Below, one piece after another: positions 1 through 64,000 of a stretch of DNA of 64,000 nt (the first letter of the stretch is position 1; each line of letters opens with the position of its first letter). Both the position numbers and the translations under genes were made by a program. The notes beneath the pieces were generated by a model. The model saw only the letters and a program-made list of their open reading frames with translations. It ran no database searches and had not been told where the DNA came from. This DNA comes from a virus, in the IMG/VR virus record IMGVR_UViG_3300042922_000600, positions 1 through 64,000 of that record, one strand, 5' to 3'.

Positions 1-1290
1 TAAAAAGTACGCCAGCCGGTAAAGCAGGTAAAATGAGCAGGTACCAGGCTTTTTAGTACATATTTAATTATTATAGTATTTTAGCATGTAGCAATAACGA
101 ACATGCATTAAACGGCAATTTATGGCACTTGTGGCTGGAAAATACATGTTTGGCACTAAGGTATAAACATACTAACATACCCCGGAACATTTGCTAGGTG
201 CCGTTTTAGGCACTGTAGCCTGTGACTACTGCAATTGCTTTATTGTAGCCATTTTATAAAGTATTAAAATCCCGGGCCGGGTATCAAATAGGCAGGCAGG
301 CTAATTATAATATACACTATTGCGGAAAAGCATAAACAAGCTATATATTTTCCCATATAATAGCTGGCACATATTATGGGCTACTTTAGGCACTTGACAG
401 CCTTTTGCCTTTGACGCTCGTTATCCTGCCTATAATGCAAATAATGGGAAAACTGTATAAAGCTGGCTGTTAAGCTGTGGGGCTATTAAGTACGGAAAAA
501 CGGCGGCCGGGTATCAAATAGGGCAGGTAACAATTATTGTATATATAAATATTCCATAACTACTAACATAAAAGCATACGATATATAAACATACAAAACA
601 TTTGACAGCACTTTAAACACTTTGACACTGACTTTAATGTACAACTGTACATAATTGGGATTATTTAGTACATGCTGGCTGTAGGCTATTTTAGGCACTT
701 ATATTATCAAGCCTTTAATGCACTCCAAACACTGGGATGTAGGCTAATATTTTAGTGCTATTTAGTTTGACAATATTGTATAACAATGTGGGGTAAAATG
801 TGAGAGATTACTTTTAGGGTATGTACACGCTGACAAACGGTGCACAGGCGCCTTTATACTGTTGTGACGCGATACTTGGAAAACGACTGTGTTGCCTGCT
901 GATATCAATTGTCTTTGCCTTAAATCCGATTTTAAGCTCCCTCCGCCCTTAATTCCGCCAAGTACTCCAATTGCCCACGTGTAGCCAGCTCGTAAACGGG
1001 CCACTGCCACACGTTCCCACACTTGCCCGCACTTTTATACCTGCAAATAAAAACAGCCACACCGGTGCCAAAAGGACAAATAAGGTGCCAAGCTATTTTT
1101 AGTTAGTTGTCCATGCTATTACTATATATATAGGGAAAACGCATAAAGCACTAAAAACAGCTTTGACACTTTTTATTACCTTTGACGCTCATTTATTTTA
1201 GGGGTGCAATTGTATTAAGCCTCCTTTTTCTGCCCTTATATGCCCTTTTACGAGCTCGATATTTAGCTTAAAATACCCATTTTACGCATT
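1..1290. repeat. Non-coding region with degenerate long repeats
   Basis: Exact 18-bp GGCCGGGTATCAAATAGG at 275 and 505 (230 bp apart); CCTTTGACGCTC at 408 and 1179; TTTAGGCACT at 205, 385, 690; no RBS-supported ORF. Confidence 0.7.
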
Positions 1291-1293
1291 ATT

Positions 1294-1735
1294 TTATCCA
1301 CAGTTTATGCCAGTTATCCACAGCTTGCATAGTCAAAGTTATACACAGCTTATCAACATATTTATCCACAGGCGCCTACTTATCCACAGCTAGTCAAGTT
1401 ATCCACAGTATCCACACCCTTGGCACTTATCCACAATTATTGACACTTATCCACAAGCCAAACACTTATCCACAATTTATTGCACTTATCCACAGGGGCA
1501 ACACTTATCCACACTTTGAGCAAGTTATACACAGGCTGTCAAGTTATCCACTGTTTTATGGGGTTATACACACCCCGATTAGTTGTCCACAATTTGGCAA
1601 GTTTATCCACAATAAAATTGTGTCAAGTTGTCCACATTTTTATCCACACCCTGACTAAAATTATCCACAAAGTTGTCCACAATACGAGAATAGTTATCCA
1701 CAACCCCTGCCAAGTTGTCCACACCCTGTTGATAA
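1294..1735 (+). repeat. Array of 25 DnaA boxes (24 forward, 1 reverse)
   Basis: 14 perfect TTATCCACA, 3 TTATACACA, 4 TTGTCCACA and 3 other 1-mismatch boxes on +, one reverse TTATCAACA at 1727-1735; alternating 19/20-bp spacing from 1408 to 1603. Confidence 0.95.
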
Positions 1736-1831
1736 GTGGGAAAGTGACCCGGCCAGAGCGTAAGTCACACCCCCACTGTCTGCTGGCATAACATGCTCCT
1801 TGATATCAATTTGAGTGAATTTTCTGTGATT

Positions 1832-1890
1832 CTACCTGTCAAGCTACTGTATTACCTGTCAAACTACTGTATTGTCTGCCAAGCCCTGCC
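1832..1890. repeat. 20-bp tandem repeat (2 copies plus 1 degenerate)
   Basis: TACCTGTCAA(G/A)CTACTGTAT at 1833 and 1853, degenerate TGTCTGCCAAGCCCTG at 1873. Confidence 0.75.
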
Positions 1891-2306
1891 CGTTAAAGTA
1901 TAAATTTACCCAATTTCTGGCAATTATTTTCATTTTATAAATTTCTGGCTGGCTGGCCTGGTAAAATTTTTGCCATTTCTGGCTAGTTTGTACTGTCTGG
2001 CACTAAAATGCTGTCTGGTACTGATATAAAAGTCTAAAGTTGCCCCCACCCCATTACCGCACCATATAAAAGTAAATCCGTAATATAAAGTTTGACGTAA
2101 GTACTGGAATGCCAAATTTACAGCATAAACTGTTGGACGTATCCACACAATCTTAACTAAGGTTAAATTAAGGGAAGTATCCACAATATTTTAGATTAAT
2201 CCACTTAAATCACGCTTTTTAGAGTGAAAATACCCTCACACATCAGTTGGCTTCGCCAAAACTTAATAAACATAACTACCACGCTGTTTTAGTGTATACT
2301 GTAGCC

Positions 2307-2357
2307 CCTTAATTCTGCCTTTAGGGCATAAAAAATAGTAGGGTAATACATTTATAC
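2307..2357 (-). promoter_or_regulatory. Bipartite dispersed motif GTATAAATGTATTACCC...GGCAGAATTAAGG (copy on - strand)
   Basis: Same two elements with the same 38-bp offset at 25516 and 60996. Confidence 0.6.
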
Positions 2358-2395
2358 CCTCGTAAAATTGCGTGCAAAACTCCTGTTATTATTTG

Positions 2396-2425
2396 TTTAC
2401 AGTTGGCGCTGAGTGGTTTTATACT
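2396..2425 (+). promoter_or_regulatory. Promoter TTTACA-N18-TATACT heading the early operon
   Basis: Identical architecture repeated at 8296, 46677, 49660, 57363. Confidence 0.75.
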
Positions 2426-2503
2426 GTAGTAAGTTTAAGTACTTAGGCGCCCGGTTGGGGGCAGTTTTACTAAACTATACTAGGAAATTTGGAGGAAAGT
2501 TGT

Positions 2504-2728
2504 ATGAGTAGAGACTTAAGAATTGGATTCGAAGTAGAGCAATTTAAAACTATGAAGCCTATTGCAGAATATACGAATGAGGAACTTTTAGAGTATTGGC
2601 GTATGCTGAGAATGACTTGTAAAACAGGTCCATGTGATTTGAAGTCTATGGTGAGCAGTAAAGAATTTTCGTCCTACGCTTTTGTTATAGATTTACAAGA
2701 TGAGATACTTAAGAGGATGAATAAGTAG
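2504..2728 (+). CDS. hypothetical protein
   Basis: ORF with GGAGG RBS before ATG 2504. Confidence 0.7.
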   Translation: MSRDLRIGFEVEQFKTMKPIAEYTNEELLEYWRMLRMTCKTGPCDLKSMVSSKEFSSYAFVIDLQDEILKRMNK

Positions 2729-2770
2729 TAGGTGCCCGGTTTGGGTAATTTTTATTAAAGGAGAAATAGT

Positions 2771-2938
2771 ATGAATGCCCTCAAACGGAAATTGAGTACA
2801 ATGGGTAGAAAAGATGCACTAAATTGGTACCTTAAGTTGTACCCAAACAGTCCTGTAAGGCGTAAGAGCGCCATATACAGAGACATAATGAAAAGAGCTC
2901 GTACTAAACTGAAGGAGGAATTTAGATGTCTAAAGTAA
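2771..2938 (+). CDS. small basic hypothetical protein (55 aa, not in ORF track)
   Basis: AAGGAG RBS; MNALKRKLSTMGRKDALNWYLKLYP...; overlaps next start. Confidence 0.6.
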   Translation: MNALKRKLSTMGRKDALNWYLKLYPNSPVRRKSAIYRDIMKRARTKLKEEFRCLK

Positions 2939-3201
2939 AAGAATTTTTTGAGCCCATAGATAGTGCTGAGAGAAAGAGGATACGTGAGCAAATAAGAACT
3001 AATTATGATGCCACTATATTTGTACGTGACATGGAATATTTAGCCAAGGACAAGACGCCGGAGGAACTTTACGAATTGTATGTACTTATGTTATTTGTTG
3101 ACAAGGGAATGGACCGCAAGTTAGTTGATAGACAGCTTGATGATATAGTGGCATTGAAGGAAAGACTAAAGTTGGAGGCGATGAGAGATGAAGGCAAGTA
3201 A
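2926..3201 (+). CDS. hypothetical protein
   Basis: AAGGAGG RBS, coupled ORF. Confidence 0.7.
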   Translation: MSKVKEFFEPIDSAERKRIREQIRTNYDATIFVRDMEYLAKDKTPEELYELYVLMLFVDKGMDRKLVDRQLDDIVALKERLKLEAMRDEGK

Positions 3202-3466
3202 ATGGAGATGTGAAGTGTGTGCACAAGAATTTGATAGTGAGATGGGTGCCGCGGATTGCGAAGTGTCCCACGGACAACAATGTGACTGTCAAATAAGAAG
3301 GTATACGAGACTACACAGCTGTCCAGTAGGGCAATCCAAGACGCTTTATGTAAGTGTTAATTACAATGAAAAGGCTATAGAGTTTGAGACCTATGGTGGA
3401 TATCTTAAGTTGAATGTGAAACAGATTAAAATAACCCACTGCCCATTCTGTGGCAGAGAATTGTAG
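3188..3466 (+). CDS. zinc-finger protein (CxxC...C-x3-H and C-terminal CPFCG)
   Basis: WRCEVC...CEVSH and HCPFCGREL motifs. Confidence 0.7.
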   Translation: MKASKWRCEVCAQEFDSEMGAADCEVSHGQQCDCQIRRYTRLHSCPVGQSKTLYVSVNYNEKAIEFETYGGYLKLNVKQIKITHCPFCGREL

Positions 3467-3476
3467 GGTTAACACT

Positions 3477-3635
3477 ATGAATGAGACAACCTATAAGGAA
3501 TTACAGAAAAGATTTACTAATAAACTCAACAACACTGACTTGACAGGAAAGCGGAAAGAAGGTTATGAGGAAGGTATCTTAGCATGTAAGTCTATACTTA
3601 GAGAGATTTATCAAAAGGAGAACAAACAGATATAG
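3477..3635 (+). CDS. hypothetical protein
   Basis: ORF in operon context. Confidence 0.55.
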   Translation: MNETTYKELQKRFTNKLNNTDLTGKRKEGYEEGILACKSILREIYQKENKQI

Positions 3636-3645
3636 GAGGGATTAT

Positions 3646-3756
3646 ATGCCATGTTTTGGAAGGTACGACGAGACATCCGCAGTTTGCTACTTATGTGAAG
3701 ATGACAGACTATGTAAAGCGTATATGGCGGAACAAGAATTAGAAAAGAGTAATTGA
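3646..3756 (+). CDS. 36-aa Cys-rich microprotein (not in ORF track)
   Basis: AGGAGG RBS; MPCFGRYDETSAVCYLCEDDRLCKAY... Confidence 0.55.
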   Translation: MPCFGRYDETSAVCYLCEDDRLCKAYMAEQELEKSN

Positions 3757-3777
3757 TTAAAATTATGGAGGATTCAA

Positions 3778-4398
3778 ATGGAACATACAGTATCAATATC
3801 AAAAGAAAAATTCGAGCCACTTGCTGACGGAAGAGTAAACTTTATAATAGTCAAGAAAAGTGATGGATATTTCAGCATTGGGGACAAGCTACTTATAAAA
3901 GGGCATAAACAGGGCATTTATATAGGTAAGTCAGTCAAGCGTGAGATTACATTTGTACAGGGGCAAGAGGGAATAGACCCTTATATAAGATTTGTTGCTC
4001 TGTCACTCAGGCCATTTGAGGTGGAAGCAACTGCAGAAATGAGTGCGTTGGAATATTTAGAGCGTAAGTCCAGAATGTTAAAAGGATGTACACCACAACA
4101 TGAATGCAAGTACTGCTCATTCAGCGAGTATATGGATGGGAGACATATTTCCTGCCACGAACTCGAGCGACTGGACCCCAAAAAATTCATTGACGGGGTT
4201 AAAAACTGGGCTAAAATGAATCCACCTACCACGTACATAAGTGTGCTACGGGAAAAATTGCCTAACATACCCGTAAATATGAGAGGAATTCCAGAGACAT
4301 GCATTAAGAATTACTTTGGAAAAGAGCCTGAGGTAGACTGCACTAAATTTAGGAACTGTATTGAATGCTGGAATAGACCATACAAGGAAGAGCAATAA
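3778..4398 (+). CDS. ASCH/DUF3850-like domain fused to Cys-rich domain
   Basis: N-term HTVSISKEKFEPLADGRVNFIIVKK..FSIGDKLLI resembles DUF3850; C-term CxxC clusters ending CIECWN. Confidence 0.6.
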   Translation: MEHTVSISKEKFEPLADGRVNFIIVKKSDGYFSIGDKLLIKGHKQGIYIGKSVKREITFVQGQEGIDPYIRFVALSLRPFEVEATAEMSALEYLERKSRMLKGCTPQHECKYCSFSEYMDGRHISCHELERLDPKKFIDGVKNWAKMNPPTTYISVLREKLPNIPVNMRGIPETCIKNYFGKEPEVDCTKFRNCIECWNRPYKEEQ

Positions 4399-4420
4399 GG
4401 TTAAAGAATGGAGGGTGAGA

Positions 4421-4627
4421 ATGTCAGACGCAAACATACAAACGGTAATGGATACGCAGAATGTCGCTAATATGATTACTAACTTTTTGTACATTGATGG
4501 AAAAGCAAGAAACGGAGTAAAATCTGACCTAACTAATGAGCAATGCCTCGATATGCTCAAGCGTGTGGAATCCTATCTGTACGATTCTTATACGGAGGCG
4601 GCAAGATTCTTGGGTTGGATAGACTAA
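4421..4627 (+). CDS. hypothetical protein
   Basis: GGAGG RBS before ATG 4421. Confidence 0.6.
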   Translation: MSDANIQTVMDTQNVANMITNFLYIDGKARNGVKSDLTNEQCLDMLKRVESYLYDSYTEAARFLGWID

Positions 4628-4647
4628 TTGGAAGGGGAGGAAAAGTG

Positions 4648-5058
4648 ATGAAACTGTATACAAAATGCAATAGATGTGAAGAGGAATTGAGTTTTGACAG
4701 TACTTCAAGCAATGTTGACAACGGAGTTGTTATAAATGAGGAAGTACTTTGCTTGAAATGCCTTGAGAAGGAATCAAAGGAATTGTTGGAGTCGAAACAG
4801 AAGATATTGAATAAAATTGGGCTAAGTGAAGGGCACAGACATACTAGAATAAAAGATAATGTGCTCTACATTGTTACTGATATAGGTGGAATTAATAGAG
4901 ATTATTATGGAATTGATGAATATACATTGGTGACAAATACCTTAACTGGCGGAATGTCTATTTGCAAGGACGGGGAGGAGCAACTTGAACTTGACATAAC
5001 AATATCAATTGGAGCTCTAACGAATATTATTAAGGTAATGAAATTTATGTGTGATTAG
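4648..5058 (+). CDS. hypothetical protein with N-terminal CxxC..CxxC
   Basis: GGAGG RBS; CNRC and CLKC. Confidence 0.65.
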   Translation: MKLYTKCNRCEEELSFDSTSSNVDNGVVINEEVLCLKCLEKESKELLESKQKILNKIGLSEGHRHTRIKDNVLYIVTDIGGINRDYYGIDEYTLVTNTLTGGMSICKDGEEQLELDITISIGALTNIIKVMKFMCD

Positions 5059-5069
5059 GAGGTCGTGCA

Positions 5070-5411
5070 ATGGATGGCAAGTTTGATAAAGATTTAACAC
5101 TTAGGATATTGAATACTGAGCCCCAATTTGGGCACAAACACTTGTTGGAGGATGGTCAACCTAAGCCATGTTGCCCTATGTGTGAGAGTGGGCATATAGT
5201 AAAATTTGAACACTTGGCAAAACAATCCAAACAAGCAGAACAGGTGATGTTTGAGGGCAGAGTGGCGGAAAAACTATTTCAGATGGGTGTTCCATTTAAT
5301 ATGATACACGACACAATTGAAATACACGTGAATGATGGAGGGGACGTGGATAAGTTAGTGGACACAATAATGAAGGGCATTTCAGACTTACTGCCCAAGG
5401 ATGGGTGTTAG
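5070..5411 (+). CDS. hypothetical protein
   Basis: AGGAGG RBS; CCPMC motif. Confidence 0.65.
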   Translation: MDGKFDKDLTLRILNTEPQFGHKHLLEDGQPKPCCPMCESGHIVKFEHLAKQSKQAEQVMFEGRVAEKLFQMGVPFNMIHDTIEIHVNDGGDVDKLVDTIMKGISDLLPKDGC

Positions 5412-5730
5412 TCAAATGCGTACTTTTAAGCAAGTGAGTGAAGCAACCCTAAGAGAATGGCTTAATGCTGGTAAAGGAACACCTACTGACGTACTATGCG
5501 AATGCGGGAATGGGACTTTAGTGGTTAGACAGGGACAGCAAAGATTTTTTGGGTGCAGTAATTATCCATTCTGCCACCGTACTTACACCATAAAGGAACG
5601 TGGAACTGCAATTGCAAACCCTGCCTTAATATTTAATGCACTTGAATTAAGTTTTGGGGATGAACAGGAGGAGGATGAATTTTGGTATGATATGTATCCG
5701 GGTGGGATACACTGTAAAGATGATATGTAG
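5401..5730 (+). CDS. stand-alone topoisomerase-type C4 zinc ribbon protein
   Basis: CECGNGTLVVRQGQQRFFGCSNYPFC matches the zf-C4_Topoisom pattern. Confidence 0.75.
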   Translation: MGVSQMRTFKQVSEATLREWLNAGKGTPTDVLCECGNGTLVVRQGQQRFFGCSNYPFCHRTYTIKERGTAIANPALIFNALELSFGDEQEEDEFWYDMYPGGIHCKDDM

Positions 5731-5748
5731 AGGAAGGAGGAATAAATT

Positions 5749-5919
5749 ATGCCATGGGTATGTAAAACATGTAGAAAGCGTAGAAAGAAATGCGACTTTA
5801 TGACAAATAAAAATTGCTACAGTCCAACTCTTGCGGCTAGGGTAGATAAACTTCTATCTGGACCAAGAAAATTAGTGCGTTGCATTGTTAAAGTATTTAG
5901 AGGTGAGGAAATTGAGTAG
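5749..5919 (+). CDS. small basic Cys-rich protein (56 aa, not in ORF track)
   Basis: AAGGAGG RBS; MPWVCKTCRKRRKKC... Confidence 0.55.
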   Translation: MPWVCKTCRKRRKKCDFMTNKNCYSPTLAARVDKLLSGPRKLVRCIVKVFRGEEIE

Positions 5920-6091
5920 ATTTTGGGCAAATCATGAAGAGGAATCACTTTTGATAACCACCGACGACTTAAGTGAGTGCAAGAACCACCCTGAACTACT
6001 GGAGGGCTTCACCGAAATAGACGAGGTGCAGTTTGGTAGGCTGGATGCTATGTGCTATATAATATCACTTGTGGAGGCTGTGGATGAATAA
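5885..6091 (+). CDS. hypothetical protein (start likely TTG 5912)
   Basis: GAGGTGAGG upstream, operon context. Confidence 0.55.
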   Translation: MLKYLEVRKLSRFWANHEEESLLITTDDLSECKNHPELLEGFTEIDEVQFGRLDAMCYIISLVEAVDE

Positions 6092-6479
6092 AGAAATTTT
6101 AATATTTGCATCAGGCATAAATATTGGGATACTGTTAACATTTCTAGGCTATGAAATTCTAGGGAACACCAAGGAGGAAAAGATGAATAAAATTAACGTT
6201 AGGTACCAAATTGACCCACTGATTTATATGTTTTTGAAGAAGCCTTTTGAGGCACAAAGACGTGGTACCCCTAAGTATTTAATTGTAGTAGATTCTTTTA
6301 AGGAGGCTACAAAGTACTACCATTTCTATGTATCTTATAGCAAGGTACTACTTATGAGCCCTGGTAATACAAAGGAAGGAAGGATTGTTATCAGTAAAGA
6401 GGACCTTTCAGCATGTAACAGTGTAAGGCAGTTGAAATCGTTAATTGTTGACAGAATTTTACACGGAATGGTAGCTTAG
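6069..6479 (+). CDS. hypothetical protein with N-terminal TM helix
   Basis: ILIFASGINIGILLTFLGY; internal RBS at ~6171 suggests an alternative start. Confidence 0.6.
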   Translation: MWRLWMNKEILIFASGINIGILLTFLGYEILGNTKEEKMNKINVRYQIDPLIYMFLKKPFEAQRRGTPKYLIVVDSFKEATKYYHFYVSYSKVLLMSPGNTKEGRIVISKEDLSACNSVRQLKSLIVDRILHGMVA

Positions 6480-6488
6480 GAGGAGCAA

Positions 6489-6623
6489 ATGGCAAATATT
6501 TATATAATGGATGAATTTGATTATCTTAAAATAGAGGAAGCCCTTCAAAAGGCAACCACTTTGGATGATATGAAAGACGCAATGTTGCTCTTTTTAAAGA
6601 CTATGCCAGTTGAAAGGCAATAA
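6489..6623 (+). CDS. 44-aa hypothetical protein (not in ORF track)
   Basis: AGGAGGAG RBS; fills the gap exactly. Confidence 0.55.
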   Translation: MANIYIMDEFDYLKIEEALQKATTLDDMKDAMLLFLKTMPVERQ

Positions 6624-6635
6624 GGAGGTACAAAA

Positions 6636-6959
6636 ATGGGAAAATGCATTAGTTGCAAATCAAAGGTTGAATTAAAAGTGTGGAATGGCATTGGAATAGT
6701 AGTTAATGGCAGGTCGTTAATACCAGCAAGTAGCATGACTACGGATGAGGAAAATTGTAGCTGTTCGAATCCAATGAGTGAGTTTTACAATAGTGGCATA
6801 AGCAGAAATAATAGTTGCAATCTTTACGAATATGATATTACCCCAGGAAAGAAGTTAGTGAATGATGACGGATTTGATAGGTGCCCCGACTGCTGTACAA
6901 TAATAGACAATTATCACTATAAATTTTGCCCTGAGTGTGGCATAAAAATAGAGTCCTAG
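6636..6959 (+). CDS. Cys-rich zinc-ribbon protein
   Basis: CISC, CPDCC, FCPECG motifs. Confidence 0.65.
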   Translation: MGKCISCKSKVELKVWNGIGIVVNGRSLIPASSMTTDEENCSCSNPMSEFYNSGISRNNSCNLYEYDITPGKKLVNDDGFDRCPDCCTIIDNYHYKFCPECGIKIES

Positions 6960-6969
6960 GAGGTATGAG

Positions 6970-7293
6970 ATGGAAGACGATATTAAAGTTAGAAAACTGT
7001 ATCACTGTACACTTAAAAACAATATGGACAGTATTCAAGATGAAGGAATAAACCGCAGTTGCGATGGTGTTGTGTACTTGGCGGATTCTGCAGATAACTC
7101 GGCTAAGTTTTTAGTGATACGTGGATTCAGTCCAGAAAATTTAGTGTCATTTGAGGTGGATGTAGATGAATTGGACCGTAGCAAGTTGGATTATTCTTAT
7201 GACCATAACGAAGCATTCTTTGGTTGTAAGGCTTACGTGTATGCGGACGATATTTCAGCAGGTGCCCTAATTGACATGTATGAATTTGAGTGA
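6970..7293 (+). CDS. ADP-ribosyltransferase-fold (KptA/Tpt1 NAD-binding-like) protein
   Basis: LYHCT..NMDSIQDEGI...VVYLA resembles the LYHGT..SI..GL..VHLS signature. Confidence 0.55.
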   Translation: MEDDIKVRKLYHCTLKNNMDSIQDEGINRSCDGVVYLADSADNSAKFLVIRGFSPENLVSFEVDVDELDRSKLDYSYDHNEAFFGCKAYVYADDISAGALIDMYEFE

Positions 7294-7784
7294 GGAGGTT
7301 TAAAATGAAAGACGATGAAGTAAATGTATGGCAATATGAGGCAAAATTCCCGATATTGGACAGATTGATTATGCCAATGGGCAGTGACGCCCTGGTTAGA
7401 GGTCAAAAGGCGATTGCAGTGCAGTCGATGATTGATAAAATCCCGGACATTGACCCCGATAGTATAGTGTGCATAGGAACAGAGTCAGATGTTGACCCAG
7501 TTTATGGGCATGCTGTGGTAAGAATCAGATTCAAATACAAGTGCAAGGTGGAAATTCCAAAGGAAGGGCTCAGCCCCTCCGATTTAGTACCTATAGCTCT
7601 AGTGACACGAGACGGCATATCAAATCTGTTACGGCACTATAACCATAAAAAAGTTGAATTAAGAGAGTCACTTTCACCCTTCATTGCCGACTACGAGAAG
7701 GGGCTATATGCAGGTCAAATGAATACTCTAAACTTAGTGATTGCTGACCTGGAAAATTTAATGAACGGTGGTGGCGTTAAATGA
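7290..7784 (+). CDS. hypothetical protein
   Basis: ORF; RBS suggests start 7305. Confidence 0.65.
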   Translation: MRRFKMKDDEVNVWQYEAKFPILDRLIMPMGSDALVRGQKAIAVQSMIDKIPDIDPDSIVCIGTESDVDPVYGHAVVRIRFKYKCKVEIPKEGLSPSDLVPIALVTRDGISNLLRHYNHKKVELRESLSPFIADYEKGLYAGQMNTLNLVIADLENLMNGGGVK

Positions 7785-8305
7785 GGGGAAAGCTTAAATC
7801 CCTTGCAGGTAAGATAATCACTGTTACAGGAACTTTCGTTAGGTATGGTGTCAAGGAGGGTGATGGTTCAAAGTGGAATACTGCAATAATTACTGGTGTT
7901 AAAAAGGGAAATGAATTAATATCCGACCATTTATGGTTCACTATGGCAAAAGCGTGGCTGAAGACGGAGTTAACAGTGGGTACGGAAGTCAAAGTGACTG
8001 GTAAGGTATACAGATACAAAAGGTCAAATGGCAGTGTTGACTATGGTCTTCAGGACACACGTGAATTAGTTGTCCTAAAGCAAGGGGAAGGTGACGTGGC
8101 ACCTGCTAAACAGTGGAGTAGCGGTGGCTTTGAATATTTTAAATACCTGACTAATGCGGGGCCTAGATGGTACAAAGCTAAGGATGGGAATGTATTCCGA
8201 GTTGAGTTTAAGTATGCGGGAACCTTCTTTCAGGAAAGCTTGCTAAACACAGAGCTGGAAGATGCAAAGTATATGGAACTCATACAAAAAATTATTTTAC
8301 AGTAG
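7781..8305 (+). CDS. putative OB-fold protein
   Basis: GTFVRYG...DHLWF...VGTEVKVTGKVYRY...DYGL beta-strand pattern. Confidence 0.5.
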   Translation: MRGKLKSLAGKIITVTGTFVRYGVKEGDGSKWNTAIITGVKKGNELISDHLWFTMAKAWLKTELTVGTEVKVTGKVYRYKRSNGSVDYGLQDTRELVVLKQGEGDVAPAKQWSSGGFEYFKYLTNAGPRWYKAKDGNVFRVEFKYAGTFFQESLLNTELEDAKYMELIQKIILQ

Positions 8306-8325
8306 CAAATGAATGGTTTTATACT
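8296..8325 (+). promoter_or_regulatory. Promoter TTTACA-N18-TATACT upstream of the tRNA-like RNA
   Basis: Exact match to the recurring promoter architecture. Confidence 0.75.
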
Positions 8326-8334
8326 GTACTATAA

Positions 8335-8460
8335 GGGGCGGTGGCAGAAATAATGCACACTTTAGAAAAAGGGTCGCAACCTTTGGTGGTAGTCAGGTCC
8401 ATCAAACTTGCTCATCGCAATACCGAGAGACTTGCAGGTAGTCAGTCCTGTCCGCCCCCA
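8335..8460 (+). ncRNA. tRNA-like structured RNA (~126 nt)
   Basis: Acceptor-like GGGGCGG/CCGCCCC, D-like GCA-GAAATAA-TGC, T-like GCAGG-TAGTCAGT-CCTGT; starts ~10 nt after a -10 box. Confidence 0.65.
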
Positions 8461-8477
8461 ACATAGGAGGTATTGAA

Positions 8478-8705
8478 ATGGAAGAAAAAGAGTTAAAACT
8501 TGAGACAGAGTGTAAAGTTGACCTAACTCGTATGGATGTGTATGAGGATGCAATCGTTCCAGATGCGGATGTAGAAACCACTTTAAAAGTCATAAGAACA
8601 ATCCGAAATGAATGTCTGAACCCAACAGCATTTAGAGCGGAAGCCGCTGTTTTGCTGTCCAATGCACACGCCGTTATAGTAAATCTTGTTCAGGAGTGTA
8701 GATAA
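8478..8705 (+). CDS. hypothetical protein
   Basis: AGGAGG RBS. Confidence 0.7.
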   Translation: MEEKELKLETECKVDLTRMDVYEDAIVPDADVETTLKVIRTIRNECLNPTAFRAEAAVLLSNAHAVIVNLVQECR

Positions 8706-8880
8706 AATGCTGGTGACAAGAAATCAAGATATTGAAAGAACATATCAAGCACTTATTGTTAGTTGTTCCGAGCGTCAATGCCAGGGTACTTGTGACAACA
8801 GGTGCTCATTTTGTGAGTTGGGAAGTGCAATGAACAATGCCAAGGAGGAGGTGGATAATAATGTCCAAGAACGTTTATAA
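8686..8880 (+). CDS. Cys-rich hypothetical protein
   Basis: CSERQCQGTCDNRCSFC. Confidence 0.55.
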   Translation: MFRSVDKMLVTRNQDIERTYQALIVSCSERQCQGTCDNRCSFCELGSAMNNAKEEVDNNVQERL

Positions 8881-9049
8881 TATACGGGTCATTTCAGAGA
8901 TGAATGAACAAGTTGCATTTACACTAAGCGTTAATTCCGCCCCTTGCAACTTGCAGGAGGGCTCTTTTATAACTATGCAAAAAGAGAACTTTCAGCAGTT
9001 TGTATCGGATTTAAAGGCTACAGTTACCCAAAAACCGCGTCGCTACTAA
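8861..9049 (+). CDS. hypothetical protein
   Basis: GGAGGTGG RBS before ATG 8861. Confidence 0.6.
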   Translation: MSKNVYNIRVISEMNEQVAFTLSVNSAPCNLQEGSFITMQKENFQQFVSDLKATVTQKPRRY

Positions 9050-9072
9050 AATAAAACACAGGAGGGATAGAA

Positions 9073-9339
9073 ATGGACAGCAGTGAAAAACCAATACTTA
9101 TTAGAAATTGGAGAGAGCTTAAGTCAATAAATCAAGAATCCGAGACACATGTACTGAAAATAGAAGAGTACTCTGGATGGGTAGAGCCAAAAAACCCAAA
9201 GGACCCCGATTCCTATGACGGGCACTATTATTTATCCACCCACACATTCTATGGTAGTCAATATAAACAATCAACTGAGATACTACAGAAATGTGGGTTC
9301 AATGTGGAACTAGAAAATTGGGATGCAGAGGAGGAATAG
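9073..9339 (+). CDS. hypothetical protein
   Basis: AGGAGG RBS. Confidence 0.7.
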   Translation: MDSSEKPILIRNWRELKSINQESETHVLKIEEYSGWVEPKNPKDPDSYDGHYYLSTHTFYGSQYKQSTEILQKCGFNVELENWDAEEE

Positions 9340-9718
9340 AATGAAAATCTCAATGAAGGTTAGGAACAAAGTAACACAAATGGAATGGGCAGAAGAGTAT
9401 GACATTAAAGATGAGTCAGATGCAGAGCAGTATGCAATAGACTTAATTGATAACTTTAATAACACGCTCCGACTAAATGAGGCACCAAGAGAATTAGTCT
9501 ATGTGGAAATATTAGAGGATAGCAGTCAGGCTAAGGTTGCACATGACTGGGAAAAACAGAACGCCTACACAGTTGTTGGTAAGCACTCGGTCCATGATGT
9601 ATACAGATGCAGTGCATGTGGCATAACCGGAAAACGCTTTGGATTGAGTGCGGATATAGTAAGGGACAATCAGTACAAGGCTACAAAATATGAATATTGT
9701 TTGGGTAAATCAAAATAG
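9323..9718 (+). CDS. hypothetical protein with C-terminal HDW..CxxC zinc motif
   Basis: HDWEKQN...YRCSACGITGKRFGL. Confidence 0.65.
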   Translation: MQRRNRMKISMKVRNKVTQMEWAEEYDIKDESDAEQYAIDLIDNFNNTLRLNEAPRELVYVEILEDSSQAKVAHDWEKQNAYTVVGKHSVHDVYRCSACGITGKRFGLSADIVRDNQYKATKYEYCLGKSK

Positions 9719-11091
9719 TGGAGGGTGTAATGTCACAGATAAGCGAGTTAAAGAAGTGTTTTGAGGTATTCTCACAAATTGAGAAAACTTCCAGCCGTAA
9801 TGAAAAATTATCACTTTTGGAGCAAAATGAATCAGAATTGCTCAAACAAATTCTGTACTATACATTTAATAAGGCTTTAGTGTATAATATAGGAGAAAGG
9901 ATGATTGGACATTATGAACAGAAACCTGTTGCTCTTCGTTCCGGTAGAGCTTTGTTTAAAGTGGGTAGTGATGCAGGTGAGCTATTTGAGCTACTTGATA
10001 AACTATCTAGCAATGAACTAACTGGTAATAATGCAATGACGGCAGTGAGGGCATTTATAAATCAGGATGACGAGTTCTTTTTTGAATGGTCAAGGAGAAT
10101 ATTCTTGAAGGACTTAAAAATGGGCATGAGCTCCAAGACAATTAATAACGTTTTTAAGGATTTAATACCAATATTTAGTGTAATGAAAGCAGAGCTATGG
10201 AACGGTGAGTCCCTTAATAGACCATTTTGGCTCCAACGTAAAATGAATGGATACAGAATGATAGCCTTCAATTATCCGGAGGGTGTTGTACTTAAAAGCA
10301 GTAATGGAGTTCAAATACCTGGATTTGACTTTATAAAGGAACAAATTGCACAATTTTTACCAATTGGTTACGCCTTTGACGGGGAACTTGCGGACAAAAA
10401 TGATAAGTTTTCAAAGATACAGGAACTTGCATTCAGTGAGCAATCCATTGATAAAACAAGTGCTAAATATTTTATGTGGGATACTATGCCAATTGTGGAA
10501 TGGGAAAATGAACAGACACTGCATAACTATTTCCGTAGGTATGGATTCCTTAGGTCGTGCCTACCTCAACACCACTGCCCACCCAATTTGGAAATTTTGG
10601 AGAACGTGTTTGAGTATTATGCAGACGAGGACGATGTTGGAGTTGACCCTGACGTTGAAATAACAAAGTGCTTTGACTCTGCATTGGAAAACAAATGGGA
10701 AGGGTTAATGATTAAGTTTAACATTCCTTATAATTGGGATAGGTCAAGGGATATGCTGAAAATCAAAAAGATGAAGGAAATTGACCTAGTCGTTACTGGT
10801 GTATTTGAGGGTAAGGGAAATCTTCAGGGCAAGTTAGGCGGGGTCTATGTAGACTATAAAGGGTACCAGGTTGGTGTGGGTTCCGGATTTAAAACTTACT
10901 CCAAGGACCCAGTTACCGGGGAAAGAATTGACGGGGACAGAGTTAAATTTTGGGAAAATCCAAATTTAATAATAGATAAAGTGATTATAGTCAAATATTC
11001 TGAAGAGATGAAGGATAAGCATGGAAATTTAAGCCTTCAGTTTCCTGTATTTATGGGTATACACCCGGAAAAGAATGACAGTTTATTTTAG
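9718..11091 (+). CDS. lig: ATP-dependent DNA ligase
   Basis: Motif I KMNGYR, III FDGEL, IIIa FMWD, IV EGLMIK, V LKIK, OB domain VGSGF and SLQFPVF. Confidence 0.92.
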   Translation: MEGVMSQISELKKCFEVFSQIEKTSSRNEKLSLLEQNESELLKQILYYTFNKALVYNIGERMIGHYEQKPVALRSGRALFKVGSDAGELFELLDKLSSNELTGNNAMTAVRAFINQDDEFFFEWSRRIFLKDLKMGMSSKTINNVFKDLIPIFSVMKAELWNGESLNRPFWLQRKMNGYRMIAFNYPEGVVLKSSNGVQIPGFDFIKEQIAQFLPIGYAFDGELADKNDKFSKIQELAFSEQSIDKTSAKYFMWDTMPIVEWENEQTLHNYFRRYGFLRSCLPQHHCPPNLEILENVFEYYADEDDVGVDPDVEITKCFDSALENKWEGLMIKFNIPYNWDRSRDMLKIKKMKEIDLVVTGVFEGKGNLQGKLGGVYVDYKGYQVGVGSGFKTYSKDPVTGERIDGDRVKFWENPNLIIDKVIIVKYSEEMKDKHGNLSLQFPVFMGIHPEKNDSLF

Positions 11092-11287
11092 GTGCCCGCC
11101 ATGCTTATTCTAAGGATACTTGCATTAACGTCCATGATTTATTTGAGTCTTGACGCACTTATAGACGCAGTTGAGATAATAATTTTGATGAGCCGAAAAA
11201 GGAGGTGATTAATATTAAATATTTCTTGTTTGGAGTTCTAATTGGAATATTCATGGTTAGGTTGGTTAACAAATAGGAGGTGATTAA

Positions 11288-11479
11288 ATGGAAAAGTTTG
11301 TACCCGCTTGTTGCTACCAAGAATATGGCGTTGACCTAGATGGTTGCAATACTCACAAGATTGAGGGGTGCCTTGGCTGTAAAAGTTTAATTGAGGGTAG
11401 GCAAGCCCCTTGCGGACTTCCCAACTGTGAATTTTGCAATGACTACCCTTGTATGACACACTTTGGACCACAAAACTAA
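11288..11479 (+). CDS. Cys-rich microprotein
   Basis: 9 Cys in 63 aa; AGGAGG RBS. Confidence 0.6.
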   Translation: MEKFVPACCYQEYGVDLDGCNTHKIEGCLGCKSLIEGRQAPCGLPNCEFCNDYPCMTHFGPQN

Positions 11480-11494
11480 ATCGGAGGTATTAAA

Positions 11495-11722
11495 ATGGAG
11501 ATTAAGGTAGATAGAGAGAGCATGGTACCTAAGTATTTTGTATCATACCACAAGATTTATTATGTTTATTGCAAGGACAGAAAGGGGCTGGAAGACTTTT
11601 TGGAAAAATCCGGAATACAAGCTGGAAAGATTGAGAAGAACGCCAAGTTCGACGTATGGTGTGTTGCAGTATACGACCCAAGGTATAAAGTGTACATTGA
11701 GAAGAATTTGGAGTGTGCATAG
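11495..11722 (+). CDS. hypothetical protein
   Basis: GGAGG RBS. Confidence 0.65.
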   Translation: MEIKVDRESMVPKYFVSYHKIYYVYCKDRKGLEDFLEKSGIQAGKIEKNAKFDVWCVAVYDPRYKVYIEKNLECA

Positions 11723-11734
11723 GAGGCAATTCAT

Positions 11735-11920
11735 ATGGCGTATTACCACGCGAAGTTTTTCCTAGGTGCGGACTACACCAAGGAAGCAAGGATGTTTGAC
11801 AGGGTTGGACTTCCCCTTATAAGTAAAGATAGGACACAGGTACAAAACTATTTAGACAGTAGAAAGTTGGATGTCGTATTAAGGAGCATGTATGGAAGAA
11901 GAAATAAGAGAAAAGGCTAA
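11735..11920 (+). CDS. hypothetical protein
   Basis: AGGAGG RBS. Confidence 0.6.
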   Translation: MAYYHAKFFLGADYTKEARMFDRVGLPLISKDRTQVQNYLDSRKLDVVLRSMYGRRNKRKG

Positions 11921-12191
11921 CCAAGTTGAGCGGTTGGCACTTGATAGAGGATATTGGTTACATAATAGAACGGGTGACTATAAAAAACTTAACTTCATAA
12001 GAAACGATGGCAATTTAGGTTTGATTGTCCACACAGAAACAGGAGATTTTGAGTTGTATCATAACATCAATAAAAGTATAGCAAGAATAAGTCTTCCCAA
12101 GTGCAGTCCATTCTCAAATGAGGGGCATTTCAAAAAGATGGAAAGCCAACTATGGAAATTCGTGTCCGTTATTCTGGACAGTCCACTTTAG
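11892..12191 (+). CDS. hypothetical protein
   Basis: AAGGAG RBS. Confidence 0.65.
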   Translation: MEEEIREKANQVERLALDRGYWLHNRTGDYKKLNFIRNDGNLGLIVHTETGDFELYHNINKSIARISLPKCSPFSNEGHFKKMESQLWKFVSVILDSPL

Positions 12192-12446
12192 GTGCGTGCT
12201 ATGACACACAGAGTAAAAACGTTACAGCCCTATTTTAATGATGTTAAAGTTGGGCATAAGACATTTGAACTTAGGATGAATGACCGGGACTATCAAGTTG
12301 GTGATGTACTACTACTTGAGGAGTGGAGTAAGGAACATAACTACACCGGGCGGGTAATACTTAAGATAGTCTCTTATGTGTTGAAGAATTGCCCGGAATT
12401 TGGATTGATGGACGGATACTGCATTTTAGGGTTGATAGACTTTTAG
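12192..12446 (+). CDS. DUF3850 / ASCH (PUA-like) domain protein
   Basis: HRVKTLQPYFNDVKVGHKTFELRMNDRDYQVGDVLLLEEW. Confidence 0.85.
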   Translation: MRAMTHRVKTLQPYFNDVKVGHKTFELRMNDRDYQVGDVLLLEEWSKEHNYTGRVILKIVSYVLKNCPEFGLMDGYCILGLIDF

Positions 12447-12454
12447 TGCAAAAA

Positions 12455-12489
12455 AAAAAGTGGGTGATTTAAAAAGTCATCCACTTTTT
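12455..12489. terminator. Bidirectional intrinsic terminator
   Basis: AAAAAGTGGGTGA...TCATCCACTTTTT hairpin flanked by A and T tracts. Confidence 0.7.
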
Positions 12490-12492
12490 CAC

Positions 12493-12522
12493 TTTACAAT
12501 CATAACTGAACCCGTGTATAAT
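12493..12522 (+). promoter_or_regulatory. Promoter TTTACA-N18-TATAAT
   Basis: Directly after terminator, before DUF932 gene. Confidence 0.75.
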
Positions 12523-12558
12523 GTAATAAAGCATTTAATTTATAAGGAGGAACAATAG

Positions 12559-13506
12559 ATGGCGGCTAATGTAGAATCAATGTTTAGTGTTAGACAAGTT
12601 CCATGGCATGGACTCGGGCAGGTAATTAAGGATGCACCAACTTCCGAGGATGCAATGCATCTTGCCGGATTGGATTGGGAGGTCATACCAATGCCAGTAT
12701 TTACTAATGTACCACAAGAGGGTGGGGGCATACAAACTATTGCCAATACAGTATGCAATGTAAGAAGTGACAATGGACACCCACTGGGCATAGTTTCAGG
12801 ACAGTATAAAATAGTACAGAATAAAGATGCATTTGCGTTTACCGATGAACTACTTGGTGGTGGGGTTACTTATGAAACCGCTGGTAGCTTGAATTTTGGA
12901 AGAAGAGTTTGGCTACTTGCTAAAATGCCTTCCACATACATTCTAGAGGATGAGTTTGTGCCCTATTTAGTATTTACAAATGGACATGATGGAAAGGGTG
13001 CTGTTAAGGTTGCTGTAACGCCCATTAGAGTTGTATGCCAGAATACGCTTAACTTAGCCTTAGGGCAGGCTAAGAGAACTTGGTCGGTTAACCACATAGG
13101 TAGAATGGAATACAAGATGGAGGAGGCCAAAAAGACGTTGGAACTTACCGCAAGCTATATGGGCAACTTGGAGGCTTCCGCAAATAAACTCGTTAATAAG
13201 TCCATGGGTGGAAAGGAGTTAGTGGAGTTCATTGAGGCATTAATACCAATGCCAGATGAAGCAGGAGCCCAGAAAGAGGACAATGTAATTGCACTTAGAA
13301 ATGAGTTTTTCCTTAGATATGATGAGGCGCCAGACCTTAAGAAGTTTAAGGGCACTCAATGGGGTGTAATAAATGCAGTAAGTGATTTTGCAACACACAC
13401 TAAGCCATTTAGATGGACACCAACATATAATGAAAAGAACTTTGAAAGGACTATTGATGGGCACCCATTATTGGATGGTGCCTTGAAATTACTAAAAGTA
13501 GCATAA
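12559..13506 (+). CDS. DUF932 / TIGR03299 phage-plasmid-like protein
   Basis: MAANVESMFSVRQVPWHGLG..AGLDWEV..ETAGSL..HDG..RVVCQNTL. Confidence 0.88.
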   Translation: MAANVESMFSVRQVPWHGLGQVIKDAPTSEDAMHLAGLDWEVIPMPVFTNVPQEGGGIQTIANTVCNVRSDNGHPLGIVSGQYKIVQNKDAFAFTDELLGGGVTYETAGSLNFGRRVWLLAKMPSTYILEDEFVPYLVFTNGHDGKGAVKVAVTPIRVVCQNTLNLALGQAKRTWSVNHIGRMEYKMEEAKKTLELTASYMGNLEASANKLVNKSMGGKELVEFIEALIPMPDEAGAQKEDNVIALRNEFFLRYDEAPDLKKFKGTQWGVINAVSDFATHTKPFRWTPTYNEKNFERTIDGHPLLDGALKLLKVA

Positions 13507-13511
13507 GGGAG

Positions 13512-13931
13512 ATGGCACAATTGGGAAATTGTAAGATGTGTGGCAGTTGTTGTAAGGCTATAATTCTGGGTAAGCATGGCTCCCCGGAATTTATAGCCAA
13601 AGAGGCGGACTCGGGCAATGAGGATGCTATATTTATTAAGGAAAACTGGGTACCTATAAGTGCTTTGGAGGCATTTAAACTACGCCCAGAGGCAGAATTT
13701 AACGCTGTATTTAAGGCGGTGGGCGAGACCTACTGGTGGAAGTGCAATAGTTTTGACCACGCAACACTTAAATGTAAGAATCATAATGCAAGGCCTAACG
13801 TATGCAAGGGATTTCCATACTATGATTCAACTGAGTTAGGCCCAAACTTTATACCATACTCCAATAACTGTGGTTATTTGGAGGATTGGAAGTATTTGGA
13901 GCAGTGGAAAAATAAATGTGAGGTGAAATAG
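13512..13931 (+). CDS. YkgJ-family CxxCxxCC (putative Fe-S/Zn) protein
   Basis: CKMCGSCC ... C ... CKNHNARPNVCKGFP. Confidence 0.82.
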   Translation: MAQLGNCKMCGSCCKAIILGKHGSPEFIAKEADSGNEDAIFIKENWVPISALEAFKLRPEAEFNAVFKAVGETYWWKCNSFDHATLKCKNHNARPNVCKGFPYYDSTELGPNFIPYSNNCGYLEDWKYLEQWKNKCEVK

Positions 13932-13933
13932 TT

Positions 13934-14425
13934 ATGCCATTGGAAATTGAAAGAAAGTTTTTAGTAGAAAAATTACCTAATTTACCAATTGAACCAGAGA
14001 GTGTTATACATATCACTCAAGCTTATATAAGTGAGAGCCCAGAAATAAGAGTTAGAAAAAACGAAAGTCTGTACCCCGAGCACATATTTACGACAAAGGT
14101 ACCCTCTGGTGACTATAGAGATGAGAATGAAATTCCGATAAACAAACAGATGTATGAAGTACTTGCAAACCAGAGTACCAATGTATTGTCAAAGAATAGG
14201 TTTAAGTACTGGTTGAATTTTAGCGAGAACCAATGTGCGGAAGTAGACTTGTATCTCGGAAGCTTGTATGGACTTATGACAGTGGAAGTACAGTTTGGTA
14301 CAGAGGAAAAAGCGTCTGCATTTACTCCACCTGCTTGGTTCGGTGCTGAGGTTACACACGATGATAGGTATAAAAATGTTAACTTAAATAAAGGACTATG
14401 GAGAGAGGGTGAGCCAGTTGCGTAG
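13934..14425 (+). CDS. CYTH (triphosphate tunnel metalloenzyme) domain protein
   Basis: LEIERKFLV ExExK motif, RVR, KNRF, PAWFGAEVTHDDRYKN. Confidence 0.85.
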   Translation: MPLEIERKFLVEKLPNLPIEPESVIHITQAYISESPEIRVRKNESLYPEHIFTTKVPSGDYRDENEIPINKQMYEVLANQSTNVLSKNRFKYWLNFSENQCAEVDLYLGSLYGLMTVEVQFGTEEKASAFTPPAWFGAEVTHDDRYKNVNLNKGLWREGEPVA

Positions 14426-14861
14426 ATTTATTACACCTGTCATTGTTTGGAAAAAGTTTACCTATAAGTGTGAAGTATGTGGAGAGACTTTTACAATGCA
14501 TATGCAGGTGGGCGTGGAGGGGCCAACCAAAGATAGCATGCCCTCTCCGTTTAGTATGAACTGCCCTAATGGATGCAAGGCGTTCTGCCCTGTAGTGCAT
14601 GTGGACTGGCACAATGATGTTATTATTGAGCAGAGAAATGCAAAGAGTGGAGAATATGTATTCCTTTATGACCGTGAATCCAATCATGGAATGCCAGTTA
14701 AGATTTTGGATTCCAACATTTGGACTGCATCCACTCCGTTCCATGGGAACAATTCAGGTATCCTATATCTAGCAAAGCAGGAAATAGATGAGGAAAAGCT
14801 ACGTGAGAGGTACAAAGATATGCCGCGTGGACTTATAGAACGTCTACGCAATTTGAAGTAA
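14409..14861 (+). CDS. zinc-binding hypothetical protein
   Basis: YKCEVCG...CPNGC. Confidence 0.6.
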   Translation: MSQLRRFITPVIVWKKFTYKCEVCGETFTMHMQVGVEGPTKDSMPSPFSMNCPNGCKAFCPVVHVDWHNDVIIEQRNAKSGEYVFLYDRESNHGMPVKILDSNIWTASTPFHGNNSGILYLAKQEIDEEKLRERYKDMPRGLIERLRNLK

Positions 14862-14910
14862 GATTTTTATAGTCAATTAAATATAATTTATCAATTAGGC
14901 CCATGGGATA

Positions 14911-14939
14911 TTGTATTCCATGGGCTTTTGTATTATAAT
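14911..14939 (+). promoter_or_regulatory. Promoter TTGTAT-N17-TATAAT, overlapped by hairpin GCCCATGG/CCATGGGC
   Basis: Upstream of terL; -35 lies in the loop of the inverted repeat at ~14899-14925. Confidence 0.55.
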
Positions 14940-14980
14940 AATGTTGCGTAGAAAAGAATTTAAAAACAGGGGGTGAATTA

Positions 14981-16600
14981 ATGTCACAAGCACTGGATAC
15001 AATAAGTAATGACGACCTGCTTGATGTGGAGCGGGAAAAATGTAAAACGGACTTATACTACCTGTGCAGGTACGTTTTAGGCTATAAGGATATGAGGCCC
15101 AGGCCACACAAAGTAGTGGACAAATTTATCAATAGACCGGACAGAAAGCGATATTTGCACATAGAATTGGCACGTTCTACGTTCAAGAGCACAGAGGTTA
15201 CCATAGGCTACTCCATACAAAGAATGATAAGAAACCCAGAAGTTCGTATCCTAATAGATAATGAAACTTACGGAAATGCTAAGTCATATCTAACTTCAAT
15301 TCGTATGCAATTGAAAAACAACCGAAAACTGTTGGAGCTATTTCCTCATTTAAAGTTAAGAGATGATATCACAGGCGGGGACACTGACAGTTCCTTAATA
15401 ATAGTGGGCAATCCTACTTTCTCTGACACACCATCTGGAGAGGATGCAACGCTAATGAATAAGGAGCCAAATGTTTCATGTGCCGGAGTAGACAGAACTA
15501 GAACGGGTCAGCACTATGATGTAATAATAATGGACGACCTTGTTTCCGAGAGGAATGTTACTACACCGGAGCAACTTGAAAAAGTAAAGCAACACTTTAA
15601 ATTGTCTTTCTCACTGCTTGACCCACCGGCATCACATATCTACCGTGAGTTAATAGTTATAGGAACACGTTTCCATTATAACGACTTGTATAGCATGTTG
15701 TTAGGGGACGAGTATAAGGATTTATTCGACGCTATTATTATGCCGGCAGTTATGGCGGATGGAACACTAAGTTTCCCAGAGCGATTAACACCAGAGTTCC
15801 TTGAGGAACAAAGAAGAATCCAAGGTAACTATATATTCAACTGCCAGTACATGCTAAATCCACTGGATGAGGCTAAGGCTGACTTTAAAAATGGATGGAT
15901 TAGGCACTGGAGGGGCGACGTTTTTCATTTGGGTGAATTGGGGAGTGGCATGACACACTACCTAATCATAAGGGAAATCTACATACCGGGCGAGGGCTGG
16001 AAGCTTTTGGATAAGCCACGAAGGGAAAAGGTTACAATAATAATGACGTATGACCCTGCGTCAAAAAAGAAGAAGAAAAATGACCACAATGCCATATGGG
16101 TTACAGCAATAACACGCAACAATCATTGGTTTGTTTTAGACATAGTTTATGATAAGATGAACCCGAAGGAAAGAGTTGACATCATATTTGAATTGAGGAA
16201 TAAATGGAAAATAGATGTTTATGCAATTGAGGAAGTTGGATTCCAAGAGACCATTAAATTCTACGCACAGGAAAAAATGGGTATAGAAAATGACTTTTTC
16301 ACAATAAGGGCTTTAGCACCAAGGGCAAGGTCAAAAGAGGATAGAATACGTGGGCTTGTACCAAGATTCGAGAATGCATGTGTGTATCTACCACCAGCAC
16401 TCATCAAAAAGAATTGGGAGAATAAAACAATTGATGTGGTAAAAGAGTTCTTGGACCAGTATATATTCTTTCCACTGGCTAAGACAGGAGACGACTTACT
16501 TGACTCACTGTGCTACCTATTAGACATAGTTAAGCCAGTTTCAAGAAAAGAGGGATTGCAAGGGAGAAGACAGACTGGGAAGTCTGCCATTGTGCCATAA
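14981..16600 (+). CDS. terL: terminase large subunit
   Basis: ARSTFKST Walker-A-like, TGQHYDVIIMDD Walker B, VIGTR motif III, nuclease YDPA ... DDLLDSL; upstream of portal. Confidence 0.9.
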   Translation: MSQALDTISNDDLLDVEREKCKTDLYYLCRYVLGYKDMRPRPHKVVDKFINRPDRKRYLHIELARSTFKSTEVTIGYSIQRMIRNPEVRILIDNETYGNAKSYLTSIRMQLKNNRKLLELFPHLKLRDDITGGDTDSSLIIVGNPTFSDTPSGEDATLMNKEPNVSCAGVDRTRTGQHYDVIIMDDLVSERNVTTPEQLEKVKQHFKLSFSLLDPPASHIYRELIVIGTRFHYNDLYSMLLGDEYKDLFDAIIMPAVMADGTLSFPERLTPEFLEEQRRIQGNYIFNCQYMLNPLDEAKADFKNGWIRHWRGDVFHLGELGSGMTHYLIIREIYIPGEGWKLLDKPRREKVTIIMTYDPASKKKKKNDHNAIWVTAITRNNHWFVLDIVYDKMNPKERVDIIFELRNKWKIDVYAIEEVGFQETIKFYAQEKMGIENDFFTIRALAPRARSKEDRIRGLVPRFENACVYLPPALIKKNWENKTIDVVKEFLDQYIFFPLAKTGDDLLDSLCYLLDIVKPVSRKEGLQGRRQTGKSAIVP

Positions 16601-16605
16601 TAATG

Positions 16606-16634
16606 AATACTACCCAAAAAATGGGTAGTATTTT
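16606..16634 (+). terminator. Intrinsic terminator
   Basis: AATACTACCCA/TGGGTAGTATT followed by T tract. Confidence 0.65.
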
Positions 16635-16725
16635 ACTATTAAGGGGTGCAATAAAACCGCAAAATGTCAGAATTAAGGCACACTATTACGAGCCCTTACT
16701 GCGTTTTGTACGACGGAGGTAGTAT

Positions 16726-17025
16726 ATGAGCGGAACCATATATATTAGCGGTAGTTTTATGATATTTAGAAGTGGTAAGGGTTTTGTAGTGTACAATAGA
16801 GCGAAGGATTTTAAAGGTGGTCATACACATCTAAACAATTTTAATGCGGGAAAGAAGGCTATAAAGTTGGTGCAGAGAAAGATTATTCCTACCAGAAGTA
16901 GTAACTACTTTCTTGAGAGTTTAGCCAGACTGAGTAACGACATTGAGTACTCTTCAAAGCTAAGGCAGATAATTATAAACAGGAATCCTAACTCCAAAAC
17001 TGGAGCTACTGAGGAAAATAAATAG
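16726..17025 (+). CDS. hypothetical protein
   Basis: GGAGG RBS; YN..K.F..GHTHL motif. Confidence 0.7.
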   Translation: MSGTIYISGSFMIFRSGKGFVVYNRAKDFKGGHTHLNNFNAGKKAIKLVQRKIIPTRSSNYFLESLARLSNDIEYSSKLRQIIINRNPNSKTGATEENK

Positions 17026-17060
17026 ATTAAAAAGTTTTGAATAAATTTTTCCAAAATATG

Positions 17061-17089
17061 TTGCATAATGGAAATTTTTATATTATAAT
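17061..17089 (+). promoter_or_regulatory. Promoter TTGCAT-N17-TATAAT for head genes
   Basis: Same architecture at 30969. Confidence 0.6.
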
Positions 17090-17155
17090 ATGTTTGTAAG
17101 ATATATAGTCAGAAGTTACATTAAATGACTTTAACAAACCAAATGGGGTGAGATT

Positions 17156-18781
17156 TTGAGTGGCATACAAAATGCAACAAGAAGCTTGATAAAAGCGTCA
17201 GTAATAGAAAATAAGTTATTGCCTGCAAATGCTCAAGTATCAGAGCCAGAAGATACATTTGACTACGGTGGAGGTGCATATACACCACCATATGATTTAT
17301 ATGCACTACTTAAATTCCCAGAGTACAGTAATATACTTGGGGAATGCATTGATGCGTATAAAAACAACATAACTGGATTTGGTTGGGAGATTGTGCCCGT
17401 AATAGATACAAATAGTACAAGCTATGACAAGAATCTGGAAGCGGTTGCTATACAGCAAAAAGAGGAAGCTGAATTACTTTTTCATTATGCCAACTATAAA
17501 GAAAGTTTTACGCAATTAACTAAAAAGATAGTTGACAATAGAGAAAGGAACGGTAATGCGTACCTGGAAGTAATTGAGAACGTGAATGGTGTTCCATGTG
17601 GGTTTGAGTTTGTAAACAATAGTAGTAAGGTTAGAATCCTTAAGCCAATCGATGCTGTGGACATATCAATGGAAGTCAAATATGGTGAAGGGCGTAAAAA
17701 GACCAAGAACATGACAATACCAGTCAGATTTCACCGTTATGCAATGAATGATGGGGGCAAGAGAATATTCTTCAAGGAGTATGGAGACCCACGTCCTATG
17801 AATAAGTATACGGGTGAGTATGGTAAAGACATTACTGAGGAACAGAAAGCAAGCTGTTTAATACATTTTAAGATAGAGTCAATTTATAATCACTATGGAG
17901 TACCTAGGTACATTGGAAAAGTTCCTAGTATTGTGGGCAGTAGAAAGTCCGAGGAGTTGAACATTTCCTTTTTTGACAATGGGAGAATTGTTCCAGCGGC
18001 TATATTGATAGAAAATGGTCAATTGACGCAGGAAGCACACGACGCCATTTCAGAACTGCATGGCAATGCAAAAGCATTTAGATTCCTATTGCTGGAAGCT
18101 GAATCTTTTCAGGAAGATGATTCAATTGTTGAGTCCGAAAATAAGAAACAGAGTAACGTTAAGATAGACGTAAAGCCATTGACAGAGCTCATACAGCAAG
18201 ACGGATTATTCCAGGACTATGACAAGAACAATAGAAATAAGATACGCTCCAGTTACAGGATACCACCAATCTACACAGGTGAATCCCAGGATTACAGTAA
18301 ATCTACTGCACAGACAGCCAGAGCAGTTGCAGAGGCACTTGTATTTGAGCCAGAGCGCCAAGAACTGTCCGAGCCATTTAATAGAATACTGAGAGACTTA
18401 GGGTACGACTTAGTTGAATTTAGATTCAAGTCCCCTAAATTGACTGACAAGTACGAACTAAGTAAGGCACTTGCACCATACGTAACCAGTGGAGTTGCTA
18501 CACCAAACACATTGGTTGAGGCTTTAAGTGACTTGTTGGGCAGGAAGATGAATGTAATCGAAGAGGAGTGGGGAGACTTACCATTATCCATGACAATTAA
18601 GAAAATGGAAATAGAGTCAATTGCGAACCGTATAGGTAGTGCAATTGTGGATGAGCCAGAGGAAGAGATAGAAGAGGGCGAAGTACAGAAGTCAAACAAC
18701 TTTAGCAAGCAAGAGGTAACTACAATCCTAAAAGAAGTTCTTTGCGAGATAAAGAAGGTGGCGGAGTATGAAGAAGACTAA
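17156..18781 (+). CDS. portal protein (PBSX XkdE-like)
   Basis: PPYDL..L, GNAYLEV, YGVPRY, FFDNGRIVP, Q.DGLF..Y..IRSSYRIPPIYTG. Confidence 0.88.
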   Translation: MSGIQNATRSLIKASVIENKLLPANAQVSEPEDTFDYGGGAYTPPYDLYALLKFPEYSNILGECIDAYKNNITGFGWEIVPVIDTNSTSYDKNLEAVAIQQKEEAELLFHYANYKESFTQLTKKIVDNRERNGNAYLEVIENVNGVPCGFEFVNNSSKVRILKPIDAVDISMEVKYGEGRKKTKNMTIPVRFHRYAMNDGGKRIFFKEYGDPRPMNKYTGEYGKDITEEQKASCLIHFKIESIYNHYGVPRYIGKVPSIVGSRKSEELNISFFDNGRIVPAAILIENGQLTQEAHDAISELHGNAKAFRFLLLEAESFQEDDSIVESENKKQSNVKIDVKPLTELIQQDGLFQDYDKNNRNKIRSSYRIPPIYTGESQDYSKSTAQTARAVAEALVFEPERQELSEPFNRILRDLGYDLVEFRFKSPKLTDKYELSKALAPYVTSGVATPNTLVEALSDLLGRKMNVIEEEWGDLPLSMTIKKMEIESIANRIGSAIVDEPEEEIEEGEVQKSNNFSKQEVTTILKEVLCEIKKVAEYEED

Positions 18782-19643
18782 GCTACTAAAAATGGCATCC
18801 ATTATAGAAACGGCGTTACTAAAAATGGAAACCACCGAGGAATGGATAAAGGGCATTGTAACCAACCCAGTATGGGCGGGCTTTGCTGTGAATGAGATAG
18901 ATGCTTTTATTGACATCATAAACACTCAATTGGGTAACCAAATGCAAGCGTACTCGGATAGGGTAAACAAGTATGTTCCTGTAGTTAAGGAGCTGGAAAT
19001 AGAAGTCACAAGCTATGAGGGGTTTGTCAGGGAATACATAACAAACGACTCCAACACATGGCAGGATGAACTACAGGGTCTATACTATAGTACAATGTTT
19101 CGACTTATGTCGGACACTGCGGAACTACTTATAAAAGAGATTGGGTTTGACATAGACCTAAACAAGTTTGATATACATATAAGTAATTTCTTGGAGACAA
19201 AGTCCATTAAGTGGGCACAGCAGGTAAATCAAACTACAGAAAAGGCAGTTAGGGAATTTTTAGTTAAGGGATATGAGGAAGGAAGGCATTTCACTGAAAT
19301 AGCACAAGAAATTAAGGATTTGCCAGCATTCAGTATAAACCGGGCCATAACAGTGGCGAGAACAGAAATACTTGGCGCCACAAACCATGTAGATTTTTAC
19401 TACAATGTGAACACTGGAATATATTATGCTAAGAAGTGGAGAACTTCCTTGGACGAGAGTGTAAGAAAGACTCACCAATTAGCAGAGGGTCAAGTGGTAT
19501 TAATAAATGAGGCATTTAACGTAGGTGGTTTTCAACTAATGTATCCGGGTGACACAGAGCATGGTGCACCAGCGGAAGAAATAATAAACTGCCGATGTGG
19601 ACTTGAGTACTTGACACAAGAGGAATATAATTCATTGGAGTAG
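18768..19643 (+). CDS. head morphogenesis protein (SPP1 gp7 / Mu F-like)
   Basis: RAITVARTE, KKWRT..D..VRKTH, YPGD...EEIINCRC. Confidence 0.88.
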   Translation: MKKTKLLKMASIIETALLKMETTEEWIKGIVTNPVWAGFAVNEIDAFIDIINTQLGNQMQAYSDRVNKYVPVVKELEIEVTSYEGFVREYITNDSNTWQDELQGLYYSTMFRLMSDTAELLIKEIGFDIDLNKFDIHISNFLETKSIKWAQQVNQTTEKAVREFLVKGYEEGRHFTEIAQEIKDLPAFSINRAITVARTEILGATNHVDFYYNVNTGIYYAKKWRTSLDESVRKTHQLAEGQVVLINEAFNVGGFQLMYPGDTEHGAPAEEIINCRCGLEYLTQEEYNSLE

Positions 19644-19646
19644 GAG

Positions 19647-20063
19647 GTGAAACTAATGGGAAAATTTAACAATACGGTAACAAGACTTGTAAAGAATGAC
19701 AGCAAGAGAATTATAAAGTGTCCAGTATATGTTCCACTGGAGGAAGATACACAGGGTGACTTTATGACATCCGAAGAAATAGAGAAAATGGCATATGGGT
19801 TTATGAAAAAGATGAACTTGCACAATGTGGATAAGCAACATGACTTTGACCCGGACGAGGGCTATGTATGTGAAAGCTACTTAGCACAGAAGGATGACCC
19901 GGATGGATTTGTGGAAGGTAGTTGGATTGTTGCCATAAAGGTAGAAAAAGAGGAAACTTGGGAACAGGTTGAAAATGAAGAAATAACGGGACTTAGTCTT
20001 GCTGGTTTTGCTCGTTCAGTAGAAGAGCATGAAATAATTCCAGATGTGGGAGGTGAGGATTAA
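19647..20063 (+). CDS. XkdF-like prohead protease, core part
   Basis: VYVP..D.QGDFMTSEEIEKMAYGF..VDKQH..ESY..GSW..WEQV...ITGLSLAG. Confidence 0.85.
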   Translation: MKLMGKFNNTVTRLVKNDSKRIIKCPVYVPLEEDTQGDFMTSEEIEKMAYGFMKKMNLHNVDKQHDFDPDEGYVCESYLAQKDDPDGFVEGSWIVAIKVEKEETWEQVENEEITGLSLAGFARSVEEHEIIPDVGGED

Positions 20064-21037
20064 TGCCAAGAGAACTTAAGGATGTTGAAGTTCAATATAT
20101 TAGCCTTGTAAATAAGGGAGCTAATAAACAGAAGTTAATGCTCTATAAGAGTGCTGACTACCAACCGGAGGATGCGAAGGTAGAGGAGCCAGTACAAAAG
20201 AGCAACGCAACACTATTGGAAAAGGTTATGAGTGCTGTTAAGGGAGTGCTTATTAAGGAAGATGATAAACCTTCCTTTAGAGTGTCCATGGAAAGGCAGA
20301 AGGCATGGGATAGCTTGTGGGACTCTTATAATGTAATGCGAGATGTAATGTATGACATACTTTGGTGGTCAAATTCAGATACACCCAAGGCTGACATAGA
20401 AAAAGAGTTGGATGAGTTCAAAAAGTACATTCTAGAAACTTTAGGTACAGTGGGTATCGAGAAGAGTGCAGAACTTGCTAAGGCGGACAAAGAAAAGGCA
20501 ATTAAAGTCCAGAAGACAGAAAGCCCCGTTAACGCTAAACTTCTAAAAGAGCTTGAGCAGGGGATAAGTAAACTTAACAATGTATTTTCAGAAATTAAAT
20601 CTGGAGATGTAATAAAGGAGGAGGACGAGATGAAAGCAGAAGATATTCAAAAAGCAATGGAACAAGTGTTAGCACCATTTGCACAGAGCATTGAATCACT
20701 AAAGTCAGATGTGTCTAAAGTGAGTGAAAAAGTAGGTGCATTGGAAAAAGGAACAGAGGATGCTGTACAGAAGGCAGAAGATGCTACTAAAACAGCGGGC
20801 GAGGTTACGGATAAAGTTGAAAAAACTGCAGAAGAAATAATTAAATCTGCACTTGAGCCAATTTCAACTACACTGGGCGAAATTTCAGAGGCGGTTAAGG
20901 GCGTTTCAGGTAGAGTTGAAAAATTGGAAAGTGTTAGAAAGTCTTCAAGTGTTAGTGGAGATGAACCAGCAGGTGGAAAAGAAGTTACAAAGTCTGCAGG
21001 AGTGTTTGACAATGCATTTGGATTCAGAGGCAAATAA
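20063..21037 (+). CDS. protease remainder (RELKDVEVQYISLVNKGAN) fused to coiled-coil scaffold
   Basis: N-terminus resembles the XkdF N-term / HK97-protease ISLV..AN strand; helical EK-rich C-term; possible internal start near 20630. Confidence 0.7.
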   Translation: MPRELKDVEVQYISLVNKGANKQKLMLYKSADYQPEDAKVEEPVQKSNATLLEKVMSAVKGVLIKEDDKPSFRVSMERQKAWDSLWDSYNVMRDVMYDILWWSNSDTPKADIEKELDEFKKYILETLGTVGIEKSAELAKADKEKAIKVQKTESPVNAKLLKELEQGISKLNNVFSEIKSGDVIKEEDEMKAEDIQKAMEQVLAPFAQSIESLKSDVSKVSEKVGALEKGTEDAVQKAEDATKTAGEVTDKVEKTAEEIIKSALEPISTTLGEISEAVKGVSGRVEKLESVRKSSSVSGDEPAGGKEVTKSAGVFDNAFGFRGK

Positions 21038-21056
21038 AAAAAAATCATAGTATAGA

Positions 21057-22046
21057 ATGGAGGATTTTATAATGACAAATAACGAAATTATTCAAAAAGC
21101 GGACTTAGTATTATCAGATCTCAAAAGCAACGGCGGTTACTTAGACGCACAGCAAGGGGAAAAATTCATTAGAATGGTGCAAGATGCCCCAACAATTATG
21201 AAGGACTGTCGTGTTGTTACATTTCCTGGGGACTCAATGAAAATTGAGAAGATTGGATTTGCTGACAGAATATTAAGAAAAGGTGTAGAGAATACTGCTT
21301 TGGATGCAAGCAAGAGAGCTAAGCCAACATCTGGAATGGTTCAATTGACAACAAAAGAAGTAATTGCGGAAGTTAGACTTTCTTATGACACTATTGAAGC
21401 CAACCTTGAGAAAGAAGGATTCAAGGACACTATTATGGCAATGATAGCAGAAAGAGCCGCTGTAGACTTGGAAGAGCTCATAATTAATGGTGACACAGCA
21501 CACGCAACTGATGACTATTTAGCACTTCTTAACGGCGTAATTAAGCAGGTTAAGGCTGGAAACTCATTGGACTGGAAAGCACAGCCAATTAGTGATTCTT
21601 TATGGGCAGAGACTTATTTAAAGGTTCCTGAGAAGTTCATAAGAGTTCCTGAGCAGTATAAATTCTATACTGACAGAACCACAGAGCTTAGATGGAGACA
21701 ATTAATTGCTCAAAGAAACACAGCAGTTGGTGATAGATACTTACTTGAGAACACTAACACTTCTGCTCTTGGTGTGCCAATACAGAGAGTATCATTAATG
21801 CCAAGCAACTTGTCTTACGACCCAGATGGTGAAGGTGCAGAAGCGGCAATCACTGGTCTTGGACAATCAATTTTGATACACCCTAAAAATATCATTACTG
21901 GTATTTCTAGAAAGATTCAGGTTGAGACTGACAAGGATATTACTGCAAGACAGTATATCATTGTGTTAACAATGAAGTTGGATGTAGCAATTGAGGAAAT
22001 TCAGGCTTCAGGTTATGTTTATAACATAAAGCCAGCATTAGCATAA
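21057..22046 (+). CDS. major capsid protein (XkdG-like, HK97 fold)
   Basis: KADLVLSDLKSNGGYL..FIRMVQ..DLEELIINGD; synteny; terminator follows; likely start 21072. Confidence 0.88.
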   Translation: MEDFIMTNNEIIQKADLVLSDLKSNGGYLDAQQGEKFIRMVQDAPTIMKDCRVVTFPGDSMKIEKIGFADRILRKGVENTALDASKRAKPTSGMVQLTTKEVIAEVRLSYDTIEANLEKEGFKDTIMAMIAERAAVDLEELIINGDTAHATDDYLALLNGVIKQVKAGNSLDWKAQPISDSLWAETYLKVPEKFIRVPEQYKFYTDRTTELRWRQLIAQRNTAVGDRYLLENTNTSALGVPIQRVSLMPSNLSYDPDGEGAEAAITGLGQSILIHPKNIITGISRKIQVETDKDITARQYIIVLTMKLDVAIEEIQASGYVYNIKPALA

Positions 22047-22063
22047 GAATAAAATTGGAGACT

Positions 22064-22091
22064 GTTTAGGAGGGAAATCCTCCTAAACTTT
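22064..22091 (+). terminator. Intrinsic terminator after capsid gene
   Basis: GTTTAGGAGG-GAAAT-CCTCCTAAAC-TTTT. Confidence 0.75.
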
Positions 22092-22119
22092 ACTCACATT
22101 TGGAAGGAGTTGTTTAGTA

Positions 22120-22611
22120 ATGCCAAAGATAATAAAATGGACAGGTTCATTAACCCACGAAATTGCTGGTGTAGTGAAGCTGGTAAAAAATGAAGAAGTG
22201 ACACTGAGTGATGACATAGTAAAACAATTACCGAAGGACGGGTACACTGTACTCCGTATTATAAAAGCTACGGAGCCCGAGGAAAAGGGCGACATGGGTA
22301 GAATTGAAGGGCAAGGAGCACCTCAAAACACAGCTATTGTGGAAGTAAAAAAGGAAGAGACTACTGCACCCGAAGATAACTTACCCGAAGATAAATTACC
22401 CGAAGATGAAGACCCAGAAAATAAGTTGCCGGAAGAGACAGACACGGATGTGGAACTAACAGAAAAACAGGAAGCTTATTATAAGGAAACTACATTACAG
22501 CAAATGATGAAACAGGCTGGCGAGAATGGTATTGATATTCCAGATTTTCTTAAAAAGAAGTCAGATGTATTTCAATTCCTTATAGACAACGGTTTTACTG
22601 TAGGTGAGTAA
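22120..22611 (+). CDS. acidic head-associated protein with PED repeats
   Basis: PEDNL PEDKL PEDED PENKL PEE from ~15-bp repeats; follows capsid gene. Confidence 0.65.
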   Translation: MPKIIKWTGSLTHEIAGVVKLVKNEEVTLSDDIVKQLPKDGYTVLRIIKATEPEEKGDMGRIEGQGAPQNTAIVEVKKEETTAPEDNLPEDKLPEDEDPENKLPEETDTDVELTEKQEAYYKETTLQQMMKQAGENGIDIPDFLKKKSDVFQFLIDNGFTVGE

Positions 22612-22612
22612 A

Positions 22613-22780
22613 ATGGCCCAGTCCAGGATGATGCTTACCAAGTTTGTAAGCTACCACGAATATCAAGAGATTGAGGAAATGGCGATTACTGCTAAAATAG
22701 TACTGCCTGTAGAAAAATTCCCTACCAAGCAGGAACTTGTCAAGTACCTACTGGACAATGGGTTTAAATTAGGAGGTTGA
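22613..22780 (+). CDS. 55-aa protein paralogous to the C-terminus of 22120-22611 (not in ORF track)
   Basis: KQELVKYLLDNGFKLGG vs KSDVFQFLIDNGFTVGE. Confidence 0.6.
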   Translation: MAQSRMMLTKFVSYHEYQEIEEMAITAKIVLPVEKFPTKQELVKYLLDNGFKLGG

Positions 22781-22784
22781 GGAT

Positions 22785-23135
22785 ATGGCATATTTAACAT
22801 TGACAGAAGCACGTTCTTTGACAAAGTTACCAAAGCCCAAAGTTCCAGACGATAAATTAGAGTTGTTATTGGAGGCCTCAACCATTATTATTGATGAGTA
22901 TGTGTTGAAGCCTTATGAAACGACAAATGCACTGATTAAACTTGTCTCGACGGAACTCATACTTTATTTGAGTAAGGATAAAACTTACCAAAGTGAACAA
23001 ATTGACGACTATTCCTACAAGTTGAACGAGAAAGCACTAGCCACAATTCTAGCCAAGTTAGACAAGGACAGAATTAAAAATGGCGGGGCACCCATAAACT
23101 ATGGCATTTCAAAAGTAAGAGGTGGGTATCTATGA
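22785..23135 (+). CDS. head-tail adaptor
   Basis: MAYLTL..., A..IID.Y, YQSEQIDDYSYKL; synteny. Confidence 0.75.
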   Translation: MAYLTLTEARSLTKLPKPKVPDDKLELLLEASTIIIDEYVLKPYETTNALIKLVSTELILYLSKDKTYQSEQIDDYSYKLNEKALATILAKLDKDRIKNGGAPINYGISKVRGGYL

Positions 23136-23413
23136 TTCATGAATTGTTTAATACAAGCATAACCATTATACCCACCACTCATACTGTAAGTAACCGTTCC
23201 GCTGTGTATAAACAATCACAGGAAGGTTCCATAAGGGGCATTCCAGCTCTTATAACAAGTGATGACGTAGGCTATATAACTATAGATGATGAAATTGCAA
23301 TTAAACGAGGTGACGTCATAACAAATGAGGCTACTGGTGCTCAGTTCACAGTTCAAGAAGTTTTTACCATGGGAGACGTGTATAAGCTTAAGCTGGAAGA
23401 TAAGAATGTATAG
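23132..23413 (+). CDS. putative head closure protein
   Basis: IKRGDVI...FTVQEV; synteny. Confidence 0.6.
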   Translation: MIHELFNTSITIIPTTHTVSNRSAVYKQSQEGSIRGIPALITSDDVGYITIDDEIAIKRGDVITNEATGAQFTVQEVFTMGDVYKLKLEDKNV

Positions 23414-23416
23414 GGG

Positions 23417-23938
23417 TTGGTACAAGTGGCGGATAGCTTTAGAATAATAATAGAGAATGAGCAGGCTGTAAAGTACTTAACTGGCAAAGAGGAAGGCACC
23501 AGGCGTCGTGTCACACAGATAATGAATCTTGTTACAAGGGACATAAAAGAGGATGCAAGGGAAATAATAAGAAGTACTGAGCATATTTGGCAGGGGCGTT
23601 TAATTAATAGTATACTCAATAGAGTAAGTACTTCGGGCGACCACATTGTGGGTGAAGTGTTTTCAGGTGTGGATTATGCAATTTATGTGCATGAGGGGAC
23701 ACGTAGGCACTATGTTCCATTCGTGGACAGGAATGGTATGGATAGGCTGGACCTAATATGGTGGGCAAGGTCACACGGATTGATAACAATGAAGGGTAAG
23801 CAGTTCATTAGCACTATAACCGGACAGCCAATTAGAGGTATAACAGTGGGCATTGAGGCTACTAAGTTCCTCGAGCAACCGTACCAAAAACACTTAAACA
23901 ACTTCGTAACACAAATTCAGAGAGCAGGTGCTGAGTAA
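23417..23938 (+). CDS. HK97 gp10-like tail completion protein
   Basis: GRLINSI..VDYAIYVHEGT...FLEQ. Confidence 0.75.
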   Translation: MVQVADSFRIIIENEQAVKYLTGKEEGTRRRVTQIMNLVTRDIKEDAREIIRSTEHIWQGRLINSILNRVSTSGDHIVGEVFSGVDYAIYVHEGTRRHYVPFVDRNGMDRLDLIWWARSHGLITMKGKQFISTITGQPIRGITVGIEATKFLEQPYQKHLNNFVTQIQRAGAE

Positions 23939-24445
23939 ATGAAGAATTTTTATTATACAACAGAAATTGCCGGGAAGATAAAGGAAGTGCTTGACACTGA
24001 ACTTCCATTGACTATAAAGAACATAAATATAGGCGGATTTAGACTACTTCCTGCACCAGAGGCAATAAAAGAATATCTACCCGCCGTATTTATAGAACCC
24101 ATAGAAATAGATACAGAATCCGCCAACGAAGTACTTGACATAGAGGCGGAACAATACCCATTCCAGATTCTTTATACCGCTCCATATTCGTATGAAATCC
24201 AGGAAGAAATGCTCCCAAAAATAAAGGAAGCCGAGCTTATAGCAAATGTACTTAGAGCGACACAAGTCCTAAGTACGTTTAGAATAGAACCTTCCGAGGC
24301 GGAGGCGGGTGGAATGGTAGTATATAGAAGAGTACGTGGAATTCGATTTGATAATATATCAACAGAGCTATTTGCACAGATTAAGGTACCTGCATGTGTT
24401 GTGCAAATTGACTTCGACATATTCTTCCGTACCTTTGCAGGCTAG
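23939..24445 (+). CDS. putative tail terminator
   Basis: LPAVFIEP; position before tail tube. Confidence 0.6.
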   Translation: MKNFYYTTEIAGKIKEVLDTELPLTIKNINIGGFRLLPAPEAIKEYLPAVFIEPIEIDTESANEVLDIEAEQYPFQILYTAPYSYEIQEEMLPKIKEAELIANVLRATQVLSTFRIEPSEAEAGGMVVYRRVRGIRFDNISTELFAQIKVPACVVQIDFDIFFRTFAG

Positions 24446-24456
24446 GAGGTGATTAA

Positions 24457-24693
24457 ATGAAAGAGGTATTATTTATTGGCTTAGGCCCACAGGGCAACTA
24501 TAGCCACAATGGCAATCAATATGTAAATGGAGACGTTATGGTATGCGAGGAAGCTGTAGCAGACGAACTCATAAATAACCATTTAGCAGTTGATATAAAT
24601 GATGGTAGCCTGGATGTTTCAAAGACTAGAGAGCAAATAAAGAAGGACGATGAAGCAAGACAGGCTATACTAATGAAGGGAGGTAAAAAATAA
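24457..24693 (+). CDS. small tail-region protein
   Basis: AGGAGG RBS; synteny. Confidence 0.6.
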   Translation: MKEVLFIGLGPQGNYSHNGNQYVNGDVMVCEEAVADELINNHLAVDINDGSLDVSKTREQIKKDDEARQAILMKGGKK

Positions 24694-25496
24694 TGGGACA
24701 AATTGATAAAATTACCATTGGAGTTGCAGACTTGTACTACACACCACCAGGAGGTGGCGTTGAGGTCTACTTAGGTTTAACCAAAGGTGGTGGAGAGTTC
24801 AATTATGAGGCTGACTGGCATGATATAAATGAGATTGACCAGTTTGGTACTACAATTGTTGACAGTATTTTAATTGGTGAGAAGGCGTCCTACAAGACAA
24901 ACGTTGTAGACACAAGCCTAGTCGCAATAAAGAGAGTTGCCCCAACTGCCAGCGATGCGGGTGGAAAAGCACTAACCTTTGGACAGCGTCCGGGACTTAG
25001 AATGCAACCATTGGCGGGAAGACTTAGAATACATCCTGTAAGTGCAGGATTCAATGATAAGTCTAGAGATGTTATAATCTACAAGGCGGGCAGTAAGACT
25101 AACTTGAATCTTCAATACAAATTGGATTCTGAGTGGGTCGTGCCTTGTGAGTGGGCGGCATACCCGGATGAGGAAAGACCATTGGGCGACCAATTATTTA
25201 GGATTGGGGATGAAAGTGTTGACCTGCCAGGACCAACAAAGAGATTAATTAATTTCTATTTAACACCAAGTAACCCTACGGTTGCGTCAGGACAGACACA
25301 GGCATTCAGTGCTAATGCTGTATATGAGGACGGCACAACCGATGATGTTACAGATGACTGTACATGGGCTTCCTCAAATGAGGCTACACTTACAATTAAT
25401 AGTGCCGGAAGTGCTGATGCAGTAGCGGCTGGCGTCGCGACGGTAACTGCAACCTATGGTGGTTATACAACTAGCACGACAGTAACCGTAAGCTAA
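24693..25496 (+). CDS. major tail tube protein with C-terminal Ig-like (Big_2) domain
   Basis: LGLTKGG tube motif; LTPSNPTVASGQTQAF..DVT..WASSN..ATVTATY. Confidence 0.85.
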   Translation: MGQIDKITIGVADLYYTPPGGGVEVYLGLTKGGGEFNYEADWHDINEIDQFGTTIVDSILIGEKASYKTNVVDTSLVAIKRVAPTASDAGGKALTFGQRPGLRMQPLAGRLRIHPVSAGFNDKSRDVIIYKAGSKTNLNLQYKLDSEWVVPCEWAAYPDEERPLGDQLFRIGDESVDLPGPTKRLINFYLTPSNPTVASGQTQAFSANAVYEDGTTDDVTDDCTWASSNEATLTINSAGSADAVAAGVATVTATYGGYTTSTTVTVS

Positions 25497-25515
25497 TAAG
25501 CAAAATTTACAAGTA

Positions 25516-25600
25516 GTATAAATATATTACCCCTTGTAGGAAAGGGCAGTAATGGCAGAATTAAGGGGTGTTCGTGCATGGAAACGGCACCCCCTTTGCT
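25516..25600 (+). promoter_or_regulatory. Bipartite dispersed motif plus terminator-like hairpin
   Basis: GTATAAATATATTACCC (25516) and GGCAGAATTAAGG (25554); GGGGTG...CACCCC-CTTT. Confidence 0.6.
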
Positions 25601-25638
25601 TTAATTAAACAATTATATACACTCTAGGAGGAGCACAC

Positions 25639-25998
25639 ATGAAAACAAAACAAGTGAAATTGGATGACATTGATGTAGAGCTTAAGGTACTCAAGTACGG
25701 AAAATTTAAGAAAGTAGTTTCTAAATTCTCTGGATTAGTCTTAGGGCTCTTTGCATTATTGGACACAGAGGATGACAGCAAACTAGCTGACGGGATAGTT
25801 GGGTACATAAGGGACAACATGGGACAAGTAGAGCAGGTTATATATGAGATGACAGACCTAACGGCAGAGACAATAGAAGAAATCTACATAACTGACTTTG
25901 TAGTAATATTTGAAGAACTCTTAAACCTATATGGGATTGACAAAGAGGTGGTAATGGGTTTTTTCAAGAACAACATACGTCAGAACCAAGCAATCTAG
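25639..25998 (+). CDS. tail assembly chaperone (gpG-like)
   Basis: Between tail tube and TMP; slippery G GGT TTT at 25956. Confidence 0.8.
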   Translation: MKTKQVKLDDIDVELKVLKYGKFKKVVSKFSGLVLGLFALLDTEDDSKLADGIVGYIRDNMGQVEQVIYEMTDLTAETIEEIYITDFVVIFEELLNLYGIDKEVVMGFFKNNIRQNQAI

Positions 25999-26375
25999 GG
26001 GCCACCGGCAAAGAAGGAAAGATTGATGTTCTGGGTATGTTTGCTACAGTAGAGGACACAATATATTATGAATACAAGTGGTCACCTTATCAGTTAGGGC
26101 AATGTGACATAGATGATATATTCAGGTACTTTAAATTGATAAAACGGAGAGCGGTTGCCGAAGTTTCCAGCAAGTTTATGGACTATTATACTTTATTGAA
26201 TATTGTTCATGCGGACAAACCAGAGGAACTTGCTTCCTCATTTAGGGACAAGTTTGAGGAACTGCAGACAGCAGACAAAAAGCCAAAGCGTCACAAGCTC
26301 ATGTATGATGGAGAGGCAGGCTTGGAGCAATTAGATATGTTGAAAAACAAGCGTCAACAAAAAGGATTACAGTAA
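25956..26375 (+). CDS. -1 frameshift extension of tail chaperone (gpGT-like)
   Basis: -1 frame from 25956 is open for 27 codons and in frame with ORF 26037-26375. Confidence 0.75.
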   Translation, partial: GFFQEQHTSEPSNLGATGKEGKIDVLGMFATVEDTIYYEYKWSPYQLGQCDIDDIFRYFKLIKRRAVAEVSSKFMDYYTLLNIVHADKPEELASSFRDKFEELQTADKKPKRHKLMYDGEAGLEQLDMLKNKRQQKGLQ

Positions 26376-26387
26376 GGAGGTGAACGT

Positions 26388-28505
26388 ATGGCTGATAGCA
26401 GAGTGAGGGTAATTCTAGAGGCAGTCTTAACTAATTTTACAAAGGGAATTGGTCAGGCAAAGACACAGCTACAGGATTTGGGCAAGGTAAGTAGCCAGGC
26501 AGGCAAACAGGGTAGGCAGATATTTCAGCAGATGAACTCGTCGGCAAGGAATGCCAGAGGTGAGTTGGAAGGGATTAGAATGCTGTTAGGTTCCCTTTTT
26601 AGCATGTACGCAGGTAAAAAGTTAATAGATTTTACTATAGGCAACGCCTCAGAGTTTGAAAACTATCTACTCAGATATAGCGTTTTATTAAAGTCCATGG
26701 ATGCCGCTCAAGACCGTATGCAGGAAATGAGGGACTTTGCAATATTTACCCCATACCAATTGGATGAGGTAGTAAAAGCAGACTTGCTCCTTGAGAGTTA
26801 CGGAATTCGTAGTATAGAATTATTAAGGGTTGCAGGTGATGCCGCGGCAGGAACTGGGCAAGAGATTGAGGAAGTTGCTTTCTGGTTAGGGCGTATTGCT
26901 TCCGGAGATACTGGCTATGGCTTAATGAGGCTTGCCGAGATGAGTATTGTAACCAGAACACAGTTACAGGCAATGGGTCTAGAATTTGATAATGCAGGTG
27001 CATATGTTGGAAGCTTGGATGACTTAATGAATGCGTTGGCTACACACATGCAATCCAAGTACCCGGGCATGATGGATAAGTTAGCAGTGACAGGCAAGGG
27101 ATTATGGAGTACTATACAGGACGTCTTGGGTGAGTTTGGTAGGGATATAGGCTTTAAGTCTCTTGATAATGCTAAGGAATCCGCAATAACATTTATTAAT
27201 GAGCTACAGAGGTTGAGAGATGATGGTACTTTAGATGTGTGGACACAGCGTATCGGAGATGCCTTAGCTTGGGTGTTTGAACAGCTAACCAAGTTTGTGG
27301 GTGACATAGAGCAAACGGGCAACAAACTCGCAGGATTCTTTAAGTGGTTTGGAGACAACTGGTATTGGATTTCTGAGGCTATATTGTTTGCAGTGCAGGC
27401 ATGGCTAATATTTAAGGCATCCATGGCAGTGGAGCCACTAATCTATGGCGTTGCAACTGCAATATCTGTTTTGAGTGGAATGATGACGGCCTACAGCAGT
27501 GCCACAACTGTAGCAACGGGTATCACAGCGGCATTTGGAGTTGCACTAAAGGCGGTGGGAATTGGTTGGATAATTGCAATTATTGGTTTGGTAATTCTAG
27601 CAATTGTGAAACTGGTGCAAAATTGGGATTCAGCTAAGAACTGGATATTGTTCGGGTGTAATGCAGTGTTGCTGGCATTCCAGCTGATGGGGTATGGAAT
27701 AATGGCAGCCATAAACTTAATTGTTGAAGTAATTGCATGGATGACGTCGTGGATACCAGGTATAGGGGACGCTATGGAAATTGCGGCTCAGGCTACAAAT
27801 GAGGCACTTGCATCAGTTAGGACAGGGATAGATGATACCATTAATAGAATGGCTGAGCTTAGGAATGCGGCATTGGAAGCCAGTGAGGCAATGAAGGATG
27901 TAGAATTACCGGAAGGGCCACCAATTTTAGACATGGAAGCTCCAGGGCAAGGGGATGTACCGAAATTTGAAGGACTTGGCTCAAGGGGTGGAAGTGGGAA
28001 GAAGAAAACACAGGACGCCATTGACCTTATAGATGACGAATATAAGTACCAGATACAAATCTCAGAGGGAAAGGCTAATCTACATGATAATGACACAAAC
28101 AAAACCATGTGGAAACAATTGATGTTGAGTACTGTGGAGGTTTTGAAGGCTAAGCTACAAGAGGTTACCGCTATTGCAAGTACGGCAACTGGTAAACTAC
28201 AGGAAAAAGCGGAAGCCAAGAAGTATGAGATATTAAATCGTATTCAGGATATAACAGAGGAAATAAAGGACAACACAGCAAAATTGGTGCAGGACTTTGG
28301 AACCCCATCATTCATTAATTCCACATCATTGAAGCAGTTTAGAGCATCTACGATGGCTACTTCAGCTGGATTTACAGTAAGCGGTGCGAACTTCGTGTTT
28401 GAGTTACAAGAGGCACCTCGTACAGAGGATGACTGGAAGGATATTTTCAAAACTTCGGAAGATGCACTTGCACACTTTTTGGACAACAGAAGGAGGAGAG
28501 GCTAG
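26388..28505 (+). CDS. tape measure protein
   Basis: FAIFTPYQLDEV tape-measure motif, amphipathic Ala/Trp repeats, synteny. Confidence 0.88.
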   Translation: MADSRVRVILEAVLTNFTKGIGQAKTQLQDLGKVSSQAGKQGRQIFQQMNSSARNARGELEGIRMLLGSLFSMYAGKKLIDFTIGNASEFENYLLRYSVLLKSMDAAQDRMQEMRDFAIFTPYQLDEVVKADLLLESYGIRSIELLRVAGDAAAGTGQEIEEVAFWLGRIASGDTGYGLMRLAEMSIVTRTQLQAMGLEFDNAGAYVGSLDDLMNALATHMQSKYPGMMDKLAVTGKGLWSTIQDVLGEFGRDIGFKSLDNAKESAITFINELQRLRDDGTLDVWTQRIGDALAWVFEQLTKFVGDIEQTGNKLAGFFKWFGDNWYWISEAILFAVQAWLIFKASMAVEPLIYGVATAISVLSGMMTAYSSATTVATGITAAFGVALKAVGIGWIIAIIGLVILAIVKLVQNWDSAKNWILFGCNAVLLAFQLMGYGIMAAINLIVEVIAWMTSWIPGIGDAMEIAAQATNEALASVRTGIDDTINRMAELRNAALEASEAMKDVELPEGPPILDMEAPGQGDVPKFEGLGSRGGSGKKKTQDAIDLIDDEYKYQIQISEGKANLHDNDTNKTMWKQLMLSTVEVLKAKLQEVTAIASTATGKLQEKAEAKKYEILNRIQDITEEIKDNTAKLVQDFGTPSFINSTSLKQFRASTMATSAGFTVSGANFVFELQEAPRTEDDWKDIFKTSEDALAHFLDNRRRRG

Positions 28506-29231
28506 ATGGCTAGACGCAGATTATATAGAATGGCAGAAATGGAAAGAAGATACTGGCCCGATAATAATTGGAGCGGTTTAACTCTTGGTGGAGGTGCCCA
28601 AATACTTTCGGGCACCGATGCCAATGGCGTTGATTGGAGTGTAATTGGAATGAATAACAATGGTGCCTATGTCCGAGAGACTATAAACCTAATGCACTCA
28701 TTATCGGAAATTAAATTTACAAGGGCGATTATGGGGGGTGGCAGTCTTAAAATGTCCATTGATGGGGCTGTTTTGCACACCATTGAAGGTCCAGCCGCAT
28801 GGGAATTTTCACCCTCTATAAAAGCTTTGCCAGGATGGAGGGATATTAGGATTGAGGCTGACGGTGGAAGTGACGCAAGTCTTGGTGAGATAAAGATAAT
28901 TGGGTATGATGAAATAAATTGTTTATTTAGAAAGCCAATACCATTTAGGCAAGAAGTAACACCAACAACTCATGGAATACTTAGAGGATTCAGTGTATTC
29001 CAGCAAACGGGCAAAGGCCATGCGACGAGTAAATTCAGCTTATACTTTAACAGTCCTAATGCGTACTTGGATTTCATGGCTAACGCCTACAAGGTGCATG
29101 CCATTAAGGACGAGTTGGGAATCTTCTACAGAGGTGTAATAGTAGTGGAGGACGTAACAATGATTTCGGAAGACTGTTTCTACGTTGACTGTGTATTTAA
29201 TGCACCTTATCAGGCGGGGGTGGGTTGGTAA
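28506..29231 (+). CDS. putative distal tail protein
   Basis: Immediately after TMP. Confidence 0.55.
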   Translation: MARRRLYRMAEMERRYWPDNNWSGLTLGGGAQILSGTDANGVDWSVIGMNNNGAYVRETINLMHSLSEIKFTRAIMGGGSLKMSIDGAVLHTIEGPAAWEFSPSIKALPGWRDIRIEADGGSDASLGEIKIIGYDEINCLFRKPIPFRQEVTPTTHGILRGFSVFQQTGKGHATSKFSLYFNSPNAYLDFMANAYKVHAIKDELGIFYRGVIVVEDVTMISEDCFYVDCVFNAPYQAGVGW

Positions 29232-30949
29232 TGCTACACTTTGAAGGAGCCATAAAGGATTATATAAGAGAGCATTTACAGGTGGACAAGGCAATGCCCA
29301 CAATTGAAATAAGTGTCTGGAATAATCAAGTACTTAACGATACACCAAGAACTTTGAGGAATGTAAAGTCATTTGGTTGGGATAGAAGAGAGGATTCACT
29401 TGCGTCTGAAATAACGTTTGTCATTGAGAACACGGACGGAACAAAAAGTCCCCATTACTTACCGGATAAATTTCCACACTTGGACTTGGAGCGTTCCGGA
29501 TATCAATATGCACTATACCCGGAAAACAAAGTGGAAGCTTGGGTGGGCTATGGAGACGAACGACTGCATGTTTTTACAGGTGTAATTGACAAAGTAAAGA
29601 TAAGTGCAGATAATTCGGAGCTTGAGGTTACTGCCAGAGACAATATGAAGTACCTATTGGACCAACAAATTATTCCAGACGATGCAAAGGAATTGACATA
29701 TGAATATGACCCAGACGCACCTTTGCTGATAAGTGCCTTAATTGCGGATTTAATTAATAAGGCAGGGCTTATAGCTGAGGTGGAGGAGTCAAAGTTTGAA
29801 GACGACTCCGCATACACTATAACATCCGACCTAAGCTTTGAACTTGGTCTAAAGTATATAGACGCAATTAAACAACTCACTGACTCCATCGGATATAAGA
29901 TTTATGCTACTAATATTGGTACAATTAGAGCAGAGAGGAATATATACCCCTCGGGGACAGCAGAGCCAGTAGTAGTATTTAAGGATTATTTAAATCTATC
30001 CTCTGGTGATTTTGTAATAGACACACAGGATGCACGAGATACCCTAATAATAGCATCAGATACAGGGTGGGAAGAATTTGAGAATAAGCAGTTTGCGGAT
30101 TGGCTGAGACCTACTTTCCCAAGAGCGGCAAAGATTACCATACCATGGGCAAACACGCCACAGAAAAGAAAGCTTGCGGCACAGAGTGCCTTTGCAATGA
30201 TGTTAAGGGTAACACGTAGAATATCCATAGTGGCAGTTGCTCACCCTGCACTGCAAATAGGCGATGTCGCAAGGTTAAGTGAGCGGGTAAGCACAGCTTC
30301 GGACATATACAGAATAACAGCAATAAAGACAGAATTGAGCGATGGAACATTCTTTGATACCATAGAGTTGGAAGCTTTTGTAAATGCGGATAACATAGTT
30401 GCAAAGTCTACAGGTAGATATTTTGGGCAAGCTACAGCCACATGGAAAACAAAAGATGTATGGTTACAGCCAAGAGAGTCCTATAATATAGTTTTGGATA
30501 TGCGGGGCATATTTAATGAGGCACGTATATCAATTCATTCCTCGTTGGATGATGATGTTATTGGAGCAATCATTAATATGTTGAAGGTGGATGGGTCAGG
30601 TTGGAGTATTACTTCCGATTTCAGCTATGATGATATACTTGAGCAGGCCAATCCGGAGGGACTTGCAGATAGCACAGAACTCAACAAAAAGGGAATTCCA
30701 ACCTATGAGGCCGGACTTGCACTTAAAAACACCATTCAGGAAGTGTATGGAGGAAGTATACTGTACTTGAGCAGTGCGGACCCAGTGCCCGTAAATTCAA
30801 GTTTTATTGCATTAATCAAATGTACTACGCAGACTAAATTATTTCCATCAGACCAGATAAGGTTAACTCTACTGAACATAACTGGCTATGCGGATTTGAG
30901 TCCAAGCAATCAAACAATTGGGTGGGAAATCAAATCTATATGTTTCTAG
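29225..30949 (+). CDS. baseplate hub / Tal-like protein
   Basis: VFTGVIDKV..LEVTARD..L; HPALQIGD..YRITAIK hub-fold pattern. Confidence 0.75.
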   Translation: MVMLHFEGAIKDYIREHLQVDKAMPTIEISVWNNQVLNDTPRTLRNVKSFGWDRREDSLASEITFVIENTDGTKSPHYLPDKFPHLDLERSGYQYALYPENKVEAWVGYGDERLHVFTGVIDKVKISADNSELEVTARDNMKYLLDQQIIPDDAKELTYEYDPDAPLLISALIADLINKAGLIAEVEESKFEDDSAYTITSDLSFELGLKYIDAIKQLTDSIGYKIYATNIGTIRAERNIYPSGTAEPVVVFKDYLNLSSGDFVIDTQDARDTLIIASDTGWEEFENKQFADWLRPTFPRAAKITIPWANTPQKRKLAAQSAFAMMLRVTRRISIVAVAHPALQIGDVARLSERVSTASDIYRITAIKTELSDGTFFDTIELEAFVNADNIVAKSTGRYFGQATATWKTKDVWLQPRESYNIVLDMRGIFNEARISIHSSLDDDVIGAIINMLKVDGSGWSITSDFSYDDILEQANPEGLADSTELNKKGIPTYEAGLALKNTIQEVYGGSILYLSSADPVPVNSSFIALIKCTTQTKLFPSDQIRLTLLNITGYADLSPSNQTIGWEIKSICF

Positions 30950-30968
30950 GCATATGAAAAAGAATATA

Positions 30969-30997
30969 TTGCATTAGACTTTTTACTGTGCTATAAT
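30969..30997 (+). promoter_or_regulatory. Promoter TTGCAT-N17-TATAAT with extended -10 (TG)
   Basis: Separate promoter for the tail-tip module. Confidence 0.6.
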
Positions 30998-31025
30998 TAT
31001 TTTGTAAAAATAGGAAGGTGATTAT

Positions 31026-31448
31026 ATGTCTTGGCAGCCAAATGGGCTCTATGAGCCAATACTTAAAATGATATTCGAGAAAACAGGCGACCCTGGAATA
31101 GCGGGATTCTTTGGATATGTAGGAGATGGTGGGGGAGGAAGTAGTGGACCAGGTAATGGCGGAGTCCCAGAGCATACGCATGTTTTTAGTGAATTGGACT
31201 TCAGGCTAACGCACCCACAGGTATTTATATATAATGAGGATGATGACGTTATAGGCATAGACATAGGAGAATCACAAGAGTTGCAATTTAGGTTTATAAA
31301 AGACGTATATGATGATTATACACAGATAAAAGTAACATTCCTTTTCACAACAACATATACTGTTGGTATATTCTATCAAAGATACAATCCGTCGGTTGGC
31401 GGGCTGGTTGAGGACAAAGGAAACATAATAAAATTGGACTTAATTTAA
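31026..31448 (+). CDS. putative structural protein
   Basis: Gly-rich linker, HTH-x-x-xE (HTHVFSEL) motif typical of fibres. Confidence 0.55.
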   Translation: MSWQPNGLYEPILKMIFEKTGDPGIAGFFGYVGDGGGGSSGPGNGGVPEHTHVFSELDFRLTHPQVFIYNEDDDVIGIDIGESQELQFRFIKDVYDDYTQIKVTFLFTTTYTVGIFYQRYNPSVGGLVEDKGNIIKLDLI

Positions 31449-31452
31449 GGGG

Positions 31453-31875
31453 GTGGTTTTTATGTCAGGAGTAATAGTTTTAGATGGTAAGATAAGTAAA
31501 TTACCCTACCCGCTGTACCCTAAATTTAAGAATACTTACACAAAGGGCTATAGATTTCATATCCCACCCATAGTGGGCCCAATTAACTTTCAGTTAGGGT
31601 CACCCGGTACCATACTTCCAAATTCGGAACTCGAACTACTGGAAGTTACAGTAATGCAGAGTGGATTTGATGATATGGATTACTGGTCACTGTATATAGA
31701 GGATTCCGTTATTTTGGATACCATATATACAAAGGAGCTGGGTCAAATAAAGACACTTAAAGGTGTCAAAAGAGTTGATTTTGGTCAGTCCTTGGAACTT
31801 AGATACAACAACGTATCGGGAACATCTAAGGTGATATGGGTTGACTTGGATTTTATGTCAAAGAATTTACCATAA
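31453..31875 (+). CDS. putative structural protein
   Basis: Beta-rich; YNNVSGTSKVIWVD. Confidence 0.55.
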   Translation: MVFMSGVIVLDGKISKLPYPLYPKFKNTYTKGYRFHIPPIVGPINFQLGSPGTILPNSELELLEVTVMQSGFDDMDYWSLYIEDSVILDTIYTKELGQIKTLKGVKRVDFGQSLELRYNNVSGTSKVIWVDLDFMSKNLP

Positions 31876-31891
31876 TTAAGGAGGTATTATA

Positions 31892-32878
31892 ATGCCAAAA
31901 TGGATTACAGGTTACACAAACGCAACTAACTTTCTAAGGTCCATACTTACGACAGTAACGGATGCCGCTCATGGAGAAGACGCTTGGGCAATTGCCTACC
32001 CAGTAGGGGGTACACTACAAGAACAGATTGACGCAGTGGTGGACAAATTCGTAATTAAGACTACTACCACAGGTGGTGCCACTGTATACGTGGAATTTAT
32101 GAAACCCGCAATGGTCACAGTGGATGCAGTGGAAGAACCAAACCACTACATGGTTAAAACTAGATTCGGTCATAGTTATGACGCAGTGACAGACACTTGG
32201 TCTGCAGACAATGTAAGTGAGTACGCTGACTGGGCATGGTTTAGACGAAATACGGAGGCCACTGTTAAGGGATGGTTACCAGTATCATTCTGGATGTACT
32301 TATCCAAGGACACAATTGCTTCAGTATTAATGGGAGACCCGAACGCTAACTTTGATGACTATTTAATATCATTTGGTTATTTTGGAATGGTTAAGGGATT
32401 TGAGGGAGCTGACCCAGACACAGAAGGCAATTTCGGAATGACAGTATCCAGTGATGTCGTTCCAAATTACCCAAGAACTTTTGGGGATAAGACAGGCAAT
32501 GCAGTAACTGATGTCTGCATGCTTAAGACCCGTTCAGGATACCCATTCCAGGCACATGTGTTGAGTATAACAACTCCGGATGAATTTGTTGATAAACACA
32601 TTCTAGGACCTTCAAATTGGACACACAAGTATCACATGTCACCTGCTTATATGTGGCACGGGTTGGATGGTTACAGAGGTGAGCTAGATGCCATAATTGT
32701 AACAGACAGAAGTTCTGTTGTTCATCAGGACGAGCTTATTATCAATAAGGGTTCAGTGGACCCAGAAAAGCCAGAAAAAGTTTATAAGTATTTTGCTCTG
32801 AACGCTCCATATTCTATGTTTAATAACTCTTCAAACGTTCAATATGGTGTTGCAATACTTAAACCAAGCGTCGTATAA
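31892..32878 (+). CDS. putative virion structural protein
   Basis: Strong RBS, followed by hairpin CAAGGGGG/CCCCCTTG. Confidence 0.6.
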   Translation: MPKWITGYTNATNFLRSILTTVTDAAHGEDAWAIAYPVGGTLQEQIDAVVDKFVIKTTTTGGATVYVEFMKPAMVTVDAVEEPNHYMVKTRFGHSYDAVTDTWSADNVSEYADWAWFRRNTEATVKGWLPVSFWMYLSKDTIASVLMGDPNANFDDYLISFGYFGMVKGFEGADPDTEGNFGMTVSSDVVPNYPRTFGDKTGNAVTDVCMLKTRSGYPFQAHVLSITTPDEFVDKHILGPSNWTHKYHMSPAYMWHGLDGYRGELDAIIVTDRSSVVHQDELIINKGSVDPEKPEKVYKYFALNAPYSMFNNSSNVQYGVAILKPSVV

Positions 32879-32899
32879 AGACAAGGGGGTCATTCCCCC

Positions 32900-35800
32900 T
32901 TGCTTAATATTTTAGGGAGGAATGGTTATATGAATTATGGTAATTTCTTTGAAGAACTATTAAAGTCAGGCAAGAATTTTAACGCATACGGAATATCTTT
33001 TCAAGGCGGCTACGACAATTCATACTCATTTTCCTTCCTGCCCACGGCCCTTTGGAAATACCTTTATTTTGCATACTTACCATTTGAAGAGAGGGTGGGG
33101 GACGTATTCAACGGAATGCTACTACTGGATAGAAACATAGAAATTGAAGCCATTGGCAGGCAATGGGGGATGATGTTAGATAGAATGAACGGCAAAGAAA
33201 CCAAGCTTGGGCATAGTCTTATGTCGAAGAACAATGACAGGCTAGCACGCACCCACAATGCTTTGCTGACAGATAAATCCAAACTATCCGAAATTTTTAA
33301 TGTTCTGCACGCTACTAAAATGAAGGAAGTACAGAACGAGCTCCTTAAACAGGCAATAAAAACGGAAGGTGCATTTAGCTTACCCCTTATGGGAACACTG
33401 GAGCTGGACAGAATTAAGGCTTGTATGGGCTATGTAAACAGCACTGGGTTGCCCATGTTAGTAATAAATAGGGTATTATACATCAGCAGGATGTTGGAGC
33501 TCGGAAAATTAAATTTTGCCCACGTAGATAAGGGTATTGATGGTATAGAAAAATCAAATGCGGAATTGATAGTACAACGTATCAAGTGGCAAAACTTATT
33601 TAGAGGGCTACAGGAAATCTTGCTTACTCATATTGAGAAATCTGGAAGGCTTAAAGTTACAGAAATTATGGAGGATGCCCTGATAAGTGGATTGAGTGCG
33701 ACTGTAGACGGGGTGGTGTTAAATGAATTCTTAGAGTACCTCAATGGTGCTACTGCAAGTAATACGGAAATATTTGTTCCAACCACTAATATGGAATTGG
33801 GAGCTTACCCGGAAAAGGAAATGGGAACCTTACTGGGCCTAGAAAATCCTGGGGAAATAATTAAGCATCTACAATATATAGGGAAGGGCCTATTGGGCTC
33901 AAGTGAGTTAAAAAATGCACATATAGAACATGAGAACTATACAGGCTCCTGCAATATGAGAGAGGCTAAGCTGAGTGTAATTGGCTGGGTTGAGCGAGCA
34001 CTGTACCAATTGATAGTGGATGATATCTCATATGGCTTGGAGGGTGAAAGTGAGGCTACACTAATCAAGGATATGTACTCACTGCAGGCAGAAGGGGAAG
34101 AATTTATTTTATCCACTTATACAGGAATTAGTAAGTCAGAGCGTGAGCTTGCCTTAGGGGACATAGACGTGGGCACCATAGAGCAGTGGGTTGATGCAAT
34201 TACTGAGTTATTAATTCTAGACAGTGGGACCGACAGAGAGATAAAATTAGACAGACTGATTGACTCCTACATGAGCACAATTAGGGAAATTTTGAAGACT
34301 CATCAAGTGTCAGCTGAGCTAAGATATACAAGACAGGTATTTACAGGCAGGGAAATGATGGGACTGTACAGGAAATTTAAAGACTCCACTGTACCACAGG
34401 GATTGGATAGGTATTTAAAGTTCGGAAAGGAATTTACTATACAGAAATACCTACACAGTGCCACAGTGTTGATGAGGGAGACGATAATAAACCTACCCCC
34501 GAGCAAGCTGGCTAAATCGCTTAAGGATATGTCAGTACTGCAATCTGGTGTACTTAGCACGGAAGTAAAATCAATATTTCAGGAATTGCTGGCAAGGTCT
34601 TACATGCTGTCAAAGGAACAAAAAGGCATTATAAATTCCAAAATTGCAGGCTATGATTTCTCAAATAAAATGCCATATATCATACGTGGCATGCTTACGG
34701 GGGACACAGAGATTAAGAAATTCACACAGGCCAAGCCATTCGAATTGCTTGATAAAACGCTTAGGCAACTAATAGCACAAGAAGGATTAAAGGATTCATC
34801 CACCGTGGAGCAGAAGGAACTGTTTATTGATTACTCGATGTACCATTTGGATGATAAACTAAAAAAAGAAATTGCACGTCTAGACCTAGAATATCAGTCG
34901 GATAGCAAAGATAGAGATGCTTTACTTCAAGAATTTCTTATGGAGTTTGAAAGGCAGATGGTGGAGATGCGGATTGTTAACAGACTGCATCAATTGACAA
35001 GAAAAGAAAAAGACTCCGTATGTATTAAGGACCCAGTTGAGTTGGAGAAACAGTCCAGAGACATTGACCTCATAAGAGACAGTAATAGAGTTCTAAAGTC
35101 TTGGAGAAAGCTATACATAATGCATATAGGCGCCCAGTTTAGGCAGTTAACTCAAATAGATAGAACACACATCGGGCATGCGGATAGGGGACCACGTGAA
35201 TTGCTTAATTTAGTAATCTTGTTGCAACTTAACCAAAAGCTGAGAGAGGCAGATGGTGGGGGTCGACTCATAACCGTAGTGGATGACGGAGAGTATTTGA
35301 TAGACCTAATTGAAATGCAGGAGCGCCTAGATAAGTTAGACAAGCCCGCACCACAAATTAGGAACTTGATACACGGAATTGAGGTGGAGGAAAAAGAGCT
35401 CTTGCGTTTAAGCATAGACAAACTCCTGCAGGGCTCCAAGGAAAGACTTACATTTGTGGACAAAATCTACCAACTATCGGACGATAAAAGAGAGCTGGTG
35501 TCTGTATTCCATGAACTACTTTTGGAACGTGACGGAACAGAGGAACTGTACCAACTTGGGCAGGAGCTGGTGGAGAAAATAAAGAACGGGTTAACTTTGG
35601 ATGATGCAGAGTTGGATAAGCTAAAGGAAGTCACAGTGGAAATTGGGTTCCTATTTGATGAGATGTACAGAAGGTGGTACTTTATGCCCAGCGATGGTCC
35701 ATACGATGACCCGCTTGTACCAAATGAGAATTGGGACTACATAAATAACCCAATAAATGGGTTTATGGAAGACCCCTTACCGGGAAAGGAGGAGGGCAGG

Positions 35801-36277
35801 GGTAGAGTCCTTGTTGATTTGGATATACTCAAAAATGTAATAGATTTCATGGAGCTACTGTTTAGAACAAATTTATCCGGATACGCAGGGTGTACGCCGG
35901 AACAAGCAATAAAGCATTTTATAACAGCAATGTTTGATTGGCTCGACCATCAAATACCGGACACAGAGGATAAAATTCCAGAGTTTTACCCAGACGACTA
36001 TGATAGATACAACAATCCAAACATGGAGGGTAGGCAGGACTATTGGAAAATATTTAGACACGTAAGATGGTATTCTGAAGGTATTTTAAATAATATAACG
36101 GAATCCGAGAAAACGGGCTTAAAGGGGGCTAAATATGTAAGAAGCATTATTGATAAAATGATTGAGTATTACAAGAGCCACCACTCGGATGAAGACTTAA
36201 AGCTTGACAAATTTAAAGGCTTTAGGAGAAGAAGTATTCAAAAGAGTAATAAACTATTAAAAAAGGAGGAAATATAA
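32900..36277 (+). CDS. large (1125 aa) putative virion protein of unknown family
   Basis: Long ORF in tail-tip module; degenerate short repeats; no recognisable catalytic motif. Confidence 0.6.
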   Translation: MLNILGRNGYMNYGNFFEELLKSGKNFNAYGISFQGGYDNSYSFSFLPTALWKYLYFAYLPFEERVGDVFNGMLLLDRNIEIEAIGRQWGMMLDRMNGKETKLGHSLMSKNNDRLARTHNALLTDKSKLSEIFNVLHATKMKEVQNELLKQAIKTEGAFSLPLMGTLELDRIKACMGYVNSTGLPMLVINRVLYISRMLELGKLNFAHVDKGIDGIEKSNAELIVQRIKWQNLFRGLQEILLTHIEKSGRLKVTEIMEDALISGLSATVDGVVLNEFLEYLNGATASNTEIFVPTTNMELGAYPEKEMGTLLGLENPGEIIKHLQYIGKGLLGSSELKNAHIEHENYTGSCNMREAKLSVIGWVERALYQLIVDDISYGLEGESEATLIKDMYSLQAEGEEFILSTYTGISKSERELALGDIDVGTIEQWVDAITELLILDSGTDREIKLDRLIDSYMSTIREILKTHQVSAELRYTRQVFTGREMMGLYRKFKDSTVPQGLDRYLKFGKEFTIQKYLHSATVLMRETIINLPPSKLAKSLKDMSVLQSGVLSTEVKSIFQELLARSYMLSKEQKGIINSKIAGYDFSNKMPYIIRGMLTGDTEIKKFTQAKPFELLDKTLRQLIAQEGLKDSSTVEQKELFIDYSMYHLDDKLKKEIARLDLEYQSDSKDRDALLQEFLMEFERQMVEMRIVNRLHQLTRKEKDSVCIKDPVELEKQSRDIDLIRDSNRVLKSWRKLYIMHIGAQFRQLTQIDRTHIGHADRGPRELLNLVILLQLNQKLREADGGGRLITVVDDGEYLIDLIEMQERLDKLDKPAPQIRNLIHGIEVEEKELLRLSIDKLLQGSKERLTFVDKIYQLSDDKRELVSVFHELLLERDGTEELYQLGQELVEKIKNGLTLDDAELDKLKEVTVEIGFLFDEMYRRWYFMPSDGPYDDPLVPNENWDYINNPINGFMEDPLPGKEEGRGRVLVDLDILKNVIDFMELLFRTNLSGYAGCTPEQAIKHFITAMFDWLDHQIPDTEDKIPEFYPDDYDRYNNPNMEGRQDYWKIFRHVRWYSEGILNNITESEKTGLKGAKYVRSIIDKMIEYYKSHHSDEDLKLDKFKGFRRRSIQKSNKLLKKEEI

Positions 36278-36278
36278 C

Positions 36279-36587
36279 ATGCCAGTTGAGTACAGAAGAG
36301 TAAAGAATTTTGGTGTATATGTTCAAATGAACTACACTGTGGAGTCTGGTGGAGAGGAAAATTTCTTTTACTATGGCGGGGACATAATGGATTCTATGCC
36401 CGGAGCACCATACTCCAATAAAATGGTTGGTACAGGCTCAGAGCATTGGAAATTAGTAGCTGAGATTGACTCGATTGTTGACGCAATTCGAGAAGTTAAA
36501 AAGCAGGTTGCATTGGGACATACATTCCAACGTATTAAGTTGGAGCAAAGAGTGCAATTAGATGAGAATTTTGAAATTGTGGTATAA
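36279..36587 (+). CDS. hypothetical protein, paralog A
   Basis: Similar along its length to 36602-36907. Confidence 0.7.
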   Translation: MPVEYRRVKNFGVYVQMNYTVESGGEENFFYYGGDIMDSMPGAPYSNKMVGTGSEHWKLVAEIDSIVDAIREVKKQVALGHTFQRIKLEQRVQLDENFEIVV

Positions 36588-36601
36588 AGGAGGAATACAG
36601 T

Positions 36602-36907
36602 ATGCCAGCACATAGAAAGGTAAAACAGTTTGCAGTATATTTGAGAACCCACTTTGTTGATACGAGTGGCGACCAAACAGTGTATACCTATTTTGGTGGT
36701 ACCGTTTATACTTCAGAGAGAGTAGATGGTACCTATAATACAATGAATGGAACAGGAAAAGAGCATTGGAGAAACGTTTTGGAAACTGACTCACTTGATG
36801 AGGCAGTTGGTAAAGTCAGGGAGTTGATGGACGAAGGACACCCACTCTCAATGATTCATTTAAACAGAACTGTCAATATGGAGCAGTACTTTAAAATACT
36901 TTCATAG
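36602..36907 (+). CDS. hypothetical protein, paralog B
   Basis: Shares VKxFxVY, YxGG, GTGxEHW, DSxxxA, GH motifs with paralog A. Confidence 0.7.
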   Translation: MPAHRKVKQFAVYLRTHFVDTSGDQTVYTYFGGTVYTSERVDGTYNTMNGTGKEHWRNVLETDSLDEAVGKVRELMDEGHPLSMIHLNRTVNMEQYFKILS

Positions 36908-36933
36908 AGATATAAACAGAGAGGAGAGATAAT

Positions 36934-38046
36934 ATGCCCAAGCTTAATAAAGTTTTAAATGGACTAATGTTTATAGACGACTTTAATTCAACATCATTAG
37001 GGATGGAATATACCTTATCCTCCTCCGACCCAGAAAGATATTCTTTAACGGAAAGACCTGGATTTCTTAGACTTAAGCATGGGGAAGACACATTCTTAGT
37101 GCTGTTGGATACACCAGATACCGACTTTGTATTTGAAATATCCAACAGCTACTTGCCCGCATTGGAATCGGATTTTTCCGGCATAGTTGCATGGAAAAGT
37201 ATGGATGACTATGTGGAATTATTGGAATGGTATGATACAAGCCAGGACACTGCAATAACTTATCCCTACATGAGACTTGAAAAAGTGGGGCTTTCCTACA
37301 CAGGATATGGTAGCCAGGATGGCAGTACATGGTCTTTGATTGGGACCATAAAGATGGTTGGAGCGGGTAAGATAGGGTTAGTAATAAATGGGCCCTTGGA
37401 AGAGGAAAGCGTTCCATTTGACGTGGACTATGTAAAACTATTTAGAAACAAGTATCTGCAGGTAACTAATCTTAACACAGGTTATGTGGTGCAACTACTT
37501 TCCATCACTTCTGATTTACTAGAAGAAGTTATTGTGGGAGCTGAGAATGGTGCAAAAGTGGATTTAACCAATTATCTATGTCCCTTTGATGCCAACTTAA
37601 GAATCGTTAATGCCTTGGGAGAGGAACTTCTATATTCCGAAATACAAGTACAGCAGGGTGATATTTATTATTATGGAGACGTTCTTGACGTCTACCGCAT
37701 AACGGATGAGGGGGAGGAACTGTTACTACCCACTCAGGACATTTCTCTTGGTACAATGTCCAATGGCAACATAGCAAAGAAATTTAGAATTCATAACAGT
37801 ACGCCAAACACCTTCCATAATATATCGGTGGGTGCAGTGCAGTATGATACCAATTTTGGCTACCAATGGGTTACACTTGCTGAAGATGTGGCAGGCGTGG
37901 CGGGTGCATTTGTAAATCCTGTGGAGCTGGGTGACCTACCTAGTGGGGAATCCAAATACTTTTGGGTTAAGGTAACACGAGACACAAATCATTTAACTGC
38001 ATCTGTAGACCCATACAGGTTTGCTTTAATTGTAATGAATGATTAG
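36934..38046 (+). CDS. ConA-like lectin domain tail/adhesion protein
   Basis: DDF..YSLTERPGFLRL..RLEKVG..YGSQDGSTW..FDVDYVKL. Confidence 0.7.
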   Translation: MPKLNKVLNGLMFIDDFNSTSLGMEYTLSSSDPERYSLTERPGFLRLKHGEDTFLVLLDTPDTDFVFEISNSYLPALESDFSGIVAWKSMDDYVELLEWYDTSQDTAITYPYMRLEKVGLSYTGYGSQDGSTWSLIGTIKMVGAGKIGLVINGPLEEESVPFDVDYVKLFRNKYLQVTNLNTGYVVQLLSITSDLLEEVIVGAENGAKVDLTNYLCPFDANLRIVNALGEELLYSEIQVQQGDIYYYGDVLDVYRITDEGEELLLPTQDISLGTMSNGNIAKKFRIHNSTPNTFHNISVGAVQYDTNFGYQWVTLAEDVAGVAGAFVNPVELGDLPSGESKYFWVKVTRDTNHLTASVDPYRFALIVMND

Positions 38047-38061
38047 TAAGGGGGTGATTTA

Positions 38062-38940
38062 ATGGGTGGCAGTAATTTAAGAATGTCCCAGAAGCAGACA
38101 AATTTAATAGATGGCGACCACCGTAGACTGTTTGGAAGGACTGCGGCAGAGCAACACCCAATGGATGCCATATACAGACTTTTGGATAAAAAGCCACTAC
38201 CAGATGTATTGGACGAAATTAGGGCAATGGGGAGTAACTTAGTATTTGAGTATTTCCCAACTGTAACTCAAGGTCAGACAACTATAATGCTTACCGACTT
38301 TTCCTACAATCCAGTTCTGGACAAATTGCTGGTTATAAAGAATGGGATGTTTGTTTTTGAGGGCATTGAAGAGGATTACATCCAATCAACCGAGACGGCG
38401 CTCACGTTCAACTACCCTCTTAATTCAGGCGATAAGGTGTTTGTAATTTTAGGGGGTACACTAACTAGCGAAACGTTTGGAAGTGTGGTACACGATGGAA
38501 TTATAAAGTTTACACAGCTAAAAGACGTACCCAATAACTACAGCGGTATGTCTGGGAAGGTTGCTACGGTGTCCGACAATGAACTTGGAATTGTGTTTAG
38601 AACAGCAAGTGCAAACACTGCATTGACTGAGGTAAATGGTAGCCAGTTTGTTGCAAATGCGGGTTCCTATGTTGGTTGGTTACAATTTGTTCCTATGGGG
38701 ATGATAAAGGGCATTAGGCTAACACCAGCAGATGGCTATGTAGGGCAATTTGAACTAAAGATTAAAACAAAAGATTCCGGTGGTAAGTGGGTTTATGCAT
38801 CTGGATTAGTGGACAATATTTTGTGGGATATAATGGACATACCATTCATTGATGAATCCGGTAGTAACTCCATTTATATAGAAATAAGCAACAATGGCAA
38901 TGACACAACTTTTGAATTACAAATTTATGTTATCGAATAA
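38062..38940 (+). CDS. putative tail fibre/baseplate protein
   Basis: QHPMDAI, KNG...DY...LNSGD, FTQLKDVPNNYSG motifs common in fibres. Confidence 0.6.
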   Translation: MGGSNLRMSQKQTNLIDGDHRRLFGRTAAEQHPMDAIYRLLDKKPLPDVLDEIRAMGSNLVFEYFPTVTQGQTTIMLTDFSYNPVLDKLLVIKNGMFVFEGIEEDYIQSTETALTFNYPLNSGDKVFVILGGTLTSETFGSVVHDGIIKFTQLKDVPNNYSGMSGKVATVSDNELGIVFRTASANTALTEVNGSQFVANAGSYVGWLQFVPMGMIKGIRLTPADGYVGQFELKIKTKDSGGKWVYASGLVDNILWDIMDIPFIDESGSNSIYIEISNNGNDTTFELQIYVIE

Positions 38941-38954
38941 AGGAGGAATGTAAT

Positions 38955-39488
38955 ATGGCATCTTTACCACCAATCGTACAGTGGTGGAATGAAGCAGAAA
39001 CTGCCCAACAGGCGCAATGGGACGCCGGGGTTGTAGATGCAGGTAGTGATAGTATACCTACCGTATTCCACGTATGGAACAATAGAGCTGGAGTATCAGC
39101 TGTAGCAGACATGATAAACGTTGATTTGACCGTAAGGGACATAAATGGTCAGACTACAGACTTAAGGGTAGCAGGACAAACAGAGGCAATTGTGTCCGCC
39201 CAATTCTTTGATAGTGCTAAATTAGCAGGTGCAGGACAGTGGGGAGCTATTAATGACACGACAGGACTTTGGGAGGGTGACTATTGGAGGTCACTAAGAC
39301 ATGATGATGCCTGCCCAGTGATTTCCTGTGCAGGTGACCAACGTACAATTTTAGGACAAGCCAACACAGGAAATGTTAACACAGACAAAGGAAACTATGC
39401 TAAAATAAAATTAAAGTTATATGCAAAGCCTACTGCCGGTGCAGGACAGGTGGACTGGTTAACTAGAATAAGTTACCAATATCAATAA
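38955..39488 (+). CDS. putative structural protein
   Basis: WDAGVVDAG..VWNNR; strong RBS. Confidence 0.55.
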   Translation: MASLPPIVQWWNEAETAQQAQWDAGVVDAGSDSIPTVFHVWNNRAGVSAVADMINVDLTVRDINGQTTDLRVAGQTEAIVSAQFFDSAKLAGAGQWGAINDTTGLWEGDYWRSLRHDDACPVISCAGDQRTILGQANTGNVNTDKGNYAKIKLKLYAKPTAGAGQVDWLTRISYQYQ

Positions 39489-39493
39489 GGGAG

Positions 39494-40246
39494 GTGCTGT
39501 TAGTGAATTGGGTAGCACATATGAAGGATGGTACAGTTGTTAAGGAATCGGAAGAGATACACTTTGGCATGCTTGACATGGAGGATGTGGAAAAATTTAG
39601 AATTACAGAGTCTGGTGGTAGCATAGCAGTACCGTTTTCCAGCGACAGTGGAATTATCCGATTCACTAACTTGGACCTACAGCAGATACAGGCATTGGAT
39701 GACAAGGCACAACTGACGTTTATATTTGACAAGAAGAATGGGTTTTTTAAATTGGATAAAGAGTCTTTACAACTTTATGACACGATTATGCTAAAGGATA
39801 AAACTGCCTATTACTTTATAGAGTTTGACCAGTCGGGTATTTTTAACGTAAATGGGGAAATTCTGTTTGCAGGATTTGAATATGAGGGGCAGGCAATTGA
39901 ATTCAAGGAACAACCCCCCTACAATAGCATAATCCAATATGCGAATGGGCTCTCAGAAATAAGGATGAGGGGTAGTAAGCCAATCAACAAGAATGAAAAG
40001 ACGCTTAACTATGTCATAGGCTACACAAAAGAGCATAAGCACAAAGATTTAACATTCAATTTAAAATATGAGATTGTGTATGACCTGATGAATAGATGTG
40101 TAATGCTGGACTTAATTATATGCTGTAATAAGGGCATTTCCGGTAAGATATTTTTATCCTATGGGGGCAAAGTATCCTCCATACCCGTTAAGTTAACGGA
40201 AAATAGTCCAATGCAAACTAAAAGAGTCTTGAGTGTGATAGGATAA
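39494..40246 (+). CDS. hypothetical protein
   Basis: ORF in tail module. Confidence 0.55.
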   Translation: MLLVNWVAHMKDGTVVKESEEIHFGMLDMEDVEKFRITESGGSIAVPFSSDSGIIRFTNLDLQQIQALDDKAQLTFIFDKKNGFFKLDKESLQLYDTIMLKDKTAYYFIEFDQSGIFNVNGEILFAGFEYEGQAIEFKEQPPYNSIIQYANGLSEIRMRGSKPINKNEKTLNYVIGYTKEHKHKDLTFNLKYEIVYDLMNRCVMLDLIICCNKGISGKIFLSYGGKVSSIPVKLTENSPMQTKRVLSVIG

Positions 40247-40260
40247 AGTGAGGTGAGTAC

Positions 40261-41286
40261 ATGGCAGTAATTGGGCAATCTCTACCAAACCCGGAAGCCG
40301 GATGGAGGAGATATCAGGAAACTGAAAAAACTATAAGCTATGAGGGAGCAACATTTACATCTGGATTCGGGTGTTACTACGTTGCTAATATGACAAGTTC
40401 AATTTTTGTAAAATTCAATTTCATTGGGGACAAGTTGAGGTTACTTGGCAGGCGTTCCACAAATAGATGTACCAACAGCCTAGTAATTGATGGGATGTTA
40501 ATTGATACGTTTACACAGTGGGACGCCAGCTTGGTTGAGATTGGATTGGATTATGAGCTGTTAAACCTACCTTATGGAGAGCATAGCGTCATAATATCTG
40601 GAGATGGAACAGGTGCATATTACTTCAATGCTATAGATATAGATGTAAATGGTGCGTTATTCCCTCACAGAGAAATCACACCATCAGTAAACAGTGCGGT
40701 CATAGTTGACCCCAATTACCCAAATGATAGCTTCTACGGACAGCCATTGCATATGAACAGCACCTCTATTATACTATGGAAGCCAGAAGTAGCGGGCAGT
40801 GGTTATTTGGAGCAGTTTATGGCAAAATTAGGCTTAGCACAGTTGCAGGCGGCTGGCAGTATTAAAGTGGGTAAGATAGCTGAACCATGGGACTTGGATA
40901 CAGTAACCTACACTAATTGCCCTAATATAATTCTACCAAGAACTATTGAGTTTCTTGAGGGCAGTGTTTTGGAGTTTGATTTATCTGATGTGTACGGATT
41001 GTATGGTATTGCTTTATGGGGCAATGAGTTCCTTGTGAGCACCATTACTCACTCAGCGGAGTGGGTGCCCACTCGAATGCTTCTACCCGAGAAGATTCAT
41101 GCCCGTAAAGTTATTTCCTTGAACTGGTTACCCATTTTAACGGACGAGTTCTTTAGAGGACTTGCGTTAAAGCGGGATGGGGTAGAAATTTTTGAGACGT
41201 CCGATGTAGAGATTACATCATTTCTGGATGAGACGGTTTCACCCAACACCAATTACACATATGAAATTGAAGTGACATTAAGTTAA
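40261..41286 (+). CDS. multidomain adhesin-like protein (beta-sandwich + FN3-like)
   Basis: PEAGWRRY, FNFIG..IDG..GEHSVII, WD..TVTY, RDG...FLD..VSPNTNYTYEI. Confidence 0.6.
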   Translation: MAVIGQSLPNPEAGWRRYQETEKTISYEGATFTSGFGCYYVANMTSSIFVKFNFIGDKLRLLGRRSTNRCTNSLVIDGMLIDTFTQWDASLVEIGLDYELLNLPYGEHSVIISGDGTGAYYFNAIDIDVNGALFPHREITPSVNSAVIVDPNYPNDSFYGQPLHMNSTSIILWKPEVAGSGYLEQFMAKLGLAQLQAAGSIKVGKIAEPWDLDTVTYTNCPNIILPRTIEFLEGSVLEFDLSDVYGLYGIALWGNEFLVSTITHSAEWVPTRMLLPEKIHARKVISLNWLPILTDEFFRGLALKRDGVEIFETSDVEITSFLDETVSPNTNYTYEIEVTLS

Positions 41287-41302
41287 GGGGGAGGTGAAAT
41301 AA

Positions 41303-43045
41303 ATGGCTACTATAACAAGCGTCTATCTATCAAGAACGAGTATATGGTACAAGGATACTCAAGGAATAGAGTTTAGCTTCATTGCCGAGGGCCCAGTTGG
41401 GGTTGGGATAAAATATCGTATACTAATAAATGGTGTGGAGCTTCAGAGTAACAATGAATTCTCTGAGCCCCCACTTAATATAAGTACTACTATACCACCG
41501 GATTACTTGAATATTATAGACAATTTAGTGAGGCTGGAGATAGATTCTGAGGATAGTGTTAATACATTCTTTGAACACCTAATTGTAAAAGAGGACATAA
41601 ACACACCAGTCTTCCGCAGGCAGTTTGATTTTAAAGAAGATTACATGGACCATGAAAACATTGAAGTAATAAGCGGGCAAGGAATATCCATCATAAATGT
41701 GGGTGAGGCGGAGTTTTCAATAGAAATTCCGACTGACACACGGAGTAAATTGAAGGGGATTGACCTAGTTGAGTCACCAGGCAGTTTGTCCCTGATTCCG
41801 GTGATGTCCTCCAATGTGCAGGGTGGGTATGAGGTTAGTGCCAGCAGTGTATACAGTACCACTTACCCAGCATGGAAGGCCTTTAATGGGCTCTACACCA
41901 CTGACGCTGATTCCTGGACATCCGCCAACACTGCGTGGACGCCCCAATGGCTAATGATGAAACTACCCTACCCCCAACTTGCATTGAAGTATGGACTGCT
42001 TGGTCCCGCTACTGCCGGACATGCACCCAAGGCGTGGAGATTGGAAGGCTCACAAGACGGTATAGTGTGGGACATTCTAGACACTAGAGTAAACATTCCA
42101 ATTCCTGTTACGGGTGTATGGGTGGATTATGGAATAAAAAATCCAGGCTCCTATTTATACTACCGACTGTTCATAGTAGAAAAGAACGGAGCAGTCAACT
42201 ACGTGAGGGTGGGTGAGTTTCGACTAATTGGGACCAAACTGCAATACACGGACGCATTGGGGGCCGGGTCTAAGGTTAGATTTTTAATTTCTTTGGACGG
42301 TGTTACTTATAAAACACTCATCAATGGGCAGTGGAGCATAGTACCAAAACAAGAAATACTTAACTCGGGCCTGCACAATTTTGAGCTTTTATCAGTAACG
42401 GCAGAGCAATGGAGAGCACTTTCGGCGACTTTATTTTTAGGCAGATTTATACTACTATGTGGAATGTATAATGAGCGAGAAAACGACCCCCTGTTGCATG
42501 AGATTTCAGTAACGTTTGATGAAGTGTCAGTGGAAACGTCAGCCGGCCTGCAAATAACTACTCCAGAGGAAGGATTTAAAAAGAGTTTAGACGTTGGGTC
42601 ACAGACTTATACACTAACACTGGAAACTGGAATGGCATTTGACGATGTAAGCGTGGACTATGATATGTACACCACACCGGATAGAATAAAGCTTCGCCCC
42701 TTGAGTTTTGGTACGTTGGTAGGTGGTCACCAATCCAGTGTGATGGCAGTGGAAGTCGTAAGTGGTTATGAGACTGAGGACTTTGATGTAGAGTTAAGTG
42801 TGGCAAAGGATGGCAGAGCTGGAATACAACAGGGAAACTATGTGCTTTTGGATGACTCCATTATTCCAGAGTACCGAACCAAAATTGAGATGTCCCTTAT
42901 TGAAAATCCATTTTCTCCAATGTACCCCGTCAGGTTTAGGCTCAATGCGGGTCAAAAGAGAACTGTTTATATTAGGGTTTTGCCACAAATGGTTAACACG
43001 GGTAATGAGTTATTCCAAATAAAGTTAATAAGCAGGCCTATTTAG
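41303..43045 (+). CDS. F5/8 type C (discoidin) domain tail protein, candidate receptor-binding protein
   Basis: LIPVMSSN..SASS..AWKAFNG..QWL..APKAWRLEGSQDG..W..LD..YLYYRL. Confidence 0.78.
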   Translation: MATITSVYLSRTSIWYKDTQGIEFSFIAEGPVGVGIKYRILINGVELQSNNEFSEPPLNISTTIPPDYLNIIDNLVRLEIDSEDSVNTFFEHLIVKEDINTPVFRRQFDFKEDYMDHENIEVISGQGISIINVGEAEFSIEIPTDTRSKLKGIDLVESPGSLSLIPVMSSNVQGGYEVSASSVYSTTYPAWKAFNGLYTTDADSWTSANTAWTPQWLMMKLPYPQLALKYGLLGPATAGHAPKAWRLEGSQDGIVWDILDTRVNIPIPVTGVWVDYGIKNPGSYLYYRLFIVEKNGAVNYVRVGEFRLIGTKLQYTDALGAGSKVRFLISLDGVTYKTLINGQWSIVPKQEILNSGLHNFELLSVTAEQWRALSATLFLGRFILLCGMYNERENDPLLHEISVTFDEVSVETSAGLQITTPEEGFKKSLDVGSQTYTLTLETGMAFDDVSVDYDMYTTPDRIKLRPLSFGTLVGGHQSSVMAVEVVSGYETEDFDVELSVAKDGRAGIQQGNYVLLDDSIIPEYRTKIEMSLIENPFSPMYPVRFRLNAGQKRTVYIRVLPQMVNTGNELFQIKLISRPI

Positions 43046-43082
43046 ATGGTCCGTTTCATAAAGGAAAGTGGGGTGAATAAGA

Positions 43083-44996
43083 TTGGATGAAATACTTACT
43101 TCCACCGCAAGGGTAAGAGGATGTGGCAGTGTGGATAAGCAAGGGACTGCAAAACTTGCCTACCGAAATGAATTAGATGTTATATTCAACGCACTCTATG
43201 GGGATGGGATAAAGAATCTTAAGGGTAAGGCAAAGATACCATTTAAAAGAGACAGGTATAGTACTGCCATCATCAAGCCAATAGATTTTGACTTTCTATC
43301 CAGGTTTTTAATTCCCTACCAAAATGCCCTTGCAAGTACAGTAAAGGTAGCAGGTACTTCAGAATTGGACGTGGCCTACCGACTTATTCAGTCCCCAAGG
43401 CAGGAAGAAATTTTAGTTGCAGTACAGGACACTTACACAAGAGAGAGCAGGCCTACCCTAAATCATGGGGGCAGGGAGACTTTAATAACAGGTGTTCTTC
43501 CCGAGGGTAGTTATGTATCTTATATAGACATGGATATTTCCTTTATAAAACAGATACTCATTAATGAGGGCATGATAAATAAATCCATTGAGCTTATGTT
43601 AAACCTAGCAGTGGAGGGACTTGGGAAGATTGAAATTATTGAGTGTTTAAATAGTTGGGATGAATATTCAGCAACATGGCTAACGCCCATGACCTTAGGT
43701 GACACATTAATGGAAATTGATGTAACCAATACAGCTATAACGGTTGATATAGCACAGATAGTTCTTAACCTAATCCAGTCAGGAAAAACAAGGCTCAACA
43801 TTGCAGTTAAGAGTGACAGTCTGTTTTTTATACGCTCAAGAGAATCAGAACTACCACCCCGCATTAGGTTTAGATATAGCGACCCTAACTGGATGGCATT
43901 TTCAGACGAATACAATATGATGAGCAGTGCCTTAATTCAAGCAAGGACGCTTAATGACTTTCCATCCATAATTAACATAATGAACAAATTTGTACTTAAC
44001 TCCAGTGCAATTATAAAGAAACTTGAGGACAATCTTGCGTCCACCGCCCATGTACAAAGTGATTATGGTTACAGCAATATGAGAAGTAAGGTAATTACCA
44101 GCAAGCTGAGGAGTGACTTATACTCAAGTGCTATGGTTAAAAGTACTTTGAACTCAAATGACAAGCATTCAACCTACTATCAACCATCCATACAGCAACC
44201 GGGAACGGCTAACTTGAAGATAACAAGTGAAATGTATAGCACCACAACTATATTAAGTGAAACCATATCGAATGGTCTTGAAGGCAGGGCGGACATCCTA
44301 TTGAATAGTTTGAAATCCATTGTAAATATTCTTAATACATTTACAATGGAATCAAGGGCAGTGTTGATTGCCTCTGATTTAAGTAACCTGAACTCTAAAG
44401 TAGAAATTTCAAAATTGGAAAATGACTTGCACTCACAGGTAATACTCCGGGAAATGAGAGGTTCCATTATGCCGGGTAGTGCTGAGATAATTGGAGGTTC
44501 TTTACTTGGTAGTTATAGACTTGGAAAGTCAACTGAGTTATCTGGGCATGCATGGATTATGGGCAGAGTGCATTCCGATATGAGCTCCACTATAACCACA
44601 GTTTCCAGAGAGATTGTGAATTTACCAAGTAAGGCAACTATCCTCAGTTCAAGTCAGCATGACATAAGTTCGAATTTAGATATTAAGTTACCGCTGGACT
44701 TACCTGCTGTGGCATATATATTGCAGAACACCCTGTTGAACTCACACGGAATAATTAGACAGTTTGACTTATCGGAGGTAGAGAGCCATGCGTTACTTGG
44801 GTTAGCAAGGAGCTTTAATCGATTGGCAAGTGTGGCAATTATAAGAAGACGTGAGTATAATTATTTTAGCTCCAGAGTACTAATCAATACGTCTGCACGA
44901 AAGTGGATTCCTAATGTACATGGGCAATCAACCTTCAACTATGCGGATAGAAAATTGCCCCGCCTTTGGGTAAGAGAAAATTTTATAAATGATTAA
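43083..44996 (+). CDS. DNRLRE-like domain protein with Ser-rich repeats
   Basis: QDTYTRESRPTLNHG, WDEYSATW, SRES..PP; repeated L.S.A.I units. Confidence 0.6.
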   Translation: MDEILTSTARVRGCGSVDKQGTAKLAYRNELDVIFNALYGDGIKNLKGKAKIPFKRDRYSTAIIKPIDFDFLSRFLIPYQNALASTVKVAGTSELDVAYRLIQSPRQEEILVAVQDTYTRESRPTLNHGGRETLITGVLPEGSYVSYIDMDISFIKQILINEGMINKSIELMLNLAVEGLGKIEIIECLNSWDEYSATWLTPMTLGDTLMEIDVTNTAITVDIAQIVLNLIQSGKTRLNIAVKSDSLFFIRSRESELPPRIRFRYSDPNWMAFSDEYNMMSSALIQARTLNDFPSIINIMNKFVLNSSAIIKKLEDNLASTAHVQSDYGYSNMRSKVITSKLRSDLYSSAMVKSTLNSNDKHSTYYQPSIQQPGTANLKITSEMYSTTTILSETISNGLEGRADILLNSLKSIVNILNTFTMESRAVLIASDLSNLNSKVEISKLENDLHSQVILREMRGSIMPGSAEIIGGSLLGSYRLGKSTELSGHAWIMGRVHSDMSSTITTVSREIVNLPSKATILSSSQHDISSNLDIKLPLDLPAVAYILQNTLLNSHGIIRQFDLSEVESHALLGLARSFNRLASVAIIRRREYNYFSSRVLINTSARKWIPNVHGQSTFNYADRKLPRLWVRENFIND

Positions 44997-45005
44997 TAGT
45001 AATTA

Positions 45006-45034
45006 TTTACAATTATGCTAGGGAATGTTATAAT
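45006..45034 (+). promoter_or_regulatory. Lysis promoter TTTACA-N17-TATAAT with extended -10
   Basis: ATGTTATAAT; ~100-nt leader follows. Confidence 0.65.
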
Positions 45035-45140
45035 TAGTCCATAATTACAACCAAGTTAGTTAATGAGTCCTGTGGTCCCTCATTAAAAGTCCATTGGGCT
45101 CACTTTATATAACTAAAATAATAATTTTTGGGAGTGGTAT

Positions 45141-45452
45141 ATGGAAGATTGGGTGAAAGAGTACTGGGTGAAAGCTTTATTTGGTGGCATAATAAGTTGT
45201 TTCACTGCTCTAGTTGTATGGGTCAAGAAAAAATTTAAACGCCTAGAAGCAGTTGAACTCGGGCTACAGGCTTTACTAAGGAATGAGATTATTAAAGAAT
45301 ATAACTATTGGATGGAAAAGGGTTATTGTCCCATTTATGCCAAAGAAAATATTCGAAACATGTACACTCAGTATCATGGGTTAGGTCAGAATGGAGTTAT
45401 GGAAAAATTATGTGAGGAAATTCTAGACTTGCCAACAGAGCCGCCAAAATAG
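45141..45452 (+). CDS. putative holin/antiholin-like membrane protein
   Basis: One N-terminal TM; GLQALLR..Y..LG.NG motif; in lysis cluster. Confidence 0.65.
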   Translation: MEDWVKEYWVKALFGGIISCFTALVVWVKKKFKRLEAVELGLQALLRNEIIKEYNYWMEKGYCPIYAKENIRNMYTQYHGLGQNGVMEKLCEEILDLPTEPPK

Positions 45453-45466
45453 AAAGGATGGGTTAG

Positions 45467-45751
45467 GTGAATAAGATGCCAATTTCAAAGATTAAGTACA
45501 AGACAGAGTTCTCAAAGAAAATTCTGTACACAGTTTGGATTAGTACCACGATTGTTGTTGCCCTTGCATTTGTATTAATGTGGCGAACTGGTGACCTTTC
45601 ACCACTAAGCTACATAATAACCGGGTTGTTCGCAGAAGTCGCGGCAAGTACTGGTTTTTACTATTGGAAGGCAAAGAATGAGAATGTAGTTAAGATAGGA
45701 AGGAGTGAGGATAATGAAAATCAATTGGAAACAAAAATTGACATCCCGTAA
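45467..45751 (+). CDS. 2-TM membrane protein (holin-like)
   Basis: EFSKKIL..TM..TM..GFYYWKAKNEN. Confidence 0.65.
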   Translation: MNKMPISKIKYKTEFSKKILYTVWISTTIVVALAFVLMWRTGDLSPLSYIITGLFAEVAASTGFYYWKAKNENVVKIGRSEDNENQLETKIDIP

Positions 45752-45932
45752 ATTTTGGGTAGCTGTAACTGGATTTTTAACTGCTTTAATGGTAGCATTC
45801 AAGGTACCGGACTTAACAATAGAGCAAGTAGTTGCAGTTATTTCAGCATGTGCAACATTGGTAGCTTATATTATCGGAGAAGGTATGGTTGATGCCTCCA
45901 GAGGTAGTAAGGGAAGTGATGACGTTGCATAA
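45714..45932 (+). CDS. holin
   Basis: MKINWKQKLTSRKFW..2 TM..AYIIGEG.VD. Confidence 0.8.
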   Translation: MKINWKQKLTSRKFWVAVTGFLTALMVAFKVPDLTIEQVVAVISACATLVAYIIGEGMVDASRGSKGSDDVA

Positions 45933-46488
45933 GTTATATGAGGGTGAGTATAAAATAACCAGTCCTTTTGGGCCAAGGGAATTACCTAATGGGGATAAAA
46001 GACCACACAAAGGAATTGATTGTGTGGGCATCGGGAATAAAAATATAATTGCCCCCACAAATGGGAAAATTGTATCCTCCCAGATTATCACCAATAAGAG
46101 TAGCCCTTCTTGGGAATGGGGAAACTATGTTAAGATGGATGACCTAAATGGATATCACTTATTCTTCTGCCACCTGGGTAGCAGAGCAGTAAAGACGGGT
46201 CAGCTAATAGAGAAATATGCTAGGATTGGGGTGGAAGGATACACTGGGTATGTATATCCACAAAACTCAAACGGAAGCCACCTGCACTTTGAAGTAAGAA
46301 GAAAGTCGGATGGTGTGTCTATAGACCCCATGGAGTACTTTAAAATACTTGCAGAGTGGGAGGCTAAGCACTTAGCAGAACTTAGGTTAAAAGTTCAGTC
46401 CACATTTGGATTTGATGACGGCACAATGAAGTTTTTCGATGGGCATCCATACCCAGGTTCATTATTTAGTAAGATGTTGAAAAAATAG
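45889..46488 (+). CDS. endolysin, M23 family metallopeptidase
   Basis: ITSPFGPR, HKGID, WGNYV, HL, HLHFEVR, IDP. Confidence 0.88.
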   Translation: MMPPEVVREVMTLHKLYEGEYKITSPFGPRELPNGDKRPHKGIDCVGIGNKNIIAPTNGKIVSSQIITNKSSPSWEWGNYVKMDDLNGYHLFFCHLGSRAVKTGQLIEKYARIGVEGYTGYVYPQNSNGSHLHFEVRRKSDGVSIDPMEYFKILAEWEAKHLAELRLKVQSTFGFDDGTMKFFDGHPYPGSLFSKMLKK

Positions 46489-46494
46489 GTTAAT

Positions 46495-46530
46495 AAGAAT
46501 AGAGCTTTGAAGTGAGGCTCTATTCTTTTT
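46495..46530 (+). terminator. Intrinsic terminator after lysis module
   Basis: AAGAATAGAGC...GCTCTATTCTT-TTT. Confidence 0.75.
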
Positions 46531-46676
46531 ATATTTGACGGGAGTTTAAAAGGGCTCGTTGTTTAGCGGTGTAGCAAATTACTTAAACTTGTTTTTCGTA
46601 GCACTGGGCTAGAATTAAGGTGTGTGCAAAGCGGTTCCTTACATATATTAATAGTAAAATACTAAGTAACTTGCCT

Positions 46677-46706
46677 TTTACATTTCAGGCTGACAGGTTT
46701 TATACT
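46677..46706 (+). promoter_or_regulatory. Promoter TTTACA-N18-TATACT
   Basis: Recurring architecture. Confidence 0.75.
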
Positions 46707-46722
46707 GTATAAAGGAGGTGGC

Positions 46723-48450
46723 ATGATGATAATGAATGTATCAATGGAAAAGAGAGATGCAGTGGATATGAAACATATCTGCGAATACAGTCTGTTTCTA
46801 AAGGTTCCTGACAGTAAGTACTACAAGGACAAGGTACAGGAGTTACCCAGAAAGTGGAAACATCTTTCCTCCGGTGAGATAGAAGTACCATTATTGGACA
46901 TAACTAAGGTACTGAGGACCTTTGAACAGATAGAAATTGTCGGGGATATACCAGAACTTAAATTAATGAAGATGAAGCGGGATATGACAAAAAGAGAGTA
47001 CTACTCAAACTTGGAGTGCGTTGAGAATTATCCAATTGAAATGCCCTTCAAAGGTGGCACTCAATTGAAACCCTACGGACACCAAATAGAAGCGTTTCAC
47101 TACATGATGAATAGAAATTCATTCCTACTTGGGGACGACATGGGACTTGGAAAAACGTTGGAGTTTATTAGCGGGTGTGAGTGGAGACGGAAAAAGTATG
47201 GGGACGATTTCAGTAAGGTTTTATATGTAACTAAGGCTGGATTGAAATATAATGTAAGGGATGAAATTAAATTCTGGCTGCCCAATGCAAATGTAGTGAC
47301 AATAGAAGGTGATAGCAAAAAGCGGTTGGAGCAATTAAGAAATGTATACACATGCAAAGAGCTTGTATACTTTATTATGGGCTATGAGCAAGTTAAAAAC
47401 CATATACAACAACTTGAGTTAATACCAATAGATGGCATAGCCATAGATGAGAGCCATAAAATGAAAAATCCGAGTGGGGCTGTGTGGGGAGCATTGAGTC
47501 AGTTGAGGGATATACCATTTAAGGTAGTCATGTCCGGTACCTACATTATAAATAACCATGAAGAGGCTTGGACGCCTTTAACTTTTATTGGTGTTGAGAG
47601 TAGGGAATTTCACCACTTCAAGTGGTCCTACTATGAGTCAGTTAAGGGTAGATATGGAAGAGAGATAACAGGTACCAGAAAATTGGATGAGTTGGGTAAG
47701 ATTGTTAGGTCCAATATGCTTAGAAGAACAAAGTCGGAAGTTATGGATATGCCAGAAAAGAACTACAAGAATGTTCATGTTGAGATGGGTGGTAAGCAGA
47801 CACAGATTTACAAGGCGGTAAGAGACCGGATAAAACAAGAGCTATCAGAATTGGGTATAGGTAGGGGTCTTTCCAATCCCATGGTAAAACTGCTTAGGCT
47901 AAAGCAAGTTACAACTAACCCGGAATTAATAGGTAGCGATGCCCCAAGTGCAAAGCATGAGGAACTAATTGACATTATTTCAGATATAGTAAAAAATGGT
48001 GAGAAGGCAATTGTATTCAGTCAATTCGAGGAAGAGGCACAAAGACTGAAGTTACTGCTTGCTGAATACAATCCTGCATATGTTACGGGAGTAGTTGCTC
48101 CACAGGACAGGAAAAAGCAGGCAGACAAATTTCAGGAAGATGATAGCTGTAAAGTATTTATTGGTACTTCCCAGTCCTGCAGAGAGGGATTGAATTTAAC
48201 TGTGGCTACCTATGTAATATTTATGGACCTGGAATGGGCACCCGCCTACATAGCACAGGCAGAGGACAGAGCTTATCGTATAGGGCAAAAGAATAACGTA
48301 ACAATTATTCGACTTTTGTGTAGGGGCTCCATAGATGAGTATATAGTCAATGAAGTTCTATCCCGTAAACAGCAGATTTTTGATGAAATAATAACCGGCA
48401 AGCGTGCAATTACACCAAACGAAATTAAGGACATATTAGACGCCATTTAA
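46723..48450 (+). CDS. SNF2-family helicase
   Basis: DDMGLGKT, IDESH, SGT, LRRTK, VFSQF, GLNLT, QAEDRAYRIGQ. Confidence 0.92.
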   Translation: MMIMNVSMEKRDAVDMKHICEYSLFLKVPDSKYYKDKVQELPRKWKHLSSGEIEVPLLDITKVLRTFEQIEIVGDIPELKLMKMKRDMTKREYYSNLECVENYPIEMPFKGGTQLKPYGHQIEAFHYMMNRNSFLLGDDMGLGKTLEFISGCEWRRKKYGDDFSKVLYVTKAGLKYNVRDEIKFWLPNANVVTIEGDSKKRLEQLRNVYTCKELVYFIMGYEQVKNHIQQLELIPIDGIAIDESHKMKNPSGAVWGALSQLRDIPFKVVMSGTYIINNHEEAWTPLTFIGVESREFHHFKWSYYESVKGRYGREITGTRKLDELGKIVRSNMLRRTKSEVMDMPEKNYKNVHVEMGGKQTQIYKAVRDRIKQELSELGIGRGLSNPMVKLLRLKQVTTNPELIGSDAPSAKHEELIDIISDIVKNGEKAIVFSQFEEEAQRLKLLLAEYNPAYVTGVVAPQDRKKQADKFQEDDSCKVFIGTSQSCREGLNLTVATYVIFMDLEWAPAYIAQAEDRAYRIGQKNNVTIIRLLCRGSIDEYIVNEVLSRKQQIFDEIITGKRAITPNEIKDILDAI

Positions 48451-48537
48451 AAATAAATAAAACTTTACAATAGGGTAGAAATATTGTATAATAGTATTGT
48501 AGTTTAGCCACAACAAATCAATATCACTGGTCAGGAG

Positions 48538-48855
48538 GTGTATAACATGATATATATAAAAGGTATGCCATACAGAAAAATTAGTGAAGTCGCTAAGATT
48601 GTTGATGTACATCCAAACACTTTACGAAATTGGGATAAATTTGGCGACAAGCTGGAAGAAGAAGGGCAACAGAGGCCCATACCTAAGTCTTATAGACCCG
48701 GGACACGTGGTATAAGATATTGGAATGATGCTCAAATAGAAGAAATAGAGAAGTATAAGGATAAAGACAAATATGGAGAACTTGCATACTTCAATCGAGC
48801 TGAGTGGGGTGACAGAGGTAAACACTTACCTAACTATAAAAACCAACCCGATTAA
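48538..48855 (+). CDS. MerR-type HTH DNA-binding protein
   Basis: ISEVAKIVDVHPNTLRNWD...GIRYW; own promoter at 48464-48492. Confidence 0.8.
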   Translation: MYNMIYIKGMPYRKISEVAKIVDVHPNTLRNWDKFGDKLEEEGQQRPIPKSYRPGTRGIRYWNDAQIEEIEKYKDKDKYGELAYFNRAEWGDRGKHLPNYKNQPD

Positions 48856-48923
48856 GTTGTGTCCGTTTACAAAAACCCTTGAGTTGTTTTATAATGTACT
48901 AAACAACAAGGAGGCAGTATTAA

Positions 48924-49571
48924 ATGATAGAAAATGAAATTCAGTTTAACGAGAAAGTAAAGCGGTATGCAGAAATTCACTCAATTGTGGACAAGTATAC
49001 AAAAGAACTGGAAACAATAAAATCCGAACTAAAACCCTACATGCAGGAAAAGGCACTGAAGAAAGTAACCCATGAGGGAAAGGATTTAGAGTTAATTGCA
49101 CAGGACAGAAGTAAGATTGACTCGGAAAAGCTACTCAATGTCCTAAAGAACAGACTTAGTCATTTCGAGTTGGATTTATTTAAAGTACAAAAGGAAATAA
49201 ATGGTATTCAACTTACTAGCATTATGTACAAAAATGCAGAGGAGCTTGTACGTGTGGAAATGAATGGAGAGGTATTTTCAGATTTGCAGACAGCAAGAGA
49301 ATACCTTATGGAACATTTCAGTTTTACAGAAGAGCAGGCACTCGACGCATTTTCAAGTGCAACTCCAATTCCAGCATCAGATAAATATGATTTATGGAAT
49401 TCCATTAAGAAGTGCATTGAGATAAAAGAAATACCAAATGAGGACGCTGTTAAGGAAGCTGTATCGTTAGGCTCACTTACAATGTCCGACATTGCAGATG
49501 CGACAATAGTTAATATAACTTATGCATTGATGATGAAAAAGCCGAAGAGTGGGCCTAAGTCAGAAAAATAG
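48924..49571 (+). CDS. coiled-coil hypothetical protein
   Basis: Promoter TTTACA-N18-TATAAT at 48866; AGGAGG RBS; terminator after. Confidence 0.65.
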   Translation: MIENEIQFNEKVKRYAEIHSIVDKYTKELETIKSELKPYMQEKALKKVTHEGKDLELIAQDRSKIDSEKLLNVLKNRLSHFELDLFKVQKEINGIQLTSIMYKNAEELVRVEMNGEVFSDLQTAREYLMEHFSFTEEQALDAFSSATPIPASDKYDLWNSIKKCIEIKEIPNEDAVKEAVSLGSLTMSDIADATIVNITYALMMKKPKSGPKSEK

Positions 49572-49716
49572 CATACATTTTAATATACCCCCATTAAATA
49601 CCGTTAAGGGTTGGCGACCTATAGCGGTATTTATTTTTGCCTGAACGGAAGAAATTCGCTTTACATTAAGGGTAGATTGGCTTTATACTGCAATACAAAA
49701 TAATTTTGTTTAGGAG

Positions 49717-49926
49717 GTGTTAGACATGGCGAGCTTAAGAAGAATTAAGGTTGGTTTGGGCATTACCGCTCAAATTGGGACACAGTACATAAAGCCATCT
49801 GCAGAGGTGGAATTGGTATTAACTGGTGATGAAACAAAAGAGGAAATTGACAAGGTTTGGGAACAGGGATGGAATGCATGTAGTAGGGAAGTTGAAAGAG
49901 TTATAACAGAATATGCCAAAGACTAA
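49717..49926 (+). CDS. hypothetical protein
   Basis: Promoter at 49660-49689, AGGAGG RBS. Confidence 0.7.
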   Translation: MLDMASLRRIKVGLGITAQIGTQYIKPSAEVELVLTGDETKEEIDKVWEQGWNACSREVERVITEYAKD

Positions 49927-49972
49927 AATTAGCTGATTTACAGCTAATTTTTATCATGCAAAGGAGGATAAT

Positions 49973-50527
49973 ATGAAGTTAGATGGCATTGAGTTATATG
50001 GTACTGAATTATCTCACTACATACTTAGAAAAATATCCAAATTGGAACAAGAGATGATATATGACAGGACAAAAAAGTATATAAAAATAGATATACACAT
50101 AGTGGACTTTTGTAGTCCCATGCACTTAAATTTTGGCAAAAGAGAGTTACCAGAGCCAGACAACTACAAGTCCTTTTTAGAGTGTGAGGAGTTCACTAGG
50201 GGTAATTTGTTGCACCTTCCCATGGAACTGGCGATGAAACTTAGTTCAGAGCAATTGAAGTTGTACTGCTACTTGATGGGAATTGCCCATTACTTTGACT
50301 TTTATGAACTTGATTGGCTAAAGGTGTGTGATAACTATATGGGCAACTGGAGGGACTTCTTTAGTATGGTTAAGGAGTTACAGGGCATGACATTATCCCA
50401 CGCATATTTTGATTACCCAGTACTAATAACTGAATTATCCAATACACAACTTAGTATAATAATTGACGCAAAGGATAAGGAGGAGGCATATGAACTACTT
50501 CAAAAATACCGCAGAATTGTCGCTTAA
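49973..50527 (+). CDS. hypothetical protein
   Basis: AGGAGG RBS. Confidence 0.65.
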   Translation: MKLDGIELYGTELSHYILRKISKLEQEMIYDRTKKYIKIDIHIVDFCSPMHLNFGKRELPEPDNYKSFLECEEFTRGNLLHLPMELAMKLSSEQLKLYCYLMGIAHYFDFYELDWLKVCDNYMGNWRDFFSMVKELQGMTLSHAYFDYPVLITELSNTQLSIIIDAKDKEEAYELLQKYRRIVA

Positions 50528-52103
50528 AGCAAGTGTCAAGGGGTATTGGATAAACCATAATTTTATGGGAAGATGTGATGGAGTTACAGTTATACCCAAT
50601 AGTCTATTGACGGACCAGGCACTTAAATTAGATGAAAGGCTTGTTATAGCTTATTTGATATCCTATAATTTTAAAAATTCTGGAGTTGGCTACAAGGGTT
50701 TTGTTTTCCCCAGGGTTGAGACTATAGCAAATGATTTGGGTATATCTAGAAGACAGGTTTTTGATAAGATATCTGGAATTGAGGAAAAGGGGTACATTTA
50801 CAGAATTTCAAACAGGAGCACTATTGACTACTATGACAGCATAGAATACATAAATAAATTCTTTGATTTGCATATAAATGAGGCTACTTTGTACTTCCTT
50901 GACCTATGGAAATGTTTGTCTAAAGAAGAAATTATGCGTTACAACGGCGTAGACAGTGAGATGGATTATGAAGAGATGCTAAAAGAAAGAAATGAATTTA
51001 TTGAGTATTTTGATAGCTTACGTGGTATTGAGGATAAGGTAGAGCTGGATGAATATTTAGGAAATAAGGAAGTTACGAGAAATTGCACACCCCCGTGTGC
51101 GGAAACTCGCACACCACCGTATGCGGAAACTCGCACACAGAAACATACAAATATAAAAAATACAAATATAAAAAATAATAATGCGTTGCATTTTCAGTCT
51201 AAATCATTTTTTACTCACCTTCTAAATACAGATATCAAAAAAGAGGACTTTGATAAACCTTTATCCTATAAGGAAGCCAAAAGTTTAAAAGAGCAGAAAA
51301 AGAAAAAAGAACAGCAGGACAAGAAGGATAAAACCTCACAGGAGTTTTTAGATAAACTGGCTAAAAGAGAATTTAAGAATTTCAATCTGGATGAGTTATG
51401 TTTATATTATGAACATCGATTAAAGGAAATTTATGGCACCGCATGTAAGGTAAGCGAGAGGAGTTTTAGAACCTTCAAACTACTGTATGAGCAGAATGGT
51501 TCCTATGGTTTGACAATGGAACAGCTGGCAAGGGTGGTTGATGTATTTTTAGAGACTTATCGTGAAGGTAAGATAAAGGGATTGGACTTAGAAAGCTATC
51601 CCAATCCAGTATACGCTCATTTGCTATTAAATAATAAGGGTAGCATTTTAAAACAGATAATAAACTTGTCCGAGTATTCAGGAGTTCCTACTGTAACAGG
51701 GTCAGGCAGTGTTGTATACAAAGAAGATAGTGACTATAGAGATAAGCTCCCTGAGTTGGTGGAGTTGTGGAAACATGAGAAACCTAAGTGGCTAAAGAAG
51801 TATGGGCTCATTGATGGGAAAGAAGATAGAAACTATATGAAGCGTATCAAATGGGTTCCAAATGACTACTTTGAGGATGACGATATACCGAGTTTTGGTA
51901 GGTACATAAGTAGGTGGTTTGTTAATGGATATCTTACAGATGAAGTTAAGGATAAAATATCTTCACAGGACTTTATGTATTTAGAGGAATATGTAGAGAA
52001 TGTTATGATACCTGCAAATGAGGAATATGATGAGATACAAAAGGCTATACATGAGAAAGTGTATGGTATTGGGACAGATATAAGGATAGGAGGCTTGGTA
52101 TAA
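50463..52103 (+). CDS. replication initiator (winged HTH, lambda O/DnaD-like organisation)
   Basis: IPNSLL.D..L, FPRVETIANDLGISRRQV..I..IEEKGYI; internal iterons; upstream of DnaC-like loader; likely start 50490. Confidence 0.8.
   Translation: MTQRIRRRHMNYFKNTAELSLKASVKGYWINHNFMGRCDGVTVIPNSLLTDQALKLDERLVIAYLISYNFKNSGVGYKGFVFPRVETIANDLGISRRQVFDKISGIEEKGYIYRISNRSTIDYYDSIEYINKFFDLHINEATLYFLDLWKCLSKEEIMRYNGVDSEMDYEEMLKERNEFIEYFDSLRGIEDKVELDEYLGNKEVTRNCTPPCAETRTPPYAETRTQKHTNIKNTNIKNNNALHFQSKSFFTHLLNTDIKKEDFDKPLSYKEAKSLKEQKKKKEQQDKKDKTSQEFLDKLAKREFKNFNLDELCLYYEHRLKEIYGTACKVSERSFRTFKLLYEQNGSYGLTMEQLARVVDVFLETYREGKIKGLDLESYPNPVYAHLLLNNKGSILKQIINLSEYSGVPTVTGSGSVVYKEDSDYRDKLPELVELWKHEKPKWLKKYGLIDGKEDRNYMKRIKWVPNDYFEDDDIPSFGRYISRWFVNGYLTDEVKDKISSQDFMYLEEYVENVMIPANEEYDEIQKAIHEKVYGIGTDIRIGGLV
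51069..51182. repeat. Putative phage origin: 24-bp iterons plus AT-rich tract inside initiator gene
   Basis: CCGT(G/A)TGCGGAAACTCGCACAC at 51093 and 51117, degenerate copy at 51069; ATACAAATATAAAAA twice at 51145 and 51160. Confidence 0.75.
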
Positions 52104-52822
52104 TGAAGTTTACGGGTTTTGATGAGCAGGATTTTGTATTTGATAAGGATAAATGTACTGTGTCCAGAACGTGCAGAAGAGGGCAGTGTAATGATGGCTG
52201 TGCTGTTTACTATAAAACTGAGTACATTTATGGAATAAATAATGTCCCTAAAAAATACAGGGACTGGGTCCCAGAGGATTTATCCAAAATAGTCAAAGAG
52301 GATGTTGACCTTGGTGTGGAGCACATAAAGAGATTGACGTCTGACGCTAACTATACGAAGGGTATATACTTATATGGAAATGTAGGTTCAGGCAAAACTT
52401 CACTTGGATTGGTGTTGTTAAATGACTTCCTTAGAAGGATGATTAACGAGTATAGGATAATGGAGTACGTTGAAAATGAATTTACGCCAGTGCTGTTTGT
52501 TCCATTTAGCCAGTATGCAGAGACTTATAAAGCTAGGTTCTCAAACAAGTCTGACTTCCTGGAATTAATAAATAATAACATTTACAAGAGCCACCTCGTA
52601 ATGATTGATGATATTGGGTTTGACGGTCAGACTAAAACTACACTGGACTTACTTTTTAACATCATAGACTCTGCATTGGCTAATGATAGAGGACTTATAT
52701 TAACTGGTAACTTACCACCACAGAAATTGCAAGGTGTGTTGGGCAGTAGGTTGCACAGCAGAATAGTAAATGGTTGTGAGTGCTATGAAGTTAGGTCCTC
52801 CGACTTACGTTCGAGCTTTTAG
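52103..52822 (+). CDS. DnaC/IstB-like AAA+ helicase loader
   Basis: GNVGSGKT Walker A, MIDDIG Walker B, TGN, RLHSRI. Confidence 0.88.
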   Translation: MKFTGFDEQDFVFDKDKCTVSRTCRRGQCNDGCAVYYKTEYIYGINNVPKKYRDWVPEDLSKIVKEDVDLGVEHIKRLTSDANYTKGIYLYGNVGSGKTSLGLVLLNDFLRRMINEYRIMEYVENEFTPVLFVPFSQYAETYKARFSNKSDFLELINNNIYKSHLVMIDDIGFDGQTKTTLDLLFNIIDSALANDRGLILTGNLPPQKLQGVLGSRLHSRIVNGCECYEVRSSDLRSSF

Positions 52823-52953
52823 TGGGCTATAAATTAGGGGTGTAACTTTATACCTGTAACACGAAATGGTATTACAGGGGCAGAATTAAAGGCGTACCAT
52901 TAGCATTAAACACAATGCAAAGGTACAGTATATTTTGCACAATACAAAAGTAG

Positions 52954-54366
52954 TTGAGTTCGTTTATACTATATTGTAGGGAGGTCATTGACTTGGTAGA
53001 GTATCAAATAATTAATCACATTTTGGAGCAGAAGGATATTGGTATAATACAGAGAAACAAAATAAATGAAACTTATTTTGAATTCTGTAAAGAAGAGTTT
53101 GAATTTATACATACACATTGGAGAAAGGTAGGACAGATTCCTGACATACATACATTCCTTGCAAAATACCCTGATTTTGAGGTGTTTAAGGTAGGGGAGT
53201 CGGAGGAATACTTAGTAAACTCACTACGGGAGCAATATGTCTATAATAAAATAGTTCCCATACTTAAAGAAGGTGACGAAAAGCTAAGAGAGGATAGTTT
53301 TGACGCCGTTGACTTCCTAAGGGCACAACTGAGGGAAATTGCAGAAACGCTAGACTTTAGACATGTAGGCCACAATTTAGCGAAAGACACTGATGTTAGA
53401 AAAGATGACTATTTGAAAAGAATGGAAATGAAAGGTTTGACAGGGATACCCACTGGTCTTGAGTGGTTGGATGACCTGACTAACGGTTGGCAGGAAGAAG
53501 ACTTTGTAATGCTAGGTGGTTACCTTGGCGAAGGTAAATCATGGCTGCTATTATTTCTTTTATGGGCGGCATGGGGTAGGTCAAAAAAGAAGGTACTTTT
53601 AATAAGTAGAGAGATGGGCAAAGTCCTAGTGGGTTTCCGTTTTGATACATGGAATGGAAATTTCAGTAACCTTGGGCTTATGAAAGGTAATACGGAATTA
53701 GGAAAAGTTGATAAAAGTGTTGGGGGTAGAATAGTACCAATTGATTTATCAAAGGACGACTATATTAAGTATCTGGAAGAGCTTAAGGATGAAGACAATC
53801 CAGACTTTATGGTCTACACAAATGAGGATAATGCTCAGTGTACTTTTGAGGACATTGAGAACTTAATAGATATTATTAAACCAGATATTGTTGGCATTGA
53901 CCAACTTTCCTTAATAGGCACAGTTAAGAAATTTGGAACAATAAGGGAGAGGTATATATTCCTTACTAGAAACTTTTACAGACTATCCAGCAAAAAGAGA
54001 ATACCTATATTAGTTACGGGTCAGATAGGAAGAGACTGGGCAAAGGGTAGGGACAAGAACAAAAAGAATGGCAGTGACCAGATAGATGCACCAGAGACTC
54101 ACCAGTTCATGGAGAGTAACAGTGCGGGTGAAGATGCCACTCGTGTTGTTACATTTGCAAGAAAGGGAAACATAGTTATGATAAATGTTCCGAAGAATAG
54201 ATATGGCATTGGCGGAAAGCAAGAATTTGTGTGGGACATAGATAGGGGCTTTATAAATCTTTTCGACAGACCAGAAGAGGATGAGGATGAGCAACCACAG
54301 GCAAAGAGAGGCTCCAAGGATAAGAAAGAGAACAAGGTAATACAGACAAGCGAGTATATATTTTAG
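52954..54366 (+). CDS. dnaB: replicative DnaB-like helicase
   Basis: GIPTGL..LD..TNGW, GYLGEGKS, SREM, IDQLSLI, EDA, KNRYG; likely start ~52993. Confidence 0.88.
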   Translation: MSSFILYCREVIDLVEYQIINHILEQKDIGIIQRNKINETYFEFCKEEFEFIHTHWRKVGQIPDIHTFLAKYPDFEVFKVGESEEYLVNSLREQYVYNKIVPILKEGDEKLREDSFDAVDFLRAQLREIAETLDFRHVGHNLAKDTDVRKDDYLKRMEMKGLTGIPTGLEWLDDLTNGWQEEDFVMLGGYLGEGKSWLLLFLLWAAWGRSKKKVLLISREMGKVLVGFRFDTWNGNFSNLGLMKGNTELGKVDKSVGGRIVPIDLSKDDYIKYLEELKDEDNPDFMVYTNEDNAQCTFEDIENLIDIIKPDIVGIDQLSLIGTVKKFGTIRERYIFLTRNFYRLSSKKRIPILVTGQIGRDWAKGRDKNKKNGSDQIDAPETHQFMESNSAGEDATRVVTFARKGNIVMINVPKNRYGIGGKQEFVWDIDRGFINLFDRPEEDEDEQPQAKRGSKDKKENKVIQTSEYIF

Positions 54367-54381
54367 TGGAGGTGATAACGT

Positions 54382-54885
54382 ATGAAAACTTTCCTTAATG
54401 AGTCCGAACGTAAGGATGTAGTAATGCTGTACTGTTTAATTGGTACAATGCAGGAACAATTTTTAAAGGATTGGGATGAGAGAGGTAACTTGACAGCGGA
54501 AGAGAGAAAGTATATCAAAACCTCAATAACACTTGCGTTGAAAGTAACAGACTCAATAATGAATAGGATAGATGGAAATTTAAGGCAACGCTTAATTAGG
54601 GATATGAAAGCAACCGACCTATTCTGCTTACCCAAGTCAGAGGCAAAATTAAAGAAGGACAGATTTGAGAAAGAAGTACTGTCAAATGAACTTATTAAAG
54701 TGTCAAGGGATGCAATTGACGAACTGGCACAAAGGGCTATGGATTGGTGTAATCCATGTAACGTGGTAAAATGTGATGAATGCATACTAAGAGAAATATT
54801 TAGGCAACTGGATTTGGAGCCATATGATTGTGAGGCTACTGAATGTGAGTATAGAATAAAGAAAGGGGGTGGAGAAATTGAATAG
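54382..54885 (+). CDS. hypothetical protein with Cys cluster
   Basis: FLNESER N-term; CNPC..C..C..C..C. Confidence 0.65.
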   Translation: MKTFLNESERKDVVMLYCLIGTMQEQFLKDWDERGNLTAEERKYIKTSITLALKVTDSIMNRIDGNLRQRLIRDMKATDLFCLPKSEAKLKKDRFEKEVLSNELIKVSRDAIDELAQRAMDWCNPCNVVKCDECILREIFRQLDLEPYDCEATECEYRIKKGGGEIE

Positions 54886-55096
54886 ACAGGAAAGAAGAAG
54901 AGCCGGAAAACTGGCGAATAACTCTAAGGAGTTTTCCGAGTTTGTAGTTCAAAATAGATTGCAGGTATTACAGGCATCACTATTAGCGAGTCTGGACACA
55001 CTAAAAGAAGATTTTAATTTTGATGAAAAGCAATTAAACGACTTTGCAGTTAAGCATAATGAACGTCTTAAAGCTACATTGGGTGGTGGTAAATAA
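54869..55096 (+). CDS. hypothetical protein
   Basis: LNRQERRR N-terminus; coupled. Confidence 0.6.
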   Translation: MEKLNRQERRRAGKLANNSKEFSEFVVQNRLQVLQASLLASLDTLKEDFNFDEKQLNDFAVKHNERLKATLGGGK

Positions 55097-56142
55097 TGTT
55101 GGTGATATGGGATACACCACTCATTGTTGAATTAGAAGTAGTACTTCATTTTTTGAAACAGGAAATGGAAGAAATGCATGGAAGGGACTATTTTGGCAGG
55201 TCCGTTGAAAGTGGAAGCAACTTGATGGTTAAGTGCCCATTTCATAAGGATGGGCAGGAAAGAAAGCCAAGCATGGGCATCCGTGTGGATGACGGTCAGT
55301 TTAACTGCTTTACTTGTGGGGAGCATGGAGACCTTCCAATGTTTGTTGCAAAGTGTCTGGATTTGGGAGTTAAGAGGGACACCACTGGCGGTATAGTGGA
55401 ACCCCCCAAACCCGAATTGGGGTATAAATGGCTACTTAAGAAGTTTAATTTAGCTGTGCAGGGTGAGAGACCAGGTCTTGGGCTTGGACAGTCTAGGACG
55501 AGTAAAAGATTTGATAGGTTTGTCCCAGAAAGCGACTTAGAGCAATACTATGAATATGTGCATCCTTACATGGAAGAGGTTAGATTTATCCCACAAAAAA
55601 TGCAGGACTATCTAGAGATAGGATATGACAAGGCAACCAACAGTGTTATATTTCTTATGAAGGACTTAAAGGGAAATGTTTTCTTTGTTAAAAAACGTCC
55701 AATCACTTCCTATAATGATGTAAGGTATACTAACGTAAAGGATATACCAAAGAAGCATTTGATGTTCGGAGCCTACTACATTTATAGGGACTATGTTGCT
55801 ACACCAAAGAAATGGATGTCGGACATGATACATAAAAATGGAATTACTCTTGTTGAGGGTGAAATAGATGTTGCAAGTGGATGGACACTTAGAATGCCCA
55901 CTGTCGGGATAGGTGGGAGGATATTTTTCAAGGAACAGGCTAAAGTACTTGCGGCAATGGGAGTAAAAAATATAAACCTGGGCCTGGACAATGATGAGGA
56001 AGGTCAAAAAGAAACAGTGAGAATAGTAGACAACTACTCAAGCACATTTAGATTGAGCCTAATTAAGTATCCTGACTGGGCTAAAGACATGAATGATGTT
56101 GTTAAGAATGGAAAAGGTATTGAGGTATTAAAATTTCTATAG
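55096..56142 (+). CDS. dnaG: DNA primase (CHC2 zinc finger + TOPRIM)
   Basis: CPFH..E.KPS..CFTCG; VEGEID; DNDEEG; KDMND. Confidence 0.9.
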   Translation: MLVIWDTPLIVELEVVLHFLKQEMEEMHGRDYFGRSVESGSNLMVKCPFHKDGQERKPSMGIRVDDGQFNCFTCGEHGDLPMFVAKCLDLGVKRDTTGGIVEPPKPELGYKWLLKKFNLAVQGERPGLGLGQSRTSKRFDRFVPESDLEQYYEYVHPYMEEVRFIPQKMQDYLEIGYDKATNSVIFLMKDLKGNVFFVKKRPITSYNDVRYTNVKDIPKKHLMFGAYYIYRDYVATPKKWMSDMIHKNGITLVEGEIDVASGWTLRMPTVGIGGRIFFKEQAKVLAAMGVKNINLGLDNDEEGQKETVRIVDNYSSTFRLSLIKYPDWAKDMNDVVKNGKGIEVLKFL

Positions 56143-56155
56143 GAAGGTACTTTTC

Positions 56156-56350
56156 ATGAAAAATAAGTGGGATGTGGAAATGAGTTACATACTTGGCATA
56201 AGTGTTGTGGCTGAGGGAGATACTAAGGAAGAAGCTGTAACTAACGCAAAAGAACTGGTAAAAGAGTATGTATCTGTTAATGACGGGTTTACAGTGGACT
56301 GTGGTGACGTGATGTTTGAGCAAGTTAATTTTATACAGGAGCATAGATAG
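56156..56350 (+). CDS. hypothetical protein
   Basis: V.A.GDTKEEA motif. Confidence 0.6.
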   Translation: MKNKWDVEMSYILGISVVAEGDTKEEAVTNAKELVKEYVSVNDGFTVDCGDVMFEQVNFIQEHR

Positions 56351-56737
56351 TGTGGATTGGATGAATTAACTCCAATAGTAACAAAGGGTGTCACTTGTGC
56401 AATTAACAATAAATACTTATTATTACAAGTAATTTTAAATTTATACATTATTTTTAAAATTGTTACAAAAATTAGTAAAAAATTGTTGTAATATGTAAAA
56501 AAATGTTGTATAATAATATTGTAAAGTTAATACATAATGAAATTACATAATTAATAAGGCACCTTTTGCATATAGTACTCGGATTGGAACTATTAGTTGG
56601 CCCATTGGATAATTGGCTTGGTGCATATTTTGACAGCGAAATTATTGAATGGGCTATACTTATTGGCAAAAATTCAACATTCACACAATTGGTGCGAGTT
56701 TTTGAAACAGACTAAACTAAACTAGGAGGATTTAAAA

Positions 56738-57355
56738 ATGAACAATGTTCAAGAAATGGCGTTAATGGTTAAAAATGGTGAAATAGGTGAGGAAGAGTTC
56801 ATAATTGGATGCAAGAAAATAATAGAGGATGCTTCCTACAAATGGTACCAAAAGGTAGGGCTAATGGATGGGAGAGAAATTCAAGAGAAAAGACAGCTAT
56901 GTAGTATTTGGTGTTGGGAGGCGTTAAGAAATTACAATCCGGAGAAGGGTAAATTTACGACGCTGTATTATGCTCATACACAGAATATGATAAAGAACCT
57001 ATGTAGAAGAAGTACAAATGATAACGAGAAGGCAAATAATTACACAAACTGTTTCAGCTATGAATTCAGTATATGTGGTGAGAGCGAAAATTCCTCAGAA
57101 GAAGGAAGTGCATTTATAAAGCATCAGTGCAATGAAGAGGATGGATTTGAAAGAGTTGAGATTGAAATGATGCTAAAGCACAACGGTTTTGATGATATAA
57201 CTATGGGCATTGTTAAGTATAAAATGGAAAGCCCCGAAATGCCGGATGCAGAAATTGCCAGACTATTAGGCTATAGTAGAGCATATATTAGCCTACTATG
57301 GAGAAAGGTTAAGCCTTTTCTAGCCAGCCAGCTATGCACAGCGGATAATTTTTAA
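56738..57355 (+). CDS. phage sigma70-family RNA polymerase sigma factor
   Basis: Region 2 WEALRNYNPEKGKFTTLYY..QN.IKN..R; region 4 HTH AEIARLLGYSRAYIS. Confidence 0.78.
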   Translation: MNNVQEMALMVKNGEIGEEEFIIGCKKIIEDASYKWYQKVGLMDGREIQEKRQLCSIWCWEALRNYNPEKGKFTTLYYAHTQNMIKNLCRRSTNDNEKANNYTNCFSYEFSICGESENSSEEGSAFIKHQCNEEDGFERVEIEMMLKHNGFDDITMGIVKYKMESPEMPDAEIARLLGYSRAYISLLWRKVKPFLASQLCTADNF

Positions 57356-57362
57356 AAACCAG

Positions 57363-57392
57363 TTTACATAAATGAACGAATGGCTTTATACT
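57363..57392 (+). promoter_or_regulatory. Promoter TTTACA-N18-TATACT
   Basis: Recurring architecture; -10 lies in an inverted repeat with CAGTATAGAGCC. Confidence 0.7.
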
Positions 57393-57473
57393 GCATTGTA
57401 AAATAAAAGTACAGTATAGAGCCTATTTTTATTTTACGGAACGTAGGTAATTTGTTAGGGAGGGAATTGGTCT

Positions 57474-57635
57474 ATGAAAAGACTTATCACAGTACTAAAA
57501 AAGACAAGACATATTTTATGGGGTAACTTTGTAATCATCACTGAAAAGGATGGCAAAGTTAGTGCCGATGGGATAATGCCTGCAAATAGACTTAAATTAG
57601 TCATTAATCAATTTAACCAACAACTTAATTCCTAA
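57474..57635 (+). CDS. 53-aa hypothetical protein (not in ORF track)
   Basis: GGGAGGG RBS; MKRLITVLKKTRHILWG... Confidence 0.5.
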   Translation: MKRLITVLKKTRHILWGNFVIITEKDGKVSADGIMPANRLKLVINQFNQQLNS

Positions 57636-57698
57636 CCAAAACACTTTAAACACTTTCCAAACTAAAAAAACTTAAAACAAGAAAGGTGGAAATTATTT

Positions 57699-58364
57699 AT
57701 GGCAGGTTTTAAAGGTATTGATGCAATTAAAGGGGCAATTGACAATTTTGCCACGGGTTCAAATGTCGGATTTTTTGGGTTAAAGGATGATGGGGACAGA
57801 GCAGATGTTCAATTCCTACATAAAGATGCAGATGACCTAAACGTACTACTTACGCACCAAATAGAGGTGGACGGAAAGAAGAGATATGTGGAGTGCCTGA
57901 AGATGTACGAGAAACCTTGTGCAATGTGTGAGCAAGGTAGCAAGACATCGCTTAGACTATTCTTATATCTATTAAGCTGGAGACCGGACGAAAAAGGAAG
58001 AGTTCCAAAAGAACCAAAGGTAGAGTTATGGGATAGAGGTAAAGACGTAATAAATCGTATCCTTAACTTAATAGGCAAGAAAAAGGACTTAAGAAAGCAT
58101 GTGTATGAGGTTGTTAGAAATGGAAAGGCTGGAGATACTGGAACTTCCTATGACATTGACCCATATGATGAAAGTGAATTATTAGTACCAATTGAGAAAT
58201 TACCAGAGCGCCCAGATATATATGAATTTGTGCTGAAAAAGAATTATGATGAAATGGTTGCACTGCTAAAAAGTGGTGCAGGAGCGGCAAGCTCAACTCC
58301 AACAAAAAGACAGGGCGCAACTAATAGGTTTACGCCAATTGATGATGACGACATACCATTTTAA
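57699..58364 (+). CDS. ssb: single-stranded DNA-binding protein (gp32-like)
   Basis: FF.LKDDGD, H..C..C..C zinc site, RNGKAGDTGTSY, acidic DDDDIPF tail. Confidence 0.82.
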   Translation: MAGFKGIDAIKGAIDNFATGSNVGFFGLKDDGDRADVQFLHKDADDLNVLLTHQIEVDGKKRYVECLKMYEKPCAMCEQGSKTSLRLFLYLLSWRPDEKGRVPKEPKVELWDRGKDVINRILNLIGKKKDLRKHVYEVVRNGKAGDTGTSYDIDPYDESELLVPIEKLPERPDIYEFVLKKNYDEMVALLKSGAGAASSTPTKRQGATNRFTPIDDDDIPF

Positions 58365-58471
58365 CTAGAGCTAGATAAGGGGGGTGGAATTTAATATTCC
58401 ATCCTTTTTTATGTTACAATACAAATTGAAACCTTTTATACTGCATTGTATACTAATTGGAGGTGGAAGAT

Positions 58472-58561
58472 ATGAAATGTGCATACAAGATAGCCTACGG
58501 TTGTGGTAGCTGTGGCGGAAGAAGAGACTGCCCATACGCGAACAGAAAGAAAGGATGGTAG
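58472..58561 (+). CDS. 29-aa Cys-rich peptide upstream of polymerase (not in ORF track)
   Basis: GGAGGTGG RBS after promoter GTTACA-N18-TATACT (58413); MKCAYKIAYGCGSCGGRRDCPY... Confidence 0.45.
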   Translation: MKCAYKIAYGCGSCGGRRDCPYANRKKGW

Positions 58562-58564
58562 AGA

Positions 58565-60985
58565 TTGAAACGTAATTTACTTTTTGGGGTTGACAATAAT
58601 TTAAAGAGGGATGTAATAAATCCAAAAGAAATAAATAAAATTATATCCTCCATGACTGAGAAAAGGACAGTTAAGAAGTCCGGAGCCGGAAAAAGTATTG
58701 GTAAGATAAAACAGACGGTTTCCATACTTGTGGATGAGTTTAAGAAAAAGCACCCAAACTTACTTTCAGAGTGGCCGAGTAATTACATATTAGTGGACAC
58801 AGACGAGAAGTTGGATAGACTACTTCGCTCCATTGAGGAGTGCAGAAGATTTTCGTATGACACAGAAACTATGGGCCTAAAGATATGGCATGGCGATAAC
58901 ATAGTAGGGATGTCTTTTTATACGCCCTGTGATGGTAATGCCTGGTATATACCAATACATCATCTTGACTGTGTAGAACCTGTGGAGGGTAAGCAATTAC
59001 CTGTGGAGTTTATAAAAGAAAATATGGCACCTGTTATGCGGAAGAAAAGAGAAGAATCCCTTGCGTACAGTATGCGAACTTTAAACAGTATTGACGACAT
59101 AGACATGTCCGAGGAATACTGTGGTGTTGTAACATTCAATGGTAAGTTTGACAGCCATGTGGTTTGGATAAATTTAGGCATTGAAATGCCGGATATTGCG
59201 TTTGAGGGATATTTAGCATCAAGGGTATTAAATGAAAATGAACCAGTAAATAAATTGAAGCCCTTGTGCAATAAATGGCTCAAACAGTACCAACAAAATC
59301 CGTTAGACAAATTTGATGAGATATTTGAAAAGACGCCATGTGCCTACTTTCCAATATGGATGGTTGGTTATTATGCATGCAAAGACGCCATACTTCATTG
59401 GGAATGGATGGAATTTGCGGAGAGCCACATAAAGAAGAGACCCGGCCTTGCTGAGTCCTACTATGTAATACAGTTGCAGGTTATGCCATCAGTAATTGCG
59501 GCAGAGCGTAGAGGTATGTTGCTGGATGTAGACAGAGTAAACGCAAACAAGGAAGAATTTGAGGGATACAAGGTTGCTATTGAGAAAACAATAAAAACTC
59601 AATTACAGGAATTGATGGATAAATTCCTGGACGATAACCCTCATGTGCAGGTTGTTAATGTCCCGCCCAGCACAAAGAATGGTAAAGCCAAGGTATTTGA
59701 CAGGAACACTTTAAGGACATCTTTTATAGCCGGATTGAACATAAACAGCCCTCCACAGTTGGGTGACTTATTTTTCTCAATATGGGGTTGGCCAACTACT
59801 AAGAAGGACGGCAAGGCTACAAATGAGAAGGTTATGCAAAGGCTCGCTAAACAATTTTCAGTATGTAAAAGCATCTTAGCATACAGAACAGTTAAGAAAA
59901 TGATAGGAACTTACTGTGATGGCTTATTAGAATCAATTAGCCCCGTTGACGGTAGAGTTCATACTTCCTTTAACCCTTATAAGGCAGTTACCAACAGGTT
60001 CTCAAGTTCCGACCCCAATCTACAGAATATCCCTTCTAAGTCAAAGAAATTATTAATAGAGGGGCAGGAAGTTAAGGTCGATTTTGGTAAGAAGATAAGA
60101 CGTTGCTTTATTGCAGAGGAAGGAAATGTCCTATGCTCCACTGACTACTCACAGATAGAGCCACGTATTCTAGCAGTGTTATCCGGAGATGAGACGATGC
60201 TTGACGCATATAGGAATGCCAAGGACGTGTACGTGCAACAGGCAGTATTGTTCTTTCCCGGACACCCGGAACAGGAGTATTTAGACAATGACGATACAGG
60301 GTATAAAAGCCCATGGAGAGGTAAGGTTAAGGCAATAGTCCTTGGACTTAACTATGGTATGACAGAAGTTGGACTTGCTGAGGGACTGGACTGTACTGAG
60401 ACAGAGGCTAAACGAGAGATTGAAAGATACTTTGACACATTTCCTGCAATTAAAAAGTTCACTCAAAGTGTGCTGGACTTTGCATATGAAAATGGATATG
60501 TGGAGATGTTGTACCACACAAAAAGAAGACTTCCTGATTTGCATGATAGCCGTGCATGGATTCGCTCAGACGCAGAGAGACAGTGCGTAAACTCTATAAT
60601 GCAGGGCTCTAGTGCTGAGATAACTAAAAGAGCTATGGCATTTATATATGCAAACCAGCGTCTAAGAGAATTGTGCGTAACTCTTATATCCACTGTTCAT
60701 GATGAGGTTATTACTTCCATACCAAAAGATAATTTGATGGAGGCTATACCAATTATTAAGCAGTGTATGATTGATGCATGTAGTAGACTTACTGAAAGAG
60801 GCGGTATAGTTATAAAAGTAGATGCTGAAGTAAGTGAGCAGTGGTATGGACCAGTATATCATTGGGAAGGGCATGAGGAAGTCGGAGAGGACAATGAAAA
60901 ACTAATTCTTGAGGAACTGGACGATGATTTAGGTGAAGAAGAGACAGAAGTGCAAGATGAATACGAAGAGAGTGTATTTGCATAA
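58565..60985 (+). CDS. polA: DNA polymerase family A with 3'-5' exonuclease
   Basis: Exo YDTET, FNGKFD, YACKD; RFSSSDPNLQNIP; motif A DYSQIEPR; motif B KAIVLGLNYG; motif C VHDE. Confidence 0.93.
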   Translation: MKRNLLFGVDNNLKRDVINPKEINKIISSMTEKRTVKKSGAGKSIGKIKQTVSILVDEFKKKHPNLLSEWPSNYILVDTDEKLDRLLRSIEECRRFSYDTETMGLKIWHGDNIVGMSFYTPCDGNAWYIPIHHLDCVEPVEGKQLPVEFIKENMAPVMRKKREESLAYSMRTLNSIDDIDMSEEYCGVVTFNGKFDSHVVWINLGIEMPDIAFEGYLASRVLNENEPVNKLKPLCNKWLKQYQQNPLDKFDEIFEKTPCAYFPIWMVGYYACKDAILHWEWMEFAESHIKKRPGLAESYYVIQLQVMPSVIAAERRGMLLDVDRVNANKEEFEGYKVAIEKTIKTQLQELMDKFLDDNPHVQVVNVPPSTKNGKAKVFDRNTLRTSFIAGLNINSPPQLGDLFFSIWGWPTTKKDGKATNEKVMQRLAKQFSVCKSILAYRTVKKMIGTYCDGLLESISPVDGRVHTSFNPYKAVTNRFSSSDPNLQNIPSKSKKLLIEGQEVKVDFGKKIRRCFIAEEGNVLCSTDYSQIEPRILAVLSGDETMLDAYRNAKDVYVQQAVLFFPGHPEQEYLDNDDTGYKSPWRGKVKAIVLGLNYGMTEVGLAEGLDCTETEAKREIERYFDTFPAIKKFTQSVLDFAYENGYVEMLYHTKRRLPDLHDSRAWIRSDAERQCVNSIMQGSSAEITKRAMAFIYANQRLRELCVTLISTVHDEVITSIPKDNLMEAIPIIKQCMIDACSRLTERGGIVIKVDAEVSEQWYGPVYHWEGHEEVGEDNEKLILEELDDDLGEEETEVQDEYEESVFA

Positions 60986-60995
60986 AAATATTATA

Positions 60996-61046
60996 GTATA
61001 AATGTACTGCACCCCCATAAAAAGGGCTATAATGGTAGAATTAAGG
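60996..61046 (+). promoter_or_regulatory. Bipartite dispersed motif copy
   Basis: GTATAAATGTACTGC (60996) and GGTAGAATTAAGG (61034), offset 38. Confidence 0.6.
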
Positions 61047-61098
61047 TACTTATTTTGGGGGTGTACTGCACAGTATAAAATAAAAATGGAGGTAAGTT

Positions 61099-61383
61099 AT
61101 GGAAATAGCCGTAAAGCAGATAATTGAAGAGCATGACAAGTTGGAAATGGACATTAAAGAGATTGAAAGAGGTTTGGTATCATTACGAGGTCAGGATTGG
61201 CAAAATGGTGCAACAAAGGATGAAAGGCTCCCTGTTAAAATCCTACTAGCCACATTAAATGATATGTATGTAGCAAGAGAGAAATTGTTAAACCACACAG
61301 TTTGTGATTTTTCATTTGAGGGCCCGTTTAAGAAATTTGAACCAGAGGAGGGAAAGTCTAATGAGTTTATACCAGAAATATAG
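61099..61383 (+). CDS. hypothetical protein
   Basis: GGAGG RBS. Confidence 0.65.
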   Translation: MEIAVKQIIEEHDKLEMDIKEIERGLVSLRGQDWQNGATKDERLPVKILLATLNDMYVAREKLLNHTVCDFSFEGPFKKFEPEEGKSNEFIPEI

Positions 61384-62386
61384 ACCTCAAGTATTTGAGG
61401 ACGTTTGTGGACAGGACCATGTTAAAATTATACTGCAAAATCAAATTAAGAATGATGAGATAAGCCACTCCTATTTATTCACAGGAACACGTGGAATAGG
61501 TAAAACAACTACGGCTAGAATCTTAGCTAGAATGGTAAATGAGGACGGAGTTCTTACACGTCAGGAACTAGACATGAATATAATTGAGATAGATGGGGCA
61601 TCTAATAATGGTGTGGAGAATATTAGAAATATAAGGCAGGAAGTTAATCACAGACCAAGCAAGGGTAAGTTTAAGATTTACATAATAGACGAGGTTCATA
61701 TGTTGAGTACAGGCGCATTTAATGCCCTGCTGAAGACTTTGGAAGAGCCACCTGCACACATAATATTCATGTTGTGTACGACAGACCCACAGAAGATTCC
61801 AGCGACTATACTCTCCAGATGCCAACGCTTTGATTTACAGCGTTTTGATGTTAAGGACCTATTTGGACGTGTGAAGTACATTGCCGGACAAGAGGGTATC
61901 GAAATGGAAGATACTGCTCTTATGTATATTGCTAAAATGGGTAAGGGTAGTATGAGGGATGCTATTAGTATATTTGACCAGGTTAGGAACTATAAGGAAG
62001 GTATAACATACTCTGACATACTTAAAATATTGGGTAGTGTTGGAATGGATACTATTTTGGGTGTTATGAATAATATAGACAATCCACCAGAGTTACTTAA
62101 GCAGTTAAAGTCGATATATTATAGTGGTGTGGACATGAGACAATTTATAAAGGACTTATTTAACTACTGCAACGACTGTCTGATTTACAGCAAACTGGGT
62201 GAGGAGTCACTTGAGTATATCAATTCAAGTCCCGAGAACTTAGCAGACATTAAAAGGCACTCAACTATAGTGGACTTCAAGTTCCTAGAGGCTTTGCAGG
62301 AATTGGATAATGAATTAAGATATAGCGATAATGAGTATCTTTTGATACAAAATGAATTACTCAAATTAGGCTTGGGGAGAAATTAA
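61361..62386 (+). CDS. dnaX: DNA polymerase III gamma/tau-like clamp loader ATPase
   Basis: LYQKYRPQ.FEDV.GQ, GTRGIGKTT, EIDGASN, IIDEVHML, NALLKTLEEPP, SRC, GSMRDA. Confidence 0.92.
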   Translation: MSLYQKYRPQVFEDVCGQDHVKIILQNQIKNDEISHSYLFTGTRGIGKTTTARILARMVNEDGVLTRQELDMNIIEIDGASNNGVENIRNIRQEVNHRPSKGKFKIYIIDEVHMLSTGAFNALLKTLEEPPAHIIFMLCTTDPQKIPATILSRCQRFDLQRFDVKDLFGRVKYIAGQEGIEMEDTALMYIAKMGKGSMRDAISIFDQVRNYKEGITYSDILKILGSVGMDTILGVMNNIDNPPELLKQLKSIYYSGVDMRQFIKDLFNYCNDCLIYSKLGEESLEYINSSPENLADIKRHSTIVDFKFLEALQELDNELRYSDNEYLLIQNELLKLGLGRN

Positions 62387-62388
62387 AC

Positions 62389-62604
62389 ATGTTATTTATG
62401 GCTTGGATTGCTACAATTGGTAGCATAATTGGGAATGTAGGTGTCATATACAAAAGATTATGGGGCATGTGGATTTGGATGATAGCCGGGCTAATTTGGG
62501 TACTTTACAGTATTATAAGAAGAGACTATGCTCAATTGGCTATGTATATATTCTATACCGGATTAAATGTGTGGGGTATAATACAGTGGAGTAAAAAACA
62601 GTAA
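62389..62604 (+). CDS. half-size PnuC-like membrane protein
   Basis: 3 TM; W.AT..S..G...K..W..W....W...Y...Y...N.WG..QW.K. Confidence 0.6.
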   Translation: MLFMAWIATIGSIIGNVGVIYKRLWGMWIWMIAGLIWVLYSIIRRDYAQLAMYIFYTGLNVWGIIQWSKKQ

Positions 62605-62624
62605 TCTATGGAGGGATACGAAGA

Positions 62625-62807
62625 ATGAAATCCATATTTAAGAAATTAGTAAATGCTCTGGGTTGGATGTTTAGCTTGCCAACAGGCGTGAGGATACCAT
62701 ACAGCTACATGAGGGGACACAGTTCCGCTCCTATGTATTACTTTAATAAGAAAGGTGGAACAGAAATTGATAGGTCAGTCGGAAATGAAACAACTGGTTC
62801 TAAATAA
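62625..62807 (+). CDS. hypothetical protein
   Basis: GGAGG RBS. Confidence 0.45.
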   Translation: MKSIFKKLVNALGWMFSLPTGVRIPYSYMRGHSSAPMYYFNKKGGTEIDRSVGNETTGSK

Positions 62808-63609
62808 TGATAAACCCTGTATTGTTGTGGGTAAGAAAGGCATGGGAAAGTTAACCCTTGCCTTGGAATGCTATCCATCTTCCACTGTAATTGGGGATGG
62901 TGTGGAAAGAATAAAGGTTGACCAGATTAGACAAATACTAGAGCAGGTTGTTAATATGAGCTCTCAGGAGTACATAATTAGGAATGCAGATAATTTAACA
63001 GTTCAAAGTCAAAATGCACTGCTTAAAGTATTGGAGGAGTGCCCGGAACACGTAAGATTTTTGATATTGTGTGAGGACCCAAGTAAGGTGCTTACCACCA
63101 TTAAGAGTAGGTGTAACTTATTTAAAATGAAGTTATACACGGATGACGAGATTGAAGAGTACGTAAAATTGAATTACCCAAACATTAAAAAGTACCGAAT
63201 GCTACAGAACTACTGCAAGGGTGTTCTTGGAACTGTGGATAGGATAGCAGGTAAGCTGTTTGTTGATATTAGAAATGTTGCCACTAAGATTATATTTAAC
63301 TTACCAAAGACGTCGGTTGGGAACATATTTAACATTATTGAGCATGTAAAGCCAATCGAAGAGAACTTGAGCTTGCTACTGGACACCATGATTGTTATAT
63401 ATACAGATTTGCACTTTGTAAAAATAGGTGCTGAGGAGTTTATAACGGACATTGCTCTTTTAGACAAGTATAAGGAGTTCGATATAACACCTGAGCAGGC
63501 GTACAAAAATGTTAAAATACTGGACTCCTATAAGAGAAAGATGGGTGTTCCTGTTAACTTCACAATGTTTGTTGACACATTGATGCTTAGGTTGAGGGGA
63601 GTGATTTAA
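62755..63609 (+). CDS. holB: clamp loader delta-prime subunit-like
   Basis: GKKGMGK, IKVDQIR, AD.LT..SQNALLKVLEE, LTTIKSRC. Confidence 0.85.
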   Translation: MEQKLIGQSEMKQLVLNNDKPCIVVGKKGMGKLTLALECYPSSTVIGDGVERIKVDQIRQILEQVVNMSSQEYIIRNADNLTVQSQNALLKVLEECPEHVRFLILCEDPSKVLTTIKSRCNLFKMKLYTDDEIEEYVKLNYPNIKKYRMLQNYCKGVLGTVDRIAGKLFVDIRNVATKIIFNLPKTSVGNIFNIIEHVKPIEENLSLLLDTMIVIYTDLHFVKIGAEEFITDIALLDKYKEFDITPEQAYKNVKILDSYKRKMGVPVNFTMFVDTLMLRLRGVI

Positions 63610-64000
63610 TGAATAAATTTCTTGAGAGTGTAAACAAAGGTAGCAATGGAAATTACTTTGTCTTTGCCGGAGAAGAGAGAGAAATGATGAAGAACTGCAT
63701 TAAAGTATTGCAGGATAAGACGGATTCGGAATTGCTTAGGTTTGAGGAGTATGATGTAAACAATATACAGAAACTAATCCTTAACCGAGGGCTGTTTGGG
63801 AAGAAAACTATCCTAGTAGTTGACAACCCCTCATTTGTTTCGGAGCTTATAAAGGTCATTAAACCCACCGTTAATTACTTAATAGTAATAACAAGTAAGT
63901 GCTCCAACCTTCCTGTAGGGGTAGAATTAGTGGAGTTTAAGCAACTTACAGCGGGGGAGCTCGTAGCATATACACAAAGTAATTTAAAAATAACCAAAGC
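63609..64000 (+). CDS. holA: clamp loader delta subunit-like (runs off window; not in ORF track)
   Basis: TAATG coupling to holB; YFVFAGEE and GLFGKKTILVVDN resemble HolA Y...GEE and SLF..K.LVVV. Confidence 0.6.
   Translation, partial: MNKFLESVNKGSNGNYFVFAGEEREMMKNCIKVLQDKTDSELLRFEEYDVNNIQKLILNRGLFGKKTILVVDNPSFVSELIKVIKPTVNYLIVITSKCSNLPVGVELVEFKQLTAGELVAYTQSNLKITK

Follow-up and report, generated by a model that had tools for sequence, protein, structure and literature searches.

Close to the left end of a virulent-looking phage genome, 442 bp of DNA carry 25 DnaA boxes, the largest such array in any phage among the matches we list. Every box, and the phasing that sets one box from the next, is on the evidence of sequence comparison under purifying selection. 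The boxes are very probably bound by the DnaA of the host. As to what the array is for, the reading we put ahead of the others, tentatively, is that it would serve as a high-capacity sink for host DnaA. The window that we analysed is the whole stretch of 64,000 nucleotides, bases 1-64000 of a source record of 75,238 bp that is called linear and has a CheckV completeness of 98%. The array and its three blocks lie in it as follows.

1294..1735, + strand: whole array, 24 co-oriented boxes and one inverted box
1294..1416, + strand: left block, 8 boxes, irregular steps of 20, 25, 11, 12, 18, 19 and 9
1408..1611, + strand: central block, 11 boxes, strictly alternating 19/20 bp, making five 39-bp two-box units
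1603..1735, + strand: right block, 8 boxes, steps of 25, 12, 21, 12, 21, 21 and 12

A box is here a match to TTATCCACA with at most one mismatch. Fourteen of the boxes are perfect, 24 of the 25 lie on the + strand, and the single inverted one is at 1727. They start at 1294, 1314, 1339, 1350, 1362, 1380, 1399 and 1408 in the left part, at 1427, 1447, 1466, 1486, 1505, 1525, 1544, 1564, 1583 and 1603 in the middle, and at 1628, 1640, 1661, 1673, 1694, 1715 and 1727 (inverted) at the right end. The first-pass annotation of this DNA had listed the same 25 boxes, with the same perfect, co-oriented and inverted members and a strict 19/20 alternation from 1408 to 1603; all of its start coordinates, and the alternation, hold. 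Shuffles of the 64-kb window put the chance expectation for boxes with no more than one mismatch at 24 +/- 4.5 per window, or about 0.2 per 442 bp. As many as 17 of the window's 22 matches to TTATNCACA fall within the array, and only two perfect boxes turn up in the remaining 62 kb. Where array boxes vary they do so mainly at position 5 (the N of TTATNCACA) or position 3, while the boxes at 1350 and 1727 (TTATCAACA) have the core C at position 6 broken. A consensus of the TTATCCACA type is the one used by the DnaA proteins of B. subtilis and E. coli (PMC2533591).

The central block consists of ten alternating 19/20 steps, with starts from 1408 to 1603, and its gaps alternate as well, a GC-rich one of 10 bp with an AT-rich one of 11 bp. 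Within either class the gap sequences are a mere 36-41% alike. Hidden low-affinity boxes in the gaps were ruled out, the best match averaging 4.6 of 9 positions vs 4.46 in control DNA. Where the left and central blocks meet, the box at 1408 directly abuts the one at 1399, and because there is zero gap between them the two may not be occupied simultaneously. Pairs of boxes 3 bp apart occur four times (1350/1362, 1628/1640, 1661/1673 and 1715/1727), the last of them a head-to-head pair in which the right block terminates.

We sought relatives in IMG/VR by way of the ligase, an alignment of Gat-QueC and scans for the end sequences. Just one close relative was found, IMGVR_UViG_3300042922_000707, which is 76,232 bp long, collinear, and 79-92% identical in aligned segments; more distant Gat-QueC phages are without the array. 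The relative has 22 boxes in the same place and with the same 19/20 phasing. In the pairwise alignment of the two phages, 7 of 217 box positions have changed (3%) vs 48 of 215 spacer positions (22%; Fisher p = 7e-10). All 14 perfect boxes are also perfect in the relative, which at the spacer rate would happen by chance with a probability of about 1e-14. Each of the seven changes that did occur within boxes either returns the box to the consensus or falls at position 5 (A to G) or position 3 (G or A). Indels in the array and the adjacent DNA are of 10-11 bp only, equal to one box unit or one helical turn; in the relative the left block has gained 11 bp at one point and lost 10 bp at another, box 1408 going with the loss. 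Best conserved of all is the right block, 92-98% identical to the relative, spacers included. The difference between box and spacer divergence, the retention of perfect boxes, the 10-11-bp indels and the dissimilar gaps together show that boxes and phasing are maintained, and support the selection proposed in the first-pass annotation, not recent slippage.

Assemblers can be misled by repeats, and strict 19-bp tandem arrays of the same 9-mer exist in other metagenome contigs. On these grounds one might take the array for an artefact of assembly, for a chimera with a host oriC, or for a neutral tandem repeat that expanded recently. We give these next to no credence. The second phage, 8-17% diverged in sequence, has the same array with both flanks and the same phasing, which tells against an artefact, and a neutral repeat is hard to square with spacers that are almost randomised around intact boxes. 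A four-box phased pattern was present in just 2 of 185,579 bacterial and archaeal species genomes, namely an archaeal MAG (where it is a strict 19-bp satellite) and Corynebacterium falsenii, and neither is a plausible host origin. Capture of a host oriC, a prospect that the first-pass annotation had itself raised, is rejected: both junctions are common to the independently assembled, diverged relative, and the pattern is near-absent from genomes. A coding repeat protein fares no better, as the relative does not preserve the open frames and the substitutions have no third-position bias (16/14/8).

The array stands in a leader that runs from the end of the contig to the early-type genes, among the following features.

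1..2488, no strand assigned: gene-free, repeat-rich leader, from the contig's left end to the first early-type gene
1176..1293, + strand: conserved left flank, 90-96% identical to the relative
1247-1274, + strand: promoter-like site TTTACG-16-TAAAAT, 9/12 matches, a consensus match only
1736..1825, no strand assigned: conserved right flank, rather GC-rich (42-62% A+T), 94-96% identical to the relative
2139..2185, + strand: two extra one-mismatch boxes GTATCCACA, at 2139 and 2177, within a 38-bp direct repeat

Between positions 1 and 2488 there is no credible ORF, no Rfam match and no tRNA. The leader is built instead of several families of direct and inverted repeats, and it is 83% identical overall to that of the relative, with islands at 94-100%. 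The promoter-like site in the left flank would fire into the array. The right flank contains TGATATCAATT, a second copy of which is at 900-910. Beyond it, the AT-rich DNA at 1826-1950, with a 20-mer tandem at 1833-1872, has been replaced in the relative (24-54% identical). The region of the two GTATCCACA boxes is 96-100% identical to the relative, and those boxes are about 200 bp upstream of the best early-promoter-like site, which lies at 2396-2425, downstream of the array.

The array is 1.3 kb from the left end of the contig. Contig and relative, which are independent assemblies, begin and end at the same bases, and the first ~150 and last ~125 bases are 100% identical between the two phages despite divergence elsewhere. 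At the right end is the gene for a Gat-QueC fusion, which breaks off at position 124 of the 210-position QueC profile. Full-length Gat-QueC homologues have about 500 aa; no part of the contig encodes the C-terminal ~120 aa that the fusion lacks, nor are they recovered by simply joining the ends into a circle. The assembly contains no terminal repeat. Two readings fit: either the contig stops at defined, physical ends of the DNA, next to a gene that is truncated, or it stops at a repeat boundary that hides a missing segment.

All credible genes of the phage are on the + strand. Downstream of the leader come about 12 kb of small genes, mostly without known function, with an ATP-dependent ligase among them; then terminase, portal and structural genes and an M23 endolysin; then the replication module, which starts with an SNF2 helicase and an O-like initiator; and finally a nucleotide and 7-deazaguanine module. 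Replication is represented by these features.

50463..52103, + strand: replication initiator, O-like, with an N-terminal winged helix (Pfam HTH_36; PHROG 270/391 'replication initiation protein')
51080..51185, + strand: candidate phage origin within the initiator gene, with 2.5 24-bp iterons and then a very AT-rich tract
52103..63609, + strand: DnaC-like loader, DnaB-like helicase, primase, family-A polymerase and clamp-loader subunits

The iterons of the phage's own initiator (51080-51138; 24 bp, each with an internal dyad) are inside the initiator gene, 49 kb from the array, and as repeats are distinct from it. Ori-lambda sits inside gene O, and the candidate phage origin shows a like layout. 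The first-pass annotation had credited the phage with an origin and a replisome of its own. The origin now has a lambda-type candidate at 51080-51185. For the replisome, the initiator with iterons, loader, helicase, primase and polymerase all stand, and the SSB falls away, since a bacterial-type SSB was not found. The absence of dnaA and dnaN from the array's neighbourhood, which had also been remarked on, extends to the 75-kb contig: neither a DnaA C-terminal domain (domain IV) nor dnaN was found in it, and the phage would have to borrow the host clamp. Nor does the 75-kb contig, which is not quite complete, hold a recognisable DnaD/DnaB_2-type adaptor, ParB, integrase or resolvase; the last three absences tell against the plasmid-prophage state once offered as an alternative.

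Cultured relatives are distant, the polymerase having about 30% identity to those of Clostridium, Streptococcus and Bacillus phages. BLAST, which is blind to 9-mer arrays, turned up no comparable DNA among cultured phages and plasmids. Among bacteria, the closest FolE homologues belong to Bacillota (50-60% identity), and the ribosome sites are strong GGAGG; together with the distant phage similarity these are weak pointers to a host that is probably a member of the Bacillota. Through its 7-deazaguanine pathway the phage probably modifies guanines of its own DNA, and this could change the G-rich strand of each box so that DnaA binds it less well.

The case for host DnaA as the reader of the array is strong because the motif is the exact DnaA consensus and its variation stays within DnaA's known tolerance. 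A different reader can be imagined. The 9-mer might be recognised by a phage-encoded protein, as a private operator or a centromere-like array, or it might act at the level of RNA after transcription; most early proteins are without known function, the contig lacks part of the genome, and the promoter-like site is directed into the array. We nonetheless hold this to be quite improbable. The motif is DnaA's own consensus, its tolerance of change at positions 5 and 3 is DnaA's as well, no gene for DnaA domain IV, ParB, integrase or resolvase was found, and the two perfect boxes in the other 62 kb do not amount to a dispersed set of operators. An RNA sponge of the CsrA type, on the opposite strand, is rejected, as the tolerated position-5 variants destroy the GGA that it requires.

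Host DnaA could be put to more than one use. Co-oriented DnaA boxes are the hallmark of DnaA-oligomerisation regions, and the array might be a second, DnaA-dependent origin or a replication enhancer, serving for example an early theta phase. The right block shows the canonical 12/21-bp spacing, host-DnaA origins probably account for many of the phage clusters that form contiguous 11-12-bp arrays, and the phage-encoded loader and helicase might be recruited by DnaA. If so, DnaA-trios and an unwinding element would be expected 3' of TTATCCACA, to the right of the array, a polarity that we set from the sequence of E. coli oriC. A search rule for the bacterial unwinding module specifies at least three DnaA-trios (3'-NAN-5', consensus 3'-GAT-5') within 16 bp of a box (PMC8287927). 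The array has no run of DnaA-trios: at most three NTN triplets follow any box, and they run into the next one, while after the last box and beside the inverted box there are no NTN runs. The first-pass annotation was right that no trio run exists, and the vestigial unwinding element that it described turns out to be just three NTN triplets entering the next box. No conserved AT-rich unwinding element is present beside the boxes either; the expected flank, 1736-1825, is GC-rich, and the AT-rich 1826-1950 is not conserved. We rejected an iteron-plus-DnaA-box origin using the 20-mer tandem at 1833-1872, a stretch replaced in the relative. The array, as far as its sequence can tell, is without the defining features of an origin that can be tested for. 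Add to this the lack of a DnaD/DnaB_2-type adaptor, a complete lambda-type candidate origin elsewhere in the genome, and a core spacing of 19/20 bp whose gaps do not favour a contiguous oligomer, and an auxiliary origin becomes improbable.

A sink for host DnaA would work differently. DnaA in either nucleotide state would occupy the consensus boxes singly, in the core at about one protomer every 19.5 bp, and each genome copy would hold up to ~25 DnaA molecules. As phage genomes multiplied, their arrays would drain the pool of free DnaA; no new rounds of initiation would begin on the host chromosome, and DnaA-controlled genes would be shifted, with no phage protein involved. On a small scale, non-origin clusters such as E. 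coli datA and the DnaA-box clusters of B. subtilis already drain the pool in this way. Titration of DnaA by DNA sites is a decades-old idea for the timing of replication, and direct chromosomal tests of it are only recent. In B. subtilis, stable DnaA binding depends on local box density and affinity, and datA in multicopy upsets the cell cycle (PMC2533591); the titration model calls for high-affinity boxes that bind both nucleotide forms (PMC12371093). We favour the sink because the boxes are many, individually conserved and of consensus grade, because the core geometry is non-contiguous and its gaps are without weak boxes, and because no unwinding module accompanies the array in a phage that has its own origin. 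Several points pull the other way. A sink needs no particular position, orientation or phasing, yet the array has kept each of them. Unrelated phages repeatedly have smaller clusters in non-coding hubs and near contig ends, and T5 has one as well. One infecting genome brings 25 sites only, so that any effect must await replication. Then there are the 7-deazaguanine pathway, with its potential to loosen DnaA's hold, and the possibility of a phage protein that reads the same 9-mer in a genome of which part is missing.

Of these points, the conserved orientation and phasing and the recurrence of smaller clusters are those on which a role in cis would draw. In that case DnaA on the array, ahead of the early genes, would serve to anchor, pause, protect or insulate the genome as it comes in; in variants of the idea it would be a barrier to exonucleases or to read-through transcription, or a tether to the host origin domain. 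The precedent is T5. In 25 T5-like phages the injection-stop region, which is untranslated and repeat-rich, lies in the terminal repeat and adjoins the pre-early genes, has eight DnaA boxes, many of them in pairs with 3 bp between; the replication origins of T5 are located elsewhere (10.1101/866236). The author of that work suggests that membrane-bound DnaA might halt the entry of DNA at this region (10.1101/866236). Our array is likewise in a 2.5-kb untranslated, repeat-rich leader just before early-type genes, and only 1.3 kb separate it from a contig end at which both independent assemblies stop on the same base. It has four box pairs 3 bp apart, its orientation and phasing are conserved, and the clusters of other phages also sit in non-coding hubs and are enriched near contig ends. 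We still regard a docking platform in cis as rather unlikely, if worth taking seriously. The T5 model is itself only a proposal, cis roles that are known or proposed use 1-8 boxes vs the 22-25 that selection has kept here one by one, and position 1 is a physical end on only one of the two readings of the contig ends. A simple roadblock on early transcription is unlikely, since the array lies upstream of the best early-promoter-like site (2396-2425).

The sink and a role in cis are compatible, not mutually exclusive. The right block may be an ancestral docking site, and the 39-bp core a later expansion that added capacity. Taken to its fullest extent, the sink becomes a protein-free device for host takeover, in which ~25 sites per copy soak up, and perhaps inactivate, DnaA; we find this version doubtful. 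It would include a distinct 'storage' geometry for DnaA, namely the 19-20-bp spacing that the array shares with other very long metagenome arrays, to be set against the 11-bp oligomerising geometry of origins. With 25 conserved boxes in 440 bp, the array looks like the strongest natural titration cassette yet seen. Were the sink to prove true, this would be the first phage to disable a host master regulator by DNA and not by protein, and the array a ready-made tool with which to titrate DnaA. Were the role in cis to prove true, it would give a tractable handle on the DnaA boxes that head early regions from T5 to uncultured giants.

The likeness to the T5 iss (Davison 2020) bears setting out in full. 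In both cases DnaA boxes lie next to the early genes of a phage that is, or looks, virulent, in a long stretch of repeat-rich DNA that is not translated; the origin and replication genes are elsewhere; the boxes are conserved among relatives; and some pairs are 3 bp apart. The differences are of number and arrangement. T5 has 8 boxes, many of them variant, with pairs that lie within inverted repeats, whereas the array here has 25, mostly perfect and co-oriented, around a 19/20-bp core, and its pairs are not embedded in long inverted repeats like IRC/IRD. The hosts differ also, probably Bacillota here vs Enterobacteria for T5.

E. coli datA and the B. subtilis clusters share with the array dense boxes of consensus grade and the lack of an unwinding element, and they keep DnaA off oriC and so restrain initiation (PMC2533591; PMC12371093). 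Those loci, however, are chromosomal, have ~5-9 boxes and serve the cell's own control, and datA also requires IHF and promotes ATP hydrolysis. The Bacillota are not known to have IHF. The array, carried by a phage, is three to five times their size and would act against the host. A bacterial oriC has co-oriented consensus DnaA boxes in common with the array (PMC8287927). Its boxes are contiguous or helically phased, unlike the 19/20-bp core, and the array lacks the trio run, the conserved AT-rich element and the dnaA/dnaN neighbour. Iteron replicons such as P1 oriR, F, RK2 and pSC101 add a few host DnaA boxes beside their iterons. They too are mobile elements with an initiator of their own and DnaA boxes, but in our phage the iterons are 49 kb away, in the initiator gene, and the boxes number 25.

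Full-text literature searches turned up no report of a phage DnaA sponge. Phage-borne DnaA boxes and non-origin clusters are already known in kind, and the array is not a new category. The phenomenon is in fact less unprecedented than the first-pass annotation implied, for smaller clusters recur in many unrelated phages: at least 120 IMG/VR contigs have three perfect boxes within ~90 bp. Like the array, these clusters of uncultured phages are in non-coding hubs and consist of perfect host-type boxes, usually in co-oriented runs. Several unrelated phages have theirs immediately upstream of the terminase genes, in the non-coding gap between divergent genes, and the clusters listed sit near contig ends more often than the lengths of the contigs would suggest (14 of 119 within 100 bp, 34 of 119 within 500). 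In size they are modest. Across the 154 loci listed, the densest 600 bp contain 3-14 boxes, and the only outliers are the phage under study (25) and its relative (22).

Spacing sets the array apart as well. Same-orientation neighbours in the clusters listed are mostly 11-12 bp (161 pairs), 21-22 bp (65) or 33 bp (18) apart, and the larger phage clusters among them are contiguous 11-12-bp runs; a spacing of 19-20 bp is rare there (16 pairs). The right block obeys this common 11-12/21-22/33 pattern and the central block does not. Whichever use the phage makes of its array, the contrast between 19-20-bp arrays and 11-12/21-22/33-bp clusters amounts to a testable statement on two modes of DnaA-DNA assembly. 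The other very long arrays that we came across, unrelated to the phage under study, all have a 19-bp period: three are metagenome contigs, with 52, 41 and 10 boxes, and one, with 37, is in the archaeal MAG.

Where DnaA boxes cluster in other phages, they tend to keep a regular rhythm. Among the matches listed for 119 IMG/VR phage loci with such clusters (L139–L257), co-oriented perfect neighbour boxes are spaced almost only by 11–12, 21–22 or 33 bp, which are whole helical turns, and the 19–20 bp spacing at the centre of our array is rare between them. Among these same matches the clusters fall within 100–500 bp of a contig end unusually often. Several unrelated small phages (L002, L003, L005, L008, L015, L027 and others of the IMG/VR loci) have 3–8 boxes clustered in a divergent non-coding gap, with the genes for the small and large terminase subunits directly downstream.

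Strict 19-bp tandem arrays do exist in other DNA, with TTATCCACA present in every unit:

L056 1–1020, 52 copies, short JGI metagenome contig
L057 890–1684, 41 copies, short JGI metagenome contig
L058 237–420, 10 copies, short JGI metagenome contig
L042 4864–5796, 37 copies, 778-kb contig from the MAG of a Nitrosopumilaceae archaeon

Archaea are not known to have DnaA. The first of these contigs also holds a second 19-bp array (L056 2102–2430), the unit of which differs.

Closer to home, the gene-free leader around the array is rich in repeats. A dispersed phage motif, GGCAGAATTAAGGG, with a GTATAAATGTATTACCC-like box upstream of it, precedes gene modules on the plus strand and recurs in the leader on the minus strand, one copy each side of the array. 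At three leader places, paired TTGACA/TTGACG hexamers 17–20 bp apart are followed by a TATAAT-like hexamer; these could serve as early promoters or as sites for a protein.

16666, 25554, 46608, 52879 and 61034, plus strand, GGCAGAATTAAGGG motif before gene modules
946–959 and 2306–2375, minus strand, GGCAGAATTAAGGG motif in the leader
394–436, 602–655 and 1163–1210, paired hexamers with TATAAT-like hexamer
405–422 and 1176–1193, leader repeat TT(G/A)CCTTTGACGCTC
900–910 and 1799–1809, palindrome-containing 11-mer TGATATCAATT
1833–1872, tandem 20-mer TACCTGTCAAGCTACTGTAT, 2.6 copies, just right of the conserved array flank
1826–1950, AT-rich stretch with ATTTCTGGC repeats, also just right of that flank

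Both TGATATCAATT copies lie inside blocks more than 90% conserved in a close collinear relative (IMGVR_UViG_3300042922_000707), which has unrelated sequence in place of the TACCTGTCAAGCTACTGTAT tandem and the ATTTCTGGC stretch.

The two phage contigs start and end on the same bases (window 1–150; whole contig 75110–75238, or L038 11110–11238 in the part right of the window), with 100% identity over the first ~150 and last ~125 bases against 79–92% elsewhere. The terminal gene, a Gat-QueC fusion, breaks off near residue 381 of roughly 500, and no coding sequence for the missing C-terminal part occurs anywhere in the contig. Two readings fit the shared ends: defined (cos-like) ends with a truncated gene beside them, or the boundary of a repeat that conceals a missing segment.

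This fusion is encoded with FolE, two radical-SAM enzymes, an SDR and ThyX at contig 67700–75238 (L038 3700–11238), a gene set suggesting that the phage DNA carries a 7-deazaguanine modification; Pfam recognised no DpdA-like transglycosylase among the ORFs tested. DnaX-, delta-prime- and delta-like clamp-loader subunits are encoded at window 61304–63609 and L038 17–490. The phage contig gave no PF00712 (sliding clamp) match and no bacterial-type SSB was found in the phage, which, with loader subunits present, therefore presumably uses the host clamp.
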